NCBI GenBank assembly: GCA_040390485.1
Contig: JAZJYH010000044.1
Span: forward strand, 698 to 64,697
Length of the DNA stretch: 64,000 bases
Direction: 5' to 3'
Source of the DNA: Pseudomonadota bacterium
Lineage (GTDB): Bacteria; Pseudomonadota; Gammaproteobacteria; Burkholderiales; Burkholderiaceae_D
Part shown: piece after piece, positions 1 through 64,000 of the stretch
Numbering within the stretch: position 1 is the first letter of the stretch
How the letters are laid out: each line of letters starts with the position of its first letter
Program-made: the position numbers and the translations under genes
The notes under the pieces: generated by a model
Seen by the model: only the letters and a program-made list of their open reading frames with translations
What the model was told of the DNA's origin: nothing
Databases searched by the model: none

Positions 1-1
1 G

Positions 2-2314
2 TCGGAAAAGATCAGGCAGGGTCTGGGATTTCGCGACATTGAAGTATTAAACTACACCAGGCTGGGAGAGCCTTTCTGGCTGATGCTGGAAATACAGCCG
101 GTCTACGACCAGCATAAAAAAATTATCCATTTCATCGCCATCGGCACCGACGTTACCAAGCATAAGCAATTTGAAATTGCGCTGCGCATATCGGAATCCA
201 AATTTTCCAGCGCCTTCCGATGCGTTCCCGACGCTATCTCGATCACCCGCCTCAGCGATTCGAAGATAATGGAAATCAATGACAGCTACGAAAAAATCAC
301 CGGTTACGGCCGCCAGGAAATCATAGGCAGAACCTCCACTGAGCTGGGTTTCTGGGTGTCCCAGGATGACCGCAGCAACCTGGGCGAGCAAGTGCGCCTG
401 CACGGCACTGCCAGTGACCTGCCCGCCAAAATCAAGATCAAATCGGGTGAAGTGCGGGATTGCCTGTTCAGCAGCACCTCATTTTCCGTTGATGGCGAGG
501 AGTATTTTCTGTCCAGCGTGCGTGACGTCACGGAACAAAAGCGAATCGAAAAACAAAAAGGCGAGCTCGACCGTGCCCTGTTAAAACTGGTCCAGGGAGC
601 GCAGGCCAAGGACAGGGAAAATTATTTCGACATACTGGTGGCCGACCTGGCGTCCGCATTGGGCGTCGATCGCGCCTTCCTCGGCTTAAGAGTGCCGCAC
701 ACGCCGGACAAGCTGCACTCCATCGCCAATTACCAGCACGGGAAATTGACCGGCAATCACGAGTATTCCTACCTCGGCACGCCGTGCGAAACCATCATAT
801 CGGGAAAAATCACCGTCTTCGCCGATTCGGTAGCCGAGCTCTTCCCCAGGGACCAGGCCTTGCTGGAACAAGGCTGGCAGGCGTATGCCGGCGCCCCTAT
901 TCACGACACCATGGGAAATATCATCGGCGTGTTGACCGTCATGAATAAACAGGCGCTGGAAAATGCCGAACTGGTCAAATCCTTGCTTGAAGTATTCGGC
1001 GAGCGGGCTTCCACCGAACTGGAGAGAAAGCGCTCGGAAGAGGCGCTGAAAGTCAGCGAAAAAAGATTTTCCAATATTTTCAACAATTCCCCTACGGCGA
1101 TGACGGTTTCCAATCTCACCGATTATCGCATCGTTGACGTCAACAAGGCGTTTGAAACCCTATTCCTCAGGTCGCGCGCATCCGTGCTGTCAAAAACCGC
1201 GCTCGATGTAGGCATGTATCAAGATATCGCAGACCGGAACAAGATACTGAAGATACTGCGGACCACCGGCATACTCTCGAATTTTGAGGCCTGGATGTGT
1301 CGCGGCGACGGCAGCAAAGCCTTGATGCAATTGTATGGCAATATTTTTTCCGACCCCGCCGGGGAAACATTCATGATTGTCGCCTTTGAGGACATTACCG
1401 AGCAGCGCGCCATAGAGGACGAGATCAAGGCCCTGAATATCAACCTGGAGGACAGGGTCAACGAACGCACCGACTCCTTGCAACAAGCCAACCAGGCTTT
1501 GGCGGCGACGCTGACCACCCTCAATATGGCAAAGGACGAACTGGTCAGGAGCGACAAACTGGCAGTCTTGGGATCGCTGGTGGCCGGCATCGCCCATGAG
1601 CTCAATACCCCAATAGGCAATAGCCTGATGATCGCCACTACGCTGCTGGACCATACCCGGCAGTTGAGTAAAGACTTTTCCTCGGGCCTGACACGCTCCG
1701 GTCTGGCAGGCTATATAGAAAACACGCGGGATGCCAATGACATCCTGGTGCGCAACCTGCAAAAGGCGGCGGGACTGATTTCCAGTTTCAAACAAGTCGC
1801 GGTGGACCAGACCAGCTCCCAGCGCCGGAAATTCGACCTGGCGGAGGTGGTGGCAGAAATTGTGCTGACACTGTCACCGACGATCAAGAAAACCAGCTAC
1901 ACCATCTACTCGAACGTCGCCGAAGACATCAACCTGGATAGCTATCCCGGCCCTTTGGGACAAGTGCTGACCAATCTGATCAACAATGCACTGATCCACG
2001 CTTTTGACGACAGGCCAAGCGGGCAGATCAGCATTTCGGCCAAGATCATCTCCGATCAGTCCGTCATGCTGACTGTGCAAGATAACGGCGTCGGCATCCC
2101 GCCGGAAAACATCAAGCGTATCTTCGACCCTTTCTTTACCACCAAGCTCGGCGCCGGCGGTTCGGGCCTGGGCCTGAATATCACTCATAACATCGTCACC
2201 GGCCTGCTGGGCGGACGGGTGCAGGTAGAAAGCACGCTGGGCATAGGCACGACGTTTGCGCTCATGCTGCCCAGGAAGGCCCCTGTCGCAGCGGACCCCA
2301 AGCCCGAAACCTAG
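2..2314 (+). CDS. Multi-sensor (PAS/PAC, GAF) histidine kinase, 5'-truncated by the window edge
   Basis: Frame is open from position 2 (SEKIRQGLGFRDIEVLNYTRLGEPFWLM.., a PAC-like motif); PAS repeats, GAF-like segment (YLGTPCE..YAGAPI), H-box IAHELNTP, HATPase boxes LTNLINNA, DNGVGI, FDPFFTTK, GSGLGL. Confidence 0.92.
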   Translation, partial: SEKIRQGLGFRDIEVLNYTRLGEPFWLMLEIQPVYDQHKKIIHFIAIGTDVTKHKQFEIALRISESKFSSAFRCVPDAISITRLSDSKIMEINDSYEKITGYGRQEIIGRTSTELGFWVSQDDRSNLGEQVRLHGTASDLPAKIKIKSGEVRDCLFSSTSFSVDGEEYFLSSVRDVTEQKRIEKQKGELDRALLKLVQGAQAKDRENYFDILVADLASALGVDRAFLGLRVPHTPDKLHSIANYQHGKLTGNHEYSYLGTPCETIISGKITVFADSVAELFPRDQALLEQGWQAYAGAPIHDTMGNIIGVLTVMNKQALENAELVKSLLEVFGERASTELERKRSEEALKVSEKRFSNIFNNSPTAMTVSNLTDYRIVDVNKAFETLFLRSRASVLSKTALDVGMYQDIADRNKILKILRTTGILSNFEAWMCRGDGSKALMQLYGNIFSDPAGETFMIVAFEDITEQRAIEDEIKALNINLEDRVNERTDSLQQANQALAATLTTLNMAKDELVRSDKLAVLGSLVAGIAHELNTPIGNSLMIATTLLDHTRQLSKDFSSGLTRSGLAGYIENTRDANDILVRNLQKAAGLISSFKQVAVDQTSSQRRKFDLAEVVAEIVLTLSPTIKKTSYTIYSNVAEDINLDSYPGPLGQVLTNLINNALIHAFDDRPSGQISISAKIISDQSVMLTVQDNGVGIPPENIKRIFDPFFTTKLGAGGSGLGLNITHNIVTGLLGGRVQVESTLGIGTTFALMLPRKAPVAADPKPET

Positions 2315-2316
2315 CG

Positions 2317-4590
2317 TCAGGAGCCGGCTTTCCTTGGCCGCGTTTTTTCAAGCGCCCCGCGCACCTCGAAGCGCACCTGGTCCAGCACCTCTCCTTTGGC
2401 ATCGAGCAAGGATAGCGTATGCTTGCCCGGCCAGGGCATCCAGTCGTAGGAGTGATCCAGGCCGGCGGTCGCCGCCGGCAGCGCCTTTCCGTCCAGCAGC
2501 CAGCTTGCCTTGCCTGCTCCCAGCATGGAAAAACGTATGCGCTGGCGCTGCGGCGGAATGTCGGGATCCAGCGCTACCAGCATGCCGGCGGTTGGATAGC
2601 GTATAGACGCGTAGATCTCGTTTGACTTGGCGAGCCTGATCAGGCTCTGCTGCGTCCCGCTTAAAAAAATCTCATTTCTTGGCGCTTCCAGATTGGCTTC
2701 ATATTGAATTGGTTGCACCAGCACGCCGGCCGGCGGCGGTCGAGGCTGAAGCCGGCCGCTGTTGGCAGGAGCATACTGTCCATGCAGGAACTGCATCAGC
2801 TCCTGCCATATCGGTGCAGCGCCGGTGACGCCCGACACGTCCCACATCGGCGCGCCGGAGGCATTGCCTACCCATACGCCCACGGTATACCGGCCTGAAT
2901 AGCCTATGCACCAGTTATCCCGCATATCCTTGGAGGTGCCGGTCTTCACCGCAGCCCAGAAGCGCGTGGCCAAGGCATTTTCCAGGCCGAAAGTCACCGC
3001 ACGCGCAGCGCGGTCCGCCAGGATGTCGCCAATGATGAAGCTCGATGCGGCATCCATGACCGGCGTTTCACGTGCAGGCGCATCCGCGCTACTGGTGCGC
3101 ACCTGGCTGTATTTCCCATTGTTTGCCAGGCTGCGATAGGCATTGGTCAAGGCCAGCAGGCTGACGTCGGCACTCCCCAGCGCCAGGCTATAGCCGTAAT
3201 AATCGCCGGACTCCCTTAAGCGGAAGCCCAGGCTTTGCAGACGCCGGAAAAACGTTTCCGGCGTCACCGTCACCAACGTGCGGACCGCCGGGATATTCAG
3301 CGAAGAAGCCAGCGCGGTGCGAACGCTGACCAGGCCCTTAAACTGCTTGTCGTAATTTTGCGGTATGTACAGGCCGGATGCGGTCGGCAAGTTGACCGCC
3401 GAATCGTCCAGCAGCGAGGCTGCCGTCAGCCATTTCTTTTCTATCGCCAGCTCATACAGGAAGGGCTTCAAGGTAGAGCCGGCCTGGCGCAGGGCTGTCA
3501 CACCGTCGACCTGGGAGGCATCGGACAGGCTGCCGCTGGAACCCACCCACGCCAGCACGTCCCCGCTGGCGTTGTCCAGCACCACAATAGCGCCATCCTC
3601 TATATTCCTGTCCACCAGCGCCGACAACTGGCGTATCAAGGCATCCCTGGCAAAACCCTGTACCGCGGCATCCAGCGTCGAACGCACATTCTGCTCGCCT
3701 GCCGGGCCGGGCCGGCCAGCTGGGTTGGTTTGGGCAGGCAGCTTCAACAGGCTGCGCGCCAGGTGCGGTGCCAGTTGCGGACCGGCAGCGGTATTTAATT
3801 GCCCGGATTTTGCGTTCAACCGGGCAAAACGCAGCTCGGTAGTGCCTGCCAGGTTGAGGCAGTAAGCAGCGAGATTTTGTTCCTTCAGGATAGTGCAGGC
3901 GCGCTCGGCCACCTTGGCCGGCTTGGCATTCGGCGCGCGTATCAGGGCTACCGCGATAGCGGCTTCGACCTGGTCCAGGCCGCTGGGATGCTTGTCGAAC
4001 AGCACACGCGACAAGGCGTGCACGCCGACCAGTTCGCCGCGAAAAGCGACCAGGTTCAGGTAAGCTTCCAGTATCTGGTCCTTGCGCCAGCCCTGTTCCA
4101 GGACCTTTGCGATGAAAGCCTGGCTGATTTTTTGGCTCGCGCTGCGCGCCGCCGCTCGCCGGCGCAGGTCTTCTTCCAGCAGGCCGGCAAGCTGCATCGT
4201 GATGGTCGATGCGCCCCTGGTCCTGGTGTTCCACAAGTTGCCCCATGCGGCCACAGCGACGGCATTCCAGTCCACGCCGCCGTGCTGGTAAAAACGCTTG
4301 TCCTCCGACGCGACCAGGGCGTTCCTGAGAGCGGGAGAGACATCTTGCAGCTGGACCCAGGACAACTTGCGCTCTTTCGGGTTCAGGCGCAATTGGTGGA
4401 TGACAACGCCGTTCCTGTCATATAACAATGCATCCGAAGAACGGAACTCGAGCTGCACCTGGGCAAACGTCGGCACTGCCAATGCGGCGCCGGACGCCAG
4501 GCACAGGCATAGCGTCAGCAGCAGGCTTTTATAGTGGCTGCCGGACATGAACCTCAGGCTCATCGCCCTGGATTGCTGCTTGCACATCAC
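2317..4590 (-). CDS. pbpC: Penicillin-binding protein 1C (transglycosylase/transpeptidase)
   Basis: TG motifs SEDKRFYQHGGVD, RGASTITMQLA, ILEAYLN; TP motifs GSTLKPF, SLN, KTGTS; C-terminal BiPBP-like domain; overlaps the stop of the alpha-2-macroglobulin gene. Exact start uncertain (4590/4587/4563/4548). Confidence 0.93.
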   Translation of the reverse strand: MMCKQQSRAMSLRFMSGSHYKSLLLTLCLCLASGAALAVPTFAQVQLEFRSSDALLYDRNGVVIHQLRLNPKERKLSWVQLQDVSPALRNALVASEDKRFYQHGGVDWNAVAVAAWGNLWNTRTRGASTITMQLAGLLEEDLRRRAAARSASQKISQAFIAKVLEQGWRKDQILEAYLNLVAFRGELVGVHALSRVLFDKHPSGLDQVEAAIAVALIRAPNAKPAKVAERACTILKEQNLAAYCLNLAGTTELRFARLNAKSGQLNTAAGPQLAPHLARSLLKLPAQTNPAGRPGPAGEQNVRSTLDAAVQGFARDALIRQLSALVDRNIEDGAIVVLDNASGDVLAWVGSSGSLSDASQVDGVTALRQAGSTLKPFLYELAIEKKWLTAASLLDDSAVNLPTASGLYIPQNYDKQFKGLVSVRTALASSLNIPAVRTLVTVTPETFFRRLQSLGFRLRESGDYYGYSLALGSADVSLLALTNAYRSLANNGKYSQVRTSSADAPARETPVMDAASSFIIGDILADRAARAVTFGLENALATRFWAAVKTGTSKDMRDNWCIGYSGRYTVGVWVGNASGAPMWDVSGVTGAAPIWQELMQFLHGQYAPANSGRLQPRPPPAGVLVQPIQYEANLEAPRNEIFLSGTQQSLIRLAKSNEIYASIRYPTAGMLVALDPDIPPQRQRIRFSMLGAGKASWLLDGKALPAATAGLDHSYDWMPWPGKHTLSLLDAKGEVLDQVRFEVRGALEKTRPRKAGS

Positions 4591-7500
4591 TTCACGTTCA
4601 GGTTTGCATTCGGGTTTTCGCCAAACATTTCCGGCGCATACATTGCTTCGACCCGGGTCTGCGGCAGGTTGAACTCGCCGGCATTGTTCAGGCGCATCGT
4701 ATACGAGAGCTTGAATTTTCCTTTGGGTACAAATTGATAGTAACTACGGAAAGTCTCGAAACTTCTCTCCTCGTACGCGACCCAGGCGCTGCCGCCGGAT
4801 TTTTCTCCTTGGGTGGCGATCGCCGAATCGCGCCCCAGGCCCGATCCCAGCAGGCTGGCGCCGGCAGGTATCGGGTCGGACACCACGACCCAGGTCATGT
4901 CGGCCTGGGCATCGACTTCCAGCTCGACTCGCACGATGTCGCCGCGGCTATACCTGCCCTTTTCCTTTTGCTCAACCGGGGTCAGGGTTTTAAGGATACG
5001 GTAACCGCTGGAAAATGGCGTTTTCAAAGGCACCGCAGCCAGGCTCTGCAAGCTCACCCAGGGCTTTCCGCGCCCCTCGTGCGCCAGCTTCAGATTATCC
5101 TGGGGCGCCGCTGTCATAGCCGCCGGCGCTTTGGTCGGCCAGGGCAGCGCCAGCTTGCCGCCGCCGCTTGCACTCCAGGTATAAGCCTGGCTTGCATTTG
5201 CCAGCGCGGCCTTGGTCGTGCCGCTGACTTTTTCAGTCTCAAACTTTTGCGCAAATTTTTCCAGCGCCAGGGTGCCCCACACATTGGCCGTGGTCGACGC
5301 CCAGCGTCCGCGCTGCTGGCGCTGGATCGCACCATTCACGAGCTTGGGCATATCGTCGCGCCAGGCCGGATTGTCCAGCATCACCAGGATCAGCCGGTTG
5401 GCATTGGCGTCGCCATTCCACATCAGCCACCACCAGTAGTCATCGCTTTCGGTTGAGAATCCCATCCTGCTGCCCTGGTAGTTCAGGCGGGAGCGCAGAA
5501 CCTGGTCAGCCTCGGCCAGGTATCTATCGTGCTGCGGGATGCCGGCCGTCCTCTGCAAAATCGCCACCCAGTCCAGCAGCGTGGAAGTCGGCCACAGATT
5601 GGGGGCTATCTGTATCGATCCCAGCATGCGCGCCTGCGCCTGCCCATAGCGGGACAAGGCTTCCAGCGCCGCGATTTTCCTGGCGTCGAGGTCCTTCCTG
5701 GGAGCCCAGAAATCCCTGGTGATTCTTCCTTCGACGAAAGCGGCGAGCCCGCGCAACATCTTGTCGCGGCTTTGTTCGGGCAAGGCATAAGCCGTTTCAT
5801 GGCTAGTCGCCAAAATATAGGCGGTCAAGGTATCGCTGCCTAGCCGCGCGCTACTATCCTTGGGCGGATAGTAGTACGCCAGGCCGTCGCTATCCAGGTA
5901 AGTGGGCAGCTCGCTCGCCACCCTGTCCCACAGCGCGGTATCGCGCAAGCCGATGGCCCGCGATACCTTTTGCTCCAGGCAAACATACGGATAATCGGCA
6001 AAATAGCGCCGCAATCCCTCGCTAGGCCCGGCCAGGCTAGGCATCAGGGAAATGGCGAGGCCGCCGCGGCCGGGCAGACTGTCGGCCGGTTGCGCTACGG
6101 CCATCGAGGCCGCCTTATCCAGCTGGAACAGACTGGCCTGCTGCACCGTTACAGGGATGGCCGGCACCACGCGCTGACTGAACTTGAGCCTGTCCTTGGC
6201 CGCCTGCCCGCCCTGCTCCTGCGCACTAATTTCCCAGACCAGCTGCTGCGCATCGCCGCTTGCCGCGACCGGCGCTGTGACGCTCCAACTCAATTCGCGC
6301 GCCTCTCCCGCCGGGATGCTCAGGTTCTGGCCCGGCAATTCCAGCCCCAGGCCAGCCGCCTTGGCCGTGACCGCAAGCTGCATCGGGCGCGCCGTGGTAT
6401 TCCTGAGCGTCACCATTGCATTGTATTTGTCTCCTTCCCGCACCAGCGGCGGCAAACCGGAGATCAATTGCAGATCCTGGCTGGAGCGTATGCTGGTCGA
6501 CCCCGTGCCAAACAGGGATTCGCCGCTCTGCGCCACCGCGACTATCTTGAAGCCGGTCAGCGCGTCGTTCAGCGGCACCTCCAGTTGCGCCCGGCCGTTG
6601 GCATCCAGTTGCAGGTTTGGCTTCCACAGCAGCAAGGTGTCGAACAATTCGCGGGTAGCCGATTTGCCACCGCCGCCGCCTGCGGCGACCGCCTTGCGCC
6701 CATAGTGGCGTTTGCCGATTACCTGCATCTGCGCAGTCGCGGTCTCTATGCCGTAGCTGCGTCTCTGCAGCATTGCATTCAGCAAGTCCCAGCTGCCATT
6801 AGGCTGTAATTCCAGCAAGGCCTCGTCGACCGCCGCCAAGGCCACTTCGGCGCCGGCGGCCGGCTTGCCATTGGGTAGCAATACCTGCACGCTGATTTTT
6901 GCGCTGGAGCGTATCGGGTAAGTCGCCTTGTCGCTGGTGACGGTAACGCCGAGCTGGTTGCTTTCCACGCCGACCGCGATCTCGGCGATGCCGTACTTGT
7001 AGGCGGGCTTGGATAAATCCACCAGGGTCCCCGGCGCCTGGTATTCACGGAACTCGCTCCACCAGTTCAAGGGTTCTTTCCAGCCCCAGGTAAAGAAGGA
7101 ATACCACGGCACTTCGCGCATGCGGCCGCGCACCGCCAGCACCGACACGAACACGTTCGGGCCGTAGCCGGGCTTGACCGGCACGCTGATGCTGGGGTCG
7201 CGGCCGTTCAATTGCACTACCATGGTGTCGATGATGCCCTCGCGCTCCACCGCCACCAGCGCGGTCGCATAGCGGAAAGGCATCCTGACCTGGAACTTCG
7301 CCGTCTCGCCGACCTGATAGCGCTTTTTCTCGGGCAGGATGTCTATCCTGTCCTGGTTTTCGCCATCGAACCAGATTTCCCCCTGCCGCGTGACCCACAC
7401 CGAAGTCCTGGCCTGCGACAAATTGCCCTTGCCGTCCTGGGCCCTGGCGGTGATCTCGACATTACCGGACTCGCGCAATTCGACATCGCACAACACCAGC

Positions 7501-10370
7501 CCGCGCGCGTCGGATGTTCCTGAACACAGGCTGCCAAGATCCTTGCTGCCATCCGCGTTTTCATAGGCATAAAAACCGCCCACCATGCGCTTGCGATGCG
7601 AACTGGTTTGCTTGGCTACGCCACTGAATTCTACCTTGACGTCGGCCTGGGGCTTGCCGCCGGTATCCAGCGCCACCGCCGTCAGGGTCATTTTCTTTTT
7701 TACCGACACCCACTCCCCGGCCTTGACGCCTATTAGCAAGGCGGAAGGCCATACCGGCGTCACGGCAGACACGGTCTGTATTTCGCCATTCGGGTCGGCA
7801 TAGGTCATTTCGGACAATAGCTCCTGCGGCCTGCTGATAGCCGGTATGCCCTTGACCACGGTTTTGCCACTGCCGTTCTTGTCCAGGCTAACCGGCAACT
7901 TGTTGGCGACGATCTTCTGCTCTTCGTCATAAGGCCCAGTGGCGGCAAAGGAAAATCCCTCATAGGCGGGAAACGATACCCATTTGTTGCGCAGCAGGCT
8001 GGTGACCTCGACCGCCAGCCCGGATGCCCCGCCCCCGTTCAGGTAATTCAATTGCAGGTCCAGCGGTAGCTCTTTCGGCGTTATCTGGGCCTGCCTGGGC
8101 GGCGTGATGCGTCCTTGCAGCAGCGGCAGGCGGAATTCTTCCACCCTGAAGCTGCCGCTCATATGGCTATGTTCGTTATAGCGGTCTTCGCCGTCGGCAT
8201 TATTTTGTTCGCCGCCGTCATTCGTTTCCGACTTGGTCTCAGGTTTGATCTTGCCTTTGTCCAATACGATATCGTAACGCCCCAGCTTGGCTTGCCTGGG
8301 TATCGCGAATACGGTTTCGGCGGTGTTTTGCCCGCGCCAGCTCAAGGGAAACTGGAATTCCTGGTTGCTGCCCTGATGGATGATGCGGACCCGGTCGGGC
8401 AGCAAATCGGCCCTTTGCAATGCGAAGCCGTGCATGTTTTCCAACCGTATCACATGCTTCATCGAGACCGTTTCACCGGCCCGCAACAGCGTGCGGTCAA
8501 AGATGGTATGCGCCCTGACAGTAGAAGACTTGTTGGCGTCGGTCGGCAGATTGAAGCGGAAGGATTCTATGCCGCTGTTCCAGGAACTCAGTGCAAAGGC
8601 CATATCGGCACGGCCTTTTTCATCGGTTTTACGCGCGCTGACAAACAGGCCGTTAATCCGCTCTTCTTCCTCATTCTGATATGCGCAAGTATCCTCGATG
8701 GGCTTGGGCGATAGGGCGATCCCGGTCTTGCCGGTCACGCCGCGCCATAGTTCCTTGCCGCGGCAATCCGAGATGCGGACGTCGGCGCCCGCCACCGGTT
8801 TTGCGCCGTCCAGCGTGGTGACCCACACCGCCGCATTCTCCCGCCCCAGCTTGACATGCACCGCCAGGTTGGTCACCAGCGCACTGGTGCGCACATACAT
8901 GGGCACCGGCTTGTCCAGCAGGGCAGCCCCCAGGCGCCTGGATTCCAGCTCCACCACATGGAAACCCGGCTCGCGGAAAGGAATGCCTATCACTTCGAAA
9001 GGCCGAAACGCCGCGCCGGCTGCGTCCGAGGGCGCAGGCAAGTCCAGCTTGCGCGCGCCCGGTTCTTTTTCCAGCAAGCCTATGCTGCGCGTCTCCACCG
9101 ACTTGCCGGCTACCTGGACCCGACTCTCATGGTAGCGATTGAGTTTCGCCAGCCAGGCGATAATACCGGCGTCGCTGTCCACCTTGACGTCGGCCACTTT
9201 GCCGGGGATGGCCTTGCCGTTGGCGCTGCGCACCAGCAAGCCGCTTTCTACATTGCGCAGGGTGACCGGCAGGGTCGCATCGGCATTCAATTCTATGATG
9301 CCGAACGGGGCCGCCGGGAATTTGGCTAGTGGTGGGAAATCGGCGGTGGTGAATTTGAGCGGAAATTGCGCTGCATTGCTCAGCGCGCGGCCGCTTTCAT
9401 CCTGCAACTTGTTCGGTAAAATTATCGAGAACTCGGATTTCTCGGCAAACGGCGGCTTGAAGCTGACGCTGGAAACCATCTCCTCTTTATCGACTTTGGA
9501 AAAATCCGGCTTGGCCGAGCCCTTGCCGCCTTTTAAGACAATCTCTTCCGCCTGCTTGCGGCTGATGGCAGAACTGAACGACAGGCTGACGGAGGAGATA
9601 GGGGTGCAGGCGGCGTTCGCATTTTCACGCTGGCAACTGAAACTGGCGGCAAATGCCTTACGGGTCCTGAATTTGAAACTCTGGGGCAGCGTAGTGGAAA
9701 TGCCGGACGCAGTTGCTATACCCTTGTCCCACACCAGCCTGACCGCAGCCTCATTCGGGAAGCGCTGCTGGCACTGCACAATGGTGACGCGCTCAGCCTC
9801 GCCTTTGGACGTGAATTTTTTTAACAGCTCGGCCCGCAAGTCTGCGGCGACAAACTTCACCGGCACCCGTTCGTGCACGCCTTCGATTTCACAATACAGG
9901 TGCTCGCGCAGGCTGGCCTCGGTCGCCACGCCATTCTGGGTCAGGATGAAGGCTTGTTCTTCATCGATGTTCTCGCCCTGATACGGTTGTATATTAACCA
10001 CCGCCGGGCCGCCGGTATTGAACTGGAATGCGGTTTTGCCGCCAACGGCATTGCCGGCCAGGGTTTTGAAGCCCGGCTTCAGCGTGAAACTGCATTTTGT
10101 GCCGGGCGGAAGGTCGCGGACGAAATCGAAAATCCAGTTCTTGTCGTCGGCCCAGCGGGCAGTACCGGCCTCGGCGCAATGAATGTCAAACGGCGCCGGC
10201 GCCTTGGGGTCTCCAAACTGGATCGCAGGCTCGGAAAAACTGGCCCTGACCTGCCTCACCTGGGCTACCTCGCCCTGCGGAGAAAAACGGTTAATAGTCG
10301 CCGCACCAGCCTCCAGTTGTACCGACAAGCAGAGCAGACTACAGACGAGCGCCTTCATAAAACCGGACAT
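4587..10370 (-). CDS. Bacterial alpha-2-macroglobulin (MG2 family)
   Basis: 1927 aa; MG2 motif HTIFDRTLLRAGETV, thioester motif YPYVCLEQ, C-terminal VVVSDPIPAG..EAMYAPE; RBS AAAGGAG; paired with pbpC. Confidence 0.93.
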   Translation of the reverse strand: MSGFMKALVCSLLCLSVQLEAGAATINRFSPQGEVAQVRQVRASFSEPAIQFGDPKAPAPFDIHCAEAGTARWADDKNWIFDFVRDLPPGTKCSFTLKPGFKTLAGNAVGGKTAFQFNTGGPAVVNIQPYQGENIDEEQAFILTQNGVATEASLREHLYCEIEGVHERVPVKFVAADLRAELLKKFTSKGEAERVTIVQCQQRFPNEAAVRLVWDKGIATASGISTTLPQSFKFRTRKAFAASFSCQRENANAACTPISSVSLSFSSAISRKQAEEIVLKGGKGSAKPDFSKVDKEEMVSSVSFKPPFAEKSEFSIILPNKLQDESGRALSNAAQFPLKFTTADFPPLAKFPAAPFGIIELNADATLPVTLRNVESGLLVRSANGKAIPGKVADVKVDSDAGIIAWLAKLNRYHESRVQVAGKSVETRSIGLLEKEPGARKLDLPAPSDAAGAAFRPFEVIGIPFREPGFHVVELESRRLGAALLDKPVPMYVRTSALVTNLAVHVKLGRENAAVWVTTLDGAKPVAGADVRISDCRGKELWRGVTGKTGIALSPKPIEDTCAYQNEEEERINGLFVSARKTDEKGRADMAFALSSWNSGIESFRFNLPTDANKSSTVRAHTIFDRTLLRAGETVSMKHVIRLENMHGFALQRADLLPDRVRIIHQGSNQEFQFPLSWRGQNTAETVFAIPRQAKLGRYDIVLDKGKIKPETKSETNDGGEQNNADGEDRYNEHSHMSGSFRVEEFRLPLLQGRITPPRQAQITPKELPLDLQLNYLNGGGASGLAVEVTSLLRNKWVSFPAYEGFSFAATGPYDEEQKIVANKLPVSLDKNGSGKTVVKGIPAISRPQELLSEMTYADPNGEIQTVSAVTPVWPSALLIGVKAGEWVSVKKKMTLTAVALDTGGKPQADVKVEFSGVAKQTSSHRKRMVGGFYAYENADGSKDLGSLCSGTSDARGLVLCDVELRESGNVEITARAQDGKGNLSQARTSVWVTRQGEIWFDGENQDRIDILPEKKRYQVGETAKFQVRMPFRYATALVAVEREGIIDTMVVQLNGRDPSISVPVKPGYGPNVFVSVLAVRGRMREVPWYSFFTWGWKEPLNWWSEFREYQAPGTLVDLSKPAYKYGIAEIAVGVESNQLGVTVTSDKATYPIRSSAKISVQVLLPNGKPAAGAEVALAAVDEALLELQPNGSWDLLNAMLQRRSYGIETATAQMQVIGKRHYGRKAVAAGGGGGKSATRELFDTLLLWKPNLQLDANGRAQLEVPLNDALTGFKIVAVAQSGESLFGTGSTSIRSSQDLQLISGLPPLVREGDKYNAMVTLRNTTARPMQLAVTAKAAGLGLELPGQNLSIPAGEARELSWSVTAPVAASGDAQQLVWEISAQEQGGQAAKDRLKFSQRVVPAIPVTVQQASLFQLDKAASMAVAQPADSLPGRGGLAISLMPSLAGPSEGLRRYFADYPYVCLEQKVSRAIGLRDTALWDRVASELPTYLDSDGLAYYYPPKDSSARLGSDTLTAYILATSHETAYALPEQSRDKMLRGLAAFVEGRITRDFWAPRKDLDARKIAALEALSRYGQAQARMLGSIQIAPNLWPTSTLLDWVAILQRTAGIPQHDRYLAEADQVLRSRLNYQGSRMGFSTESDDYWWWLMWNGDANANRLILVMLDNPAWRDDMPKLVNGAIQRQQRGRWASTTANVWGTLALEKFAQKFETEKVSGTTKAALANASQAYTWSASGGGKLALPWPTKAPAAMTAAPQDNLKLAHEGRGKPWVSLQSLAAVPLKTPFSSGYRILKTLTPVEQKEKGRYSRGDIVRVELEVDAQADMTWVVVSDPIPAGASLLGSGLGRDSAIATQGEKSGGSAWVAYEERSFETFRSYYQFVPKGKFKLSYTMRLNNAGEFNLPQTRVEAMYAPEMFGENPNANLNVK

Positions 10371-10429
10371 ACTGTTCTCCTTTGGCCTGCTTCGGCAAGC
10401 CCTGCCGAAACTTCGCTAGCGCTGCCAGC

Positions 10430-12316
10430 CTACTTCCACTCGCCTCGCAAGGCCTTGACTTTTTCCTGCAATATTTCAGGCGTCACCTGGATAGGCTGCA
10501 GCGACTCCCCGGCGACCAGCTCCAGCTTGGAAAAAGGGCCGCGGCGGAACGAACGTTCAAAAGGATTACCCTTTTCCCGCGTCAGGAAACTGCCCCACAG
10601 GCCGCGCAGGGCCAGGGGAATGACAGGCACCGGCGAACGCTCTATGATCTTCATCACGCCGCCCTTGAATTCATTGATTTCACCGGTCGCGGTCAGTTTC
10701 CCCTCCGGGAAAATGCATACCAGCTCACCTTCGTGCAAGGCCTGCGCTATGTCGATATAGGCTTTCTCCATCAGCCACGGGTCTTCCTTGGCCGGTGCGA
10801 TAGGAATCGCCTTGGCCGTCCTGAAGATCCAGGACAGGAACGGGATTTTGAATATCCTGTGGTCCATCACAAAGCGTATCGGGCGCGGGCTGGACCCCAT
10901 GATGACGATCGCATCCATATAACTGACATGATTGCACACCAGTACCGCCGGCCCGCTTTCCGGGATGCGCTCGGTATTCACTCCCCTGACCCTGTGTATC
11001 GTATGGATCACCAGCCAGGCGATAAAGCGCATCAGGAATTCGGGCACCAGGCTGAAGATATAGATCGCCACCACCGCGTTCAGCACGGCGGTCGCCATGA
11101 AGATTTGCGGTATCGTAAAGTTCATTTTCAGCATGGCGATAGCAAAACCGGTCGCCACCACCATGAACAAGGCATTCATGATGTTCATGCCGGCGATCGT
11201 GCGCGACAAATGCTTGGGGTCGCAACGTGTCTGTATCAACGCGAACAGCGGCACGATGTACAAGCCGCCAAAGATGCCTATCAGTACGATATCAAGCAAT
11301 ACCCGGCCGCTGCCGGCCTGCTGCCAAAATAGCAGCCAGTCCACCGCCGCCGTACCGGCATACGCTTCGCTGGCCAGGTACAGGTCGAAACCGAATAGCG
11401 ACAGGCCGATAGAGCCGAAAGGCACCAGGCCGATTTCCACCTTGTGACCGGACAGCCGCTCGCACAGCAACGAGCCGGCCCCTATGCCAAACGAAAAAAC
11501 GGTCAGCAGCAGCACGAAGACGCTATGGTCGCCATGCAAATAATTTTTCGCATAGACCGGGAACTGGGCCAATACGATGGCGCCGTAGAACCAGAACCAG
11601 GAATTGCCCAGCAAGGACAGGAAGACCGGCCGGTTCTTGCTGCTGAAGCTGATATTCCTGACGGTTTCGGTCGCCGGGTTCCAGTTGATCTTCAGTTCAG
11701 GTGCTGCCGCCGGCGACAAGGGTATGCGCAGGCTGGTGATCCAGCCCAGCACCGCAATTGCCAGCGTGCCGCCGGCCACCAGTTCTATGCCCCAGGGCTT
11801 GTGCACCACCAGTACCGCGCCCAGGATCTCGCCCAGCAGGATGCCGACAAAGGTGCCCATTTCGATGACGCCGTTGCCGCCGACCAGTTCTTCGGTTTTC
11901 AGGTGCTGCGGCAGATACGCATACTTGACCGGGCCGAACAGCGTGGAGTGTATGCCCATGCCGGCCACCGCGCCTATCAGCAGCCATAAATTGTGCGTCA
12001 TCCAGCCGGCGCCGGCGATCAGCATGATCACAATTTCCAGCAGCTTCACATTGCGTGCCAGCGCGCCCTTCTCAAACTTGTCCGCCAATTGCCCCGAGGT
12101 CGCGGAAAACAGCAGGAAAGGCAGGATGAACAGGCCGGGTATCAGGTTATTCAGCAAACCGATGTCGACATCGGTCCAATGCGCCGCGTCATAGGTCAAG
12201 ATGGTCAACAGGGCTGTCTTGAACACATTATCGTTAAATGCGCCAAGAAACTGGGTCCAAAAGAAGGGGGCAAAACGACGCTGGGCAAGCAGGCTGAACT
12301 GGCTTTGTTGGCTCAT
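10430..12316 (-). CDS. MFS transporter fused to PlsC-type acyltransferase (LplT/Aas-like)
   Basis: N-terminal FWTQFLGAFNDNVFK with many TM helices; C-terminal acyltransferase motifs CNHVSYMD and FPEG. Confidence 0.9.
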   Translation of the reverse strand: MSQQSQFSLLAQRRFAPFFWTQFLGAFNDNVFKTALLTILTYDAAHWTDVDIGLLNNLIPGLFILPFLLFSATSGQLADKFEKGALARNVKLLEIVIMLIAGAGWMTHNLWLLIGAVAGMGIHSTLFGPVKYAYLPQHLKTEELVGGNGVIEMGTFVGILLGEILGAVLVVHKPWGIELVAGGTLAIAVLGWITSLRIPLSPAAAPELKINWNPATETVRNISFSSKNRPVFLSLLGNSWFWFYGAIVLAQFPVYAKNYLHGDHSVFVLLLTVFSFGIGAGSLLCERLSGHKVEIGLVPFGSIGLSLFGFDLYLASEAYAGTAAVDWLLFWQQAGSGRVLLDIVLIGIFGGLYIVPLFALIQTRCDPKHLSRTIAGMNIMNALFMVVATGFAIAMLKMNFTIPQIFMATAVLNAVVAIYIFSLVPEFLMRFIAWLVIHTIHRVRGVNTERIPESGPAVLVCNHVSYMDAIVIMGSSPRPIRFVMDHRIFKIPFLSWIFRTAKAIPIAPAKEDPWLMEKAYIDIAQALHEGELVCIFPEGKLTATGEINEFKGGVMKIIERSPVPVIPLALRGLWGSFLTREKGNPFERSFRRGPFSKLELVAGESLQPIQVTPEILQEKVKALRGEWK

Positions 12317-12456
12317 AATGATGGAATCTGGGATTAATGTGCTTAATGCACTAATGTACGCTAAGAAAACTGGATATTGGCATGCTTACGTCATATCGCG
12401 ACAGCGCAGGGAGCAATATCCAACATTTTTGTACATTTGCCAAGCTTGAAATGCAA

Positions 12457-12488
12457 AACCGCACAACTCTAGTCAGAGTCGTGCGGTT
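12457..12488 (-). terminator. Stem-loop after lolD, probable intrinsic terminator
   Basis: AACCGCAC-AACTCT / AGAGTC-GTGCGGTT inverted repeat, followed on the minus strand by a T-rich run. Confidence 0.55.
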
Positions 12489-12532
12489 ATAGTTTTGCGC
12501 AGCACGCCACCAATCAAGCGCTCCTCAAGCGC

Positions 12533-13216
12533 TCATTCAGGCGGCAGCAGGCCCTGGTCCGACAGGCGCAGTATGCGGTCGCAGCGCCCGGCCAGTTCGG
12601 CATCGTGCGTCACAATCACAAAGGCGGTGCCCAGGGTGCGCGACAATTCCAGCATCAGGTCGAAGATCTGCTGCGCAGTGCCGCGGTCCAGGTTGCCGGT
12701 GGGTTCGTCCGCCAGTACGCATGCGGGTTGCGTCACCAGGGCCCTGGCCAGCGCCACCCTTTGCCGCTCGCCGCCGGAGAGTTCGCCCGGCACGTGCGTG
12801 ACCCTGTCATCCAGGCCTACCCGCGCCAGGATGGCGCGCGCGGTTTCGCGGGCCTGGCTGCGCGGTACGCGGCGTATCATCAAAGGCATGGCGACATTGT
12901 CCAGCGCAGAAAACTCGGGCAACAAGTGATGGAACTGGTACACAAAGCCCAGCGCAAGATTGCGCAAATCGCCGCGCGCCGCTTCGCCCAGGCTGGCAAA
13001 ATCCTTGCCCTGCAGGACGACCTGGCCGGTGGTCGGCGTATCCAGGCCGCCCAGCAAGTGCAGCAAGGTCGATTTGCCCGAGCCGGAAGCGCCCACGATA
13101 GCCAGGCGCTCGCCTTGGTTGACTGCCAGGGCGATCGCGGTCAACACCTTGACCGAATACTCGCCCTGGGTAAAGGTCTTGCCGAGATTAGTGCAGGAAA
13201 GTACAAGCTTACTCAT
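12533..13216 (-). CDS. lolD: Lipoprotein-releasing ABC transporter ATP-binding protein
   Basis: Walker [46 protein letters not shown]; ATG at 13216 overlaps the lolC stop. Confidence 0.95.
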
Positions 13217-14465
13217 AACGCAGGGCCTCCGCCGGTTTGACGCGGGCCGCATGCCAGCTAGGGTAAATCGTCGCCAGGAAGGCCAACACCACGGCGACGC
13301 CGCCGATGAAGCCGACGTCGGACCAGTGCAGGTCGGAAGGCAGGGAGCTGATCACATAGATTTCCTTTGCCAGGAAATGTATGCCCAGCAGGCGCTCAAT
13401 GAAGGGCACGATCACATCAATATTCAGGGCCACCAGCACGCCGCCGCCGACGCCCAGAGCTGTGCCCAGCAAACCCACCAAAGCCCCTTGTATCATGAAA
13501 ATTTTCATGATGGAGCGCGGTGACGCCCCCAGGGTGCGCAGGATGGCGATATCCGCCTGCTTGTCGGTCACGGTCATGACCAGCGTCGATACCAGGTTAA
13601 AGGCAGCCACCGCGATGATCAGGGTCAGGATGATGAACATCATGGTTTTTTCAGATTTGACCGCTGCAAAATAGATGCGGTTGGTGTCGGACCAATTGCT
13701 GATATACAGGTTCCCTTGCAGGGTCTGCGACAGTTCGCGCGCTACCTGGGGCGCCCGCAGCATATCGGTGATGCGCAAGCGCAAGCCCGAAGGGCCGGAC
13801 AGGCGCATCAATTTTTGCGCATCTTCTATCTGTATGAAGGCCAGGCCTGAATCGAACTCGTAGTGCCCGGCCTCGAAGATGCCGACCACGGTAAAGGTCT
13901 TCGGGCGCGGGATGAAACCAAACGGCGTGGTCTGTTCCTGCGGCACCAGCAAGTTCACCTTGCTACCCAGGTTGACGTGCATGATCCTGGCCAATTCCTT
14001 GCCGAGTACGATATTGAATTCGCCCGCCCTCAGGTCGGAAAATTTACCGCTAATCATCTTCTTGGCGACGTCCGACACCTTGGGCTCCTGCTCCGGCAAG
14101 ACCCCGCGCAAGACCACGCCGCGCATCGCCTCATCGTGCAGCATGATGGATTGCGCTTCGACATACGGCGCCGCCCCCCGGACTTCCTGGTTCTGTTGCG
14201 CCTGCAGCGCCACGTCCTGCCAGTTCGGCATGGAGCCGGAACCGTCCGATATCTCTATATGCGACAGCACCGACAGCATGCGGTCGCGCACTTCCTTTTG
14301 GAAGCCGTTCATCACCGACAGCACCACGATCAGCGCCGCCACACCGAGCGCGATGCCGGCCATGGAGATCAGTGAAATAAAGGAAATAAAGCTATTGCGA
14401 CCGCTACGTCGCCCTGCCCGCGTATACCGCAAGCCTACCAGCCACTCAAAGGGCAAATTTTTCAT
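13209..14465 (-). CDS. lolC: Lipoprotein-releasing ABC transporter permease LolC/E
   Basis: [67 protein letters not shown]. Confidence 0.93.
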
Positions 14466-14633
14466 TACCTGTTTTTATCCATTTTTTAATGCAGCACGCA
14501 GTTTGCCATACTCGCGCCTGACTCGTGCCATTTCGTAGGCTTTCATGAAATTTCGTGCCATACGCCCAGCGGCATTGTACAGAAAACCGCGCGGACTTTT
14601 ATGTGCGGACGCTCACCGACGCAGCCAAGTGGC

Positions 14634-15560
14634 CTATATTCCCGCTCCCGGCACAGTCCGCATTAAATGGTCCAGCACCCCCGGCTGCCGCATGCGATTG
14701 ATCCACCAGCTCAAGGCAGCGCCGTTTTCACCGGTACGCCAGGCCAAAAAGACTGGTTCGTCGGTGCGCGGCTCTTCCACCTGTTTCTGTATCAGCGCGC
14801 CGGAAGCCAGTGCACTGCGCGCGCAAGCTTCGGGCAAGAAGCCGAAACCGAGGCCAGCCAGCTGGAATAAATATTTGCTGCGCATGTCGGGTATGGTCAA
14901 CACGTCCTGGCCGAATAGCAGGCCCACCGTGCGCGGCCGCATGGTGCGGGCAGAATCCGCCACCACCACCGCGCGGTAAGGATGCAAATCGGCCTTGCCC
15001 AGGGGTCGATCTATGCCGGCCAGCGGATGGGACGGCGCCACCGCAAACACGAAGGGGATGGCGCCTAGCGGCACAGCATTGTAGCCGCCGCCGGACGGCC
15101 CCTCGCCGACCGCGCCTATCAGCAAGTCCACCCGGCGGTCGGACAAGGCCTCCCAGGTGCCAGACAAGGCGTCCTGGCCTATTTTCAAGCGGGTGCGGTC
15201 GGCCGCCCCATAGAAGGCGCGGATATCGTCGGCCAGCGACACCGGGGAGAACAGCGAATCCATGCCCAGTGCCAGTTCCGTCTCCCAGCCGGACGCCACC
15301 CGGCGCACCCGGTGCTCCAGATCCTCGGCGGCTTTCAGCAAATATCGCCCTTCCTTCAGCAATTCCTGCCCCGCCCTGGTCAGGCTGACCTTGGGGCCGT
15401 TGCGGTCAAACACCTGCACTCCAAGATCGTCTTCCAGCTTGGAGACAGTGTAGGAAATCGTCGATGGCACCCGGTGCAATTCATTGCCGGCAGCAGAAAA
15501 AGAGCCGCGGCGATCTATCGCATCCAGGATTTGCAGGGCATCCAGGCTGATTCTTAGCAT
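14634..15560 (-). CDS. LysR-family transcriptional regulator (YhaJ-like)
   Basis: HTH LDALQILDAIDRRGSFSAAGNELHRVPSTISYTVSKLEDDLG; divergent from pirin; start placed at ATG 15560 (MLRISLD). Confidence 0.9.
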   Translation of the reverse strand: MLRISLDALQILDAIDRRGSFSAAGNELHRVPSTISYTVSKLEDDLGVQVFDRNGPKVSLTRAGQELLKEGRYLLKAAEDLEHRVRRVASGWETELALGMDSLFSPVSLADDIRAFYGAADRTRLKIGQDALSGTWEALSDRRVDLLIGAVGEGPSGGGYNAVPLGAIPFVFAVAPSHPLAGIDRPLGKADLHPYRAVVVADSARTMRPRTVGLLFGQDVLTIPDMRSKYLFQLAGLGFGFLPEACARSALASGALIQKQVEEPRTDEPVFLAWRTGENGAALSWWINRMRQPGVLDHLMRTVPGAGI

Positions 15561-15625
15561 TCGATTTTTTCGATAATAAGACTGTAAATTTTCCGTTTTT
15601 CTTAGAAACGGAATGCGCGCATACT
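15560..15625 (+). promoter_or_regulatory. Putative LysR operator plus promoter of pirin-azoR
   Basis: T-N11-A dyad TCGA-TTTTT-TCGA at 15561-15573 beside the LysR start codon; -10-like CATACT at 15620-15625; near-identical copy at 17951-18016. Confidence 0.6.
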
Positions 15626-15837
15626 TCAATCCGTTGATGCAAGTCGGCGAACAAGCCCCATAAATTCAAGACTTTTAGCCTTAAAGACTAACCTCCCAAC
15701 TGCAAGCAACTATCGAAATTATCGCACATTACGAATTTCCGATGCTAGCAAGGGAGCAATTTATTAAATTAGCAAGTAAACCCAGTGCGCAGCAAGCAAA
15801 CAAGCTTGCCCTGCACTTAGCGAGAATGGAGCACATC

Positions 15838-16539
15838 ATGTTAGAAGTTCGCAAAAGCACAGAGCGCGGAGTCGCCAACCACGGATGGCTGAACTCCAAT
15901 CACAGCTTCTCCTTCGGCCACTATCACGACCCGCTGCACACCGGTTTCGGCCCGCTGCTGGTCATCAATGAAGACCGCGTGGAATCCAGCCGCGGCTTTG
16001 GCACCCACGGCCACCGCGACATGGAGATCATTTCCTATGTACTGGAAGGCGCGCTGGAACACAAGGACAGCATGGGCACAGGCTCGGTGCTGCACTACGG
16101 CGACGTGCAGCGCATGAGCGCGGGCACAGGCGTGCGTCATAGCGAGTTCAATCACTCGGCAAGCGATGGCCTGCACTTCCTGCAAATCTGGATAGAACCC
16201 AATGTCAAAGGTATTCCGCCCAGCTATGAAGAGAAGCATTTTGCACCCGAAACCAAGCAGGGGCAGTTGCGCCTGATTGCATCCTCGGACGGCCGCCAGG
16301 ACTCTGTGCTGATACACCAGGATGCGAGCATCTACGCATCGATACTGAATGGCCAGGACCAACTGGAACATGCGCTGTCAGCAGGCCGCACCGCCTATAT
16401 CCACGTGATACGCGGCAAGGTCGTGGTCAACGGCGTCAGCCTGGGCGGCGGCGATGCCTTGAAAGTCAGCAAGGAAAACCTGGTTACTTTAAAGCAGGCT
16501 GAGGCAGCAGAAATTTTATTGTTCGACTTGCCTTATTAA
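15838..16539 (+). CDS. Pirin family protein (YhhW-like cupin)
   Basis: HSFSF, FGTHGHRDMEIISYVLEG, MSAGTGVRHSEFN, LQIW; RBS GGAG before ATG 15838. Confidence 0.93.
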   Translation: MLEVRKSTERGVANHGWLNSNHSFSFGHYHDPLHTGFGPLLVINEDRVESSRGFGTHGHRDMEIISYVLEGALEHKDSMGTGSVLHYGDVQRMSAGTGVRHSEFNHSASDGLHFLQIWIEPNVKGIPPSYEEKHFAPETKQGQLRLIASSDGRQDSVLIHQDASIYASILNGQDQLEHALSAGRTAYIHVIRGKVVVNGVSLGGGDALKVSKENLVTLKQAEAAEILLFDLPY

Positions 16540-16616
16540 TTCCCTCACTCGAACCTCCACCTCCAGCCGTCTTGCGCAAGCCGCGCAAGGCGGCATCTAT
16601 TCCCAAGGACCCTACC

Positions 16617-17231
16617 GTGTCAAAAATTCTTCATATCAATAGCAGCGTGCGCAGCACCGGCTCCATCTCGCGTCAACTGAGCAGCGAATTCCTGAACAGG
16701 TGGCAGGCGACCCATCCGTCCGACGTCATTAGCGAACTGGATCTGGCGAGCAATCCGGTACCGCACCTGAGCGAGCAGATGATGGGCGCATTTTTTACGC
16801 CGGCAGAACAACGCACTGCGGAACAAGCCCAGACTGTCGCCATATCGGACAAGCTGGTGGCCCAGTTACTGGAAGCGGACATCATCGTCATCGGCGCGCC
16901 GATGTACAATTTCTCGATCAGCTCCGGCCTCAAAGCCTGGATAGACCATATCGCCCGCGTCGGAATGACCTTCAAATACACCGAGACCGGCCCAGTTGGA
17001 CTGGTCAGCGGCAAGAAAGTATATGTCTTCACCTCCCGTGGCGGCGTATATAGCGAAGGCCCGGCCAAGGCCATGGATTTCCATGAAACCTACCTGCGCG
17101 CGGTGCTGGGCTTCATCGGCATCACCGATATCCAGTTCATCCATACAGAAGGCGTGGCCATGGGTGAAGAGGCCACGGCAAAAGCGTTGCTGGCGTCGCG
17201 CAATACGATTAGCGACCTGCTGGCTGCCTGA
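16617..17231 (+). CDS. azoR: FMN-dependent NADH-azoreductase
   Basis: ILHINSSVR, IVIGAPMYNFSI, LKAWIDHIAR, SRGGVY; GTG start after AAGGA. Confidence 0.92.
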   Translation: MSKILHINSSVRSTGSISRQLSSEFLNRWQATHPSDVISELDLASNPVPHLSEQMMGAFFTPAEQRTAEQAQTVAISDKLVAQLLEADIIVIGAPMYNFSISSGLKAWIDHIARVGMTFKYTETGPVGLVSGKKVYVFTSRGGVYSEGPAKAMDFHETYLRAVLGFIGITDIQFIHTEGVAMGEEATAKALLASRNTISDLLAA

Positions 17232-17260
17232 TGCCATAGATAAGCGTTCCGCCACATGCC

Positions 17261-17284
17261 CCGGATGCGCTACGGCGCATCCGG
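17261..17284. repeat. Perfect GC-rich hairpin after azoR (REP-like or mRNA 3' stabiliser)
   Basis: CCGGATGCGC-TACG-GCGCATCCGG, 10-bp stem, no U-tract. Confidence 0.55.
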
Positions 17285-17612
17285 AGCAATCCGCACAGAG
17301 CCAGCCCCGGCTCTAGCTTCCACACTTCCCGCCCAGTCCAGTCCTATGGGGCCTTCGCATATTCACACGGCCTTACCTGCCCCTGCTCCCGGCACACTTC
17401 TCTGCCTGCATGCCATACATTTTTTCAATGCGAATTAAAGGCCACCCAGGCCTGCTCACTTTTTCAGCACCGTAAATCATCGCCGTGCCGGAGCCCCATA
17501 CCAGCCTACAGCCCTTTAATTTGGCATGATGAGCCACGCTCTCCGAAGCATTCCTACCTGCCCTACCGCCATCAATTCAGCTTACAAAGACAGCAATGAG
17601 GTACTAGAATCT

Positions 17613-17804
17613 TTATTGAGAAAAGTACAGACTTCCCTCAAATACGCTGGCGCGGCGGTTGTCCGCCAGCCGCTTGTGCACGACCCGAGGCTCGATGCAA
17701 GCTCGCTGGCGCTGCTGCAACGGTCTACACAGGCCCACCCGTTCGACAATCGCCTCCTTGAATTCGGACGAATATCGGGGTTCGATCTTTTCATTTTTTG
17801 CCAT
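17613..17804 (-). pseudogene. Degenerate IS3-type OrfA / HTH_Tnp_1 helix-turn-helix remnant
   Basis: MAKNEKIEPRYSSEFKEAIVERV resembles the RYSxEFKxEAVxxV start of HTH_Tnp_1; two compensating 1-nt shifts restore ..QQ-ASEL(G)IEPRVVHK. Confidence 0.4.
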
Positions 17805-17950
17805 CCAAAAATAACACCAGCTTTACTTCATCTGCAGGGAACAAAGTCTCCAGGGAGGTTCACTCAGCAAGCAACTATTCCGTCCTACCAGGGCAGAAAA
17901 TCAGCAGGAGCCGCAAATGAAAGCGACGTGAATTCGTGGGATTTTATATA

Positions 17951-18016
17951 TTCGAAAATTTCGATAATAAAAACGTAAATTTTCCGTTTTTCTTTCTTAA
18001 AGAATACATCCATACT
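17951..18016 (+). promoter_or_regulatory. Second copy of the LysR operator/promoter, upstream of the ycaC operon
   Basis: TCGA-AAATT-TCGA dyad at 17952-17964; 50/66 ungapped identity to 15560-15625 by manual count; CATACT at 18011-18016. Confidence 0.6.
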
Positions 18017-18187
18017 GTGTTTCATCGGTTCAGAACACAATTAACCCAGCAAATATTTGAAAAGATGCCTTATATACAAACATCGAAAATATTGCACCTG
18101 AATTGATAGCAAGAAGTAGGAACACCTCGTTTAGCCGTACCGAAGTTCAAATCCACCGCTAAAATTTTTCACTCACAGGAGCACACC

Positions 18188-18841
18188 ATGCCAATCGCCA
18201 AAGCCCAACCAGGTAAGACCTTACTCGACAACAAGAACCACACCCTGATCATGATCGATCACCAATCGCAGATGGCCTTTGCCACCAAGTCGATCGACGC
18301 CGTCTTGCTGCGCAACAATGCCGCGCTGGTCGCCAAGGCCGCCCGCGAGTTCAAGGTCCCCACGATCCTGACCACGGTCGCCGAAAAAACCTTCTCCGGC
18401 CCGATTTTTGACGAAATCAAATCGGTGTTCCCGAACGAAGTCATCATCGACCGCACCACGATGAACACCTGGGAAGACGGCCGCATCTCTGAAAGAGTCA
18501 ATGCCGCCGGCAAGGACAAGATCGTGCTGGCCGGTTTGTGGACCTCGGTCTGCATCGTCGGTCCTGCGCTGTCCGCCATTGACCAGGGTTTTGAAGTGTA
18601 TGTCATCGCCGACGCTTGCGGCGACGTCTCCGACGAAGCCCACCAGCGCGCGATGGAACGCATGATACAAGCCGGCGCCCGCCCCATGACCTCGTTGCAA
18701 TACCTGCTGGAACTGCAACGCGACTGGGCCCGCACCGATACCTATGTCGAGACCACCACCACGGCAGCTCTGCATGGCGGCGGCTACGGCCTGGGCATTA
18801 TCTATGCCAAAACCATGTTCAACGCATCCGAAGGCCATTAA
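18188..18841 (+). CDS. ycaC: YcaC-like isochorismatase-family cysteine hydrolase
   Basis: LIMIDHQ, RTTMNTWED, AGLWTSVCIV (nucleophile Cys), LLELQRDWAR; RBS CAGGAG. Confidence 0.88.
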   Translation: MPIAKAQPGKTLLDNKNHTLIMIDHQSQMAFATKSIDAVLLRNNAALVAKAAREFKVPTILTTVAEKTFSGPIFDEIKSVFPNEVIIDRTTMNTWEDGRISERVNAAGKDKIVLAGLWTSVCIVGPALSAIDQGFEVYVIADACGDVSDEAHQRAMERMIQAGARPMTSLQYLLELQRDWARTDTYVETTTTAALHGGGYGLGIIYAKTMFNASEGH

Positions 18842-18986
18842 TCGGGCATAGGCGCCGGCATAGGAACTGGCAGCCCGCCACCATCACGGGGGCTGCCAAA
18901 ATGGAATTCATCGGCAAGCTGCACGACGAGGCTATTTGCCAATGCATTCGAACATCGAAAACGACACAAAAATCCAGGAGCACAGC

Positions 18987-20843
18987 ATGGCAGCAGACAC
19001 CATCCTCTATAACGGCCGCTTCCACACCGTCAACCGCAGCCAGCCGCTGGCCGACGCCGTGGCGATCCAGGACGGCAAGTTCCTCGCGGTCGGCGACATG
19101 GAAGACGTGTTGCAGCATCAAACCGCCACCACCAAAATGATAGACCTGCAGGGCCGCACCGTGATTCCCGGCTTGAACGACTCGCACATCCACCTGATCC
19201 GCGGCGGCCTGAATTACAACCTGGAGCTGCGCTGGGAAGGCGTGCCTTCGCTGGCCGACGCCCTGCGCATGCTGAAGGAACAAGCCCTGCGCACCCCGAA
19301 TCCGCAATGGGTGCGCGTAGTCGGCGGCTGGACCGAATTCCAGTTCGCCGAAAAGCGCATGCCCACCCTGGATGAGATCAATGCCGCCGCGCCCGATACC
19401 CCGGTCTTCATCCTGCACCTGTATGACCGCGCGCTGCTCAATCGCGCCGCCTTGCGGGCGGTCGGCTACGACAAGGACACCCCCAATCCGCCCGGCGGCG
19501 AGATCCAGCGCGACGCCTCCGGCAACCCGACCGGCATGCTGATCGCCAGGCCGAATGCGATGATACTGTACGCCACGCTGGCCAAGGGCCCCAGGCTGCC
19601 GCTGGAACTGCAAGTCAATTCCACCCGCCAGTTCATGCGCGAGCTGAACCGGCTAGGCCTGACCAGCGCGATCGACGCTGGCGGCGGCTTCCAGAATTAC
19701 CCGGAAGACTATGCGATCATCGACCAGCTCGCCCAAGAAAATCAGTTGACCGTGCGCGTCGCCTACAACCTGTTCACCCAGAGGAAGGGCCAGGAGCTGG
19801 AAGACTTCCAGCAATGGACGAACATGGTCAAGCCCGGCGACGGCAGCGACTTTTACCGGCATAACGGGGCCGGCGAGATGCTGGTGTTTTCGGCGGCCGA
19901 CTTCGAGGACTTCCTGGAACCGCGCCCCGAACTGGCGGCCGGCATGGAAGACGAGCTGGAAAAAGTGGTGCGCCACCTGGTCAGCAATCGCTGGCCGTTC
20001 CGGCTGCACGCGACCTATGACGAATCGATCAGCCGCATGCTGGACGTGTTCGAAAAGGTGAACCGGGAGATCCCTTTCAACGGCCTGCACTGGATGTTCG
20101 ACCACGCGGAGACCATCTCGGTCCGCAATATAGAGCGGGTGCGCGAACTGGGCGGCGGCATTGCCATCCAGCACAGGATGGCCTTCCAGGGCGAGTATTT
20201 TGTGGAGCGCTATGGCGCCGAGGCGGCCAAGGCCACCCCGCCGATCGCCAGAATGCTGGACCTGGGGGTGCCGGTCGGGGCCGGCACCGACGCCACCCGG
20301 GTGGCCAGCTACAACCCCTGGACCGCCCTGTACTGGCTGGTGTCGGGCCGCACCGTCGGCGGGCTGCGCCTGTACGAAAGCAATGCCCGCCTGTCGCGCG
20401 ACACCGCGCTGGAGCTGTGGACCACGGGCAGCAGCTGGTTCTCCAATGAGCAGGGCAAGAAGGGCCAGATCAAGGTCGGCCAGCTGGCGGACCTGGCGGT
20501 CTTGTCGGCCGACTATTTCAAGGTCGACGAAGACAGCATCAAGTCCATAGTATCGGTGCTGACCATGGTGGACGGCCGCATCGTGTACGGCGCGGCAGAG
20601 TTCACGCCGCTGGCGCCGCCGGCCATTCCGGTGCTGCCGGACTGGTCGCCGGTGACCCAGGTGCCAGGGCATTACCGGGCTGTGCCCAATCAGCACAAGC
20701 AGCACAGCTTGCTGCCGCACCAGTGCATAGGCTCTTGCGGCGTGCACGGCCACGCGCATGACAGGGCCCGCCGGTCTTCAGTGCCGGTGTCGGATTTTTC
20801 CGGCTTCTGGGGCGCGCTAGGCTGCAGCTGCTTTGCTTTTTAA
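18987..20843 (+). CDS. Amidohydrolase 3 family (YtcJ-like) metallohydrolase
   Basis: VIPGLNDSHIHLIRGG, RLHATYD, FDHAE, GAGTDATRV, GQLADLAVLS; RBS CAGGAG; Cys/His-rich tail. Confidence 0.9.
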   Translation: MAADTILYNGRFHTVNRSQPLADAVAIQDGKFLAVGDMEDVLQHQTATTKMIDLQGRTVIPGLNDSHIHLIRGGLNYNLELRWEGVPSLADALRMLKEQALRTPNPQWVRVVGGWTEFQFAEKRMPTLDEINAAAPDTPVFILHLYDRALLNRAALRAVGYDKDTPNPPGGEIQRDASGNPTGMLIARPNAMILYATLAKGPRLPLELQVNSTRQFMRELNRLGLTSAIDAGGGFQNYPEDYAIIDQLAQENQLTVRVAYNLFTQRKGQELEDFQQWTNMVKPGDGSDFYRHNGAGEMLVFSAADFEDFLEPRPELAAGMEDELEKVVRHLVSNRWPFRLHATYDESISRMLDVFEKVNREIPFNGLHWMFDHAETISVRNIERVRELGGGIAIQHRMAFQGEYFVERYGAEAAKATPPIARMLDLGVPVGAGTDATRVASYNPWTALYWLVSGRTVGGLRLYESNARLSRDTALELWTTGSSWFSNEQGKKGQIKVGQLADLAVLSADYFKVDEDSIKSIVSVLTMVDGRIVYGAAEFTPLAPPAIPVLPDWSPVTQVPGHYRAVPNQHKQHSLLPHQCIGSCGVHGHAHDRARRSSVPVSDFSGFWGALGCSCFAF

Positions 20844-20856
20844 TGAGGAGTACATC

Positions 20857-21081
20857 GTGAATTATTCAAAAATCTTGCTGGGCTTGCTGCTGTCCTTCGT
20901 CACCGGCGTAGGCTGCCAGTTGCTGCACATTCCCGTGCCGTCGCCGCCGGTGCTGACCGGGGCCTTCCTGGTGCTGATGATGAGCGTCGGCTATTGGCTG
21001 GTGGACCGTTACTTCACCTCGCGTGCAGCGGCCAACAAGGCTTTTTGCGCCGGACATGCAATAGAAAAGGACAGGAAATAA
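20857..21081 (+). CDS. DUF1427/XapX-domain small membrane protein
   Basis: GLLLSFVTGVGCQLLHIPVPSPPVLTGAFLVLMMSVGY; GTG start after GAGGAG. Confidence 0.75.
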   Translation: MNYSKILLGLLLSFVTGVGCQLLHIPVPSPPVLTGAFLVLMMSVGYWLVDRYFTSRAAANKAFCAGHAIEKDRK

Positions 21082-21083
21082 TC

Positions 21084-21236
21084 ATGGACATACTGATAGG
21101 TGGAACACTAGGACTGGCCATCGGCGCCATCTGCCGTTGGCTGGACATCCCTTCGCCGGCGCCGCCGACCCCGATAGGGGCGCTGCTGGTGGTCGCGATG
21201 ACCGCCGGTTATGTGCTGGCCGGACGCTTTGCCTGA
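21084..21236 (+). CDS. DUF1427/XapX-domain small membrane protein (second paralog, 50 aa)
   Basis: GLAIGAICRWLDIPSPAPPTPIGALLVVAMTAGY; RBS CAGGA; starts 2 nt after the previous stop. Confidence 0.75.
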   Translation: MDILIGGTLGLAIGAICRWLDIPSPAPPTPIGALLVVAMTAGYVLAGRFA

Positions 21237-21299
21237 TATTTTTTTGTGAATTTTCCGATTATTTACCCGACGACGCACATCCCTTCATGAAAGCAGCCC

Positions 21300-21719
21300 A
21301 TGCAAACAGCCTTTAAAACCCTGCTGGCCCGGATTCCCGCCAGCCCTGACCTCGGCCTCCTGTATTTACGCCTGGCCGGCGCCCTGTTGCTATTCTATGT
21401 GCACGGCTTGCCTAAGCTGGTGCACTACAGCAGCGAATTACAGCATATCGACGACCCCCTGCACCTCGGACGCGGACTGACCTTATGGATGGCCCTGTTT
21501 TCCGAAATTCTCTGTCCGCTCCTGATCGTAATAGGCTGGCTGACCCAGCTGGCGGCCCTGCCCATCATATTCCTGCTGTTGGTCTCCATGCTGGTAGTGC
21601 ATCCCGACTGGAGCATCGCGGAGGGCCAGTTCGGCTGGCTGCTGTTGATCGTGTTCGTCACCATCGCTGTAGCGGGGCCGGGGCGCTATTCCATGGATGC
21701 GCAGCGGGGACAAGCATGA
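21300..21719 (+). CDS. DoxX family membrane protein
   Basis: GLLYLRL..HGLPKL, SEILCPLLIVIG, AGPGRYSMD. Confidence 0.85.
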   Translation: MQTAFKTLLARIPASPDLGLLYLRLAGALLLFYVHGLPKLVHYSSELQHIDDPLHLGRGLTLWMALFSEILCPLLIVIGWLTQLAALPIIFLLLVSMLVVHPDWSIAEGQFGWLLLIVFVTIAVAGPGRYSMDAQRGQA

Positions 21720-22369
21720 GCCAGAACAAGACACTGGGCATAGGCCTGGGCTTCACCGCGGGCTATGTGGACACCGTGGGTTTTGTGGCGCTGTTCGGGC
21801 TGTTCACCGCGCATGTGACCGGCAACTTTGTGCTGATAGGCAGCGAGCTGGCGCGACCTTCACACGGGGTGCTGATCAAATTCCTGGCATTTCCGGCCTT
21901 TATCGGTGCGGTGGCGCTGACCCGCATGGTCGTGCTGTGGCTGGAACGCAGCGGCAAGACGCCCCTGCGCAGCGTGGTGGCGATGCAGATCGCTTTCCTG
22001 CTGGCGTTCATGGTGCTGGGCTATTGCGCGCTACCGATACTGAAGACCGATACGCCGCTGGCCCTGCTAGCCGGCATGGCGGGCGCGGCGGCGATGGGGG
22101 TGCAAAATGCCGCCAGCAAGCTGGTGTATAACGATATCGCGCCGACCACGGTGATGACCGGCAATGTCACCCAATTGGTGATCGACTTGATGGATATCCT
22201 GCGTGGCAGCACCGACCCCGCCGTGCGTGGCAGGATAGGCAAATTCCTGTGGCCCATCCTTGCTTTTGGTCTGGGCGCCATAGGTGGCGCCTTTGCCTAC
22301 CTGTACCTGCAGTTTTGGGCACTGGCACTGCCCATCGCCATCCTCGGCTGGTTTGCAGTCACGGATTAG
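21716..22369 (+). CDS. YoaK/DUF1275 family membrane protein
   Basis: AGYVDTVGF, FTAHVTGNFV, AMGVQNA, TTVMTGNVT; ATGA overlap with the DoxX gene. Confidence 0.87.
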   Translation: MSQNKTLGIGLGFTAGYVDTVGFVALFGLFTAHVTGNFVLIGSELARPSHGVLIKFLAFPAFIGAVALTRMVVLWLERSGKTPLRSVVAMQIAFLLAFMVLGYCALPILKTDTPLALLAGMAGAAAMGVQNAASKLVYNDIAPTTVMTGNVTQLVIDLMDILRGSTDPAVRGRIGKFLWPILAFGLGAIGGAFAYLYLQFWALALPIAILGWFAVTD

Positions 22370-22463
22370 CCGGCAGGCAAACCGGCGCAAGCTTGAGCAC
22401 GCTTGATTTAAGACGCTAAGCTGATATTTAGACTAGCGCCCCGGTTTGCCCTAAAATGGCGGC

Positions 22464-23471
22464 ATGAACCATTTAGATATCCTGCTGCCCTTCGCCATTC
22501 CCCCTGCCCCGCTCGCCCCCGACCTGGTGCGAGAACTGAAAGTCCCGGCGCTTGCCTTGCTCGTTTCAAGGGCCAAAGCTGTCAGTACGCATCAGTTCGA
22601 AGAATTTTCACGGCAATTGCCGCACGAAGCACTGCTATCCGGGCAAGTCGCCGGCGCCGGCAGCTTGCAGGAGTTTGCCGCATCCAGCCCCGCCGATACG
22701 CACGACAAGATGCAGGCCCTGGGCGTGCAGGCTGCGCCGGGCCATTGGTTCACGCTCAGCCCCGTGCACATCCACATCGCCAGGGATCACCTGGTGCTGA
22801 CCGATCAGCGACGCCTGGAAATTCGCGAAGATGAGGCGCGAGCGCTATTTACATCCGCGCAAACCGCCTGCGACGAAGCCGGCAAAACCCTGGTATATGG
22901 CGACGCCACGACCTGGTTCCTGCAGGCCGACGACTGGGCCGGCATGCAAACCGCTACGCCCGATGCGGCTTGCGGACACAATATAGACATCTGGATGGCA
23001 AAAGGCGCCAGCGAACGGCCATGGCGCAAGCTGCAAAACGAGATCCAGATGCTGTGGTTCACCGACAAGGTCAATGCCGAACGCGAAATGCAGGGCCTGC
23101 GCCCCATCAATTCCGTCTGGTTATGGGGCGGCAGTTCGCGAGCGCTGGGCCAGCGGCAAATTCGCAGCGCCGACGCCGGCCTGGCCAGCGCCCTGGCCGG
23201 CAGCGCTGAAAACAAACTGCTCTTGCTGGACCAACTGATAGAACCGGCCCTGAATCAAGACTGGGCCGCCTGGCTGGACCAGGCGCATGCATTGGAAGCT
23301 TCCTGGTTTGCTCCTGTGCTGGCCGCCTTGCAAGGCGGGAAGCTGGACCGGCTGAACCTCAATGTCAGCGATGCCGCGACCCTCGCCTGTTTTACGGTGA
23401 CGCCGTGGTCACTACGCAAATTCTGGATAAAACCCAGCCTGAAACCGCTCACTTCCATCGGCACCTCATGA
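22464..23471 (+). CDS. Conserved protein upstream of recJ (RpfE/phosphoglycerate-mutase-like)
   Basis: LSPVHIHIARDHLVL, WRKLQNEIQMLW, INSVWLWG; ATGA overlap with recJ. Confidence 0.65.
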   Translation: MNHLDILLPFAIPPAPLAPDLVRELKVPALALLVSRAKAVSTHQFEEFSRQLPHEALLSGQVAGAGSLQEFAASSPADTHDKMQALGVQAAPGHWFTLSPVHIHIARDHLVLTDQRRLEIREDEARALFTSAQTACDEAGKTLVYGDATTWFLQADDWAGMQTATPDAACGHNIDIWMAKGASERPWRKLQNEIQMLWFTDKVNAEREMQGLRPINSVWLWGGSSRALGQRQIRSADAGLASALAGSAENKLLLLDQLIEPALNQDWAAWLDQAHALEASWFAPVLAALQGGKLDRLNLNVSDAATLACFTVTPWSLRKFWIKPSLKPLTSIGTS

Positions 23472-25156
23472 CACGCATCACTACCCGTCCCTATTCCCTG
23501 CGCGACTCGGAAAGCTTGCGCCAAAGCGGAGTGCATCCGGTATTGGCCCGGCTGTACGCGGCGCGCGGCACCAAGGAGACCAGGGAGTTGCTCACCGAGC
23601 TCAATTCCCTGATACCGCCGGCCGGCTTGCTGCATATCGACAAAGCCGCCGCATTCCTGGCCGACGCCATCGCTCAAAACAAGCAGATGGTCATCGTGGC
23701 CGACTACGATTGCGACGGCGCAACCGCCTGCGCCGTCGGCCTGCGCGGCCTGCGCATGCTGGGCGCGCAAGTCGACTATATCGTGCCCAACCGTTTTGAA
23801 TACGGTTACGGCCTGACGCCGGAAATCGTGGCGCTGACCGTCAGGGAAAAATCGCCGGACATCATCGTCACCGTCGATAACGGCATCGCCAGCATAGACG
23901 GCGTTGCCGCCGCCAATGCGCTAGGCATAGACGTGGTCGTCACCGACCACCATTTGCCGGCCGATACGCTGCCGGCAGCGCGCGTGATCGTCAACCCCAA
24001 CCAGCCGGCTTGCGGCTTCCCCAGCAAGAACCTGGCCGGTGTCGGCGTGATGTTCTATGTATTGCTGGCCCTGCGCGCAGAAATGCGCAAGCGCGGCATC
24101 TACGATATGCAAAGCCAGCCCAAGCTGGACACTCTGCTGGACCTGGTGGCCCTGGGCACGGTCGCCGACGTCGTCAAGCTGGATGTGAATAACCGCATCC
24201 TGGTCGCGCAAGGCATCAAGCGCATGCGCGCTGGCCGCATGCACGCCGGAGTTGCCGCGCTGTTTCGCGCAGCCGGCCGCGAAGCGCGCAGCGCCAGCCC
24301 CTTCGACCTCGGTTTTGCGCTCGGACCCAGGCTGAACGCCGCCGGCCGTCTGGCCGACATGGCGCTGGGGATAGAATGCCTGACCACCGACGATGAAGGC
24401 CGGGCCTGGGATATTGCGCAACAGCTGGATGCGATCAATCGCGACCGGCGCGAGATAGAAGCCGAGATGCAGGATACCGCGCTGGCCCTGCTCGATGATT
24501 TCAAGCCGCAGGACAGCTGCACCATCACCGTCTTCGACGAAGGCTGGCACCAGGGCGTGATAGGCATCGTGGCGTCCCGCCTGAAAGACAAATTCTATCG
24601 ACCCACGATTACCTTCGCTCCAGGCGGCGATGGATTGATCAAGGGTTCGGGCCGGTCGATACCTGGCTTCCACCTGCGCGATGCGCTGGACCTGGTGTCC
24701 AAGCATGCGCCCACGCTAATCCAGAAATTCGGCGGCCATGCAATGGCGGCCGGCCTGACCATACGCGCCGAAGACCTGCCGGCCTTCCAGGCAGCGTTCG
24801 AAGCGGTAGGCAAAAGCTGGTTGCAGCAGCACCAACTGGAGAGAATCGTGGAGACCGACGGCCCGCTGGAGGACGCCTATTACACGACCGACTTTATCAG
24901 TCTGCTGGATAGCCAGGTCTGGGGTCAGGGCTTTGCCCCACCCATCTTTTGCGATGAATTCAAATTGATCTCGCAGCGGGTGCTGAAAGAACGCCACCTG
25001 AAGCTGCTGCTGGAAAGGAATGGCCAGCGTTACGATGCAATCTGGTTCGGCCATACCGATACGCTCGCCGAAAGAGTCACGGTCGCCTTCAGGCTGGATG
25101 CAAACGAGTACAACGGCGTCACCCGGGTACAGTTGATGGTGGAGCATGTAGAGTAA
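23468..25156 (+). CDS. recJ: Single-stranded-DNA-specific exonuclease RecJ
   Basis: ADYDCDGAT, TVDNG, TDHH, LGTVADVV, GPRLNAAGR, FGGHAMAAG. Confidence 0.96.
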   Translation: MTRITTRPYSLRDSESLRQSGVHPVLARLYAARGTKETRELLTELNSLIPPAGLLHIDKAAAFLADAIAQNKQMVIVADYDCDGATACAVGLRGLRMLGAQVDYIVPNRFEYGYGLTPEIVALTVREKSPDIIVTVDNGIASIDGVAAANALGIDVVVTDHHLPADTLPAARVIVNPNQPACGFPSKNLAGVGVMFYVLLALRAEMRKRGIYDMQSQPKLDTLLDLVALGTVADVVKLDVNNRILVAQGIKRMRAGRMHAGVAALFRAAGREARSASPFDLGFALGPRLNAAGRLADMALGIECLTTDDEGRAWDIAQQLDAINRDRREIEAEMQDTALALLDDFKPQDSCTITVFDEGWHQGVIGIVASRLKDKFYRPTITFAPGGDGLIKGSGRSIPGFHLRDALDLVSKHAPTLIQKFGGHAMAAGLTIRAEDLPAFQAAFEAVGKSWLQQHQLERIVETDGPLEDAYYTTDFISLLDSQVWGQGFAPPIFCDEFKLISQRVLKERHLKLLLERNGQRYDAIWFGHTDTLAERVTVAFRLDANEYNGVTRVQLMVEHVE

Positions 25157-25206
25157 AGGACAGCGGCCTCCAGGCAGCATCGCCCCCCGGGATCCGCCTT
25201 GTGGCC

Positions 25207-26136
25207 CTACTGGACCTGTCTTACACTCAAGCCCTGTTTTTGCAATAACTCAACGACGCTGCCGCGCCCGACCAGGTGACCGACACCGATGACGACGAAG
25301 ACCTTCTTGCCGTCCCGGACCAGCCTGGCTATCTTGTTCGCCATCTCCGGATTGCGGTCGTCGATCAATAACTTCATCACGCGCGCCGAACCTGGGTCTT
25401 TGCCGGCCTCTTTTGCCAGCAGCTCGACCAGGCCGCCGGCATCCCCGCCTCTCCATGCGCCGGCAAGACCGTTGACGTACTCCACCGCGTCGCCATTATC
25501 AAAGCCATCGAGCACATCGGACAGCATGGACTCTCCATCCTGGTCGCCCAGCCCGCCGAGTACTGAAGCCTGAAATTCTATCGACTCCAGTTCTATCAGG
25601 TTTTTCTTGTCCGACCTGGCGCGCGCGATGAAATGCAGGCCTATGCCCGCCTCGGCTTTGTAGCCGAGTCCATCATACAAACCGACCGCCATCACGACCG
25701 ACAGCATCGCCGGCTTCAGCGTTTTCGCCTGCTCGACGGAAGGCCCCAGTTTCGAAGCAAGCTTCTGCCAGGTTGCCGGCGTCAGATGCTTTTCCAGGCT
25801 GTCCGCCGCCTTGTAGGTCAAAAAAGGCAGCATCCTGGCCGCGGCATCCGGCGCACTAGGGTCTACCTCCACGGCCAGCGTGTCGGTTTGCTGGTAGGCT
25901 TTTTCAACATATTCGGGCAAAGGGTAAAAGTCGGGTTTGGCCACGTGGATGGAACCAAACAGGAACACCGAATGCCCGGCTCCCTTTATTTCCCATAACA
26001 ATGGGCGCGCGGCAGGACTTGCCCCACTTTGCAGATCTTGCGCGCCCGCATTCGTACCCAAGCCGAGGAATGCGGCCAGCAAAAACTGCAGGGCAAGCGA
26101 GCATAGGCTTTGAGATCTTATTTTGGTTCTTGACAT
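25207..26136 (-). CDS. TraB/GumN family protein
   Basis: Signal peptide; LFGSIHV, LIELESIEFQ, DDRNPEMA, VIGVGHLVG. Confidence 0.88.
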   Translation of the reverse strand: MSRTKIRSQSLCSLALQFLLAAFLGLGTNAGAQDLQSGASPAARPLLWEIKGAGHSVFLFGSIHVAKPDFYPLPEYVEKAYQQTDTLAVEVDPSAPDAAARMLPFLTYKAADSLEKHLTPATWQKLASKLGPSVEQAKTLKPAMLSVVMAVGLYDGLGYKAEAGIGLHFIARARSDKKNLIELESIEFQASVLGGLGDQDGESMLSDVLDGFDNGDAVEYVNGLAGAWRGGDAGGLVELLAKEAGKDPGSARVMKLLIDDRNPEMANKIARLVRDGKKVFVVIGVGHLVGRGSVVELLQKQGLSVRQVQ

Positions 26137-26447
26137 CGCAGGCGCATCCTGGGTTTGGGTTAGACAGTCGTGGCGCTTCGCGTGCCGGATTGACTATTGG
26201 CGGCAGCAGGCACGCTTATCTTACCGCAACCCAAGAGCAAAATTATTGGGGAAGCAACATAAGCGCGAAAAACAGCTTTGCTTGCCTGCGGCGAAATCCC
26301 AGTATGGGCGCAGCAAAACAGGTCAGCCAAAGCCATCGCTCAAATTAGATGCCTTTATGATAAAAATCATCGCAACTATATGATTATTCGAAGAAAAAGT
26401 CGCCCTCTGTGCGGCGGCGGCCTATGATTTCCGGTACAATACCGGCC

Positions 26448-28778
26448 ATGAATATCGCACCAAAAAACCTGTTTTCCTATCCTCGCCATCGTACCGCGAG
26501 CAAATCCCCGGCGCCCTTCCTGCCGATGTCCCGCGCCGAAATGGATGCGCTGGGCTGGGATAGCTGCGACGTGATCCTGATCACCGGCGACGCCTATATC
26601 GATCATCCGAGCTTCGGCATGGCCCTGGTTGGCCGCTTGCTGGAGCACCAAGGCTTCCGGGTAGGCATTATCAGCCAGCCGGACTGGCACTCGGCCGACG
26701 CCTTCCGCGCGCTGGGCAAGCCCAATCTGTATTTCGGCGTCACCGCAGGGAATATGGATTCGATGGTCAACCGCTATACCTCGGATCGCAAGATACGTTC
26801 GGAAGATGCCTATACGCCGCATGGCGACCCCAGCAAGCGCCCCGACCGCGCGCTGGTGGTGTATGCGCAGCGGGCGCGCGAAGCCTATCCGGATGCCAAT
26901 GTGGTGGTCGGCAGCATAGAAGCCAGCTTGCGCAGGATTGCACATTACGATTACTGGTCGGACAAGGTGAAGCGTTCGGTATTGCCGGATTCCAAGGCCG
27001 ACATCCTGCTGTTCGGCAATGCAGAGCGCGCGCTGGTGGACCTGACCCACAGGCTGGCCGCGGGCGAGCCGATCAAGAATATCCGCGACCTGCGCGGCAC
27101 CGCCTTCATGACGCCGGCCGGCTGGCTGCCGTCGGAAGACTGGAGCGTGGTCAATTCCGTCAAGCTGGACACACCGGGCAAGGTGGAAGCGCATACCGAC
27201 CCGTATGCGATGATCCCGGAAAAAGAAGCCAAATGCGCTACCGACGCACCTAGCGATGCACCTGCCGGCGCAGGCACGGCAGCGATTGTTGACGCAAACA
27301 ATCCCGAGGCCGCCGCCAATGTGACGAATGTCATCAAGCAGCAGGCGATCCGCATCATGAGCCGCGAAGAGCGCCAGGCCATGCTGAAAGACAAGCACCT
27401 GAAGACCGTGATCCGCCTGCCCTCCTATGAAGAAATCAAGGATGACCCGGTCATGTATGCGCACGCCTCGCGGGTATTCCACCTGGAAGCCAACCCCGGC
27501 AATGCCAAGGCGCTGGTGCAAGCCCATGGCGAGCGCGACGTATGGCTGAATCCGCCGCCGCTGCCGCTGGCGATGGATGAGATGGACGGCGTGTACGACC
27601 GCGCCTATGCGCGCGCACCGCACCCCAGCTACGGCAAGGCCCGCATCCCGGCCTGGGAAATGATACGCTTCTCGGTCAACATCATGCGCGGCTGCTTCGG
27701 CGGCTGCACCTTCTGCTCGATTACCGAGCATGAGGGCCGCATCATCCAGAGCCGTTCCGAACCGTCCATCCTGCGCGAGATAGAAGAAATCCGCGACAAG
27801 GTGAAGGGGTTTACCGGCACCATCTCCGACCTGGGCGGTCCGACCGCGAACATGTACCGGCTGGCCTGCAAGGACAAGAAGATAGAAGAATCCTGCCGTC
27901 GCCTGTCTTGCGTCTATCCGAGCATCTGTTCCAACCTGGGCACCGACCACAGCAAGCTGATCTCGCTGTACCGCAAGGCCAGGGCCATCCCCGGCGTCAA
28001 GAAGATCCTGGTCAGCTCGGGCCTGCGCTACGACCTGGCCGTGCGCTCGCCGGAATATGTGAAAGAACTGGTCACGCACCACGTGGGCGGCCTGCTGAAG
28101 ATCGCGCCTGAGCATACCGAAACCGGCCCCCTGTCCAAGATGATGAAGCCGGGCATGGGCGCCTATGACGAATTCAAGGCGATGTTCCACAAGTTTTCCA
28201 AGGAAGCGGGCAAGGAGCAATACCTGATCCCCTACTTCATCGCGGCCCACCCGGGCACCACCGATGAAGACATGCTGAACCTGGCGCTGTGGCTGAAGAA
28301 ATACGACTTCAAGCTGGACCAGGTGCAAACCTTCATGCCTACGCCCATGGCCCTGGCGACCACGATGTACCATACGCGCAAGAATCCGCTGAAGAAAATC
28401 ACGGCAGATTCCGAAGTGGTGGAAACCGTGCGCGCCGGCAAGGTGCGCAAGCTGCACAAGGCTTTCCTGCGCTACCATGCGCCGGAAAACTGGGAAATCA
28501 TCCACGACGCGCTGATACGCATGGGCCGCCGCGACCTGATAGGCAGCGGCGAGCGGCATCTGATCCCATCCCGGCAGCCGGCGATACCGGTGCCGTCCAC
28601 GGCCACCGGCATCGTCAACGGCAAGCGTGTGGCCGCGCCGAAGATGAATACCTTCGGCAAGAAGCCCGCCCCAAGGACTGCCGCCGGCGCAACGGCGGTG
28701 CGGACCACCGCCATCAGCTCGCTGTCCTATAATGCAGCCAAACCCAAGGCCGCACCGGCAAAATCGGGACGCAAGTAA
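26448..28778 (+). CDS. ygiQ: YgiQ family radical SAM protein
   Basis: [11 protein letters not shown], CxxxCxxC as [28 protein letters not shown]; start could be 26424 or 26448. Confidence 0.9.
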
Positions 28779-28796
28779 GAGTACCGTTTTCGCAAC

Positions 28797-28832
28797 AAAA
28801 GGCTGCCCAGCGTTCTTTGGTCAGCCTTTTTT
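28797..28832 (+). terminator. Intrinsic terminator after ygiQ
   Basis: AAAAGGCTG..CAGCCTTTTTT. Confidence 0.7.
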
Positions 28833-28969
28833 AGTTAACAAACAAGGTAAGCCTTATTTGCCGATGTACAATTTACCGGAACCCTCCATACGGCCTGTGC
28901 ACGATATCTGGCTTAAGTAAGCTGCAGCTTAATTATGAAAATCGTTATCCAACGGAGATCGGGGACATC

Positions 28970-29260
28970 ATGAAGCATATGAAAACGGTATTGATCCTGG
29001 AACACACGGAAGAAATGTTCGACAAGCTGACCTGCGACGTCTGCGGCGTAGAGTCCAAATGGGATGAAAACTGGGGCAGCGAGTCGCACGAAAAAATCAT
29101 CACCACGGTACAACTGGAAGAGGAAGAGTCCTTCCCCAGCGGCGGCCAGTCCCAGCAGACCCAATACCATATCTGTCCCGCCTGCTTCAAACAGCACCTG
29201 AGCAAATGGTTCGAGGGCCACAGGAACAGCAAGGCCACGGTGACCAGCTCGGTCTGGTAG
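28970..29260 (+). CDS. Small acidic protein with two CxxC motifs (possible Zn-binding)
   Basis: CDVC and CPAC; RBS-like GGGGAC; host-like codon usage. Confidence 0.7.
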   Translation: MKHMKTVLILEHTEEMFDKLTCDVCGVESKWDENWGSESHEKIITTVQLEEEESFPSGGQSQQTQYHICPACFKQHLSKWFEGHRNSKATVTSSVW

Positions 29261-29461
29261 CCCTGCTTAGCACCAGGCAACACCGACACTCCCCAATGCC
29301 ATGCACTTGCCCAGGAAATGCACTCGTGCATTCCTTGAGCAAATCATCTGGCCAATCCAGCAATACTGTTATTACAGATGCCTTGACATTTTCACCAAGA
29401 ATGGCTACAGCCAGCCTGCGCTCGGGTATAATGTAAGGTTTGATTGCAACCGAAAAGAATT

Positions 29462-30566
29462 ATGGAAGCCGAACGCCTAAATAGCCTGTCCGCCCTGCTC
29501 ACCGACCTGACCGGTCGTGAAGCCGAACTTCGGAGGTATCTTTGACTTCGATGTAAAGTCAGAGAAACTGGAACAAGTCAACGCCGAGCTGGAAGACCCC
29601 ACGGTCTGGAACGATCCTAAACGCGCCCAGGACCTGGGCAAGGAAAAGAAATCGCTGGAAGCCATCGTCTTCACGCTGACCAAGATCGATACCGATCTGC
29701 GCGATGCCAATGACCTGTTTGCAATGGCGCGTGAAGAAGGCGACGACGATACGCTGGAAGCAATAGAACAAGATGCGCAGGGCCTGAAAGAACTGGTCGA
29801 AGGCATGGAGTTCCGCCGCATGTTCAATAATCCCATGGATCCGAACAATTGCTTCATCGACATCCAGGCCGGCGCCGGCGGCACCGAAGCGCAAGACTGG
29901 GCGTCGATGCTGTTGCGCCAGTATTTGCGCTATTGCGAACGCAAGGGCTTCAAGGTCGAAATCCTGGAACAGTCCGACGGCGAGGTGGCCGGCATCAAGA
30001 CCGCCACCCTGAAGGTGGAAGGCGAATACGCCTATGGCTTCCTGCGCACCGAAACCGGCGTGCACCGTCTGGTGCGCAAGTCCCCTTTCGATTCCGCCAA
30101 CGGCCGTCACACTTCGTTCTCCAGCCTGTTCGTGTATCCGGAAGTGGATGAGTCCTTCGATATCGACATCAACCCGGCCGACGTGCGCGTGGATACCTAT
30201 CGCGCTTCCGGCGCCGGCGGCCAGCATATCAACAAGACCGATTCTGCGGTACGCCTGACGCACGGCCCGTCCGGCATCGTCGTGCAATGCCAGAACGACC
30301 GCAGCCAGCACCGCAACCGCGCTGAGGCCTGGGAAATGCTGAAGGCCAAGCTGTACGAACTGGAATTGCGCAAGCGCATGAGCGAAAAGCAATCGCTGGA
30401 AGACACCAAGACCGACGTGGGCTGGGGCCACCAGATCCGTTCCTATGTGCTGGACCAGTCCCGCATCAAGGATTTGCGCACCAGTTTTGAAACCGGCAAT
30501 ACCAAGGCCGTGCTGGACGGCGATCTGGACGACTTTATTGCGGCCTCATTGAAGCAAGGCGTTTAA
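29462..30566 (+). CDS. prfB: Peptide chain release factor 2, +1 programmed frameshift
   Basis: ATG 29462 gives [12 protein letters not shown] then CTT TGA C at 29540-29546; the +1 frame continues DFDVKSE.. with SPF and GGQ motifs to TAA 30566. Confidence 0.97.
29532..29546 (+). promoter_or_regulatory. RF2 autoregulatory frameshift site
   Basis: Internal SD GGAGGT followed by AT CTT TGA C. Confidence 0.95.
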
Positions 30567-30645
30567 GCCAGGATAGCCGGAAGGGCGAATGTAACACTCC
30601 TTACACCCGCCCTTCCGCGAGCAACTTACAGAAAACGATAATCCC

Positions 30646-32190
30646 ATGTCAGAACAAAACACACCGCAACATGATGCAGCCGAGCTGCCGCAAGATGAAA
30701 ACTCCGTCATTGCCGAGCGCCGCTCCAAGCTGGACGCCATCCGCGCGCAAGGCGGCGTGGCCTTCCCCAATGACTTCCGCCCGCAGCACAAGGCCGCCGA
30801 CCTGAAAGACCAATACGAGGCCAAGACCCGCGAAGAGCTGGAAGAAATGAATGTGCAGGTAGTGGTTGCCGGCCGCATGATGCTGAGGCGCGAAGCCGGC
30901 AAGAAGGCCGCCTTCGCGGTGCTGCAAGATGCCTCCGGCAGCAAGGCCGACGGCCGCATCCAGTTTTACGTCACCTCCGACAAGACCGGCGAAGCAGAGA
31001 TGGAAGCCTTCCGCCGCTATGACCTGGGCGACATCCTCGGCCTGGAAGGCACGCTGTTCAAGACCAAGACCGACGAGCTGACCATCAAGGTCACCGGCCT
31101 GCGCCTGCTGACCAAGTCGCTGCGCCCGTTGCCGGACAAGTTCCACGGCCTGTCCGACCAGGAAACCAAGTACCGCCAGCGCTACGTCGACCTGATCATG
31201 AGCGAAGATACGCGCCGCACCTTCAAGGCGCGCACCGCGGCGATGACCTCGATCCGCAACTTCATGACCAGCAACGAGTTCATGGAAGTGGAAACGCCGA
31301 TGCTGCACGTGATTCCCGGCGGCGCGGCAGCCAAACCCTTCATCACCCACCACAATGCGCTCGACATGCAAATGTACCTGCGTATCGCGCCGGAACTGTA
31401 CCTGAAGCGCCTGGTGGTCGGCGGCTTCAATCGCGTGTTTGAAGTCAATCGCAACTTCCGCAATGAGGGCGTATCACCGCGCCACAATCCGGAATTCACG
31501 ATGATGGAATTCTATGCTGCCTATGTCGATTACAAGTGGCTGATGGACTTCACCGAGCAGGTTATCCGCAAGGCCGCCGTCGATGCGCACGGCACCGCCG
31601 TGTTGACCTACCAGGGCCGCGAACTGGACCTGAGCAAGCCTTTCCGCCGCCTGACCATCGTCGGCGCGATCAACCTGTATGCACCGCACTATACCAATGA
31701 GCAGTTGCACGATGCAGAGTTCCTCAAGGCCGAACTGAAAAAATTCGGCGTCAAGCCGCACGTGATTTCCGGCCTGGGAGCCTTGCAACTGTCGCTGTTT
31801 GAAGAAACCGCCGAAGCGCAATTGTGGGAACCGACCTATATCATCGACTACCCAGTCGAGGTTTCTCCGTTGGCGCGCGCTTCCGACACCGTCGCCGGCA
31901 TCACCGAGCGTTTTGAACTGTTCATGACCGGCCGCGAGATCGCCAACGGCTTCTCCGAATTGAACGACGCAGAAGACCAGGCCGCCCGCTTCCAGGCGCA
32001 AGTAGCCGCCAAGGATGCAGGCGATGAAGAAGCGATGTACTACGACGCCGATTTCATCCGCGCACTGGAATACGGCATGCCTCCGACCGGCGGCTGCGGC
32101 ATAGGAATAGACCGCCTGATGATGCTGATCACCGATTCGCCGAACATCCGTGACGTGATCCTGTTCCCGCATTTGCGCCGCGAAGAGTAA
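30646..32190 (+). CDS. lysS: Lysine--tRNA ligase
   Basis: [49 protein letters not shown]. Confidence 0.97.
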
Positions 32191-32214
32191 AAACTTTGGC
32201 TTGATGGCAAATAC

Positions 32215-32238
32215 AAGGGCTGCACCGCAGCCCTTTTT
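32215..32238 (+). terminator. Intrinsic terminator after lysS
   Basis: AAGGGCTGC-ACC-GCAGCCCTT-TTT. Confidence 0.75.
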
Positions 32239-32273
32239 CACGCCTGGCTTTTTTCTGCGGGCCCCGTCACGGC

Positions 32274-33572
32274 TCAGGGACAGGTCGCTACCTTTTGGTA
32301 GGAATCCGGCGCAATCTGCTTCAGCATCGTGGTCGCAGTACCGCTCCAGCCCAGGTAATCATTGCTGCCGCGCGCAAAATACCACCAGAAGAACACATTG
32401 ACGGCACGGCCGGCGTTGACGTGCGCAGTATTGGTCGCGCTGCCGCAAAAGGCGGATGACGACGGTGGCGATGGCGGCGGCGATGTCAGGCCGGCCAGGC
32501 GATCCAGCATCGACCTGACCGCCGCCATCTGCCGCCCGCTTTTCTGGGCATAGGCGCCGTCGTCATAGCCCCACCAATCCCAGCAGCCATTCGGATTCGT
32601 GCGCAATAGCCGGGTGCCTATGGTCATCGCATTCGCCTGCGGATACAGGACGATAATATTGTTGGTATCGGCCCACTGGTTATAGCCGCTGTTCCTCACA
32701 TAGGTGTCGCCCATCTTCCCACCAGGACCGGATGCAGATGATGCCCCCGGGTATTGCTGGCAACCGTGGAATACCACGTGCACCCTGCACAGCGCGTTTT
32801 GCCGGCAAGCGGCGGGTACATAGGCCCTGCCGGTCTGCCACATGCCGTGTGAGCCAGGATGCGCAATAAATTCGCCCTGGTCGAATTCGATGAAGTCACC
32901 GCCCAAGACCCCGGAATTCTTGGCATTCAAACTGCCGTAGATCCACTTCAGCAATTCGCCAGCGGCATCGTAATGGCAATTATTGATATACGGGTCACCC
33001 TTGACGCCGCAGGCATTGCCGAAAAAATTGGTCGGCATCGCATGCTCGGCGTGGATGCTTTTTTCGAAAAAAATGTTGGCATTGTCGACGTAGTGTTTGT
33101 AATAAGCGTCCAGCGCTTTCATGACCGGCGGCGGCACTACAGAGTCAGCAGTACCGGAAAACAGCCACACCCGGGAATGCGACAGATTGCCGGTAGCGTC
33201 TATAACACCCTGGCCGGCGCCCTGATTCGTGAGCTGGATCAACTCGGGCAGCATCTGCCCGGCCTGGGTCGGCTGGCAAGCGAAGAAGCCGGTGCAACTG
33301 CAGGCGCTGATCGCGATATTCTGGTCATCCTTCGCGCAGAAATACGGCCCGCCGGCAATCACCCCCGCCCCTTTGACCAGAGATGAGTAGGCAACGTGAA
33401 ACTGCACCGCCATATAGCCGCCGGACGACAAGCCCGATACCGAGGTCTCATTCAGCTTGATGTTGAATTTGGGCAGCGAAACGACCTCGGCGCGCAGTGC
33501 AGTCGTCGCCAGTGTCAGCAATGCCAGAAACATCACATACCGGGTCAGCACGATCGAGGACTTTATATGCAT
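32274..33572 (-). CDS. Extracellular PHB depolymerase-like esterase with C-terminal substrate-binding domain
   Basis: Signal peptide; N-terminal lipase box GLSSG, HVVFHGCQQ, NPNGCWDWWGY; Pro/Ser linker; tail ATNTAHVNAGRA resembles PHB depolymerase binding domains. Confidence 0.8.
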   Translation of the reverse strand: MHIKSSIVLTRYVMFLALLTLATTALRAEVVSLPKFNIKLNETSVSGLSSGGYMAVQFHVAYSSLVKGAGVIAGGPYFCAKDDQNIAISACSCTGFFACQPTQAGQMLPELIQLTNQGAGQGVIDATGNLSHSRVWLFSGTADSVVPPPVMKALDAYYKHYVDNANIFFEKSIHAEHAMPTNFFGNACGVKGDPYINNCHYDAAGELLKWIYGSLNAKNSGVLGGDFIEFDQGEFIAHPGSHGMWQTGRAYVPAACRQNALCRVHVVFHGCQQYPGASSASGPGGKMGDTYVRNSGYNQWADTNNIIVLYPQANAMTIGTRLLRTNPNGCWDWWGYDDGAYAQKSGRQMAAVRSMLDRLAGLTSPPPSPPSSSAFCGSATNTAHVNAGRAVNVFFWWYFARGSNDYLGWSGTATTMLKQIAPDSYQKVATCP

Positions 33573-33924
33573 GGTTTTCTCCTGATGGTGCAGGCCCGCA
33601 ATACGAATGCGCAGCAGTGCCTTATTCTATAGACAAAAAGACCTTAATTGCACTGTAGATAATGGCAGTATGCAAGTATGCTCATTCGGCGAAAAAAACA
33701 GAGTGTACGCGCAGCAACAAGCATTGAAATCTTGCTCCAGCGCATGATACAGTTGAGCATATTAAACGCTTCTGATAAAGCTGCCATGCGATGCCTGGCA
33801 CAAAGAAAATAATGAGCGACAGCGTTTCTTCGAGTCAGCAATACACAAACAATGCAGCAGCTGCGTATGTCCTTCCTTGCATACGGCAACGCCGCATGTT
33901 TCCGTATTTCTTGTCGGATTCCCC

Positions 33925-35973
33925 ATGATGTTGCAAAATAAATTAGCTGGCATGAAGCCTACATGCCTGGCACTCCTTGTCTGCGCCTTGTTTACCGGCG
34001 TAGCTCGGGCCGCTGCTGTCGGCGGCAATGATCTCACCGATATGTCGATAGAGCAGTTGCTGGATATTCAGATATCCACCGCATCCAAGTTTGCCCAGCC
34101 TCTGGCGGAGGCGCCTTCGGCGGTGAGCGTGATCGGCGCTGCGGACATCAAGAGCTATGGCTGGCGCACGCTGGCCGACTTGCTTGCCAGCGTGCGCGGC
34201 CTGTACGTCACCAATGACCGCAATTACAGCTATCTGGGCGGCCGGGGATTTTTACGTCCGGGTGATTACAATACCCGCTTCCTGATACTGGTAGACGGAG
34301 TCCGCAATAATGACACGCTCTACGACCAGGCTGCAGTAGGCAAGGACTTCATCCTGGACCTCGACCTGATAGAAAGGGTGGAATATGTGCCCGGCCCCGG
34401 CTCCTCGATCTATGGTTCGAACGCTTTTTTTGGCGTGATCAATATCATCACCAAGCGCGGCCGCAGCATGGCCGGCTCCTCCGCCAGCGTCGAACTGGGC
34501 AGCGCCGGTGAACACAATGCGCGCGCCAGCTACGGCTGGTTCGACGGCAGTGCCGAATTTCTTTTGTCAGCCAGTGCATTCCAGCGCGACGGCCGCGATC
34601 TGTATTTCCCGGAATATGACAGCCCGGCCAGCAATCACGGCGTCGCCCATCGGCTCGACTATGAAAAAGGCGATAGCGTATTTTTCAAGGCCAACCTGGG
34701 CGCGCTGGTATTCTCGGCCGCACATGTCGAGCGCACCAAGGGCATTCCTACCGCTTCATTCAGCCAGGCCTTCAATGATGCGCGCTCGCTCACCGGCGAT
34801 ACACAAAACAATGCAGCAATCGCCTATCGCCAGGAACTCGATGAGCAGAGCAAGCTCAGCGCCAGCTTATTTTGGGGCAGCCATGATTACCACGGCCAAT
34901 ACATCTACGCCGATCCAGACAAGCTGAATTACGACGGCGGCGCATCGTCCTGGTGGGGCGGCGAACTCAATCTCATCAGTACCCGCTTCAAGCGCCACAA
35001 GCTATTGGCAGGCCTGGAATACCAGCGCGACTATCGGCTCACGCAATTCAGTAGCGACATTTATCCGCCGGGATCTACCGCCCTGCCTGCCTACGACGCA
35101 CTAAATGCGCAGGCCGTTTCCTTGCTGGACGATCGCCGGCAAGCCAGCCGCACCGGCATCTACCTGCAAGATGAAATCAGCGTACGCGATAATCTGCTGT
35201 TAAATTTGGGCGTGCGTTACGACCGTAACAGCTTGAGTTCAAGCGCAGTCAGCCCGCGCCTGGCGCTGATTTACAAACTCAGCCCCGACAGCACGCTAAA
35301 AGCGATCGCGGGCAATGCCTTCCGCTCGCCCAATAGTTATGAACTTTATTACAGCGTGCCTGGCGAAGGCGGGCAAAAGATCAATCCCGCGCTGAAGCCG
35401 GAGCACATACGCACGCGCGAGATTTCATTGGAGCACCAGGCCTCCGCCGGTAGCAAGATATTATTTTCAGCCTATCACAACGCTGTATCCGACCTGATTT
35501 CGCAGACACTGGACGTGCGCGACGGCTTGCTGGTGTTCCAGAACCTGTCGCAAGCAACGGCGCAAGGCGCTGAAACAGAGTATGAATATATCTGGGGCAA
35601 CGGCGCCCGTCTTCGCGGCAGCTACAGCTGGCAGCGCGTGACCGACGGCGCTACCGGGGCCGTCCTGGTAAACTCCCCGCAACAGCTTGGCAAGCTGAAC
35701 CTGGCCCTGCCGCTGGCGCACGGCCGCGAAAAATTGGGACTGGATGCCCAGTACGTCAGCCGGCGCAAGACCCTGCAATCCAGTACAGGCGCTTATTGGC
35801 TGGCAAACGCCACGCTGTTTTCTTCGCAGTGGATGAAAAATACCGAGATGTCGGTCAGCATCTATAACCTGTTTGACCGCCGCTACGCCGTACCTGGAGC
35901 GCAGGAACACTTGCAAGACGTTCTGCAACAGGACGGGCGCAGTTATCGGCTGAAATTAACCCACCTTTTCTAG
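33925..35973 (+). CDS. TonB-dependent receptor (plug + beta-barrel)
   Basis: DLTDMSIEQLL..EAPSAVSVI, LILVDG, IERVEYVPGPGSSIYGSNAFFGVINIITK, terminal Phe; start uncertain (33925/33928/33952). Confidence 0.9.
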   Translation: MMLQNKLAGMKPTCLALLVCALFTGVARAAAVGGNDLTDMSIEQLLDIQISTASKFAQPLAEAPSAVSVIGAADIKSYGWRTLADLLASVRGLYVTNDRNYSYLGGRGFLRPGDYNTRFLILVDGVRNNDTLYDQAAVGKDFILDLDLIERVEYVPGPGSSIYGSNAFFGVINIITKRGRSMAGSSASVELGSAGEHNARASYGWFDGSAEFLLSASAFQRDGRDLYFPEYDSPASNHGVAHRLDYEKGDSVFFKANLGALVFSAAHVERTKGIPTASFSQAFNDARSLTGDTQNNAAIAYRQELDEQSKLSASLFWGSHDYHGQYIYADPDKLNYDGGASSWWGGELNLISTRFKRHKLLAGLEYQRDYRLTQFSSDIYPPGSTALPAYDALNAQAVSLLDDRRQASRTGIYLQDEISVRDNLLLNLGVRYDRNSLSSSAVSPRLALIYKLSPDSTLKAIAGNAFRSPNSYELYYSVPGEGGQKINPALKPEHIRTREISLEHQASAGSKILFSAYHNAVSDLISQTLDVRDGLLVFQNLSQATAQGAETEYEYIWGNGARLRGSYSWQRVTDGATGAVLVNSPQQLGKLNLALPLAHGREKLGLDAQYVSRRKTLQSSTGAYWLANATLFSSQWMKNTEMSVSIYNLFDRRYAVPGAQEHLQDVLQQDGRSYRLKLTHLF

Positions 35974-35979
35974 ATCCGG

Positions 35980-36525
35980 ATGCCTAGTTTGCGCAATTTT
36001 ATACGCAGGGTCCTGGCTGGCTTGGTGACGGCTGCGTTAGCTTGCCTTGTTGGCCATGCGCAAGCCCAGCACGCCCCGGAAAACCAGCTGAAGGCGGCCC
36101 TGATCTACAATTTTGTGCTGTTTACCGAATGGCCGCGGGCCAGCCTGCCCGATGGCGATCCGCTTATCCTGTGCGTCGCAAAGAATACGGTGGTAACCGA
36201 AGCGCTAGGACAGCTTGAGCAAAAACCGATCGCGGGCCATGCCGTAAAAATTAAAGCCTGGTCGGAAAACGACGACTGGCAAGCGTGTAAAGTAGTGTAT
36301 ATAGAAAACGACGAGCGTTTCCGGCTGCCGCAAATCAGAAAAAAACTGGAAGGATTGAGCGTGCTGATCATTTCCGACAAGCCCGGCGCCATCGATGAAG
36401 GCGCCATGATCGCCATCGCGGTGGAAAACAATCGTTTTATCTTCGATATCAATGCCAGTGCGGCTCACCAGGCAAGGCTCAATATCAGTTCCAAACTATT
36501 GCGCCTGGCGCGCAAGGTATTGTAA
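35980..36525 (+). CDS. YfiR family (DUF4154) periplasmic protein
   Basis: Signal peptide; ENQLKAALIYNFVLFTEWP, two Cys, FDINASAA..LNISSKLLRLA; stop overlaps the next ATG. Confidence 0.87.
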   Translation: MPSLRNFIRRVLAGLVTAALACLVGHAQAQHAPENQLKAALIYNFVLFTEWPRASLPDGDPLILCVAKNTVVTEALGQLEQKPIAGHAVKIKAWSENDDWQACKVVYIENDERFRLPQIRKKLEGLSVLIISDKPGAIDEGAMIAIAVENNRFIFDINASAAHQARLNISSKLLRLARKVL

Positions 36526-38420
36526 TGGACGCCAGAGACTTCCAGGCTCCCGGACTCAGCAGCAAATCGGCCACGTCGGCGCTGTTTGCCATATGCGCCG
36601 CGTTATTTTGCGCGGCTGTATTATTAGTTGTGGTTCAATTCCTGTCGCTGCGGGAAACTTTCCTGGAAGACCTGAAGGTGCAGATCCGTATCGTCGGCGC
36701 CAATAGCATCGCGGCTATCGCGTTTCGCGACACCAAGGCCAGCGAGGAAACCCTGGCCGCCCTCCAGGCCTCGTCCAGCGTAGAGTCGGCTGCAATTTAT
36801 ATTGAAGATACCAAACGGCCGTTTGTCCACTATTCTCGCGGCCAGGCCGGGGCCCTGGCGACACCATCTGCTGACCTGCTCGAGAGCGGCCATCAATTCC
36901 ATGCGAACTACCTGGACCTTGCGTATCCGGTAGAACTGAACGGCAAGCGCATAGGTGTGGTCACCATACGCGCAGCGCTTGATATCCTGTATGGCCGGCT
37001 CGCCATGTATGCATTCATCACCATCTGCATCATTGTCGCTTCGCTAGGCATAGGCTATTTGCTGGTGTCACGCATGCGCAAAGTGGTCGCGCATGCAGAG
37101 GCCCATCTGACTTACCTGGCGCACGTGGATGCTGTGACCGGCCTGCCCAACAGGCACGCATTCAACGAGCACTTAGCGTATGCCTTATCCAAGGTAGAGC
37201 GCTTCGGCGGTCATCTGGAACTGCTTTTGCTTGACCTCGACAACTTCAAATCCGTCAACGATTCGCTCGGACATCACAAAGGCGATCAATTACTCAAATC
37301 GGTGGGCCAGCGCCTCAGCGTGGGTTTGCGCGATACCGACATCGTGTGCCGCATAGGCGGCGATGAATTTGGCATCATCCTCGAATCCGGAAGCACGGAA
37401 CGCAAAGGCGGCGCAGTCGCCCAAAAAATCATCCACTCCCTGTCGATACCCTTTTCCATCGACGACCATGAAGTCTACGTCACCGGCAGCGTCGGCGCGA
37501 GCAGCAGTACCGATGATAAGCAGGACATCCTGGCGCTGACCAGGAACGCCGATATTGCGATGTATGCCGCCAAGGCCAAGGGAAAGAATACCTTCGAAGT
37601 ATTTCGCCTGGAAATGAACCAGCAGGCGCAAAAACGCCTGGCGATAGAAGGCAAGCTGCGCAAAGCCATCCAGAACAATGAATTGTCCCTGCACTACCAG
37701 CCCAAACTGAATCTGCGCCATAACCGTATCACTGGCTTTGAAGCCTTGTTGCGTTGGAATAATCCGCAATTGGGCGAAATCAGCCCGGTCGAATTCATCC
37801 CAGTGGCCGAAGAAACCGGGCTGATCAACCAGATCGGCATGTGGGTCGTCCATGCCGCTTGCAGGCAAATTGCAGCCTGGGAGCAACAAGGCCTGACGGA
37901 TTTCAAGGTGTCGTTGAACCTGTCGCCGCGCCAGACCAAAAATCCGCAGCTTGGCAGTGAAATCCTTGCCGCCATCCATGCAGCCGGCATCAATACCAGC
38001 CGCATCGAGATGGAAATCACTGAGTCGCAATTGATGGAAAACGTCGGCGCCAATATAGAATTGCTGGCGCAACTCAGGGCGCACGGGCTGCGCTTATCTA
38101 TCGACGATTTCGGCACCGGCTATTCCTCCATGGCTTACCTGAAGCGCTTCCCCATCAATGAATTAAAGATAGACCGCACTTTTGTGCGCGACATTCCCGG
38201 CGACGGCGGCGACGAGGCGATCATCACTTCCATCATCGCGCTTGGCCACGGCCTGGGCCTGACCGTCATCGCCGAAGGTGTGGAGACAGAGCAGCAAATC
38301 GCCTTTTTGCGTTCAGTCGATTGCGACAGCATCCAGGGATACTACGTCGCCAAGCCCATGCCTGCTACAGAGGTGCCGATTTTCCTGGCGCGCCTGCGGG
38401 AAAAGCCGATCGACGCCTGA
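36525..38420 (+). CDS. Membrane-anchored GGDEF-EAL diguanylate cyclase/phosphodiesterase
   Basis: Two TMs flanking a periplasmic domain; DAVTGLPNR, RxxD I-site (RDTD), GGDEF, FEALLRW, DDFGTGYSS, EGVE. Confidence 0.92.
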   Translation: MDARDFQAPGLSSKSATSALFAICAALFCAAVLLVVVQFLSLRETFLEDLKVQIRIVGANSIAAIAFRDTKASEETLAALQASSSVESAAIYIEDTKRPFVHYSRGQAGALATPSADLLESGHQFHANYLDLAYPVELNGKRIGVVTIRAALDILYGRLAMYAFITICIIVASLGIGYLLVSRMRKVVAHAEAHLTYLAHVDAVTGLPNRHAFNEHLAYALSKVERFGGHLELLLLDLDNFKSVNDSLGHHKGDQLLKSVGQRLSVGLRDTDIVCRIGGDEFGIILESGSTERKGGAVAQKIIHSLSIPFSIDDHEVYVTGSVGASSSTDDKQDILALTRNADIAMYAAKAKGKNTFEVFRLEMNQQAQKRLAIEGKLRKAIQNNELSLHYQPKLNLRHNRITGFEALLRWNNPQLGEISPVEFIPVAEETGLINQIGMWVVHAACRQIAAWEQQGLTDFKVSLNLSPRQTKNPQLGSEILAAIHAAGINTSRIEMEITESQLMENVGANIELLAQLRAHGLRLSIDDFGTGYSSMAYLKRFPINELKIDRTFVRDIPGDGGDEAIITSIIALGHGLGLTVIAEGVETEQQIAFLRSVDCDSIQGYYVAKPMPATEVPIFLARLREKPIDA

Positions 38421-38648
38421 ACGGCAAAGTTGACAAGGATGGTCGGCAGGATGGAAGGTATTCCGCAGTACGCAGTAGTAAGCGGTGCCTGCAATCAAGG
38501 TCTAAAGCCAATGCCGACATCAATCGGCCAGCGCCGTCGGCATGATCGCAGCAACAGGGTTTCCATACGATGTGTGCCCTAATCTACCAGCCCTGCAGCG
38601 CCAAATGCGCCTCAAATATCCATCCAAATCTATTAGATGTAAAACAAG

Positions 38649-38673
38649 TTTCAAGCTGTTTCCAGTTGAAACA
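38649..38673. promoter_or_regulatory. Conserved 25-bp palindromic motif, copy 1
   Basis: TTTCAAGCTGTTTCCAGTTGAAACA; 24/25 identical to 44356-44380; contains TGTTTC-N5-GAAACA. Confidence 0.55.
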
Positions 38674-38857
38674 AAGCTAAATTAAAAGTTATCCCCGATA
38701 TACACTTTTAGGTACGCTGTCGCACAGACGCGTGGCCATTTGGTGCGTATCTTGACAAGCGCGATTACTAGTGAATACCAAGCAAAAATTGTCACGCACT
38801 CTGCGCCTTGCCCGATAAGAAAATCTTTATAGATCAACCATAAGAAAGGGACTTGCC

Positions 38858-40078
38858 ATGAAAACCCCCATACAAAAATTGCTCCTGTCCGGCGCCATCC
38901 TGACGACCGCCCTACTTGCCGGCTGCGGCGGCGGCGGCGGGGGTTATGGCAGCGACACACCGCCATCAACGGGCACCTTGAGCGTGTCGCTCACCGACGC
39001 GCCTGCTTGCGGCTTTGACGCCGTCAACGTCACCGTCAACAAAGTACGCGTAAACCAAAGCACATCTGCCAACGAAAACGACGCCGGCTGGACCGATATA
39101 ACACTCAGCCCTGCGCGTAAAATCAATTTACTCAACCTGACGAATGGCGCCCTTGAAAATTTGGGCCAAACGCCGCTGGCGGCAGGACACTATACGCAAA
39201 TACGCCTGGTGCTCGACGCCAATACGGCCAATGCTCTGGCCAACTCCGTCGTCCCCTCCGGCACAACTACCGAGGTCTCGCTGGATACACCCAGCGCGGT
39301 GCAGAGCGGCATCAAACTTGTCAATGAATTTGACGTGATGGCCGGCCAGCGGGTTGACCTGGTGCTGGATTTTGACGCCTGCAAATCCATCGTCACCAAG
39401 GGCAACGGAAAATATGCATTGAAACCTGTCATTAAAGTAGTGCCGACCGTCCTGAACGGTATAGACGGCTTCGTCAATACGGCCTTGCTGGGCAGCCATG
39501 TCTTGGTATCTGCACAACAAAACGGCAGCATAGTCAGCTCCACGGCGCCGAATGCCACTACTGGTGAATTTTTCCTGACCCGCCTGGCGCCCGGGAATTA
39601 CGACGTGATGATTACGGCAGACAATCGTGTTGCGGCGGTGATCGCCGGCGTGCCGGTAGCAAGCACCACCAGCACTGTCGTCCTCAGCAGCAGCGCAGCA
39701 CCGATCAATTTGCTGGCTAACGGGACTCAAGGCAGCATTAGCGGCGCCGTAACGCTAACGCCGCCCAGTGCCACCGAGGTCGCTTTTGTAGCGGCGAAAC
39801 AAAGCTTTGCCAGCGGGCCGACCGTCACCATCAAATACCAAGGTGCGGATGTGTTAAGCGGCGCGTATAGCCTGACAAATTTGCCTACGGTAGCTCCCCA
39901 ATTGGCAACGTATAGCACCACGCTGCCCATCCTGTTCACCACGCCGGCCGGCACTTTGCCGGGCGTCGGCAAGTACAGGATCGAGGCTTCTGCCACCGGC
40001 TATACCACCAAAGTAAATTCGTCTGTAGATGTGTCGCTGGTGAATCAGACCGGCATAGACTTTGCACTCATTCCTTAG
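38858..40078 (+). CDS. DUF4382-domain lipoprotein
   Basis: Lipobox LAGC then Gly run; LSVSLTDAP, YTQIRLVL, LVLDFDACKSI, YALKPVI; beta-rich C-terminus. Confidence 0.78.
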   Translation: MKTPIQKLLLSGAILTTALLAGCGGGGGGYGSDTPPSTGTLSVSLTDAPACGFDAVNVTVNKVRVNQSTSANENDAGWTDITLSPARKINLLNLTNGALENLGQTPLAAGHYTQIRLVLDANTANALANSVVPSGTTTEVSLDTPSAVQSGIKLVNEFDVMAGQRVDLVLDFDACKSIVTKGNGKYALKPVIKVVPTVLNGIDGFVNTALLGSHVLVSAQQNGSIVSSTAPNATTGEFFLTRLAPGNYDVMITADNRVAAVIAGVPVASTTSTVVLSSSAAPINLLANGTQGSISGAVTLTPPSATEVAFVAAKQSFASGPTVTIKYQGADVLSGAYSLTNLPTVAPQLATYSTTLPILFTTPAGTLPGVGKYRIEASATGYTTKVNSSVDVSLVNQTGIDFALIP

Positions 40079-40185
40079 CAGAGTGCCGGCGCATGCGATG
40101 CAAATCCATGCGCCGGTAATTTTTTTCCTGGTGCAAATTTGCTTCTACCTGCTCATAAAACAATTCATTGATAGGGAATATCGAA

Positions 40186-40467
40186 ATGAAAAACTTTTTA
40201 CTTGCATCCACGCTATTCTTGACGGCCATGTCAGTTGCCGGCCTGGCCTCTGCGGCTGGCGGCGCACGAGCCCATAATACCCAATTACCGGCTACCAGCC
40301 ATGCCCTGGCAAATTCAAACGGCACTAATTCATTGGATAAAGACAAGGGCCTGGATCGTGCCGAGGACCGTCGCAATTCTCAAAGCCTGAACCATAAGCT
40401 TCACAAGACGACACATAAAAAGAAATCCAAAAAAGTGCCTGACATGCATGCATCGCATGATGTCTAG
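40186..40467 (+). CDS. Small secreted hypothetical protein
   Basis: Signal peptide MKNFLLASTLFLTAMSVAGLASA; DKGLDRAEDRR; Lys/His-rich tail; RBS AGGGA. Confidence 0.6.
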   Translation: MKNFLLASTLFLTAMSVAGLASAAGGARAHNTQLPATSHALANSNGTNSLDKDKGLDRAEDRRNSQSLNHKLHKTTHKKKSKKVPDMHASHDV

Positions 40468-40549
40468 GGCATTCGGCTGAATGCCTATGGCCGCTGTCGT
40501 TACCAGCCCACAGAACGGGGCATAGCAGGCCGCCCATAAAATCTTGCCA

Positions 40550-40576
40550 CCTCATCCCGCGAAAGCGGGAATGAGG
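40550..40576. repeat. REP-like palindrome (collapsed)
   Basis: CCTCAT-CCCGC-GAAA-GCGGG-AATGAGG; same core as the REP pair at 62274-62347. Confidence 0.6.
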
Positions 40577-40609
40577 CTGTGGTGCTTGCAAATCCCTCTA
40601 CTTGCTTAA

Positions 40610-40724
40610 GAGGCTGTTGCGAAATTACCCTGGACTCGGCGTCCCCGCTAGTTGCGCTTCCTTGCCGTGCTAAAGCACTGTCTTCGTCAGCGACGCCTAG
40701 CCAGACTAATTTCGCAACAGCCTC
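40610..40724. mobile_element. 115-bp MITE with 18-bp terminal inverted repeats and TAA target duplication
   Basis: GAGGCTGTTGCGAAATTA (40610-40627) / TAATTTCGCAACAGCCTC (40707-40724); TAA at 40607-40609 and 40725-40727; no transposase ORF. Confidence 0.8.
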
Positions 40725-41035
40725 TAAGTTCCCAACAAAAAAGATGTGAGTAAAGATCAGCCCCATGCCGGTCAGCGATGGAGCATGCCCGAAAATTCCT
40801 CGTCGCCTCGCTTCCCGCCTCGATTCCCGCCTCGATTCTTCCAAAATTTTCTCTCGCTACAGCGAGCGTATCCCGAGCGCCGTCTGTAACCAGTGCAGAG
40901 GAATCAATGTTTTTATATCCACCAGGAAATGATTCATTTCGGCAAGTTGACTACTTGATTATGGGATAGTAGTCAAGCTAAATAATAGACTTGATTTCGA
41001 TAGAAATATTTGTTATTGCTTGTAGCCATTTGATA

Positions 41036-41064
41036 TTGCTTCTCGTAAAAAGAGCCGCTATCCT
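41036..41064 (+). promoter_or_regulatory. Putative sigma70 promoter of riboswitch-protease unit 1
   Basis: TTGCTT-17 nt-TATCCT; counterpart TTGCTT-17-TCTCCT at 44422-44450. Confidence 0.5.
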
Positions 41065-41107
41065 TCAATGCAGTCGCGGAACAGTTTCTTTAAAGCTGCA
41101 AAGTGGC

Positions 41108-41197
41108 GTCTGTAAAGGGCAAACCCATCGAAAGGTGGGGACGCAAAATCACCGGTCTAAAGGGCATGTATTGCTCCATGATAGCGGGTTGCCAGAC
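41108..41197 (+). ncRNA. c-di-GMP-I (GEMM) riboswitch aptamer, copy 1
   Basis: GGGCAAACCCATC-GAAA-GGTGGGGACGCAAAATCACCGGTCTAA..ATGATAGCGGGTTGCC; P1 GTCTG/CAGAC; G20, A47 and C92 equivalents present. Confidence 0.92.
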
Positions 41198-41320
41198 TAG
41201 CGGTCGAACAAGTCGCCTTATGGTTATGGGGCTTGTCGACGAAGTTTGAAAAGCGAAGCTTCACCATCGAAGCTTACTACGGCAAATATTGCCTGCTTTT
41301 CATGCTTGCGCGTTCTGTAA

Positions 41321-41373
41321 TGCAACTCCTGTTCGTGGTCACAATATCGACCCGAACAATACAAGGAGTTGCA
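41321..41373 (+). promoter_or_regulatory. Shine-Dalgarno-sequestering hairpin of protease 1
   Basis: TGCAACTCCT (41321-41330) pairs perfectly with AGGAGTTGCA (41364-41373), which contains the RBS. Confidence 0.7.
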
Positions 41374-41375
41374 CA

Positions 41376-43235
41376 GTGAACCACAAATCCAACAAGCCGA
41401 CAAATACCCAGGCTACTTCCGCTTCCCAGTCACAACTGGCAAGGCATCTGTCCACTTCTGGTTTTGCGGTAAAAACTTCCTTCCTTGTCGTTGCAGCAGC
41501 TGCTGCCAGCATTGGCTTCAGCCATCCTGCTCACGCAGTACAACCTGTTTCCAATCAGAATGCCGCTGAATCCTGGGCTCCCGGCCGTATCCTGGTCGTG
41601 CCACGCGCCGGCTTGCCGGAAAAAGAACTGGCCAAGATCCTCGCCGTGCACGGCGGCAAAGGCCGCAAGATCGGCCAGAGCAGCATGTATATCGTCGACC
41701 TGCCTGGTAACGGCTCCGAAAAAGACATCGCCGCCAAATTGTCGCAGCATCCGCACCTGAAGTTTGCCGAAATCGACCGCCGCGTCGCCGGCAGCTTCGT
41801 GCCGAATGACCCTTACAACGGCAGCGAATACCACCTGACCACGATCGGCGCACCCGCCGCCTGGGATTCTTCCCAAGGCGCAGGCATCACCATCGCCATC
41901 CTGGATTCCGGTGTCGACCCTACCCACCCTGATCTCGTTCCCAATCTGGTGGCCGGCTACAATTTCTACGACAACAACACCAATACCGCCGACGTCAACG
42001 GCCACGGTACCGCCGTTGCCGGCGCCGCCGCCGCCGCCAGCAATAACGGCATCGGTGTGGCCGGTGTCGCAGGCCAGGCCAAGATCATGCCGGTGCGTAT
42101 CGCCGATGCCAATGCCTACGCCTATTACAGCACCATCGCCCAGGGCTTGACCTGGGCCGCCGATCACGGCGCGCGTGTTGCCAACATCAGCTACGGCGGC
42201 GTGGCCGGCAGCCCCTCGATCCAGAGCGCGGCACAGTACATGAAGAGCAAGGGCGGCCTGGTCGTGGTCTCTGCCGGCAATAACGGCATCAATGAAACCA
42301 CTGCACCGACCACCACCATGATCCCGGTCTCGGCCACCGACAGCAATGATGCACTGGCCAGCTGGTCTAGCTATGGCAGCTTTGTGGCCGTATCCGCGCC
42401 TGGCGTTGCGATCTGGTCCACTTCGAATGGCAGCGCCTACGGACAACATTCGGGCACTTCCTTCTCCGCCCCGATTACTGCTGGCGCCGTTGCGCTTGCC
42501 ATGTCGGCCAATACCACTCTGGACGGCACCCAAGTGGAAAGCATGCTGTACTCCACAGCAAAGGACCTCGGCACCGCCGGCCGCGACATCTACTTCGGCT
42601 ACGGCCGGGTCAACGCAGCGGGCCTGGTGCAAGCCGCAGTCGCTGCCAAGCCGGTCGTTGATACGCAAGCGCCGACCGCCTCCATTTCGGCACCGCTGGC
42701 CAACGCCACCGTATCCGGACTGGTAGCCGTCAACGCCAATGCCGCCGACAATGTCGGCGTGGCACGGGTGGAATTGAAAATCAACGGCAACGTAGTCGCT
42801 GTTGACAACGCCGCCCCGTTCGCTTTCAGCTGGGATTCAAGCGGCGTTGCCAATGGTATGGCAAGCATCGTGGTAGTCGCCTATGATGCAGCCGGCAACG
42901 CTACCGCTTCTGCACCTGTCTCGGTTAACGTGAGCAATACCGTTGTCATCGTTCCCAAAGACACTACCCCGCCTGTAGTTGCCATCACCAACCCTGTTGC
43001 AGGTAGCGTCAGCGGCACTGTCACTGTCAGCGTCAATGCCTCCGACAACAGCGGCGCTGCCGGCATCACCCAATCCCTGTATATCGACGGCGCATTGAAG
43101 GCCACCGGTACCGGCTCGACACTCGGATACAGCTGGAACACCCGCAAGGTTTCTTCCGGTGCCCACACTATCCAGGTCGTTGCAAAGGATGCCGCCGGCA
43201 ATACCACTAGCTCTACCGTGCAGGTAAGCAGGTAA
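41376..43235 (+). CDS. Secreted S8 subtilisin-like (thermitase-type) protease with two C-terminal Ig-like domains, copy 1
   Basis: Triad ILDSG, NGHGT, GTSFSAP; prodomain; two DTxAP/DTTPP-initiated Ig-like repeats; GTG start after AGGAG. Confidence 0.93.
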   Translation: MNHKSNKPTNTQATSASQSQLARHLSTSGFAVKTSFLVVAAAAASIGFSHPAHAVQPVSNQNAAESWAPGRILVVPRAGLPEKELAKILAVHGGKGRKIGQSSMYIVDLPGNGSEKDIAAKLSQHPHLKFAEIDRRVAGSFVPNDPYNGSEYHLTTIGAPAAWDSSQGAGITIAILDSGVDPTHPDLVPNLVAGYNFYDNNTNTADVNGHGTAVAGAAAAASNNGIGVAGVAGQAKIMPVRIADANAYAYYSTIAQGLTWAADHGARVANISYGGVAGSPSIQSAAQYMKSKGGLVVVSAGNNGINETTAPTTTMIPVSATDSNDALASWSSYGSFVAVSAPGVAIWSTSNGSAYGQHSGTSFSAPITAGAVALAMSANTTLDGTQVESMLYSTAKDLGTAGRDIYFGYGRVNAAGLVQAAVAAKPVVDTQAPTASISAPLANATVSGLVAVNANAADNVGVARVELKINGNVVAVDNAAPFAFSWDSSGVANGMASIVVVAYDAAGNATASAPVSVNVSNTVVIVPKDTTPPVVAITNPVAGSVSGTVTVSVNASDNSGAAGITQSLYIDGALKATGTGSTLGYSWNTRKVSSGAHTIQVVAKDAAGNTTSSTVQVSR

Positions 43236-43280
43236 GCAGGTAAATTAGCAAAGCAGCAAGCGGCATATCGCCGCCTGCAT

Positions 43281-43318
43281 AAAAAAACCTGGGCCCCCAA
43301 AAGGGCCCAGTTTTTTTT
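43281..43318. terminator. Bidirectional-type terminator between protease 1 and PEP-CTERM 1
   Basis: A-tract, CTGGGCCC-CCAAAA-GGGCCCAG, T8. Confidence 0.85.
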
Positions 43319-43459
43319 ATGTTTTATGCTTTTGCACGCCTACCATTTGCTATTGATCTGCTACTGATTTGCGATTGATTGCCTATTGTCGAGATTTTGG
43401 ATATATACATTCCCAATCAGGAATGTACGGCCAATGCCGCAATGCCTCTCGGCAAGCGA

Positions 43460-44158
43460 TTATTGCAGGCGGCGGCGCGCTGCCGCCAAGCCAAGCAATC
43501 CCAGCCCGAACAGCGCCAGGCTGGCTGGCTCTGGAACTTCGTTGCCGCCACCGCCGCCGCAGTCGACAGTGCAAACAACCGGCGGGGTGCATTGAGTACC
43601 AGTGCAGGAAAATTCAAAGGAACCGGGGCCAGTCTGGAATTTGACGCCAAGTGGGTCAAAAGTAATCAGGCTATTGGAGCCGCCGAATGCGCCGGTCAAG
43701 ATCAATACAAACGAATCCGATGCGCCGGCCAGGATACCGCCATTCCCGCCGCCATTGCAGTTGTTTCCGCCGAACGCGCACACTTCTATTGCAGCAAGGC
43801 TAGGGATATTATCCAGCGAGGCGTTGACCATACCGCCATCGGCTGCGTCCGAGAATGTGACAGCGGTTACGTTAGGATTTATTCCAAAACCGAAGGCAGT
43901 CAGCCGATCACCGGCGACTGTCGATAAGTTATTGAGTGTAACGGCAAGTGTTGCGCTGGTCGCGCTCAATGCCGTGATGTCCAAGGTCCCACTCAACGCA
44001 ACCGTGCCGGCAGTAGTCCCTGTCGCCAGGGAAAACGCGAATGCTACCGGCGGATTAGCCAGCCCGATGACGATCGCATTTGCCTGGCCGGCGCCGAATG
44101 CCGAAAATGCAAATGCTAAAACGGCGCCTGCCAACTTCTTTAAATATGAATTTTTCAT
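43460..44158 (-). CDS. PEP-CTERM surface protein, cistern-like, copy 1
   Basis: Signal peptide; CAFGGNNCNGGG Cys turn; C-terminal VPEPASLALFGLGLLGLAAARRR; RBS GGAGAGG. Confidence 0.9.
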   Translation of the reverse strand: MKNSYLKKLAGAVLAFAFSAFGAGQANAIVIGLANPPVAFAFSLATGTTAGTVALSGTLDITALSATSATLAVTLNNLSTVAGDRLTAFGFGINPNVTAVTFSDAADGGMVNASLDNIPSLAAIEVCAFGGNNCNGGGNGGILAGASDSFVLILTGAFGGSNSLITFDPLGVKFQTGPGSFEFSCTGTQCTPPVVCTVDCGGGGGNEVPEPASLALFGLGLLGLAAARRRLQ

Positions 44159-44187
44159 GTACCTCTCCATTGTTATGAATTTGTATA

Positions 44188-44204
44188 TGCACTTTCCATA
44201 CCAG
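44188..44204 (-). promoter_or_regulatory. sigma54-type -24/-12 promoter of PEP-CTERM 1
   Basis: Minus strand CTGGTATGGAAAGTGCA = GG-N10-GC. Confidence 0.6.
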
Positions 44205-44265
44205 AACAAAATTCCCCAGCAAAATCAATTACTTATACTTTTTTAAGTCCAACCAATATCAAAAA

Positions 44266-44282
44266 TGTAAATATTTTCGACA
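44266..44282. promoter_or_regulatory. Candidate enhancer (UAS) for PEP-CTERM 1
   Basis: TGTAAATATTTTCGACA (TGT-N11-ACA), 64 bp from the -24 G, the same spacing as in unit 2. Confidence 0.55.
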
Positions 44283-44355
44283 AGAAAAAATGCTGTAAAA
44301 AACATCATTCCATACAGCAAGAATTCTTCATGGAAATGGATAACTGTAAGAAAAA

Positions 44356-44380
44356 TTTCAAACTGTTTCCAGTTGAAACA
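44356..44380. promoter_or_regulatory. Conserved 25-bp palindromic motif, copy 2
   Basis: TTTCAAACTGTTTCCAGTTGAAACA. Confidence 0.55.
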
Positions 44381-44494
44381 GTGCTCAATAAAAATCTTGA
44401 CCCTGGGCTAAACTCCCGCCATTGCTTACGATAAATAGAGGCGTTCTCCTTTCAACGCAGTCGCGAAACAGTTTTGTTAAAGCTGCAAAGCGGC

Positions 44495-44583
44495 GCCTGT
44501 AAAGGGCAAACCCATCCAAAGGTGGGGACGCAAAATCACCGGTCTAAAGGGCTTTAAAGCCCCATGACAGCGGGTTGCCAGGC
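44495..44583 (+). ncRNA. c-di-GMP-I (GEMM) riboswitch aptamer, copy 2 (CAAA loop variant)
   Basis: Same core as copy 1; P1 GCCTG/CAGGC (compensatory change); P2 loop CAAA at 44517-44520; P3 tip GGGCT-TTAA-AGCCC. Confidence 0.88.
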
Positions 44584-44708
44584 TAGCAGTCGAGCGGGTC
44601 GTCTTATTGAGACCTGCCGGCGAAGATTGGGTAGCGCGGTTTTAAGACGCTACGGTGGATGTTATTGTCCGCCTTTCATTCTTGCGCTTTTTGCGCGTTA
44701 TTCTGTAC

Positions 44709-44761
44709 TGCAACTCCTGTTCGTGGGTGTTTCACCAGCCCAAACAACGCAAGGAGTTGCA
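44709..44761 (+). promoter_or_regulatory. Shine-Dalgarno-sequestering hairpin of protease 2
   Basis: TGCAACTCCT (44709-44718) / AGGAGTTGCA (44752-44761). Confidence 0.7.
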
Positions 44762-44763
44762 CA

Positions 44764-46629
44764 ATGAATTACCCATCCAGGAAATCGACAAATACCCAAT
44801 CTACCGAGTCTACGGTCCATACTCAATCGCCGGTAAGACGCTTGTCAGCTTCTGGTCTTGCGCTTAAAACCTCCGTCCTTGCCGTTGCTGCCGTTGCTGC
44901 CGCTGCTTTCAGCGTCGGCCCTGCCTACGCCGTACAACCTGTGTCCAATCAGCATGAGGCTGAATCCTGGGCTCCCGGCCGCATCCTGGTCGTGCCGCGC
45001 GCCGGCTTGCCGGAAAAAGAACTGGCCAAGATCCTTGGCGTGCACGGCGGCAAGGGCCGCAAGATCGGCCAGAGCGACATGTACATCGTCGACCTGCCGA
45101 GCAACGGCTCAGAAAAAGACATCGCCGCCAAACTGTCGCGCCACCCGCACCTGAAGTTTGCCGAGATCGACCGCCGCGTCGCCGGCAGCTTCGTACCTAA
45201 CGATCCCTACAACGGCAGCGAATACCACCTGACCAAGATCGGCGCGCCTACCGCCTGGGATTCTTCCCAAGGCGCAGGCATCACCATCGCCATCCTGGAT
45301 TCCGGTGTCGACCCTACCCACCCTGATCTCGTTCCCAATCTGGTGGCCGGCTACAATTTCTACGACAACAACACCAATACCGCCGACGTCAACGGCCACG
45401 GTACCGCCGTTGCCGGCGCCGCCGCCGCCGCCAGCAATAACGGCATCGGTGTGGCCGGTGTCGCAGGCCAGGCCAAGATCATGCCGGTGCGTATCGCCGA
45501 TGCCAATGCCTACGCCTATTACAGCACCATCGCCCAGGGCTTGACCTGGGCCGCCGATCACGGTGCGCGGGTTGCCAATATCAGCTACGGCGGCGTGGCC
45601 ACCAGCCCCTCGATACAGAGCGCGGCGCAGTATATGAAAGGTAAAGGCGGCCTGGTCGTGGTCTCTGCCGGTAATAACGGCATCAATGAGAACATCACGC
45701 CGACGACCACCATGATTCCGGTCACCGCCACCGACAGCAATGACGCGCTGGCCAGCTGGTCCAGCTACGGCAGCTTTGTGGCGATGTCCGCGCCTGGCGT
45801 TGCGATCTGGTCTACTTCGATGGGCAGCACCTACGGCCAGCACTCCGGCACTTCCTTCTCCGCCCCGATTACTGCCGGCGCCATTGCGCTTGCGATGTCG
45901 GCCAACACCACGCTTGCCGGTACGCAAGTGGAAAGCATGCTGTACTCCACGGCAACCAACCTCGGCGCCGCCGGCCGCGATATCTATTTCGGCTACGGCC
46001 GGGTGAATGCAGCGGGCCTCGTGCAGGCAGCCGTGGCAGCCAAGCCGGTAACGGATACCCAGGCGCCGACCGCCTCCATTTCCGCGCCGCTGGCTAACGC
46101 CACCGTATCCGGACTTATCGCCGTCAATGTCAATGCTAGCGACAACGTCGGCGTGGCGCGGGTGGAACTGAAAATCAACGGCAACGTAGTCGCCGTGGAT
46201 AGCGCCGCTCCTTTCGCCTTCAGCTGGGATTCGCATGGTGTTGCCAATGGTATGGCGAGCATCGTGGTAGTCGCCTATGATGCAGCCGGCAACGCCACCG
46301 CATCAGCGCCTGTCTCGGTGAATGTCTCCAACAGCACTGTCGTGGCTGCCAAAGATACGACCCCGCCTGTGGTTGCCATCACCAATCCTGTGGCAGGTAG
46401 CGTCAGCGGCAATGTCACTGTCAGCGTCAACGCCTCCGACAACAGCGGCGCTGCCGGCATCACCCAATCCCTGTATATCGACGGCGCATTGAAGGCCACC
46501 GGTACCGGCTCAACCCTTGGATACAGCTGGAACACCCGCAAGGTTTCTGCCGGTGCACACACTATCCAGGTCGTTGCGAAGGATGCTGCCGGCAATACCA
46601 GCAGCTCTACCGTGCAGGTAAGCAAGTAA
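44764..46629 (+). CDS. Secreted S8 protease with two C-terminal Ig-like domains, copy 2
   Basis: Same triad and architecture as copy 1; coding offset 3394 bp; ATG after AGGAG. Confidence 0.93.
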   Translation: MNYPSRKSTNTQSTESTVHTQSPVRRLSASGLALKTSVLAVAAVAAAAFSVGPAYAVQPVSNQHEAESWAPGRILVVPRAGLPEKELAKILGVHGGKGRKIGQSDMYIVDLPSNGSEKDIAAKLSRHPHLKFAEIDRRVAGSFVPNDPYNGSEYHLTKIGAPTAWDSSQGAGITIAILDSGVDPTHPDLVPNLVAGYNFYDNNTNTADVNGHGTAVAGAAAAASNNGIGVAGVAGQAKIMPVRIADANAYAYYSTIAQGLTWAADHGARVANISYGGVATSPSIQSAAQYMKGKGGLVVVSAGNNGINENITPTTTMIPVTATDSNDALASWSSYGSFVAMSAPGVAIWSTSMGSTYGQHSGTSFSAPITAGAIALAMSANTTLAGTQVESMLYSTATNLGAAGRDIYFGYGRVNAAGLVQAAVAAKPVTDTQAPTASISAPLANATVSGLIAVNVNASDNVGVARVELKINGNVVAVDSAAPFAFSWDSHGVANGMASIVVVAYDAAGNATASAPVSVNVSNSTVVAAKDTTPPVVAITNPVAGSVSGNVTVSVNASDNSGAAGITQSLYIDGALKATGTGSTLGYSWNTRKVSAGAHTIQVVAKDAAGNTSSSTVQVSK

Positions 46630-46680
46630 TTGTATGGCCAAGCACTAAATAAGCAGGCCGGCACATACGGTGCGTCATAA

Positions 46681-46708
46681 AAAAACTGGGCCCAAGGGCC
46701 CAGTTTTT
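46681..46708. terminator. Bidirectional-type terminator between protease 2 and PEP-CTERM 2
   Basis: AAAAACTGGGCCC-AA-GGGCCCAGTTTTT. Confidence 0.85.
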
Positions 46709-46847
46709 GTTTGTGCAGCAAGTTCTTTGGCGAGATGCCTAAGCTGTGATTCCAAAATATTCCTCTGCATTCACTATTGTCGAAATTTTTTACATCTCTT
46801 TTTTCAATCAAGTAGCGAACATCGAAAACCTTGCTCCTTGCACACGC

Positions 46848-47567
46848 TTATTGCAGGCTGCGACGCATTGCAGCCAGACCCAGCAATCCCAGACTGAACA
46901 GCAACAAGCTTGCTGGCTCTGGAATTTCATTACCGCCGCCACCGCCGCAATCCGGTCCTGTGCAGGGAACAGGAGTGCATTGGGCGCCAACGCACTGAAA
47001 CTCAAAGGAACCAAACTCGGTCTGGTACTTCACTCCCAAAGGATCGAAAGTAATTGTACTGCCGAATGCGCCAGTCAAAGTCAGCACAAACGAATCCGAG
47101 TTGCCCGGGCCAGGAGAAGGGAAGAGACCGTTACCCGTCCCACCAGCACAATTATTGCCGCCCCATGTGCACACCTCAATATCTTTGAGGCTAGGAAGAC
47201 CAGGACTACCAGGAATACCAACTATTCCCGCATCGATGATCCCTGCATCGGCTGCATCCGAAAATGCCACGGCGGTGACATTAGGATCTACCCCAAAGCC
47301 CCAAGCCGTGAGCCTATCGCCGGCAACTGTTGATAAGTTATTCAAGGTAATAGCCACGGTAGCGCTGGTCGCGGTCAATCCTGTGATGTCTATGGTGCCG
47401 CTCCAGGACAGTAAGCCTGCTCCATTCCCCGAAGGCATGGAAAACGCAAACGCAACAGGAGGATCCGCGAGGCCTATGGTGATCGCATTGGCAGAACTAA
47501 AACCGAAGATGGAAAACGCAAGCGCTAGGATAGTGCTCGCAAGCTTCTTTATAGATAATTTATTCAT
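46848..47567 (-). CDS. PEP-CTERM surface protein, cistern-like, copy 2
   Basis: Signal peptide; CTWGGNNCAGG; C-terminal IPEPASLLLFSLGLLGLAAMRRS; RBS CAGGAG. Confidence 0.9.
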   Translation of the reverse strand: MNKLSIKKLASTILALAFSIFGFSSANAITIGLADPPVAFAFSMPSGNGAGLLSWSGTIDITGLTATSATVAITLNNLSTVAGDRLTAWGFGVDPNVTAVAFSDAADAGIIDAGIVGIPGSPGLPSLKDIEVCTWGGNNCAGGTGNGLFPSPGPGNSDSFVLTLTGAFGSTITFDPLGVKYQTEFGSFEFQCVGAQCTPVPCTGPDCGGGGGNEIPEPASLLLFSLGLLGLAAMRRSLQ

Positions 47568-47598
47568 GGCATCTCTCCTGGTTAGACATATTTAGACA

Positions 47599-47615
47599 CG
47601 CATATTTTGTGCCAA
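47599..47615 (-). promoter_or_regulatory. sigma54-type promoter of PEP-CTERM 2
   Basis: Minus strand TTGGCACAAAATATGCG = TGGCAC-N5-ATGC. Confidence 0.7.
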
Positions 47616-47676
47616 ATTTTTAATTACCTGTCAAATCAAACAGTTATATTTTTCGGCCAATTGCTATAGAAAATGT

Positions 47677-47693
47677 CGTAAAAATTATCGACA
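47677..47693. promoter_or_regulatory. Candidate enhancer (UAS) for PEP-CTERM 2
   Basis: CGTAAAAATTATCGACA, 14/17 identical to 44266-44282 and 64 bp from the -24 G. Confidence 0.55.
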
Positions 47694-47926
47694 CTTTTCG
47701 TTACTGGACCGTAATGAAATGCCTTACCTACGGGGAAAATTAGGAGAAAACCACAAAAAAATATCGATGCAAAAACGAAATATTTTTATTGATATAAATT
47801 ATTTATTTCGTTTTATAAACATAGATTTTTGAGCGCAACATCCAGCCAGGATTTTCAAAAAAAATCAATCTCGTTTTGCGGCATTGCGCTGCACTGGCAT
47901 GTTGAAAAAAGGAAAAAATAAATTTC

Positions 47927-48877
47927 TTAACCGGGGGCAATTTCGGTATCGTAATGCGCCGTAACTTGGTGTTCCCTGCGCGCCGCCCAGCGCATCGCCG
48001 CGATGGTGACGGCGGCCAAGCCCAGGCCGGCAAAGGTATCCACCAGGTAATGCCCGCCTTCGGTCGGCGTCGACAGTATCATCACAAGATTGAGGGCGGA
48101 GGCAAGCAGGAACAGCGGGCGGCAATCGCGCAGTACGTAGGTCAGGATCACGGCCAACGCGGCGTGATAGGATGGAATGGAAATCAGGCCCTGGATATTA
48201 TCGATGTCGAACACCCGCATCGTGCCGTTACGCAATAAATCGAAATGCGATATCGTCTGCAGCTCGGCTTCGCTGCCGAGTCCGTAGTAGGTGAAAGCGC
48301 TATGCGCCGGAAAGCCCGCGGAAACCAGTAACAGCAACAGCGAGGACAACATGATGCAACTGACAAATTCACGCAAGTGCTGCGCCCGCCCGCTAAGGCC
48401 GAGAAACCAGGGAATCGCAATAAACTGCAACAGCAGGCTGGCATAGGCAATCTGCAAAACGGCACTAAGGACGCGGCTGCCTCGCACCCAAAGAAAAGCC
48501 TGCGCCCAATCAAAACCGATCAACTTGTCCCAGGCGGCAAGCTGCGCATCCACCACGGGCGGATTCAGCGTAACGGCCAGGTACTGCAAGACCCCGCCCG
48601 CAACGGTAAATACCGACAGCTGAAAAATGCAGTGCAAAGTCAACCGGGCTCTTTGCCCGTAGGGGCTGCGCGCCACTTCGCGATAGCGGGGAAGCCGTCC
48701 AATGAAAGCTAGCAACAGCAAGCCCAGCAGGGCAATCAAAAGAACGGCCAATGACTGGACACCGCGGACGGAATAATGCGATATCGACAACCAGACCGCA
48801 TCCACGACGAAAACGGCCAGCGTCAGCACCCACCGGAGCGCATCGCCTTGCGTCAATATTTTTATATTTTTCGGCAT
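47927..48877 (-). CDS. PAP2-superfamily membrane protein (PAP2_3 / IPC-synthase-like)
   Basis: Multiple TMs; FPAHSA, ISIPSYHAA, GGHYLVD motifs; divergent from the flp array. Confidence 0.8.
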   Translation of the reverse strand: MPKNIKILTQGDALRWVLTLAVFVVDAVWLSISHYSVRGVQSLAVLLIALLGLLLLAFIGRLPRYREVARSPYGQRARLTLHCIFQLSVFTVAGGVLQYLAVTLNPPVVDAQLAAWDKLIGFDWAQAFLWVRGSRVLSAVLQIAYASLLLQFIAIPWFLGLSGRAQHLREFVSCIMLSSLLLLLVSAGFPAHSAFTYYGLGSEAELQTISHFDLLRNGTMRVFDIDNIQGLISIPSYHAALAVILTYVLRDCRPLFLLASALNLVMILSTPTEGGHYLVDTFAGLGLAAVTIAAMRWAARREHQVTAHYDTEIAPG

Positions 48878-49422
48878 GTCATGAACTCAATGTTCCTGAA
48901 CCGAGCGGAATGTTCAGCGTTGCAAACAGCTTTGCAAATGTATGCCCTTCGTAGCGCCAAGCGTGTGCCGCGCCTTGAGCTTACTTCACTGCAAGATTGC
49001 GGCTAACGCAAGAGCCGGCTCCATCACCCACCAAACAAGGCATATGAAATGTGCAAGCCAGCATTTTTTTGCAAAAACTTTACGCCTTGCAACACAAAAA
49101 AATAATTATCTCGATCAATCACAGCGGCAAAGCGAGCCGTCAACTGTCGATATTAAGGCCAAAAAAGTGAATTTATCCGATTTTTTTTGTGAATTCAATT
49201 GTTGCGATTGAAATTACACAAATTTTGAAAAACTTTGTCAATCATTGTCACAAGCCAACGCACAAATTTGTAATAGTTTGTAATCGTGCCTACACTGAGT
49301 TCGCAGGGAAGTGGAAAACGTGATGGTGAGCAACTTACTTTCACGAGGCGCAAGCAGCGAAACGGAACTCTGCAAAAGCAAGGCCTGGTGTAATTCACTT
49401 TTATAAAATTAGGGAGTTAATC

Positions 49423-49599
49423 ATGAATGCTATAAAGAAGTTCTTCAGGGAAGAGGACGGCGCAGCGGCAGTTGAATACGGCCTGCTGGTTGCCTTGATC
49501 GCTGCCATTATTGTTGCTACTGTGAAAATTCTGGGCACCGTGATCCTGGGCGCGTTCAAAACCGTATGTAACGCCATCACTACCGGCGCTTGTCCTTAA
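49423..49599 (+). CDS. flp: Flp pilin 1 (58 aa; absent from the ORF track)
   Basis: MNAIKKFFREEDG/AAAVEYGLLVALIAAIIV..CNAITTGACP; RBS AGGGAG. Confidence 0.93.
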   Translation: MNAIKKFFREEDGAAAVEYGLLVALIAAIIVATVKILGTVILGAFKTVCNAITTGACP

Positions 49600-49610
49600 G
49601 GAGCATGATC

Positions 49611-49787
49611 ATGAACTCCATTTTGCAATTCTTGAAAGAAGAAGACGGTGCAGCGGCAGTTGAATACGGCCTGCTGGTTGCCTTGATCGCCGCCATCATC
49701 GTTGCTACTGTGAAAATTCTGGGCACCGTGATCCTGGGCGCGTTCAAAACCGTATGCAACGCCATCACTACCGGGGCTTGTCCTTAA
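49611..49787 (+). CDS. flp: Flp pilin 2 (mature sequence identical to pilin 1)
   Basis: MNSILQFLKEEDG/AAAVEYGLL..; RBS AAGGAG overlaps the previous stop. Confidence 0.93.
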   Translation: MNSILQFLKEEDGAAAVEYGLLVALIAAIIVATVKILGTVILGAFKTVCNAITTGACP

Positions 49788-49798
49788 GGAGCATGACC

Positions 49799-49975
49799 GT
49801 GAACTCCATCTTGCAATTCTTAAAAGAAGAGGAAGGCGCGGCGGCAGTTGAGTATGGCCTATTGGTTGCATTGATCGCCGCCATCATTGTTGCTACGGTA
49901 AAGATCCTGGGGACCGTCATCCTGGATGCATTTAAAACCGTGTGCAATGCCATCACTACCGGCGCTTGCCCTTAA
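49799..49975 (+). CDS. flp: Flp pilin 3 (GTG start; one G-to-D change in the mature part)
   Basis: VNSILQFLKEEEG/AAAVEYGLL..ILDAFKTVCNAITTGACP; 188-bp period. Confidence 0.93.
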   Translation: MNSILQFLKEEEGAAAVEYGLLVALIAAIIVATVKILGTVILDAFKTVCNAITTGACP

Positions 49976-50022
49976 GGCAACATGCTAATAGGCCAAGCAA
50001 TTGCTGTATGCAATAGAAAGAC

Positions 50023-50061
50023 ACCCCGCCTGCTCAACATGATTCAAGAGCGGTGCGGGGT
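50023..50061 (+). promoter_or_regulatory. Intergenic stem-loop between flp3 and flp4
   Basis: ACCCCGC-CTGCTC..GAGCGG-T-GCGGGGT. Confidence 0.5.
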
Positions 50062-50089
50062 AGTTTGATGCAATTGAAGGAGCGGAATC

Positions 50090-50278
50090 ATGGCACACCA
50101 GCTAATCTCGGCGTTACTAAAATTTCGCGACGATGAGCGAGGCGCATCAGCAATTGAATATGCGCTGCTGGTCTCCCTGATTGCAGCGGTGATAGCGGCA
50201 GTGGTCGGCGTGCTGGGCGCGCAAATTAAAGCCGCCTATTGTGCGTTCGTGACGGCCATGGCAGGCAGTTGCCCTTAG
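50090..50278 (+). CDS. flp: Flp pilin 4 (divergent paralog)
   Basis: DDERG/ASAIEYALLVSLIAAVI..YCAFVTAMAGSCP; RBS AAGGAG. Confidence 0.9.
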   Translation: MAHQLISALLKFRDDERGASAIEYALLVSLIAAVIAAVVGVLGAQIKAAYCAFVTAMAGSCP

Positions 50279-50421
50279 CGCTTACTGTAGTTTAAGTAGT
50301 TTGAAGAATGAAACGGAATTAGCGACGCCAGTTGCTGATCGCATTGTTGCGCGCTGATTCTATACAGATGCTGATTTCTTGTCGATACCAGAAAATTCCT
50401 GTTATCCGGGTGTAATTCAAA

Positions 50422-51036
50422 ATGGACATTCTGACCCCTGCCCTGGTTGCCGATAGTGTTGTCGGGCTATTGTGCGCGCTGCTGCTGGTTGCGGTCTGGA
50501 CTGACGTAAAAGGCCATCGCATACCGAATCGCCTGGTCTTTGCCGGCGCCGCACTGGGGATCTTGCTGAACACTTTCCTGCCGGAAGGCCGCGGCTTCGT
50601 CAGCATCCTGCCGGGTGCATTGGGATTCTGGAGCGCCCTGGCAGGTATGGTCCTGGGTGTCGCCATCCCCTTACCCATGTATGCATTGCGGGCGATGGGC
50701 GCCGGCGACGTCAAGCTGATGGCGATGGTCGGTGCCTTCCTGGGGCCACTCGCACTAGGTATCGCGACCTTGCTGATTTTTATCATCGGCGGCGTACTGT
50801 CCATGCTGACCGCCCTGCGCTACGGCACCCTGGGCTTGCTAATCAGCAACGTACGCACCATCATGCTGAGCAGTTTTTTCAAGGCGGTCTTACATGAAAT
50901 GCCGGTAGTGGATAGCGCGCCGGTGTCGGCCGGCAAGATGCCCTACGGCGTCGCCATTGCTGCAGGAACCTATTTGTACATCGTGCTGGCAAACAACGGT
51001 TACCTGGATTTTATCCGTGCGATGTTTGTAAAATAA
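50422..51036 (+). CDS. cpaA: Prepilin peptidase (A24)
   Basis: WTDVKGHRIPNRL, MGAGDVKLMAMVGAFLG, MPYGVAIAAG. Confidence 0.9.
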   Translation: MDILTPALVADSVVGLLCALLLVAVWTDVKGHRIPNRLVFAGAALGILLNTFLPEGRGFVSILPGALGFWSALAGMVLGVAIPLPMYALRAMGAGDVKLMAMVGAFLGPLALGIATLLIFIIGGVLSMLTALRYGTLGLLISNVRTIMLSSFFKAVLHEMPVVDSAPVSAGKMPYGVAIAAGTYLYIVLANNGYLDFIRAMFVK

Positions 51037-51117
51037 TTTAAATGTTGCAAAATTTATAAATGCAGTAAAGACTATCAAGGCTGGAAAAAATCACCGCACT
51101 GCAAAGGAGGTGGATTC

Positions 51118-52479
51118 GTGGCGACAATAAGTTTGGTCGAAAATGTGGGGACTGATGCGGGCGGTACACCTGCGCACATCCTCCCGCAACCACGTACAGT
51201 GGAAGATACCGGACTGGATTTTTTATTCCTGACCGAACTCTCCTGCAAAATCCTGTTCCTGCGCGGCAGGACCAGTCTGCTCGATCTGTCAGCGCACATC
51301 AAACTGCCCGTCTCCGTGCTGGAAATCGTTCTCGATTTCATGCGCGCCGAACACTTATGCGAACTGGTCAGCCGCGGCGACAGCAGCGGCAGCACCTTCT
51401 TCCAGCTATCCGATACCGGGCGCGCACGCGCTGGGGATTTTTTACGGCGCTGCCAATATGCGGGCCCGGCGCCGGTAAGCCTGGATGCCTACGCAGCGCA
51501 AATCCGCCGCCAGTCCATCCGCCACCTGCGCTATACGCGGGAAATCATGGCCGCCGGATTTGACGGCATCATCATGCAGGAAAAGGTTTTGGACCAACTG
51601 GGTGCAGCGATGAACTCCAGCCGTGCCATCATCATCTACGGTCCCGCCGGCAGTGGCAAAACCTATATCGCAGAACACCTGACCAGCCTGCTGTCGGATG
51701 TGGTCGCCATTCCCTACGCGATCCTGGTCGACAATGAAATCATCCAGCTGTTCGACCCGCACGTCCATGAGCTGATGCAGCAGCCGGCTGCTCCCGTCAC
51801 TAACCTGGCCCGCAGGCCGGGCGCCGATGCGCGTTGGCTGGTGTGCAAGAGACCGGTAGTGATCACCGGCGGCGAGCTGACCATGGAAACCCTGGATCTC
51901 GATTTCGACGACGGCACCCGTTACTACCAGGCCCCGCCGCATGTGAAGGCCAACAGCGGCCTGTTCGTGGTCGACGACCTGGGGCGGCAAAAGGTCTCCC
52001 CGCAAGAATTGATGAACCGCTGGATCGTCCCGCTGGATCGCGGCCGCGATTACCTGACCCTGCATACCGGCTACAAGTTCCAGATTCCTTTCGATGTGAT
52101 CGTGGTGTTTTCATCGAACAATGACCCGGCCACGATGACCGACGAAGCTTTCCTGCGTCGGCTCGGCTACAAGATCCATATCGGGCCGCTGAACGAAGAA
52201 CAATACCGGCGCGTATTCAGGCAGGTGTGCGACGAACTGGCGATCCCGTTTTCCGCTGCTGCCCTGGACTACCTGCTGCAGCAACACCACTACAAGGAAA
52301 ACCGGCCGCTGCTGGCTTGTTATCCGCGCGACTTGCTGGGACAGATCAGGGACCTGGCAATCTATGAGAGCCAGTCGCCGACACTCACTACCGAAACGCT
52401 GGACTGGGCATGGAATAATTATTTCACGCCAGACCAGAGAGCGGCCGGCAAGCAGGCGATGGAAAATAGCAATGACTGA
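51118..52479 (+). CDS. AAA+-like ATPase of unknown function within the Tad locus
   Basis: N-terminal wHTH-like segment; Walker A GPAGSGKT; Walker B LFVVDDLGRQ; DEAFLRRL. Confidence 0.75.
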   Translation: MATISLVENVGTDAGGTPAHILPQPRTVEDTGLDFLFLTELSCKILFLRGRTSLLDLSAHIKLPVSVLEIVLDFMRAEHLCELVSRGDSSGSTFFQLSDTGRARAGDFLRRCQYAGPAPVSLDAYAAQIRRQSIRHLRYTREIMAAGFDGIIMQEKVLDQLGAAMNSSRAIIIYGPAGSGKTYIAEHLTSLLSDVVAIPYAILVDNEIIQLFDPHVHELMQQPAAPVTNLARRPGADARWLVCKRPVVITGGELTMETLDLDFDDGTRYYQAPPHVKANSGLFVVDDLGRQKVSPQELMNRWIVPLDRGRDYLTLHTGYKFQIPFDVIVVFSSNNDPATMTDEAFLRRLGYKIHIGPLNEEQYRRVFRQVCDELAIPFSAAALDYLLQQHHYKENRPLLACYPRDLLGQIRDLAIYESQSPTLTTETLDWAWNNYFTPDQRAAGKQAMENSND

Positions 52480-52532
52480 CGACGATCGATTCACCGGTTT
52501 AGGAATCGAATTACAGAAAAGCAGGGGGAGCC

Positions 52533-53390
52533 ATGAAAAGCAGCAGAGCACTACTAATGATAGGCGCATCCATCGTCATTGCATTGTTGGCGGTAGTACT
52601 GGCGACGCGCTGGATTTCCGAGCAGGCCAGCCTTGCCACCAATAAGGTCGTGGTGGCGGCGGTCGACGTCAACCTGGGAACCCGGCTAACGCCCGAAATG
52701 ATCAAGCTGGCCGACTGGCCCGCCGGCAGCGTGCAGAAAGATAGTTTTAACGACATCAAGGTGCTCGATACCCGCGTCACCCGCGTCGCCCTGCAACGCG
52801 GCGAACCGCTGACAGAATCCAAGCTGGCGCAACGCGGCGCCACCGGCGGCCTGTCGGCCGTGGTGGCAGAAGGCAAGCGCGCGATGACGGTGCGCGTCAA
52901 CGACGTGGTCGGGGTCGCCGGCTTTGCACTACCGGGCAACTTCGTCGATATCCTGGTCAGCACCCAGGAAGAAAACAGCAAGGGTGCGGCCAAGGACCTG
53001 AATATCTCCAAATTGGTGCTGGAGCGGATACTGGTGCTGGCCGTCGCGCAGGAAGCCAGCCAGAGCGACACCAAGCCCAAGGTGGTCAATGCTGTCACTC
53101 TGGAGGTCACTCCCGAGCAAGCCGAAAAACTGGATCTGGCGCGCAGCGTAGGCCAATTGTCGCTGGTGCTGCGCAACCAGGTGGACCTGAAGCCTACATT
53201 GACAGTCGGCGCCACCAAGCAAAGCCTGCTATACGCCGTGCCGGCGTCGGTGGCGGCTGCCATTGCGCAAAAAGTACCGGAAAAAATCGTCATCAGGCCG
53301 AGACTTGTGGAGGTCAAAGTCGCAGCCGCGCCGCGCGAGGAATGCCAGCAAATCATGACCGGCTCCGGCCGCATCACGCAGTGCCACTGA
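52533..53390 (+). CDS. cpaB: Flp pilus assembly protein CpaB/RcpC
   Basis: SAF domain; GKRAMTVRVNDVVGVAGFALPGNFVDILV; VTLEVTPEQAEKL. Confidence 0.93.
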   Translation: MKSSRALLMIGASIVIALLAVVLATRWISEQASLATNKVVVAAVDVNLGTRLTPEMIKLADWPAGSVQKDSFNDIKVLDTRVTRVALQRGEPLTESKLAQRGATGGLSAVVAEGKRAMTVRVNDVVGVAGFALPGNFVDILVSTQEENSKGAAKDLNISKLVLERILVLAVAQEASQSDTKPKVVNAVTLEVTPEQAEKLDLARSVGQLSLVLRNQVDLKPTLTVGATKQSLLYAVPASVAAAIAQKVPEKIVIRPRLVEVKVAAAPREECQQIMTGSGRITQCH

Positions 53391-53469
53391 TTGTTGCAAG
53401 CGCACAGGAATAAAGCGAAAAAACCGCGAAAAATATTACGCAAGTAACCGCCGCAACGGGGAGAAGAAG

Positions 53470-55164
53470 ATGAAGAAGAACCAGATGGCAGGGATGGCAG
53501 CAAACATCAGGATCAGGCCGGGACTGGCAGTGACGACGATCGGCGCCGTATTGGGCATGGCCATGGCGGCGTATGCGCAAACCGGGGTGGAAACCGCCGT
53601 CTTGCTGAACCAGGCTCCTCGCCCTTCCCCCGTCAACCCTACCGCCATGGCAGCGGCCGCGCCCACAACATCAGCGGCAAAGGCCCCGGCCAAGAGTGCC
53701 GCCACGGCCGCGCCTTGCGGCATTACGCCGGTCTGCACGGGTGAGTTTTCACCGACCAAATACGTCAACCTTCCCGAAGGAAAATCGGGCCTGCTCGATT
53801 TGCAGCAGCTGAACCTGCCCACGCCCGCGCGGCTGTGCCTGAGCGGCGATCCGGAAGTGGTACAGGTAGAGCCGCTGTTTTCGGCAACGCCGCGCGGCAG
53901 CTTCTTCCTGTTCGGCAAAAACATCGGTTCAACCAACCTGATGTTCCAGAGCAAGGAAGGACGCTGCGCGATGGTGGAAGTCACGGTCGCGGTGGATACC
54001 GGCTCGGTGCAATCGAAACTGACCCAGCTGATGCCGGAAGAAAAAAATATCAGGGTCAGCGCAGCCGCTGATTCCCTAGTCCTGAGCGGCACCGTGGCCG
54101 ACTCCATGGCGGTTGACCAGGCAGTCGCCATTTCCCGCGCCTACCTGCGCAAGGATTGGCGCAAGACCGGCGGCGGTGCTGGTGGTGCTGGCGGAGGCGG
54201 AGGCGGCGGTGGTGGCGGTGGTGGCGGCAGCGCGGGTGGCGACGAAAGGATAGTGAACATGCTATCGGTCGCGGCGCCGCAGCAGGTGATGCTGGAGGTA
54301 AAGGTGGCCGAGGTGTCCAAGACCTTGCTCGATCAACTCGGCGTTGGAGTCACCGCACGTACCTTCGGCGGCAGCTGGGGATATACCCTGCTGTCCAATT
54401 TCCTGACCGGCTCCGCCGGTGGCCTGCTGGATGCAAAAAAATCCAACGGCTCGCAAATCACCCTGGAAGCGCAAAAGAAAGACGGCCTGGTGCGCATACT
54501 TGCTGAACCTACCGTGATGGCAATCAGCGGTCAGGAAGGCAGTTTCCTGGCCGGCGGAAAAATCTTCATCCCTGTAGCGCAAGACATAGGCGGCAAAATC
54601 ACGCTGGAAGAAAAGGAGTTCGGTGTCGGACTCAAGTTCACCCCTACCGTGCTGGCCGGTGGCCGCATCAACATCCGGGTCGCGCCTGAAGTGTCCGAGC
54701 TTTCACGCGAAGGCATAGGCATCAGCGCCGTCGGCATCTCCGGCACCAGCATTTTGCCTTTGATCACCACGCGGCGCGCAGCCACCACTGTGCAACTGCA
54801 TGACGGTCAAAGCTTTGCCATCGGCGGGCTGATCAAGAACAACGTGACGACCAATATCAAGGGCCTGCCCTTGCTGGGCGAAATTCCTGTGCTGGGCGCG
54901 TTATTCCGCAGCACGGACTTCCAGCAGGACAAGACAGAATTATTGTTTGTGATCACGCCGCACCTGGTGCAGCCGCTTCCTGCCAATTATGCACTGCCTA
55001 CCGATAACGCGATCAACCCCAGCCGTGCCGACCTGTTCCTGATGGGCCGCCTGGAAGGCAAACCGGTTGAACCCGCACCACAGGCAGCGAAGCAGCCAGC
55101 CGCGCCGAAAATGGACGAAGACAAGAACCAGCCCAAGGGCCCGTCCGGCTTTGAGCTGAAATAA
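53470..55164 (+). CDS. cpaC: Tad secretin CpaC/RcpA
   Basis: QQVMLEVKVAEV, LAEPTVMAISGQEGSFLAGG, EFGVGL, PVLGALFRS, TELLFVITP; poly-Gly linker. Confidence 0.93.
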   Translation: MKKNQMAGMAANIRIRPGLAVTTIGAVLGMAMAAYAQTGVETAVLLNQAPRPSPVNPTAMAAAAPTTSAAKAPAKSAATAAPCGITPVCTGEFSPTKYVNLPEGKSGLLDLQQLNLPTPARLCLSGDPEVVQVEPLFSATPRGSFFLFGKNIGSTNLMFQSKEGRCAMVEVTVAVDTGSVQSKLTQLMPEEKNIRVSAAADSLVLSGTVADSMAVDQAVAISRAYLRKDWRKTGGGAGGAGGGGGGGGGGGGGSAGGDERIVNMLSVAAPQQVMLEVKVAEVSKTLLDQLGVGVTARTFGGSWGYTLLSNFLTGSAGGLLDAKKSNGSQITLEAQKKDGLVRILAEPTVMAISGQEGSFLAGGKIFIPVAQDIGGKITLEEKEFGVGLKFTPTVLAGGRINIRVAPEVSELSREGIGISAVGISGTSILPLITTRRAATTVQLHDGQSFAIGGLIKNNVTTNIKGLPLLGEIPVLGALFRSTDFQQDKTELLFVITPHLVQPLPANYALPTDNAINPSRADLFLMGRLEGKPVEPAPQAAKQPAAPKMDEDKNQPKGPSGFELK

Positions 55165-55174
55165 GGAGATCATC

Positions 55175-55540
55175 ATGACTCACCTGAATACCGATGCAGG
55201 GCGACTCGCACCGTCCGCCCCTGACGTAAAAGCAACATCGGCAATATCGGCAATATCGGCAATACCGCGCTTGCTTAAACTACCGGCGCTGGCCGCATTG
55301 CTGGCATTGACGGCCTGTGCGCAGACTACGCCGCGCGCCGACGCCGTCTTCGGCGACACGGTCAGGGTCGCCGTCGCCAGGCAAACCATGAACCCGGACG
55401 CCTCTAAAAACACCGACCCGGTCAGCGGCATGGACGCCAGGGCCGCCCGCGACGGCCTGGACCGCTATCACAAATCGTTCAAGGAACCGGCCCCGCATCC
55501 TAGCGTATTTACCATCGGTGTCGGCAGCGGCGGCGGTTAG
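55175..55540 (+). CDS. Small Tad-associated lipoprotein
   Basis: Lipobox LTAC; DPVSGMDARAA..RYHKSF; 3x 9-bp repeat TCGGCAATA (SAI x3) at 55238-55264. Confidence 0.7.
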   Translation: MTHLNTDAGRLAPSAPDVKATSAISAISAIPRLLKLPALAALLALTACAQTTPRADAVFGDTVRVAVARQTMNPDASKNTDPVSGMDARAARDGLDRYHKSFKEPAPHPSVFTIGVGSGGG

Positions 55541-55615
55541 CCGGCCGAACCTAGCAGCGGCAACAGCAACAGCAACAGATGTAAGCAGCATAGCAACAAG
55601 CAAGGAGGCACCGTC

Positions 55616-57094
55616 ATGAAACGTCCATCGCCTGCGAACCACCTGCAACGCGGCAGCGTCGCCATCATGCTGGCGCTATGCCTGGCCGTTTTGTTCGGCT
55701 TCATGGGCTTGGCAGTAGACCTGTCGCAAACCTATGACCGCAAGACCGAGTTGCAGAATATCGCAGATGCAGCGGCGCTGGCAGGGGCAAAGGAATTGAA
55801 TGGGCAGTTAAGCGGCATCAATAATGCGATCACAAAAGCGCAAACATTCGCACAAAGTAACTCTTACAAATTCGGCAGTGCCCAGGTGGTCTTGAACGAG
55901 GCCTCCATCAAGTTCAGCGATTCCCCTGATACCGCCGATGCCAGCTGGCTCGACGCCAGCGCGGCAAAGGCCAGTCCAGTGGGGCTGTTTTTCGTAAAAA
56001 TAGATACCCGCGCCATTGCCAGCCCCTCCGATGTCGGCACGGTCAATACCAAGTTCATCAAGGCTGTGTCCGCGGCGACCACCACCACCGGCGCCTATGG
56101 CCGCGCGGTGGCCGGCAGGTTTGCGATAACCGTGACACCTATCGGCGTCTGCGCCGCCGATCCCGACCATGAAACCCTCAACGTGCCGCATGCCGGCTTG
56201 CCGGACGAATTGATGGAATACGGTTTCCGGCGCGGCCTGGCCTACGACATCGTCAACCTCGACCCGCTCGGCTCATCGCCGGTAAAATACCAGCTGAACC
56301 CGCTGGACGTGGCGACCAGCGCCAGCGACTCTAGCTGTAATCCGGCCAATAGCAGCACGTCCACCATGAAGCCCTTCATCTGCAGCGGCTCTTCCAACAT
56401 CGTCATTACGCTACCTGGCTATGCATTTACCAATACAGGCATGTCGGCCGCGCTGAATGCGCAATTCAATGCCCGTTTTACCTCCGGTGGCGTATGCACC
56501 GTGCCGCCTGACGCCAATGTCAAGGAATACCCGCCCAGCGTGGCGGCGCCGGCAGCGGGAACGGGCTGGATGACGCCTACAGCTCCAGTGCTCAATGCAC
56601 AGACCGTCAAGTTGCTCAGCGCCAGGCCTTTCTACCTGACCGCCACCCCTACCGCCACCAAGGCCAGCGACTGGGGTGTGCTGTGGTCGTACAATGCCGC
56701 CGTCAAATACGCCCCGCCCCACGACCCTTACACCACGGCCGACTGGCCGCTGCTGTATCCGGTGGTCCCGCCGACAGCGCCGACCACCCCGTCGGCCAAT
56801 GGGAATTACCCTGCCGCGCCGAAAAACCCCTACGACCAGACTAGCGGAACCTTCTACCAGGCCGGCACAGGCGCACGCGACCGGCGCGTGCTGAACGTCG
56901 TCATTGCCGATTGCCGCCCATCAGGGCTCGGCGGTGGCGGCAGTTGCTCCACCATCAAAGTGCTGGGTGTAGGAAAATTTTTCATGACGATACAGGCCGA
57001 TGTATCCAAGGCCAGCGACGCGCTGGACGCCGAATTTGCCGGCTTGATACCGGACAACGCCATACTCACCAAAGAAATCAGGCTCTACAAATGA
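55616..57094 (+). CDS. tadG: TadG-like pseudopilin/adhesin
   Basis: QRG/SVAIMLALCLAVLFGFMGLAVD, ELQNIADAAALAGA; Pro/Thr/Cys-rich C-terminal region. Confidence 0.8.
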   Translation: MKRPSPANHLQRGSVAIMLALCLAVLFGFMGLAVDLSQTYDRKTELQNIADAAALAGAKELNGQLSGINNAITKAQTFAQSNSYKFGSAQVVLNEASIKFSDSPDTADASWLDASAAKASPVGLFFVKIDTRAIASPSDVGTVNTKFIKAVSAATTTTGAYGRAVAGRFAITVTPIGVCAADPDHETLNVPHAGLPDELMEYGFRRGLAYDIVNLDPLGSSPVKYQLNPLDVATSASDSSCNPANSSTSTMKPFICSGSSNIVITLPGYAFTNTGMSAALNAQFNARFTSGGVCTVPPDANVKEYPPSVAAPAAGTGWMTPTAPVLNAQTVKLLSARPFYLTATPTATKASDWGVLWSYNAAVKYAPPHDPYTTADWPLLYPVVPPTAPTTPSANGNYPAAPKNPYDQTSGTFYQAGTGARDRRVLNVVIADCRPSGLGGGGSCSTIKVLGVGKFFMTIQADVSKASDALDAEFAGLIPDNAILTKEIRLYK

Positions 57095-57585
57095 AAACGT
57101 CCTTCCACCTACCCCGCAACACCCGGCCGGCCGCACATCGCGCACAGCACGGTGCGGCCGTGGTGGAGCTGGCCATCGTACTGGTGCTGATGAGCTTGCT
57201 GTCGGCCGGCATTTTTGAATTCTCGCGCGCCTTCTGGTACTACAATGCGCTGGACAAGGCTACCCGCGACGCCGCCCGCTATGTGTCGGCGTTGCCCGCC
57301 ACCGACCTGTCCACCAGCAGCAACGTGACGGCCATTACCACTAATGCAAAGACACTGGTGATGACCGCCGTCAACGGCTCCAATGTCAGCCCGGCACTGA
57401 CGAGCTCGAACGTCAGCGTCAGTTGGGACTGCACTCCACCTTGCGCGGGCATCACCAAGCCGACCTGGGTCCAGGTCAGCATCACCGGTTACAACATCAC
57501 CATAGGCAGCACCCTGCCTTTGATCGGCATGGGCAGCGGCACGGTGACTTTGCAGCCCTTCACCCAGATGCGTTACATGAATTAG
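57091..57585 (+). CDS. tadE: TadE-like pseudopilin
   Basis: QHG/AAVVELAIVL, ATRDAARY; ATGA overlap with tadG. Confidence 0.87.
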   Translation: MKTSFHLPRNTRPAAHRAQHGAAVVELAIVLVLMSLLSAGIFEFSRAFWYYNALDKATRDAARYVSALPATDLSTSSNVTAITTNAKTLVMTAVNGSNVSPALTSSNVSVSWDCTPPCAGITKPTWVQVSITGYNITIGSTLPLIGMGSGTVTLQPFTQMRYMN

Positions 57586-57593
57586 GCTGCGAC

Positions 57594-58199
57594 ATGAGAC
57601 CAGAATCCACACACTCATCCTCATCCCGGCGCGGCGCGACGACGGTGGAAATGGCGTTGGTGCTGACGGTGTTCGTGATCTTGCTGTTCGCCGCGATGGA
57701 ATTGGGGCGCGCAATGTATCTGTGGAACACCTTGCAGCACGTCACGCGGCAAGCCGCACGCGACGCCACCGTGACCGATTTCACGGACGCCAGCGCAATG
57801 GCGGTGGTAAAGCAAAACGCTATATTCCGAGGCATAACAGGCACCAATCCCGGCGCACTGATAGCCGCGCCGGAAATCACTGATGCATCGATCAGGATTA
57901 CTTATCACAGCATAGATGCCGCCGGCGCACTGCACGATGTCGATCTTACCACCACCGCGACCTGCCCACCCAAGGTGGTGACGGATTGCGTGAGCGATCC
58001 TAACGGAGCCACCTGCATACGCTTCGTGCAGGTTCGCATCTGCGATCCGTCCAATGCGGCCGCATGCAATCCGGTCAAATACCAGGCCATGGTGCTACCT
58101 GCTTTTATTGCCGGCTTTGCCAATCTGTATCTGCCGATATCGCCGTCGATATTGCCGGCGGAAAGCCTGGGATTCCGGCCGTCGTCGCCGAGCTGTTAA
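57594..58199 (+). CDS. Second TadE/TadF-like pseudopilin
   Basis: RRG/ATTVEMALVL, VTRQAARDA; several Cys. Confidence 0.85.
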   Translation: MRPESTHSSSSRRGATTVEMALVLTVFVILLFAAMELGRAMYLWNTLQHVTRQAARDATVTDFTDASAMAVVKQNAIFRGITGTNPGALIAAPEITDASIRITYHSIDAAGALHDVDLTTTATCPPKVVTDCVSDPNGATCIRFVQVRICDPSNAAACNPVKYQAMVLPAFIAGFANLYLPISPSILPAESLGFRPSSPSC

Positions 58200-58364
58200 A
58201 GCAGATGCAGAGACAAGATGCAGGCAGAGGATGCAGGCAGAGTGCAGATAGGATGGGGGCAGGAATGTTGAATATTGAAATTGGCAGAACGAACTGCGCA
58301 CCGGATTCAGGGCAGCCCCGTTTTGCACCGACCACCGTAACCAGGATATTGACAGGCAAAGAAA

Positions 58365-59597
58365 ATGGACAAACCCACACTGACCTTAGTAGATGGAAAA
58401 AATCTCAACAAGAAGGTAACCGGTATGGATGAATTACGTTACATGGTAGTTTCTCCCAGCAGGCGGCACCTGGACGATATCGTGCACGTTTTGCGGGGAG
58501 CGGCCGGCGCTTCCGAAATTTCCGCCATGGAAGGAGATTTGCCGCAATTGGGCAATCTGGCCAACCAGGCGGTTCCGGACGTGCTGATTGTCGATAGCGG
58601 CGGCGACGGCCGCAGCGACCTGGCCGCGCTGGAAAGACTGGGGGCCCTGTATCCCGGCATGTCTTTCATTGTCCTGCGCGAGCAGCAATCGGCGGATTTC
58701 CTGATCCAGGCCATGCGCGTCGGCGTGCGCGAAGTATTGCCGCTGCCGCTCAATACCGACGCCCTCAGCGGGGCGCTGCAGCGCACCCGCCAGCACCTGG
58801 GATTTTCAGCCAACAGGAGCGGCAAGGTGCTGGCCTTCATCTCTTGCAAGGGCGGTAGCGGCGCTACCTTCCTAGCCGCCAACCTGGCGTATACGCTGGC
58901 GACGCAGAGTAGCAAGAAAGTAGCCTTGTTCGACTTCAACCTGCAATTCGGCGATGCGCTGCTGTTCCTGTCCGACCATAAGCCGGCGGCAACGCTGGCC
59001 GATGCGGCGCGCGGCATCCACAGGCTGGATCCGGCATTCCTGGCCAGCAGCATGGTCCACGTGACGCCTAGCCTTAGCGTGCTGGCTTCGCCGGAAGACC
59101 CGGCGCAGGGCACCGAGGTGAAGCCCGACCATATCGATTCCCTGCTGCGGATGGCGCGCAACCAGTATGACTTCACGATCCTGGATGTGGGCCGCAGCCT
59201 GGATGCGCGCACCATCAAGGCGCTCGACCATGCAGACATGATTTTCGTGGTCTTGCAGGTGACCCTGCCCTTCATCCGCGACGGCAAGCGCTTGATGGAA
59301 GTGTTCCGTACGCTCGACTACCCGAAAAACAAGATCCACCTGGTCGTCAACCGTTACCAGAAAGGCGGCGACATCAGCCTGGAAGATTTGCAGCAATCCC
59401 TGGGCAGCAAGGTATTGCGCACCATCCCCAACCATTACGAAGCCGCCGCCGCGTCGGTGAACCAGGGCATACCGATCGCCAAGCTGGCACGCAGCAGCCC
59501 GGTGAGCAAGGCCTTGACGGAATGGAGCGAGGCGCTGGCCAAGGAACCGGAAAAGGATGAAGACAGCTGGATCAAGCGGGTTTTCAAGCGTGCCTGA
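58365..59597 (+). CDS. cpaE: CpaE/TadZ receiver-MinD-like pilus localisation protein
   Basis: Receiver-like PDVLIVD..AMRVGVREVL; deviant Walker A KGGSGAT; FDFNLQFGD. Confidence 0.9.
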   Translation: MDKPTLTLVDGKNLNKKVTGMDELRYMVVSPSRRHLDDIVHVLRGAAGASEISAMEGDLPQLGNLANQAVPDVLIVDSGGDGRSDLAALERLGALYPGMSFIVLREQQSADFLIQAMRVGVREVLPLPLNTDALSGALQRTRQHLGFSANRSGKVLAFISCKGGSGATFLAANLAYTLATQSSKKVALFDFNLQFGDALLFLSDHKPAATLADAARGIHRLDPAFLASSMVHVTPSLSVLASPEDPAQGTEVKPDHIDSLLRMARNQYDFTILDVGRSLDARTIKALDHADMIFVVLQVTLPFIRDGKRLMEVFRTLDYPKNKIHLVVNRYQKGGDISLEDLQQSLGSKVLRTIPNHYEAAAASVNQGIPIAKLARSSPVSKALTEWSEALAKEPEKDEDSWIKRVFKRA

Positions 59598-59714
59598 AAT
59601 TGAAATAAAGCCAGGGTAGGCACAAGTTCCCACCCTGGCAATCTGGATATTTTTTCATACCGGCTAGCCTTCTGCAAAGAGGCAAGCCGCAGTAACAAGC
59701 ACCGGAGTCATATC

Positions 59715-61082
59715 ATGTCATTACGAGATCGATTGGAAGCAAACGGCAGCGCGGAACATACTCCGGTCGCCCCGAGCCTGAATATTGTAACGACTGATAA
59801 TCGTGCCTACCGCGAGTTGAAGACCCGCATTCACACCACCTTGCTGGACAGGATAGACCTGCAAGTGATGGAAAAACTGAGCCAGGCCAGGTTGATGGAC
59901 GAGATGAAGGGCCTGGTGGAAGAATTGCTGAGTGAAGAAAAGGTCGTCATCAACGATGCCGAGCGCAAGAACATGGTGCGCGACATCCAGTTCGAGATGT
60001 TTGGCCTGGGGCCGATAGAACTGTTGATGGCCGACCCTGCGGTCTCCGACATCCTGATCAACACCTACAAGCAAATCTATGTAGAGCGTTTCGGCAAGCT
60101 GGAGCTGACCGATATATGCTTCAACGACAACGCCCACCTGATGAAGATCATTGACAAGATCGTATCGCGCGTCGGCCGCCGGGTGGATGAATCCAGCCCC
60201 CTGGTGGACGCCAGGCTGCCGGACGGGTCCCGCGTTAATGTGATCATTCCGCCGCTGGCGATAGACGGCCCTATCGTCTCTATCCGCCGCTTCGCCCTGA
60301 AGCCGCTGACCATGGACGATTTTATCCGCTACCAGAGCGTCATCCCTGCGATGGCGCAGGTGCTGGAGGGCCTGGCAAAGGCCAAGGTCAACATGATCAT
60401 CTCGGGCGGTACCGGCGGCGGCAAGACTACTTTGCTGAATATCCTGTCCGGCTTTATCGGCGCGACCGAGCGCGTGGTCACCATAGAAGATGCGGCTGAA
60501 CTGCAAATGCAACAGCCGCATGTGGTCAGGCTGGAAACCCGCCCACCGAATATTGAAGGCAAGGGAGAAATCACGCAACGCGCCCTGGTGCGCAATGCCC
60601 TGCGCATGCGCCCTGACCGCATCATCGTCGGCGAGGTGCGCGGCGCCGAAGCCATCGACATGCTGCAGGCGATGAATACCGGGCACGAGGGATCAATGGC
60701 GACGGTCCATGCCAATACCCCGCGCGACGCCTTGACGCGGCTGGAAAACATGATAGGGCTGGCTGGCATGAACCTGCCCTCCAAGGTGACCCGCCATCAG
60801 ATCAGCTCGGCCATTACGGTGGTGATCCAGGTTGCCCGGCTGTCCGACGGCAAGCGCAAGGTGGTCAGCATCCAGGAAATTACCGGGATGGAGGGGGAAA
60901 TCATCACGATGCAGGAGATCTTCTCTTTCAAGCAAACCGGCATCACGATCAACGGCACGGTGGCAGGGTATTTTTGCGCCTCCGGTGTGCGGCCGCGTTT
61001 TAGCGAGCGTCTGCATGTGCATGGCATAGATCTGCCGGATGAGTTGTTTGACCCCAGCCGCCAGTATGAAATTAAGACCTGA
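59715..61082 (+). CDS. cpaF: Tad traffic ATPase CpaF/TadA
   Basis: [39 protein letters not shown]. Confidence 0.96.
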
Positions 61083-61117
61083 GCAAGACCTGAGTAAGAC
61101 CTGAGCAAGGTCTGAGC
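61074..61117 (+). repeat. 4x 11-bp tandem repeat at the cpaF stop
   Basis: AAGACCTGAGC AAGACCTGAGT AAGACCTGAGC AAGGTCTGAGC. Confidence 0.9.
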
Positions 61118-61193
61118 AATACCAAAAAATGATAGCTGGAAGCCGGAACTGACGGCGCGAATTAAAAGCGGCAATTGAAAGCAGAGGCGGATA

Positions 61194-62171
61194 ATGGACT
61201 ATCTGTATATCTTCTTTGTGGTGGCGATCTTCATCGCGGTGGTGCTGGCGATAGAGGGTTTCTTCGTGACCTGGAACGCCTCGCGCGGGCCGGCGGCAAA
61301 GCGCATCGCGCGCCGCTTGCAAGTCATGTCGGCCGGCAGCCATGCCGGCCAGGCGAGCGTCTCCATCCTGAAAAAACGCCTGCTCAGCGAAACCCCGGGC
61401 ATGCAAAAGCTATTGCTGGAAGTGCCGCGCATCCATGGGCTGGACCGGCTGCTGGAGCAATCCGGCATGAAGCTGAATGTGGCCAATTTCTGTATTCTGT
61501 CGCTAGCCTGCGGCGTGTGCACGCTGGCCGGGCTATGGTATGCCGGAGTGCCGGTATTATTCGCCGCCATGCTGGGGATAGCCGCACTCTGCCTCCCGCT
61601 GCTCTTCGTGCGCGGCAAGAAGAGCCGGCGCCTGACCAAGATAGAGCAGCAATTGCCGGACGCGCTGGACCTGATGGGCCGCGCCATGCGCGCCGGCCAT
61701 GCTCTGCCTTCGGCGATCCAGATGGTCAGCGAAGAAATGTCCGACCCGCTGGCGGAGGAATTTCGCATCGTTTTCGATGAAGTCAACTACGGCATCTCCA
61801 TGCAGGACGCGCTGAAAAACCTGGCGACCCGGGTACCGGGCACCGATGTCGGCTATTTTGTGGTGGCGGTGCTGATCCAGCGCGAGACCGGCGGCAACCT
61901 GACCGAGCTGCTGCACAATATTGCCACTATCGTACGCGAACGGCTCAAGCTGTTTGGGCAGATCAAGGTCTTTTCCGCCGAAGGACGGCTGTCTGCGTGG
62001 ATACTCACCTTGCTGCCCGTAGGCCTGGCTGGCGTGCTGCAAGTGGTCAATCCTGAATTCATGAGCCTGCTGTGGACCGATGAAGTCGGGCGGAAAATGC
62101 TGGGCGGCATGCTGGTCATGATGTTTTTGGGTGCGGTATGGATACGCAAGCTGATCCGCATCAGGGTGTGA
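61194..62171 (+). CDS. tadB: TadB inner-membrane platform protein
   Basis: QLPDALDLMGRAMRAGH, QRETGGNL, SAEGRLSAWIL. Confidence 0.92.
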   Translation: MDYLYIFFVVAIFIAVVLAIEGFFVTWNASRGPAAKRIARRLQVMSAGSHAGQASVSILKKRLLSETPGMQKLLLEVPRIHGLDRLLEQSGMKLNVANFCILSLACGVCTLAGLWYAGVPVLFAAMLGIAALCLPLLFVRGKKSRRLTKIEQQLPDALDLMGRAMRAGHALPSAIQMVSEEMSDPLAEEFRIVFDEVNYGISMQDALKNLATRVPGTDVGYFVVAVLIQRETGGNLTELLHNIATIVRERLKLFGQIKVFSAEGRLSAWILTLLPVGLAGVLQVVNPEFMSLLWTDEVGRKMLGGMLVMMFLGAVWIRKLIRIRV

Positions 62172-62273
62172 AGCACAAATTGATGCAAATTACTGTGTTC
62201 GTTAATGAAGTGGGCAGGCTCTGAGAACAAAGGGATGGACATCACGCCACTATGAGGTCCGCAAATCCCAAGG

Positions 62274-62347
62274 CATCATCCCCGCGAAAGCAGGGATCCA
62301 TTGTTGTATCCGGCAAGAAGTAGATTCCCGCTTTCGCGGGAATCACG
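62274..62347. repeat. Inverted REP pair (REPIN-like) between tadB and tadC
   Basis: CATCATCCCCGCGAAAGCAGGGATCCA (62274-62300) and, inverted, CGTGATTCCCGCGAAAGCGGGAATCTA (62321-62347). Confidence 0.75.
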
Positions 62348-62406
62348 CAGAGAGTCTGGCTGCTTTGCCTGAGATAGTTCTATGCAAGCCTTAAGGGAGA
62401 GTCATC

Positions 62407-63348
62407 GTGTCTGGCATTTACATCATTTTCCTGATCGTCTTCTTTTTTGCGGTGTTTGCCGGCGCCATGCTGCTGATGCGTTTCCTGTTGCCCAATCCAG
62501 TGCAACAGCGCCTGCAGCAACTTGACGAACGCGCCGTCAACGCCAGCGAACCGAAGCTCGGGGCGGACTGGATTGCCAGGATCGCCAAGATTTCCAGCCC
62601 GCTGGCGAAATTGTCCATGCCGGACGAAGGCTGGGAAAAATCCGCGCTGCGCATACGCTTCATGAACGCCGGGCTGCGCAGCGAAAATACGCCGGTGCTT
62701 TATTTTTCCGTCAAGACCCTGCTCGCCGTCTCGCTGCCTGCCCTGCTGTGGCTGGTGCTGGCTGTGGGCGGCTCAACGCTGACTTCCGATTCCTTGCTGT
62801 TTGTCCTGCTGGTGGCGGCGACGGTTGGTTTTTACCTGCCCAACCTGGTCATCGCCCAGATGATCAAGGCGCGCCAGTTGAAAATTTTTGAGACCATCCC
62901 GGATGCGCTGGATTTGATGACCATATGCATAGAGGCCGGCCTGGCCATGGATGCGGCGATCGCCCGCGTCGCCGGTGAAATGGCGCCGGTGGCGCCCGTC
63001 ATCAGCGAGGAACTGCACCTGGTGACGCTGGAACTGCGCGCCGGCAGCAGCAAGGACAAGGCCTTGCGCAACCTGGCCATGCGCACCGGTGTGGAGGACG
63101 TGGACACGCTGGTGGCGATGCTGATCCAGGCGGAACGTTTCGGCACCAGCATAGGCGAGGCGCTGCGGGTACATGCAGAACATTTGCGCACCAGGCGCCG
63201 CCAGCGTGCCGAAGAAGCTGCCGCAAAAATCGCGCTGAAGCTGCTGTTCCCTTTGATCTTTTGTATTTTTCCAGCCTTGATGCTGGTATTGATGGGGCCG
63301 GCCATGATCCAGATATACCGCGCCTTTGTCCCTGTGGGTTCGGGCTGA
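62407..63348 (+). CDS. tadC: TadC inner-membrane platform protein
   Basis: PDALDLMTICIEAGL, LIQAERFGTSI, KLLFPLIFCIFP; GTG start after AAGGGAG. Confidence 0.92.
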   Translation: MSGIYIIFLIVFFFAVFAGAMLLMRFLLPNPVQQRLQQLDERAVNASEPKLGADWIARIAKISSPLAKLSMPDEGWEKSALRIRFMNAGLRSENTPVLYFSVKTLLAVSLPALLWLVLAVGGSTLTSDSLLFVLLVAATVGFYLPNLVIAQMIKARQLKIFETIPDALDLMTICIEAGLAMDAAIARVAGEMAPVAPVISEELHLVTLELRAGSSKDKALRNLAMRTGVEDVDTLVAMLIQAERFGTSIGEALRVHAEHLRTRRRQRAEEAAAKIALKLLFPLIFCIFPALMLVLMGPAMIQIYRAFVPVGSG

Positions 63349-63462
63349 GGAAAAGAGCTACAGGAACAGAAGTAAAAACAGAAGCAAAAAGAGAAGTCGG
63401 ACATCCCACCAATGCGATGCGGCGACGCTAAAATTTGCCGCAATCAAGCGAGGATTGCAATC

Positions 63463-64000
63463 GTGAAAACAAAAACGATAGATATGATCAAAGCCTGTGC
63501 CGTGTTTTTTTTAGCGTTGATTCTAAGCGCATGCGGCGGTGGCGGCAGCGGCAGCCAGGTCACTTCGCTCTGCTCCCAGACCAATGTGAGCGCTTGCGGC
63601 GGCGGTGGCGGATTGAGCGGCGGCGGCAGCACTCCTGGCGGAACAACGGCCACAACGCCTAAGATGGCGCTGACCTTGACGGACCAGGCCGGCAATCCTG
63701 CCAGTTTGCTGACCTCCAGCAGTACGCTGACGGCCACAGTAAAAGTGACCAATGCTTCGGGTCAACCGGTGTCCGGTGCAGTTGTATTGTTCAACGTTGC
63801 CAACTCCGGCCTGGCAAAGATCAGCCCCGCATCCAATCTGAGCGACGCCAACGGCATGGCTTTGGCGACCGTTACATTGGCAGCGCCGGACGCAGTGGGT
63901 GCCACCACCATATCGGCCAGTACCTCCTACCCTGATAGCGCCGGCGCCATAATTTCTTTGGCCAGCAGCGCCAACATTAAGGTCGGGAATGTACAAAATG
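63463..64000 (+). CDS. Ig-like (Big_1-type) domain lipoprotein, 3'-truncated by the window edge (absent from the ORF track)
   Basis: GTG 63463 or ATG 63484 after GAGGA; lipobox LSAC then GGGGSG; LTATVKVTNASGQPVSGAVVLF..SDANGMALATVTL; no stop before 64000. Confidence 0.8.
   Translation, partial: MKTKTIDMIKACAVFFLALILSACGGGGSGSQVTSLCSQTNVSACGGGGGLSGGGSTPGGTTATTPKMALTLTDQAGNPASLLTSSSTLTATVKVTNASGQPVSGAVVLFNVANSGLAKISPASNLSDANGMALATVTLAAPDAVGATTISASTSYPDSAGAIISLASSANIKVGNVQN

Follow-up and report, generated by a model that had tools for sequence, protein, structure and literature searches.

The stretch of DNA analysed here, 64,000 nucleotides in length and referred to below as the window, carries two c-di-GMP-I (GEMM-I) aptamers that, on the evidence of their sequences, probably both belong to functional class-I riboswitches exerting translational control over a duplicated pair of secreted S8 proteases; the CAAA loop of the second copy would then be a tolerated variant and not a sign of decay. 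Both elements had been recognized as c-di-GMP-I aptamers in the initial annotation, and full-length matches to the Rfam family RF01051 bear this out. Copy 1 (41108-41197, forward strand) matched at 41108-41196 with 74.7 bits (E 7.8e-13) and copy 2 (44495-44583, forward strand) at 44495-44582 with 73.0 bits (E 2.1e-12), in each case over model positions 1-87 and above the gathering threshold of 35 bits. They were the only two RF01051 matches in the 5.8 Mb genome, which is a draft of 146 contigs with 90.65% completeness.

The P1 helix is formed by GUCUG (41108-41112) and CAGAC (41193-41197) in copy 1 and by GCCUG (44495-44499) and CAGGC (44579-44583) in copy 2, which confirms the compensatory change from U-A to C-G noted earlier. 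The P2 stem CCCAUC/GGUGGG is identical in both copies and is closed by GAAA in copy 1 (41130-41133, forward strand) and by the non-GNRA loop CAAA in copy 2 (44517-44520, forward strand); these loops, also as first noted, were verified by reading the sequence and in the model alignment. The P3 tips had been described as hairpins that differ in sequence. They are hairpins in both copies and their terminal loops differ, but the difference between the stems is slight (GGGC/GCUC in copy 1, GGGC/GCCC in copy 2) and that wording needed correction. Over 90 aligned columns the two aptamers are separated by eight substitutions and one indel. Half of the substitutions (4/8) fall at paired positions, and no pair is broken: P1 holds the sole double-sided compensation, and the other two stem changes convert G.U to G-C. 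When eight substitutions were placed at random in 200,000 trials, all pairs were spared in just 0.7% (P = 0.007); the structure is therefore conserved beyond chance, in keeping with the earlier proposal that the fold is under selection. The P1/P2/P3 junction comprises 26 pairs, none of which is broken in copy 1, copy 2, or L032, the closest relative found.

The nucleotides equivalent to the ligand contacts G20, A47, and C92 of the Vc2 riboswitch (numbering of the literature) are present in both copies according to the model alignment. The inter-helix pair C44-G83 is also kept in both, with C44 in the GAC internal loop of the segment GACGC and G83 carried by the AG bulge. The P3 receptor UCUAAA/CAUGA, an internal loop resembling the 11-nt motif (CUAAN/N'AUG), is shared without change by both copies and L032. 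The GNRA tetraloop on P2 that characterizes type 1 is found in copy 1 (GAAA) and is replaced in copy 2 (CAAA). Judged by these features, both elements are of the ordinary type-1 c-di-GMP-I kind, with a loop variant in one copy that is rare, recurs elsewhere, and is apparently tolerated.

The two aptamers belong to a tandem duplication with a period of ~3.39 kb, in which each unit consists of an aptamer, an S8 subtilase gene located ~180 nt downstream of it, and a convergent PEP-CTERM gene. Subtilase paralogue 1 (41376-43235, forward strand, 619 aa) contains the domain PF00082 (2.1e-49) and two Big_7 Ig-like domains (PF17957), and paralogue 2 (44764-46629, forward strand, 621 aa) likewise contains Big_7 domains by Pfam. 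The cistern-family PEP-CTERM proteins are encoded on the reverse strand at 43460-44209 (PF07589; NF033947 with 111.6 bits, cut-off 60) and at 46848-47567 (Pfam and NF033947 search), and their link to the proteases is only positional. The two proteases share 89.5% amino-acid identity with a dN/dS of 0.20, and dN/dS was 0.10-0.13 when they were compared with the L032 orthologue; neither protease gene is disrupted, and purifying selection acts on both. Coding dS was 0.34 between the window copies and ~1.05 to L032, so that the window copies are mutual closest relatives, whereas in the leader copy 1 is nearer to L032 than to copy 2. Exact-protein look-ups with the two proteases, and with the longer ORF of copy 2, returned no identical entry and pointed to no independent assembly of the organism in the collections searched, and in the protein search L032 was the sole relative with more than 80% identity.

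Several further observations concern this cassette. The protease genes have in common a perfectly identical tract of 313 nt (41857-42169 and 45251-45563) despite their overall dS of 0.34, a pattern suggestive of gene conversion within the tandem pair; divergence is far greater in the leaders and over the first ~60 codons. A second GEMM-I aptamer lies directly 3' of a riboswitch-led protease gene in Pseudoduganella violacea (L046, ~3710 and ~5882), and Noviherbaspirillum pedocola has two riboswitch-protease loci (L041 and L050), arrangements which indicate that duplication of the cassette is recurrent. Protease orthologues of Geobacter (45-46% identity) are preceded by a c-di-GMP-I-UAU aptamer (RF03168; L052, 3790-3872, and L054, 3733-3815), and the cassette is thus tied to differing ligand-pocket variants of the clan across phyla. 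S8 protease homologues with 38-57% identity were also found on metagenome-assembled contigs of Nitrososphaeria and Bathyarchaeota (L053, L055, L057-L059, and L061), upstream of which no GEMM aptamer was detected; these archaeal homologues of a bacterial protease may reflect inter-domain transfer. Elsewhere in the window, three tandem repeats of 188 nt occupy 49420-49983 (90% and 78% identity to the first copy) downstream of a GGDEF/EAL operon, and the region looks like an adhesion/biofilm island.

In unit 1 the aptamer is followed by a structured spacer (41198-41320, forward strand) that folds as one hairpin and a three-way-junction domain; copy 2 and L032 form the same helices from different sequences. 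Beyond it lies a hairpin that sequesters the Shine-Dalgarno (SD) sequence (41321-41375, forward strand; local fold -28.3 kcal/mol), with its anti-SD arm starting at 41321, the SD AAGGAG at 41363-41368, and a GTG start codon at 41376. The corresponding hairpin of unit 2 (44709-44763, forward strand), with the SD AAGGAG at 44751-44756 and an ATG start codon at 44764, is weaker (-22.5 kcal/mol); that of L032 has a local fold of -24.5 kcal/mol. The aptamer 3' strand AUGAYAGCGGGUUGCC is complementary to the anti-SD arm UGCAACUCCUGUUCG. The proposed competitor (anti-anti-SD) is AUGAUAGCGGGUUGCC in unit 1 (41178-41193, forward strand), with a best duplex of -14.5 kcal/mol on UGCAACUCCUGUUCGUG, and AUGACAGCGGGUUGCC in unit 2 (44564-44579, forward strand), with a duplex of -16.4 kcal/mol with the anti-SD arm.

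This complementarity was followed through orthologous leaders. In each of the 11 examined, which stem from four sequence lineages, the aptamer 3' strand formed its best duplex with the 5' arm of the SD hairpin. Listed in the order aptamer strand, anti-SD arm, SD arm, the partner sequences are GGGUUGC, GCAACUC, and GGAGUUGC in the window, GGCAGGACUGC, GCAGUUCUGUC, and GGACAGGAACU in Noviherbaspirillum and relatives, and GGAAUUGC, GCGAUUCC, and GGAGGAAUUG in L022. Duplex energies averaged -19.0 kcal/mol within a lineage and -13.9 kcal/mol across lineages; shuffle tests of the competitor duplex were marginal for the window sequences (fraction ~0.04-0.05). The covarying three-partner complementarity is most likely the signature of a translational OFF switch in both copies. 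According to the model, the SD would be buried in the long hairpin by the anti-SD arm GCAACUCCUGU, to which the aptamer 3' strand GAYAGCGGGUUGC is complementary. In the ligand-free RNA, the aptamer strand could pair with the anti-SD arm and thereby release the SD; binding of c-di-GMP would lock the strand in the aptamer, leaving the SD sequestered and translation off. In the unconstrained ensemble the SD was unpaired with a probability of ~0.67 in copy 2 and ~0 in copy 1. Of the three leaders folded with RNAfold, only copy 2 was predicted to open its SD hairpin, those of copy 1 and L032 staying closed in either state, so that the switch was not reproduced thermodynamically in silico in two of the three.

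Putative promoters were read in the sequence upstream of both aptamers: TTGCTT-N17-TATCCT for unit 1 (41036-41064, forward strand), with the same hexamers and spacing in L032, and TTGCTT-N17-TCTCCT for unit 2 (44422-44450, forward strand), which is without the A at -10 position 2. The -10 hexamers (41059-41064 and 44445-44450, each 17 nt past TTGCTT) are as the initial annotation gave them. Their standing as promoter elements is less secure, with TTGCTT-N17-TATCCT agreeing with the sigma-70 consensus at 7 of 12 positions and a consensus promoter scan reporting neither putative promoter; since the hexamers lie below the threshold of the scan, no conclusion on promoter strength was drawn. Between the unit 1 promoter and P1 lies a segment (UUCAAUGCAGUCGCGGAACAG...; 41065-41107, forward strand) that is possibly transcribed and is near-invariant in copy 1, copy 2 (44451-44494), and L032. 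In unconstrained folds of copy 1 and L032 it pairs with the P1 5' strand GCGUCUGUA, through UGCAG-U-CGC with GCG-U-CUGUA, and a near-copy of that strand, GCGUUCUGUA, is located just before the SD hairpin (41310-41319, with its counterpart at 44700-44709 in copy 2). As modelled, the segment and the P1 mimic could form an extra strand-exchange layer, or they could be promoter/operator DNA. A 50-nt repeat with the dyad TGTTTCCAGTTGAAACA occurs twice in the window at 84% identity, upstream of a DUF4382 gene (38638-38687) and ~30-80 nt upstream of the putative -35 hexamer of unit 2 (44345-44394; TTGCTT at 44422). The repeat was absent upstream of unit 1; as a possible regulator site, it may provide copy 2 with a distinct transcriptional input.

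The loop of copy 2 was compared with those of relatives. An L032-type leader was found in one of 84 genomes of the genus, G077 (a metagenome-assembled genome contig that corresponds to both L032 and L097), where the cassette is single. The L032 aptamer (71.3 bits) differs from copy 1 at 2 of 90 positions, the rest of the leader being ~26% diverged, and one of these two positions is the first of the P2 loop, where L032 has U (UAAA). Every outgroup aptamer examined, whether before orthologous proteases or elsewhere in the genus, has GAAA; the changes from G to C and from G to U therefore arose independently, whatever the order of events. A total of 401 genomes spread over the order were scanned with the pattern GGCAAA-N16-GACGCAAA, and among the 150 matches listed P2 was of the hairpin type in 124, with GAAA in 100, another GNRA loop in 21, and CAAA in 3. 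The CAAA cases outside the window genome (L090 and L091) come from different families and have different stems; they score ~70 bits and have canonical 11-nt receptors and intact genes downstream. Metagenome contigs were scanned for non-G loops only on the exact P2 stem, so that the 18 recovered (13 AAAA, 4 UAAA, and 1 CAAA) are a count without a denominator and give no frequency. All 18 match the c-di-GMP-I clan with 62-91 bits (13 to RF01051 and five to the c-di-GMP-I-GGC variant RF03167), and they span several distinct lineages. The three loop adenines are kept in all NAAA cases. By this survey, non-GNRA NAAA loops are rare, at no more than a few percent, yet they recur in aptamers that are otherwise exemplary.

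A separate GEMM-I lineage from fermentation and other metagenomes (74-83 bits) was also encountered, with AAAA in L092, L096, L098, L101, L102, and L105 and UAAA in L095 and L104. Its members have the P2 stem of the window aptamers, a canonical UCUAAG/UAUGA receptor, and diverged P3 tips, and four of the contigs carry a pemK RNA match ~1.2 kb from the aptamer.

In structures of the GAAA/11-nt receptor complex the three loop adenines are the bases that contact the receptor, and base 44517 corresponds to the tetraloop position that we take, from the same structures, to make no receptor contact. The C at this position would probably weaken the pre-organization of the loop and slow docking without abolishing it. 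By nearest-neighbour energies, the replacement of GAAA with CAAA costs +1.3 kcal/mol in the P2 hairpin. This cost would be offset by the stronger P1 and P3 of copy 2: P1 has -6.8 kcal/mol in copy 2 against -4.7 kcal/mol in copy 1, a gain of -2.1 kcal/mol, and the predicted two-dimensional fold of the whole aptamer is ~5 kcal/mol more stable (-25.4 against -20.2 kcal/mol).

The initial annotation had deduced a lower affinity of copy 2 from the tetraloop/receptor contact, which the literature does establish as a tertiary contact of the c-di-GMP-I class. In Vc2, inter-helix tertiary contacts pre-organize the binding pocket, with A33 of the tetraloop stacking on A62 of the receptor (PMC11705072). 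Removal of this stacking in the A62G receptor mutant gave a KD of 194 nM, compared with 146 nM for the wild type, and slowed folding, so that full occupancy took days, or annealing; the authors named the contact a kinetic facilitator, and the C44-G83 pair is essential (PMC11705072). The near-unchanged KD weakens the step from a non-GNRA loop to lower affinity. The stabilizing changes of copy 2 also outweigh the cost of the loop, CAAA keeps the three adenines, and non-G loops recur in intact aptamers elsewhere. For these reasons a lower affinity of copy 2 does not follow from its sequence and is only weakly supported; CAAA appears to be a tolerated variant with a roughly neutral or slightly tuning effect, rather than a sign of decay.

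A differing c-di-GMP dose-response between the paralogues is nevertheless plausible from the leader sequences. Compared with copy 1, copy 2 combines the CAAA loop with stronger P1 and P3, a stronger competitor duplex, a weaker SD hairpin, and a putative -10 hexamer without A, and because these changes act in differing directions their net effect on the threshold is unreadable from sequence. One reading is that the loop itself sets the threshold, CAAA lowering the affinity for c-di-GMP so that the two proteases switch at different concentrations. We regard this as possible though doubtful. The pre-organization of the pocket by tertiary contacts would give such an effect a basis (PMC11705072). 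The rarity of non-GNRA loops (~2% in the order sample, among the matches listed) implies some cost, and loop position 1 has changed twice independently in a small clade while the surrounding 55 nt are invariant. The SD hairpin and competitor energies given above would moreover make copy 2 leakier. Against this reading, the Vc2 A62G mutation alters folding kinetics and not the equilibrium KD (PMC11705072), a translational switch can equilibrate, so that a kinetic defect would be muted, and the stronger P1 and P3 of copy 2 act in the opposite direction. If the paralogues differ, the models make it more likely that the weaker SD hairpin, the stronger competitor pairing, and possibly the promoter are responsible than the loop. 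A rather speculative variant, which we mention with little confidence, is that NAAA loops are a selected, 'detuned' form of the GAAA/11-nt-receptor module and that the pair has diverged at three levels to give a two-threshold response. Such a module would bring slower docking or a raised c-di-GMP threshold, and the three levels would be the promoter, the tertiary contact, and the SD hairpin, acting on two nearly identical secreted proteases.

It is unlikely that the switches act mainly on transcription, through intrinsic or Rho-dependent termination in the ~125-nt spacer, with the SD hairpin as a constant, ligand-independent element. Terminator-like hairpins are found at equivalent places in the two units (41281-41293, followed by TGCTTTTCAT, and 44654-44673, followed by TTTCATTCTT), and the SD hairpins predicted to stay closed in copy 1 and L032 would fit such a scheme. 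The stems are short (5 to 8 pairs), however, their T-runs are interrupted, and the hairpin at that place in L032 is without a T-tract. Termination would also leave unexplained the covariation of the three complementary partners between lineages. An intrinsic terminator was set aside as the main platform, on account of the weak hairpins and the T-tract absent in L032, and kept only as a rival to the translational OFF switch, although these weak spacer hairpins leave room for a transcriptional component. Complementarity between CAUCCA, which spans the P2 strand and loop of copy 2, and UGGAUG (44656-44661) was judged compatible with chance.

The initial annotation had offered decay of copy 2 as an alternative, under which its aptamer would be decaying or ligand-blind and protease 2 constitutive or unexpressed. 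This is very unlikely. The non-GNRA loop, the missing A at position 2 of the -10 hexamer TCTCCT, and the lower leader identity to L032 (73.1% for copy 2, 79.4% for copy 1) could be taken as its marks. Yet copy 2 scores nearly as high as copy 1 against RF01051, every stem change preserves pairing, and no change affects G20, A47, C92, C44-G83, or the receptor. Its expression platform retains both the SD hairpin and the competitor pairing, and the downstream ORF is intact with a dN/dS of 0.13-0.20. CAAA is also found in other intact aptamers, and the comparison with orthologous copies in relatives, which had been proposed as a check, yielded in L032 a sole close orthologue whose UAAA loop was counted against decay. 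A sequencing or assembly error at 44517, with both loops truly GAAA, is highly improbable despite the draft state and incompleteness of the genome, since consensus errors are rare and would have had to strike this exact base, the sister genome has an independent non-G base at the same loop site, CAAA is found in unrelated genomes, and the copy 1 and copy 2 leaders differ at ~24% of positions, which means that the copies were clearly resolved in the assembly.

The riboswitch class is well studied and the elements are ordinary, so the biological surprise is small. What the window and its sister genome provide is a natural set of matched aptamers that differ essentially at position 1 of the tetraloop (G, C, and U) and are identical in the P2 stem and the receptor, and with it a ready test of the share of the first tetraloop base in docking, folding rate, and ligand response. 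The covariation of aptamer strand, anti-SD arm, and SD provides a testable translational mechanism for a widespread riboswitch-protease cassette of Burkholderiales-type soil bacteria, in which the proteases adjoin PEP-CTERM (matrix or floc) proteins.

Several c-di-GMP riboswitches per genome, mostly transcriptional and differing in response level, are known from Clostridioides difficile, in which the secreted protease PPEP-1/ZmpI goes down with c-di-GMP and surface and adhesion proteins go up. That system involves another phylum and another protease family, and the window paralogues come from a recent tandem duplication. The GEMM-Ib (3'3'-cGAMP), c-di-GMP-I-GGC, and c-di-GMP-I-UAU variants share the clan CL00126 with the window aptamers. 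Recognition of cGAMP or an altered specificity (A20, GGC, or UAU variants) was considered and rejected: both copies have G where Vc2 has G20, and it is the parent model that gives them their highest score; altered ligand specificity is therefore not indicated. Type 2 GEMM-I aptamers, with a GYRA loop and without the receptor, also depart from the GAAA/receptor pair, which indicates that the family tolerates peripheral variation; their loops are still of the GNRA type with G first, whereas copy 2 has a non-G first base and an unchanged receptor. The closest parallel is Vc2, the type 1 GEMM aptamer of Vibrio cholerae, which represses translation when bound to its ligand (PMC11705072). The window aptamers share with it the Rfam family, the three-helix architecture, the G20, A47, and C92 contacts, the C44-G83 pair, the docking of the tetraloop into a receptor in the neighbouring helix, and, as proposed here for both copies, ligand-dependent repression of translation. 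They differ from it in the CAAA that replaces GAAA in copy 2, in a receptor (UCUAAA/CAUGA) that is nearer to the 11-nt motif than that of Vc2, with A/C where the motif has G.U, and in the SD hairpin, which is separated from the aptamer by a structured spacer and lies ~125 nt downstream.

Follow-up and report, generated by a model that had tools for sequence, protein, structure and literature searches.

Type IVa and type IVb pilins, such as that of P. aeruginosa PAK, have a globular alpha-beta domain of 110-200 residues that includes a disulfide-bonded D-region. [quoted passage not shown] Caulobacter crescentus encodes its Tad pilin, PilA (8U1K; bNY30a, 8U2B/8UCR), in one pilA gene; in Haemophilus ducreyi the flp-tad operon is opened by flp1-flp2-flp3 (PMC3201912), and in Bdellovibrio the tad operon is opened by flp1-4 (PMC5430801).

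The locus described here lies in a window of 64,000 nucleotides from a draft assembly (146 contigs, 5.8 Mb, 90.65% complete). The best named relatives of LolC, a housekeeping protein in the window, are those of Undibacterium spp. (76-78% identity), and the host is most likely an Oxalobacteraceae bacterium near Undibacterium. As in H. ducreyi and Bdellovibrio, several tandem flp genes open the operon; the predicted sizes of the three Flp proteins in H. ducreyi are unequal (9.3, 8.9 and 9.9 kDa), whereas the mature products of the window array are identical or one residue apart. The window pilin belongs to the same family as Caulobacter PilA, has the same mature length of 45 aa and aligns with it without gaps, starting at the first mature residue (E about 3e-12); however, PilA has no Cys, whereas Cys36 and Cys44 of the window pilin flank a 7-residue segment, and the single pilA stands against three near-identical genes and a fourth in the window. 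Multiplicity itself is well known, and a sample of loci anchored on tadV, the prepilin peptidase gene, contained 1 to 5 full-length flp genes per locus. Three species of the same bacterial family as the host, Duganella rivi FT55W, D. flavida FT135W and D. alba FT9W (L030, L033 and L034, respectively), have 4-6 flp genes upstream of tadV, of which two or three encode identical mature pilins, as in the window array, although these pilins lack Cys and are of a different Flp sequence type. In these three loci and in Duganella L040 and L068, the arrays of 4-6 flp genes upstream of tadV, several of them for identical mature pilins, are each broken up by a single short and divergent flp-like gene, the product of which ends in LAVLGSKT.

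The features at the head of the locus are as follows.

49234-49296, plus strand: upstream block, made up of TTTGTCAATCATTGTCACA, then the direct repeat TTTGTAATAGTTTGTAATC (TTTGTAAT-A-G-TTTGTAAT), then TACACT.
49366-49416, plus strand: 5' leader segment; its AACTCT (49366-49371) could base-pair with AGGGAG (49411-49416), the Shine-Dalgarno sequence of flp1.
49423-49599, plus strand: flp1, a 58-aa prepilin with an ATG start and a type A leader (MNAIKKFFREEDG); mature pilin of 45 aa with Gly30, Cys36 and Cys44; PF04964, 42 bits.
49598-49603, plus strand: flp2 Shine-Dalgarno AAGGAG, overlapping the flp1 TAA stop.
49611-49787, plus strand: flp2, a recombinant gene with an ATG start and a type B leader (MNSILQFLKEEDG, flp3-like); mature protein identical to that of flp1.
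49786-49791, plus strand: flp3 Shine-Dalgarno AAGGAG, overlapping the flp2 TAA stop.
49799-49975, plus strand: flp3, with a GTG start, good Shine-Dalgarno spacing and a type B leader (VNSILQFLKEEEG); mature pilin with Asp30; placed by ORF and translation; L012 and L013 have Asp-type genes in the corresponding position.
50020-50063, plus strand: stem-loop between flp3 and flp4, with no clear U-tract.
50090-50278, plus strand: flp4, 62 aa, ending YCAFVTAMAGSCP; PF04964, 43 bits; own Shine-Dalgarno at 50077-50082.

An earlier note on this DNA had reported three tandem flp genes with starts at 49423, 49611 and 49799 and an exact period of 188 bp, each stop merging into the next Shine-Dalgarno sequence. 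Both the sequence and the ORF listing agree with this description, and Tandem Repeats Finder returned one array (period 188, 2.8 copies, 89% matches, score 839). The genes end CCT TAA GGAG, such that the TAA overlaps AAGGAG; the flp1/2 and flp2/3 junctions both read CCTTAAGGAGCATGA(T/C)C(A/G)TG, and AAGGAG stands 7-8 nt from the next ATG or GTG. The gaps between the three genes are 11 nt each, with no promoter or terminator inside, and translational coupling of flp1-3 is supported. The default ORF list does omit flp1, as had been remarked, because its 58 aa fall below the 60-aa cut-off; flp2 and flp3 are listed only by way of upstream in-frame starts that lengthen both. Antisense ORFs of 59-62 aa across the repeats are mirror images of the repeated flp genes and are unsupported as genes. 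Genome-wide, a profile search of the whole 5.8-Mb draft found flp1-flp4 only; the fourth gene (50090-50278), which is diverged and also bears a Cys pair, had not been mentioned before.

The identity of these genes as flp was borne out by Pfam: flp1, flp2 and flp3 each match Flp_Fap (PF04964) at 42 bits against a curated cut-off of 32.2, and in the genome search all four genes exceeded that cut-off, with flp1 and flp4 at 42-43 bits. No NCBIfam model matches the four Flp proteins or TadV. The prepilins have a short leader ending in Gly (EEDG|AAAVEYGLLVALIAA), the Flp motif (G/XXXXEY) and a hydrophobic helix. Processing is predicted at G13|A14 (EEDG|AAAVEY), and G13, E18 and Y19 are invariant in the homologue alignment; the resulting mature length of 45 aa falls within the Flp range of about 40-60 aa. 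AlphaFold modelled the prepilin as a helix over residues 3-52 followed by TTGACP in coil, a 6-residue tail (mean pLDDT 78). The single helix and its tail leave no globular alpha-beta domain, unlike type IVa/IVb pilins.

A TadV/CpaA peptidase and Tad assembly genes lie directly downstream, and the tad locus 3' of flp4 is complete.

50422-51036, plus strand: tadV/cpaA, prepilin peptidase (Peptidase_A24; PF01478, E = 2e-17).
51118-63348, plus strand: rest of the tad locus, with Pfam matches to RcpC, Secretin, Tad, TadE, AAA_31/CbiA, T2SSE and, twice, T2SSF; it comprises the following.
51118-52479, plus strand: P-loop protein of unknown role, between tadV and cpaB.
From 52533, plus strand: rcpC/cpaB (Pfam RcpC).
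From 53470, plus strand: secretin rcpA/cpaC (Pfam Secretin).
From 55175, plus strand: small ORF.
From 55616, plus strand: tadG-like pseudopilin (Pfam match).
From 57423, plus strand: tadE-like pseudopilin (Pfam match).
From 58365, plus strand: tadZ/cpaE (Pfam match).
From 59715, plus strand: tadA/cpaF (NCBIfam TadA-family ATPase, 342 bits).
From 61194, plus strand: tadB (Pfam match).
From 62407, plus strand: tadC (Pfam match).

With good though not complete confidence, we read the array as a pilin cassette that heads a complete Tad (type IVc) operon and supplies two pilin isoforms, in which the cysteines most likely close an intramolecular C-x7-C loop. The two isoforms are evident from the translations. 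Mature pilins 1 and 2 are identical and pilin 3 differs by the single change G43D (mature Gly30Asp), as had been claimed, and all three end in CNAITTGACP; the leader of copy 3 carries one further difference, D12E. The many synonymous differences from which purifying selection had been deduced are also present: over the mature region, copies 1 and 3 differ by 21 synonymous and 1 non-synonymous changes (pS 0.55, dS about 1.0, with silent sites near saturation), and copies 1 and 2 by 5 synonymous and 0 non-synonymous. A dN/dS of about 0.01 between copies 1 and 3 supports purifying selection on the mature pilin, on statistics that draw on few sites, about 45 codons per gene.

It is plausible, by analogy with Caulobacter, that the Asp variant lies on the filament surface. 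The phage PhiCb5 contacts Caulobacter pilin residues that match mature positions 29 and 37 here (PMC11067988), and in the gapless alignment Gly/Asp30 and Cys36 of the window pilin adjoin these two positions. The proposal that the Asp variant could alter surface charge or phage binding is reasonable, since residue 30 adjoins a PhiCb5-contact position.

The earlier note had called the Cys pair unusual, and this view did not survive comparison: all 32 nearest homologues have two Cys in the tail, and among 120 matches listed at least 44 carry the pair, one of them from the cultured Noviherbaspirillum pedocola. The N. pedocola locus L096 has a single flp, with the spacing C-x10-C. Its companion statement, that model Flp pilins are short and lack a disulfide region, agrees with the Caulobacter structures (8U1K and 8U2B have no Cys). 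Among 135 close representatives of 50%-identity clusters with a recognisable motif, a sample biased by a query profile built from Cys-bearing sequences, 51 had two or more Cys, 78 had none and 6 had one, the last being mostly fused or aberrant sequences. A fairer sample was chosen by the neighbouring tadV peptidase rather than by the pilin, and comprised 80 betaproteobacterial loci with 85 full-length Flp proteins, to be set beside about 260 database hits in the overall Cys sampling. In this tadV-anchored sample the pair was common (22/85 Flp; 17/54 betaproteobacterial loci): 63 of the 85 proteins had no Cys, 22 had a tail pair and none had exactly one, the even count that disulfide bonding would lead one to expect. 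The pair occurs in two positional types, F-x-x-V-C...C and F-C-x-V...C, with an enclosed segment of 5-16 residues, and what comes before the second Cys is commonly a small residue, often Gly. In the literature found, of which our coverage is incomplete, there was no description of native Cys or of a disulfide in Flp pilins.

Because of this strict pairing, of the exposure of the residues to the periplasm and then to the exterior, and of nine DsbA-family matches in the genome, a disulfide appears to be the likeliest state of the Cys pair, and an intramolecular surface loop its likeliest role. Both Cys36 and Cys44 lie within the last ten residues of the mature pilin. An unbroken helix would keep cysteines at i and i+8 from bonding, and for the loop to close the tail beyond residue 39 would have to fold back; since AlphaFold places TTGACP in coil after the helix ends at residue 52 of the prepilin, the tail could fold back onto prepilin Cys49, which is mature Cys36. 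A pair of Cys, conserved as a pair and enclosing a putative short surface loop at the extreme C-terminus, is also what likens the window pilin to the D-region of type IVa/IVb pilins, a resemblance that we would take as one of functional analogue and not of family membership.

The same residues might instead bond between neighbouring subunits and cross-link the pilus, for which multimers of Bacillus subtilis ComGC (PMC4322843) have been cited as an analogue. An even number of Cys fits such bonds equally well, and the surface-exposed tail that holds both Cys is a region in which subunits come near one another (PMC10710030). We nonetheless consider cross-linking unlikely: cross-links would block retraction of the kind shown by Caulobacter Tad pili, and a loop length that ranges over 5-16 residues among homologues is hard to accommodate in a fixed inter-subunit geometry but poses no difficulty to a loop. 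Pilins encounter DsbA as membrane-anchored monomers before assembly, and at that stage two Cys separated by only 8 residues would be expected to bond to one another before anything else.

The three copies differ by 10-23% in DNA. Copy 2 is a mosaic: from nt 6 to 27 it matches copy 3 at 9/9 informative sites, whereas beyond this, starting at nt 36, 20/23 informative sites agree with copy 1 (Fisher p = 1.8e-4). It is thus a recombinant of a copy-3-type leader with a copy-1-type mature part, and it additionally carries the bases of the relatives' Asp-type genes at nt 33 and 39 and private variants, found in neither neighbour, at nt 12, 24, 90 and 165. Four related loci provide context. On a metagenome contig from ENA (L012), a Gly gene with leader A and an Asp gene with leader B are accompanied by a decayed third copy and flp4; a JGI metagenome locus (L013, equal to genome G061 and of the window's GTDB genus) is laid out alike, with the Asp gene frameshifted. 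In L095 both leader types recur, on two major flp genes that are accompanied by a hairpin and flp4, and G062 has two major flp genes and one flp4-type gene. The decayed third copies (L012:464-650 and L013:5379-5565) lie 3' of the Asp-type gene and are 52-59% identical to intact flp over about 173 nt; the window lacks a relic of this kind, its third gene being intact.

The frameshift in the Asp-type flp of L013 (L013:5191-5366, identical in L014) stems from a T-run close to the leader that has shrunk by 2 nt, from T6 to T4, and leads to a premature stop; the JGI and Logan assemblies agree on it, though possibly from one common sample. A pseudogene, a switch that works by slippage and an error of sequencing are all conceivable, and because the gene is frameshifted there the second (Asp) isoform may be dispensable.

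The simplest reading of these comparisons would be an ancestral three-copy array in which the mature part of copy 1 and its junction overwrote those of copy 2. One event of unequal crossing-over, with a Gly and an Asp gene as partners, could possibly have produced the same copy 2. A recent crossover as its only origin is weakened by the relic third copies and by the silent divergence of the copy 2/3 leaders, which exceeds that of the copy 1/2 mature parts (4/6.3 versus 5/38.7 sites; p = 0.01); gene conversion in a three-copy ancestor fits better, although the two are not firmly separable. As a cause of the protein that the paralogues share, gene conversion is no simple fit, for the pS between paralogues (0.53-0.75) equals or exceeds that of flanking genes between genomes (0.2-0.5). 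Dosage amplification of the major subunit, as had been proposed for the array, accounts for the array only in part: the recombinant does add template for the Gly isoform, but the Gly/Asp pair conserved in L012 and L013, the recombinant copy 2 and the decayed third copies of the relatives mark the array as an old, turning-over pilin cassette and not as a recent amplification.

The flanking genes served as a yardstick of divergence between genomes. Among L012, L013 and L095 the dS of tadV, the P-loop gene and cpaB is 0.22-0.29, and against the window it is 0.53-0.79; flp paralogues within one genome reach a pS of 0.53-0.75, yet differ by just 1-3 non-synonymous changes. When L095 is compared with L012/L013, identity is 96-98% for the TadV proteins, whereas the major pilins have about 20 non-synonymous changes, nearly all in the last 23 residues. 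In a sliding comparison of L013 (5030-5915) with L095, the flp genes, the spacer and flp4 have 50-77% DNA identity, which jumps sharply to 90-98% just 5' of tadV and remains there through the downstream genes. Over this small number of sites the pilin cassette is thus a divergence island in which the paralogue proteins, the Cys residues and leader A are fixed; the island could have originated by exchange of whole cassettes between lineages, or by diversifying selection with short conversion tracts. Leader A (MNAIKKFFREEDG; window 49423-49461 and orthologues) has 0 amino-acid changes in four genomes, with 1-5 silent changes, over a comparison in which the mature pilin has up to about 20 non-synonymous changes; the second-type leader is variable.

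Such a history would also suit a different role for the copies, in which flp1-3 are alternative pilins, one being the working major pilin and the others held in reserve, differentially translated or used as substrates for recombination by which the surface is varied, rather than dosage copies that are expressed together. Two leader types are conserved across genomes, leader A without change in four of them; recombination between copies has occurred; the Asp copy is frameshifted in one relative and a third copy has decayed in two; and between L013 and L095 the cassette has diverged to 50-77% DNA identity against 90-98% for the machinery genes. The window array is nevertheless difficult to read in this way, as all three genes have an intact start, a strong and well-spaced Shine-Dalgarno sequence and a full leader and mature part, the 11-nt gaps have no intervening promoter or terminator, and strong purifying selection on every copy means that none looks silent. 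We therefore regard the idea as improbable, and co-expression of flp1-3 as two isoforms as the preferred reading.

The divergence of the tail bears on the cysteines as well, since L095 and L012/L013 have both retained the Cys pair despite about 13 changed positions in the surrounding tail. That the Cys remain reduced, and serve in metal binding or covalent modification or are dispensable, would accord with the lack of any description of native Cys in Flp pilins in the literature found; this retention amid rapid change, together with the strict pairing (0/85 single), argues for a paired structural role, and the periplasmic or extracellular location and the DsbA homologues of the genome also speak against reduced Cys, which we judge to have little chance of being correct. 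It is very unlikely that the third copy is an assembly artefact and the true array two flp genes, for although the source is a metagenome-derived draft of 146 contigs at 90.65% completeness, and the intact major copies of relatives number two, four positions of copy 2 (nt 12, 24, 90 and 165) carry private variants, the 10-23% DNA difference between copies is easily resolved by short reads, and relatives bear the relic of a third copy.

The fourth gene is a candidate minor or alternative pilin. Its Cys pair has an alternative spacing, YC-x9-CP, and its orthologues occupy the equivalent position in L012, L013, L095 and G062. The 114-nt spacer between flp3 and flp4 folds with an MFE of -37.3 kcal/mol (z = -2.6), and L095, L012 and L013 have a hairpin of other sequence at the equivalent place, with two-sided changes at 3 pairs among the four sequences. 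The stem-loop is a candidate attenuator, or a stabiliser of the mRNA 3' end, that would set the ratio of pilin to machinery. Upstream of the array, the block at 49234-49296, about 130-190 nt from the genes, is nearly invariant in the window, L013 and L095, and the DNA further upstream diverges; the block is a candidate promoter/operator of the flp operon, in which the site of a regulator would overlap the promoter. A scan for consensus sigma-70 promoters and terminators gave nothing convincing on the plus strand near flp1 or after flp3. In the 5' leader, pairing of AACTCT with the flp1 Shine-Dalgarno sequence was predicted by RNAalifold in 4/4 related loci with zero compensatory changes, which hints weakly at such a structure. 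An Rfam scan of 48700-50500 (E <= 1) gave two chance-level matches only, so that the long flp leader shows neither a known riboswitch nor a known sRNA.

Together these features suggest how the cassette may work. Transcription would run through flp1-3 with coupled translation, and the stem-loop would probably limit or stabilise the abundant pilin message, such that flp4 and the machinery genes behind it are made at a lower level. TadV would cleave after Gly13 and remove the 13-residue leaders, yielding a 45-residue all-helical pilin as the Gly30 isoform, from two genes, and the Asp30 isoform, from one; the net effect of the recombination in copy 2 would be more template for the former. DsbA would close Cys36-Cys44 in the periplasm to form a C-x7-C disulfide loop that caps the C-terminus, and both isoforms would presumably be polymerised into the pilus.

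A bolder extension, to which we give somewhat less than even credence, is that Cys-pair Flp proteins form a widespread and unstudied Tad subclass whose last 6-17 residues are folded by an intramolecular disulfide into a minimal loop, similar to the D-region, on a helical filament that is otherwise bare, that in this lineage Gly30 and Asp30 isoforms with distinct, conserved leaders co-polymerise, and that the cassette is swapped or diversified, possibly under pressure from phages or predators, while the Cys staple is retained. The point of wider interest is the motif itself: between a quarter and a third of the sampled Flp pilins have a strictly paired C-terminal Cys motif that is undiscussed in the literature found. 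If the loop is true, it would give a new picture of the exposed tip of the Tad filament, with respect to stability, adhesion and phage recognition, and reduction or dependence on dsbA would offer a handle on Tad function in environmental Betaproteobacteria. The tandem array is an example of the birth, recombination and decay of a pilin cassette, and is not new in kind.

Two further observations concern the surroundings of the array. The 453-aa P-loop protein (51118-52479) reaches no Pfam or NCBIfam cut-off, and of 54 betaproteobacterial tad loci examined 35 have a homologue with 44-75% identity in the same place; the protein has the look of a conserved but unnamed part of such tad loci. A link between Cys-pair Flp and this gene between tadV and cpaB was considered and rejected, the gene being present in 10/17 loci with the Cys pair versus 25/37 without. 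Any Flp gene at all is carried by 3/84 species genomes of the window's GTDB genus, and the tad locus is thus rare and patchy within it; the carriers L013 and L095 share synteny in the S8 protease, PEP-CTERM and PAP2 genes that flank it.
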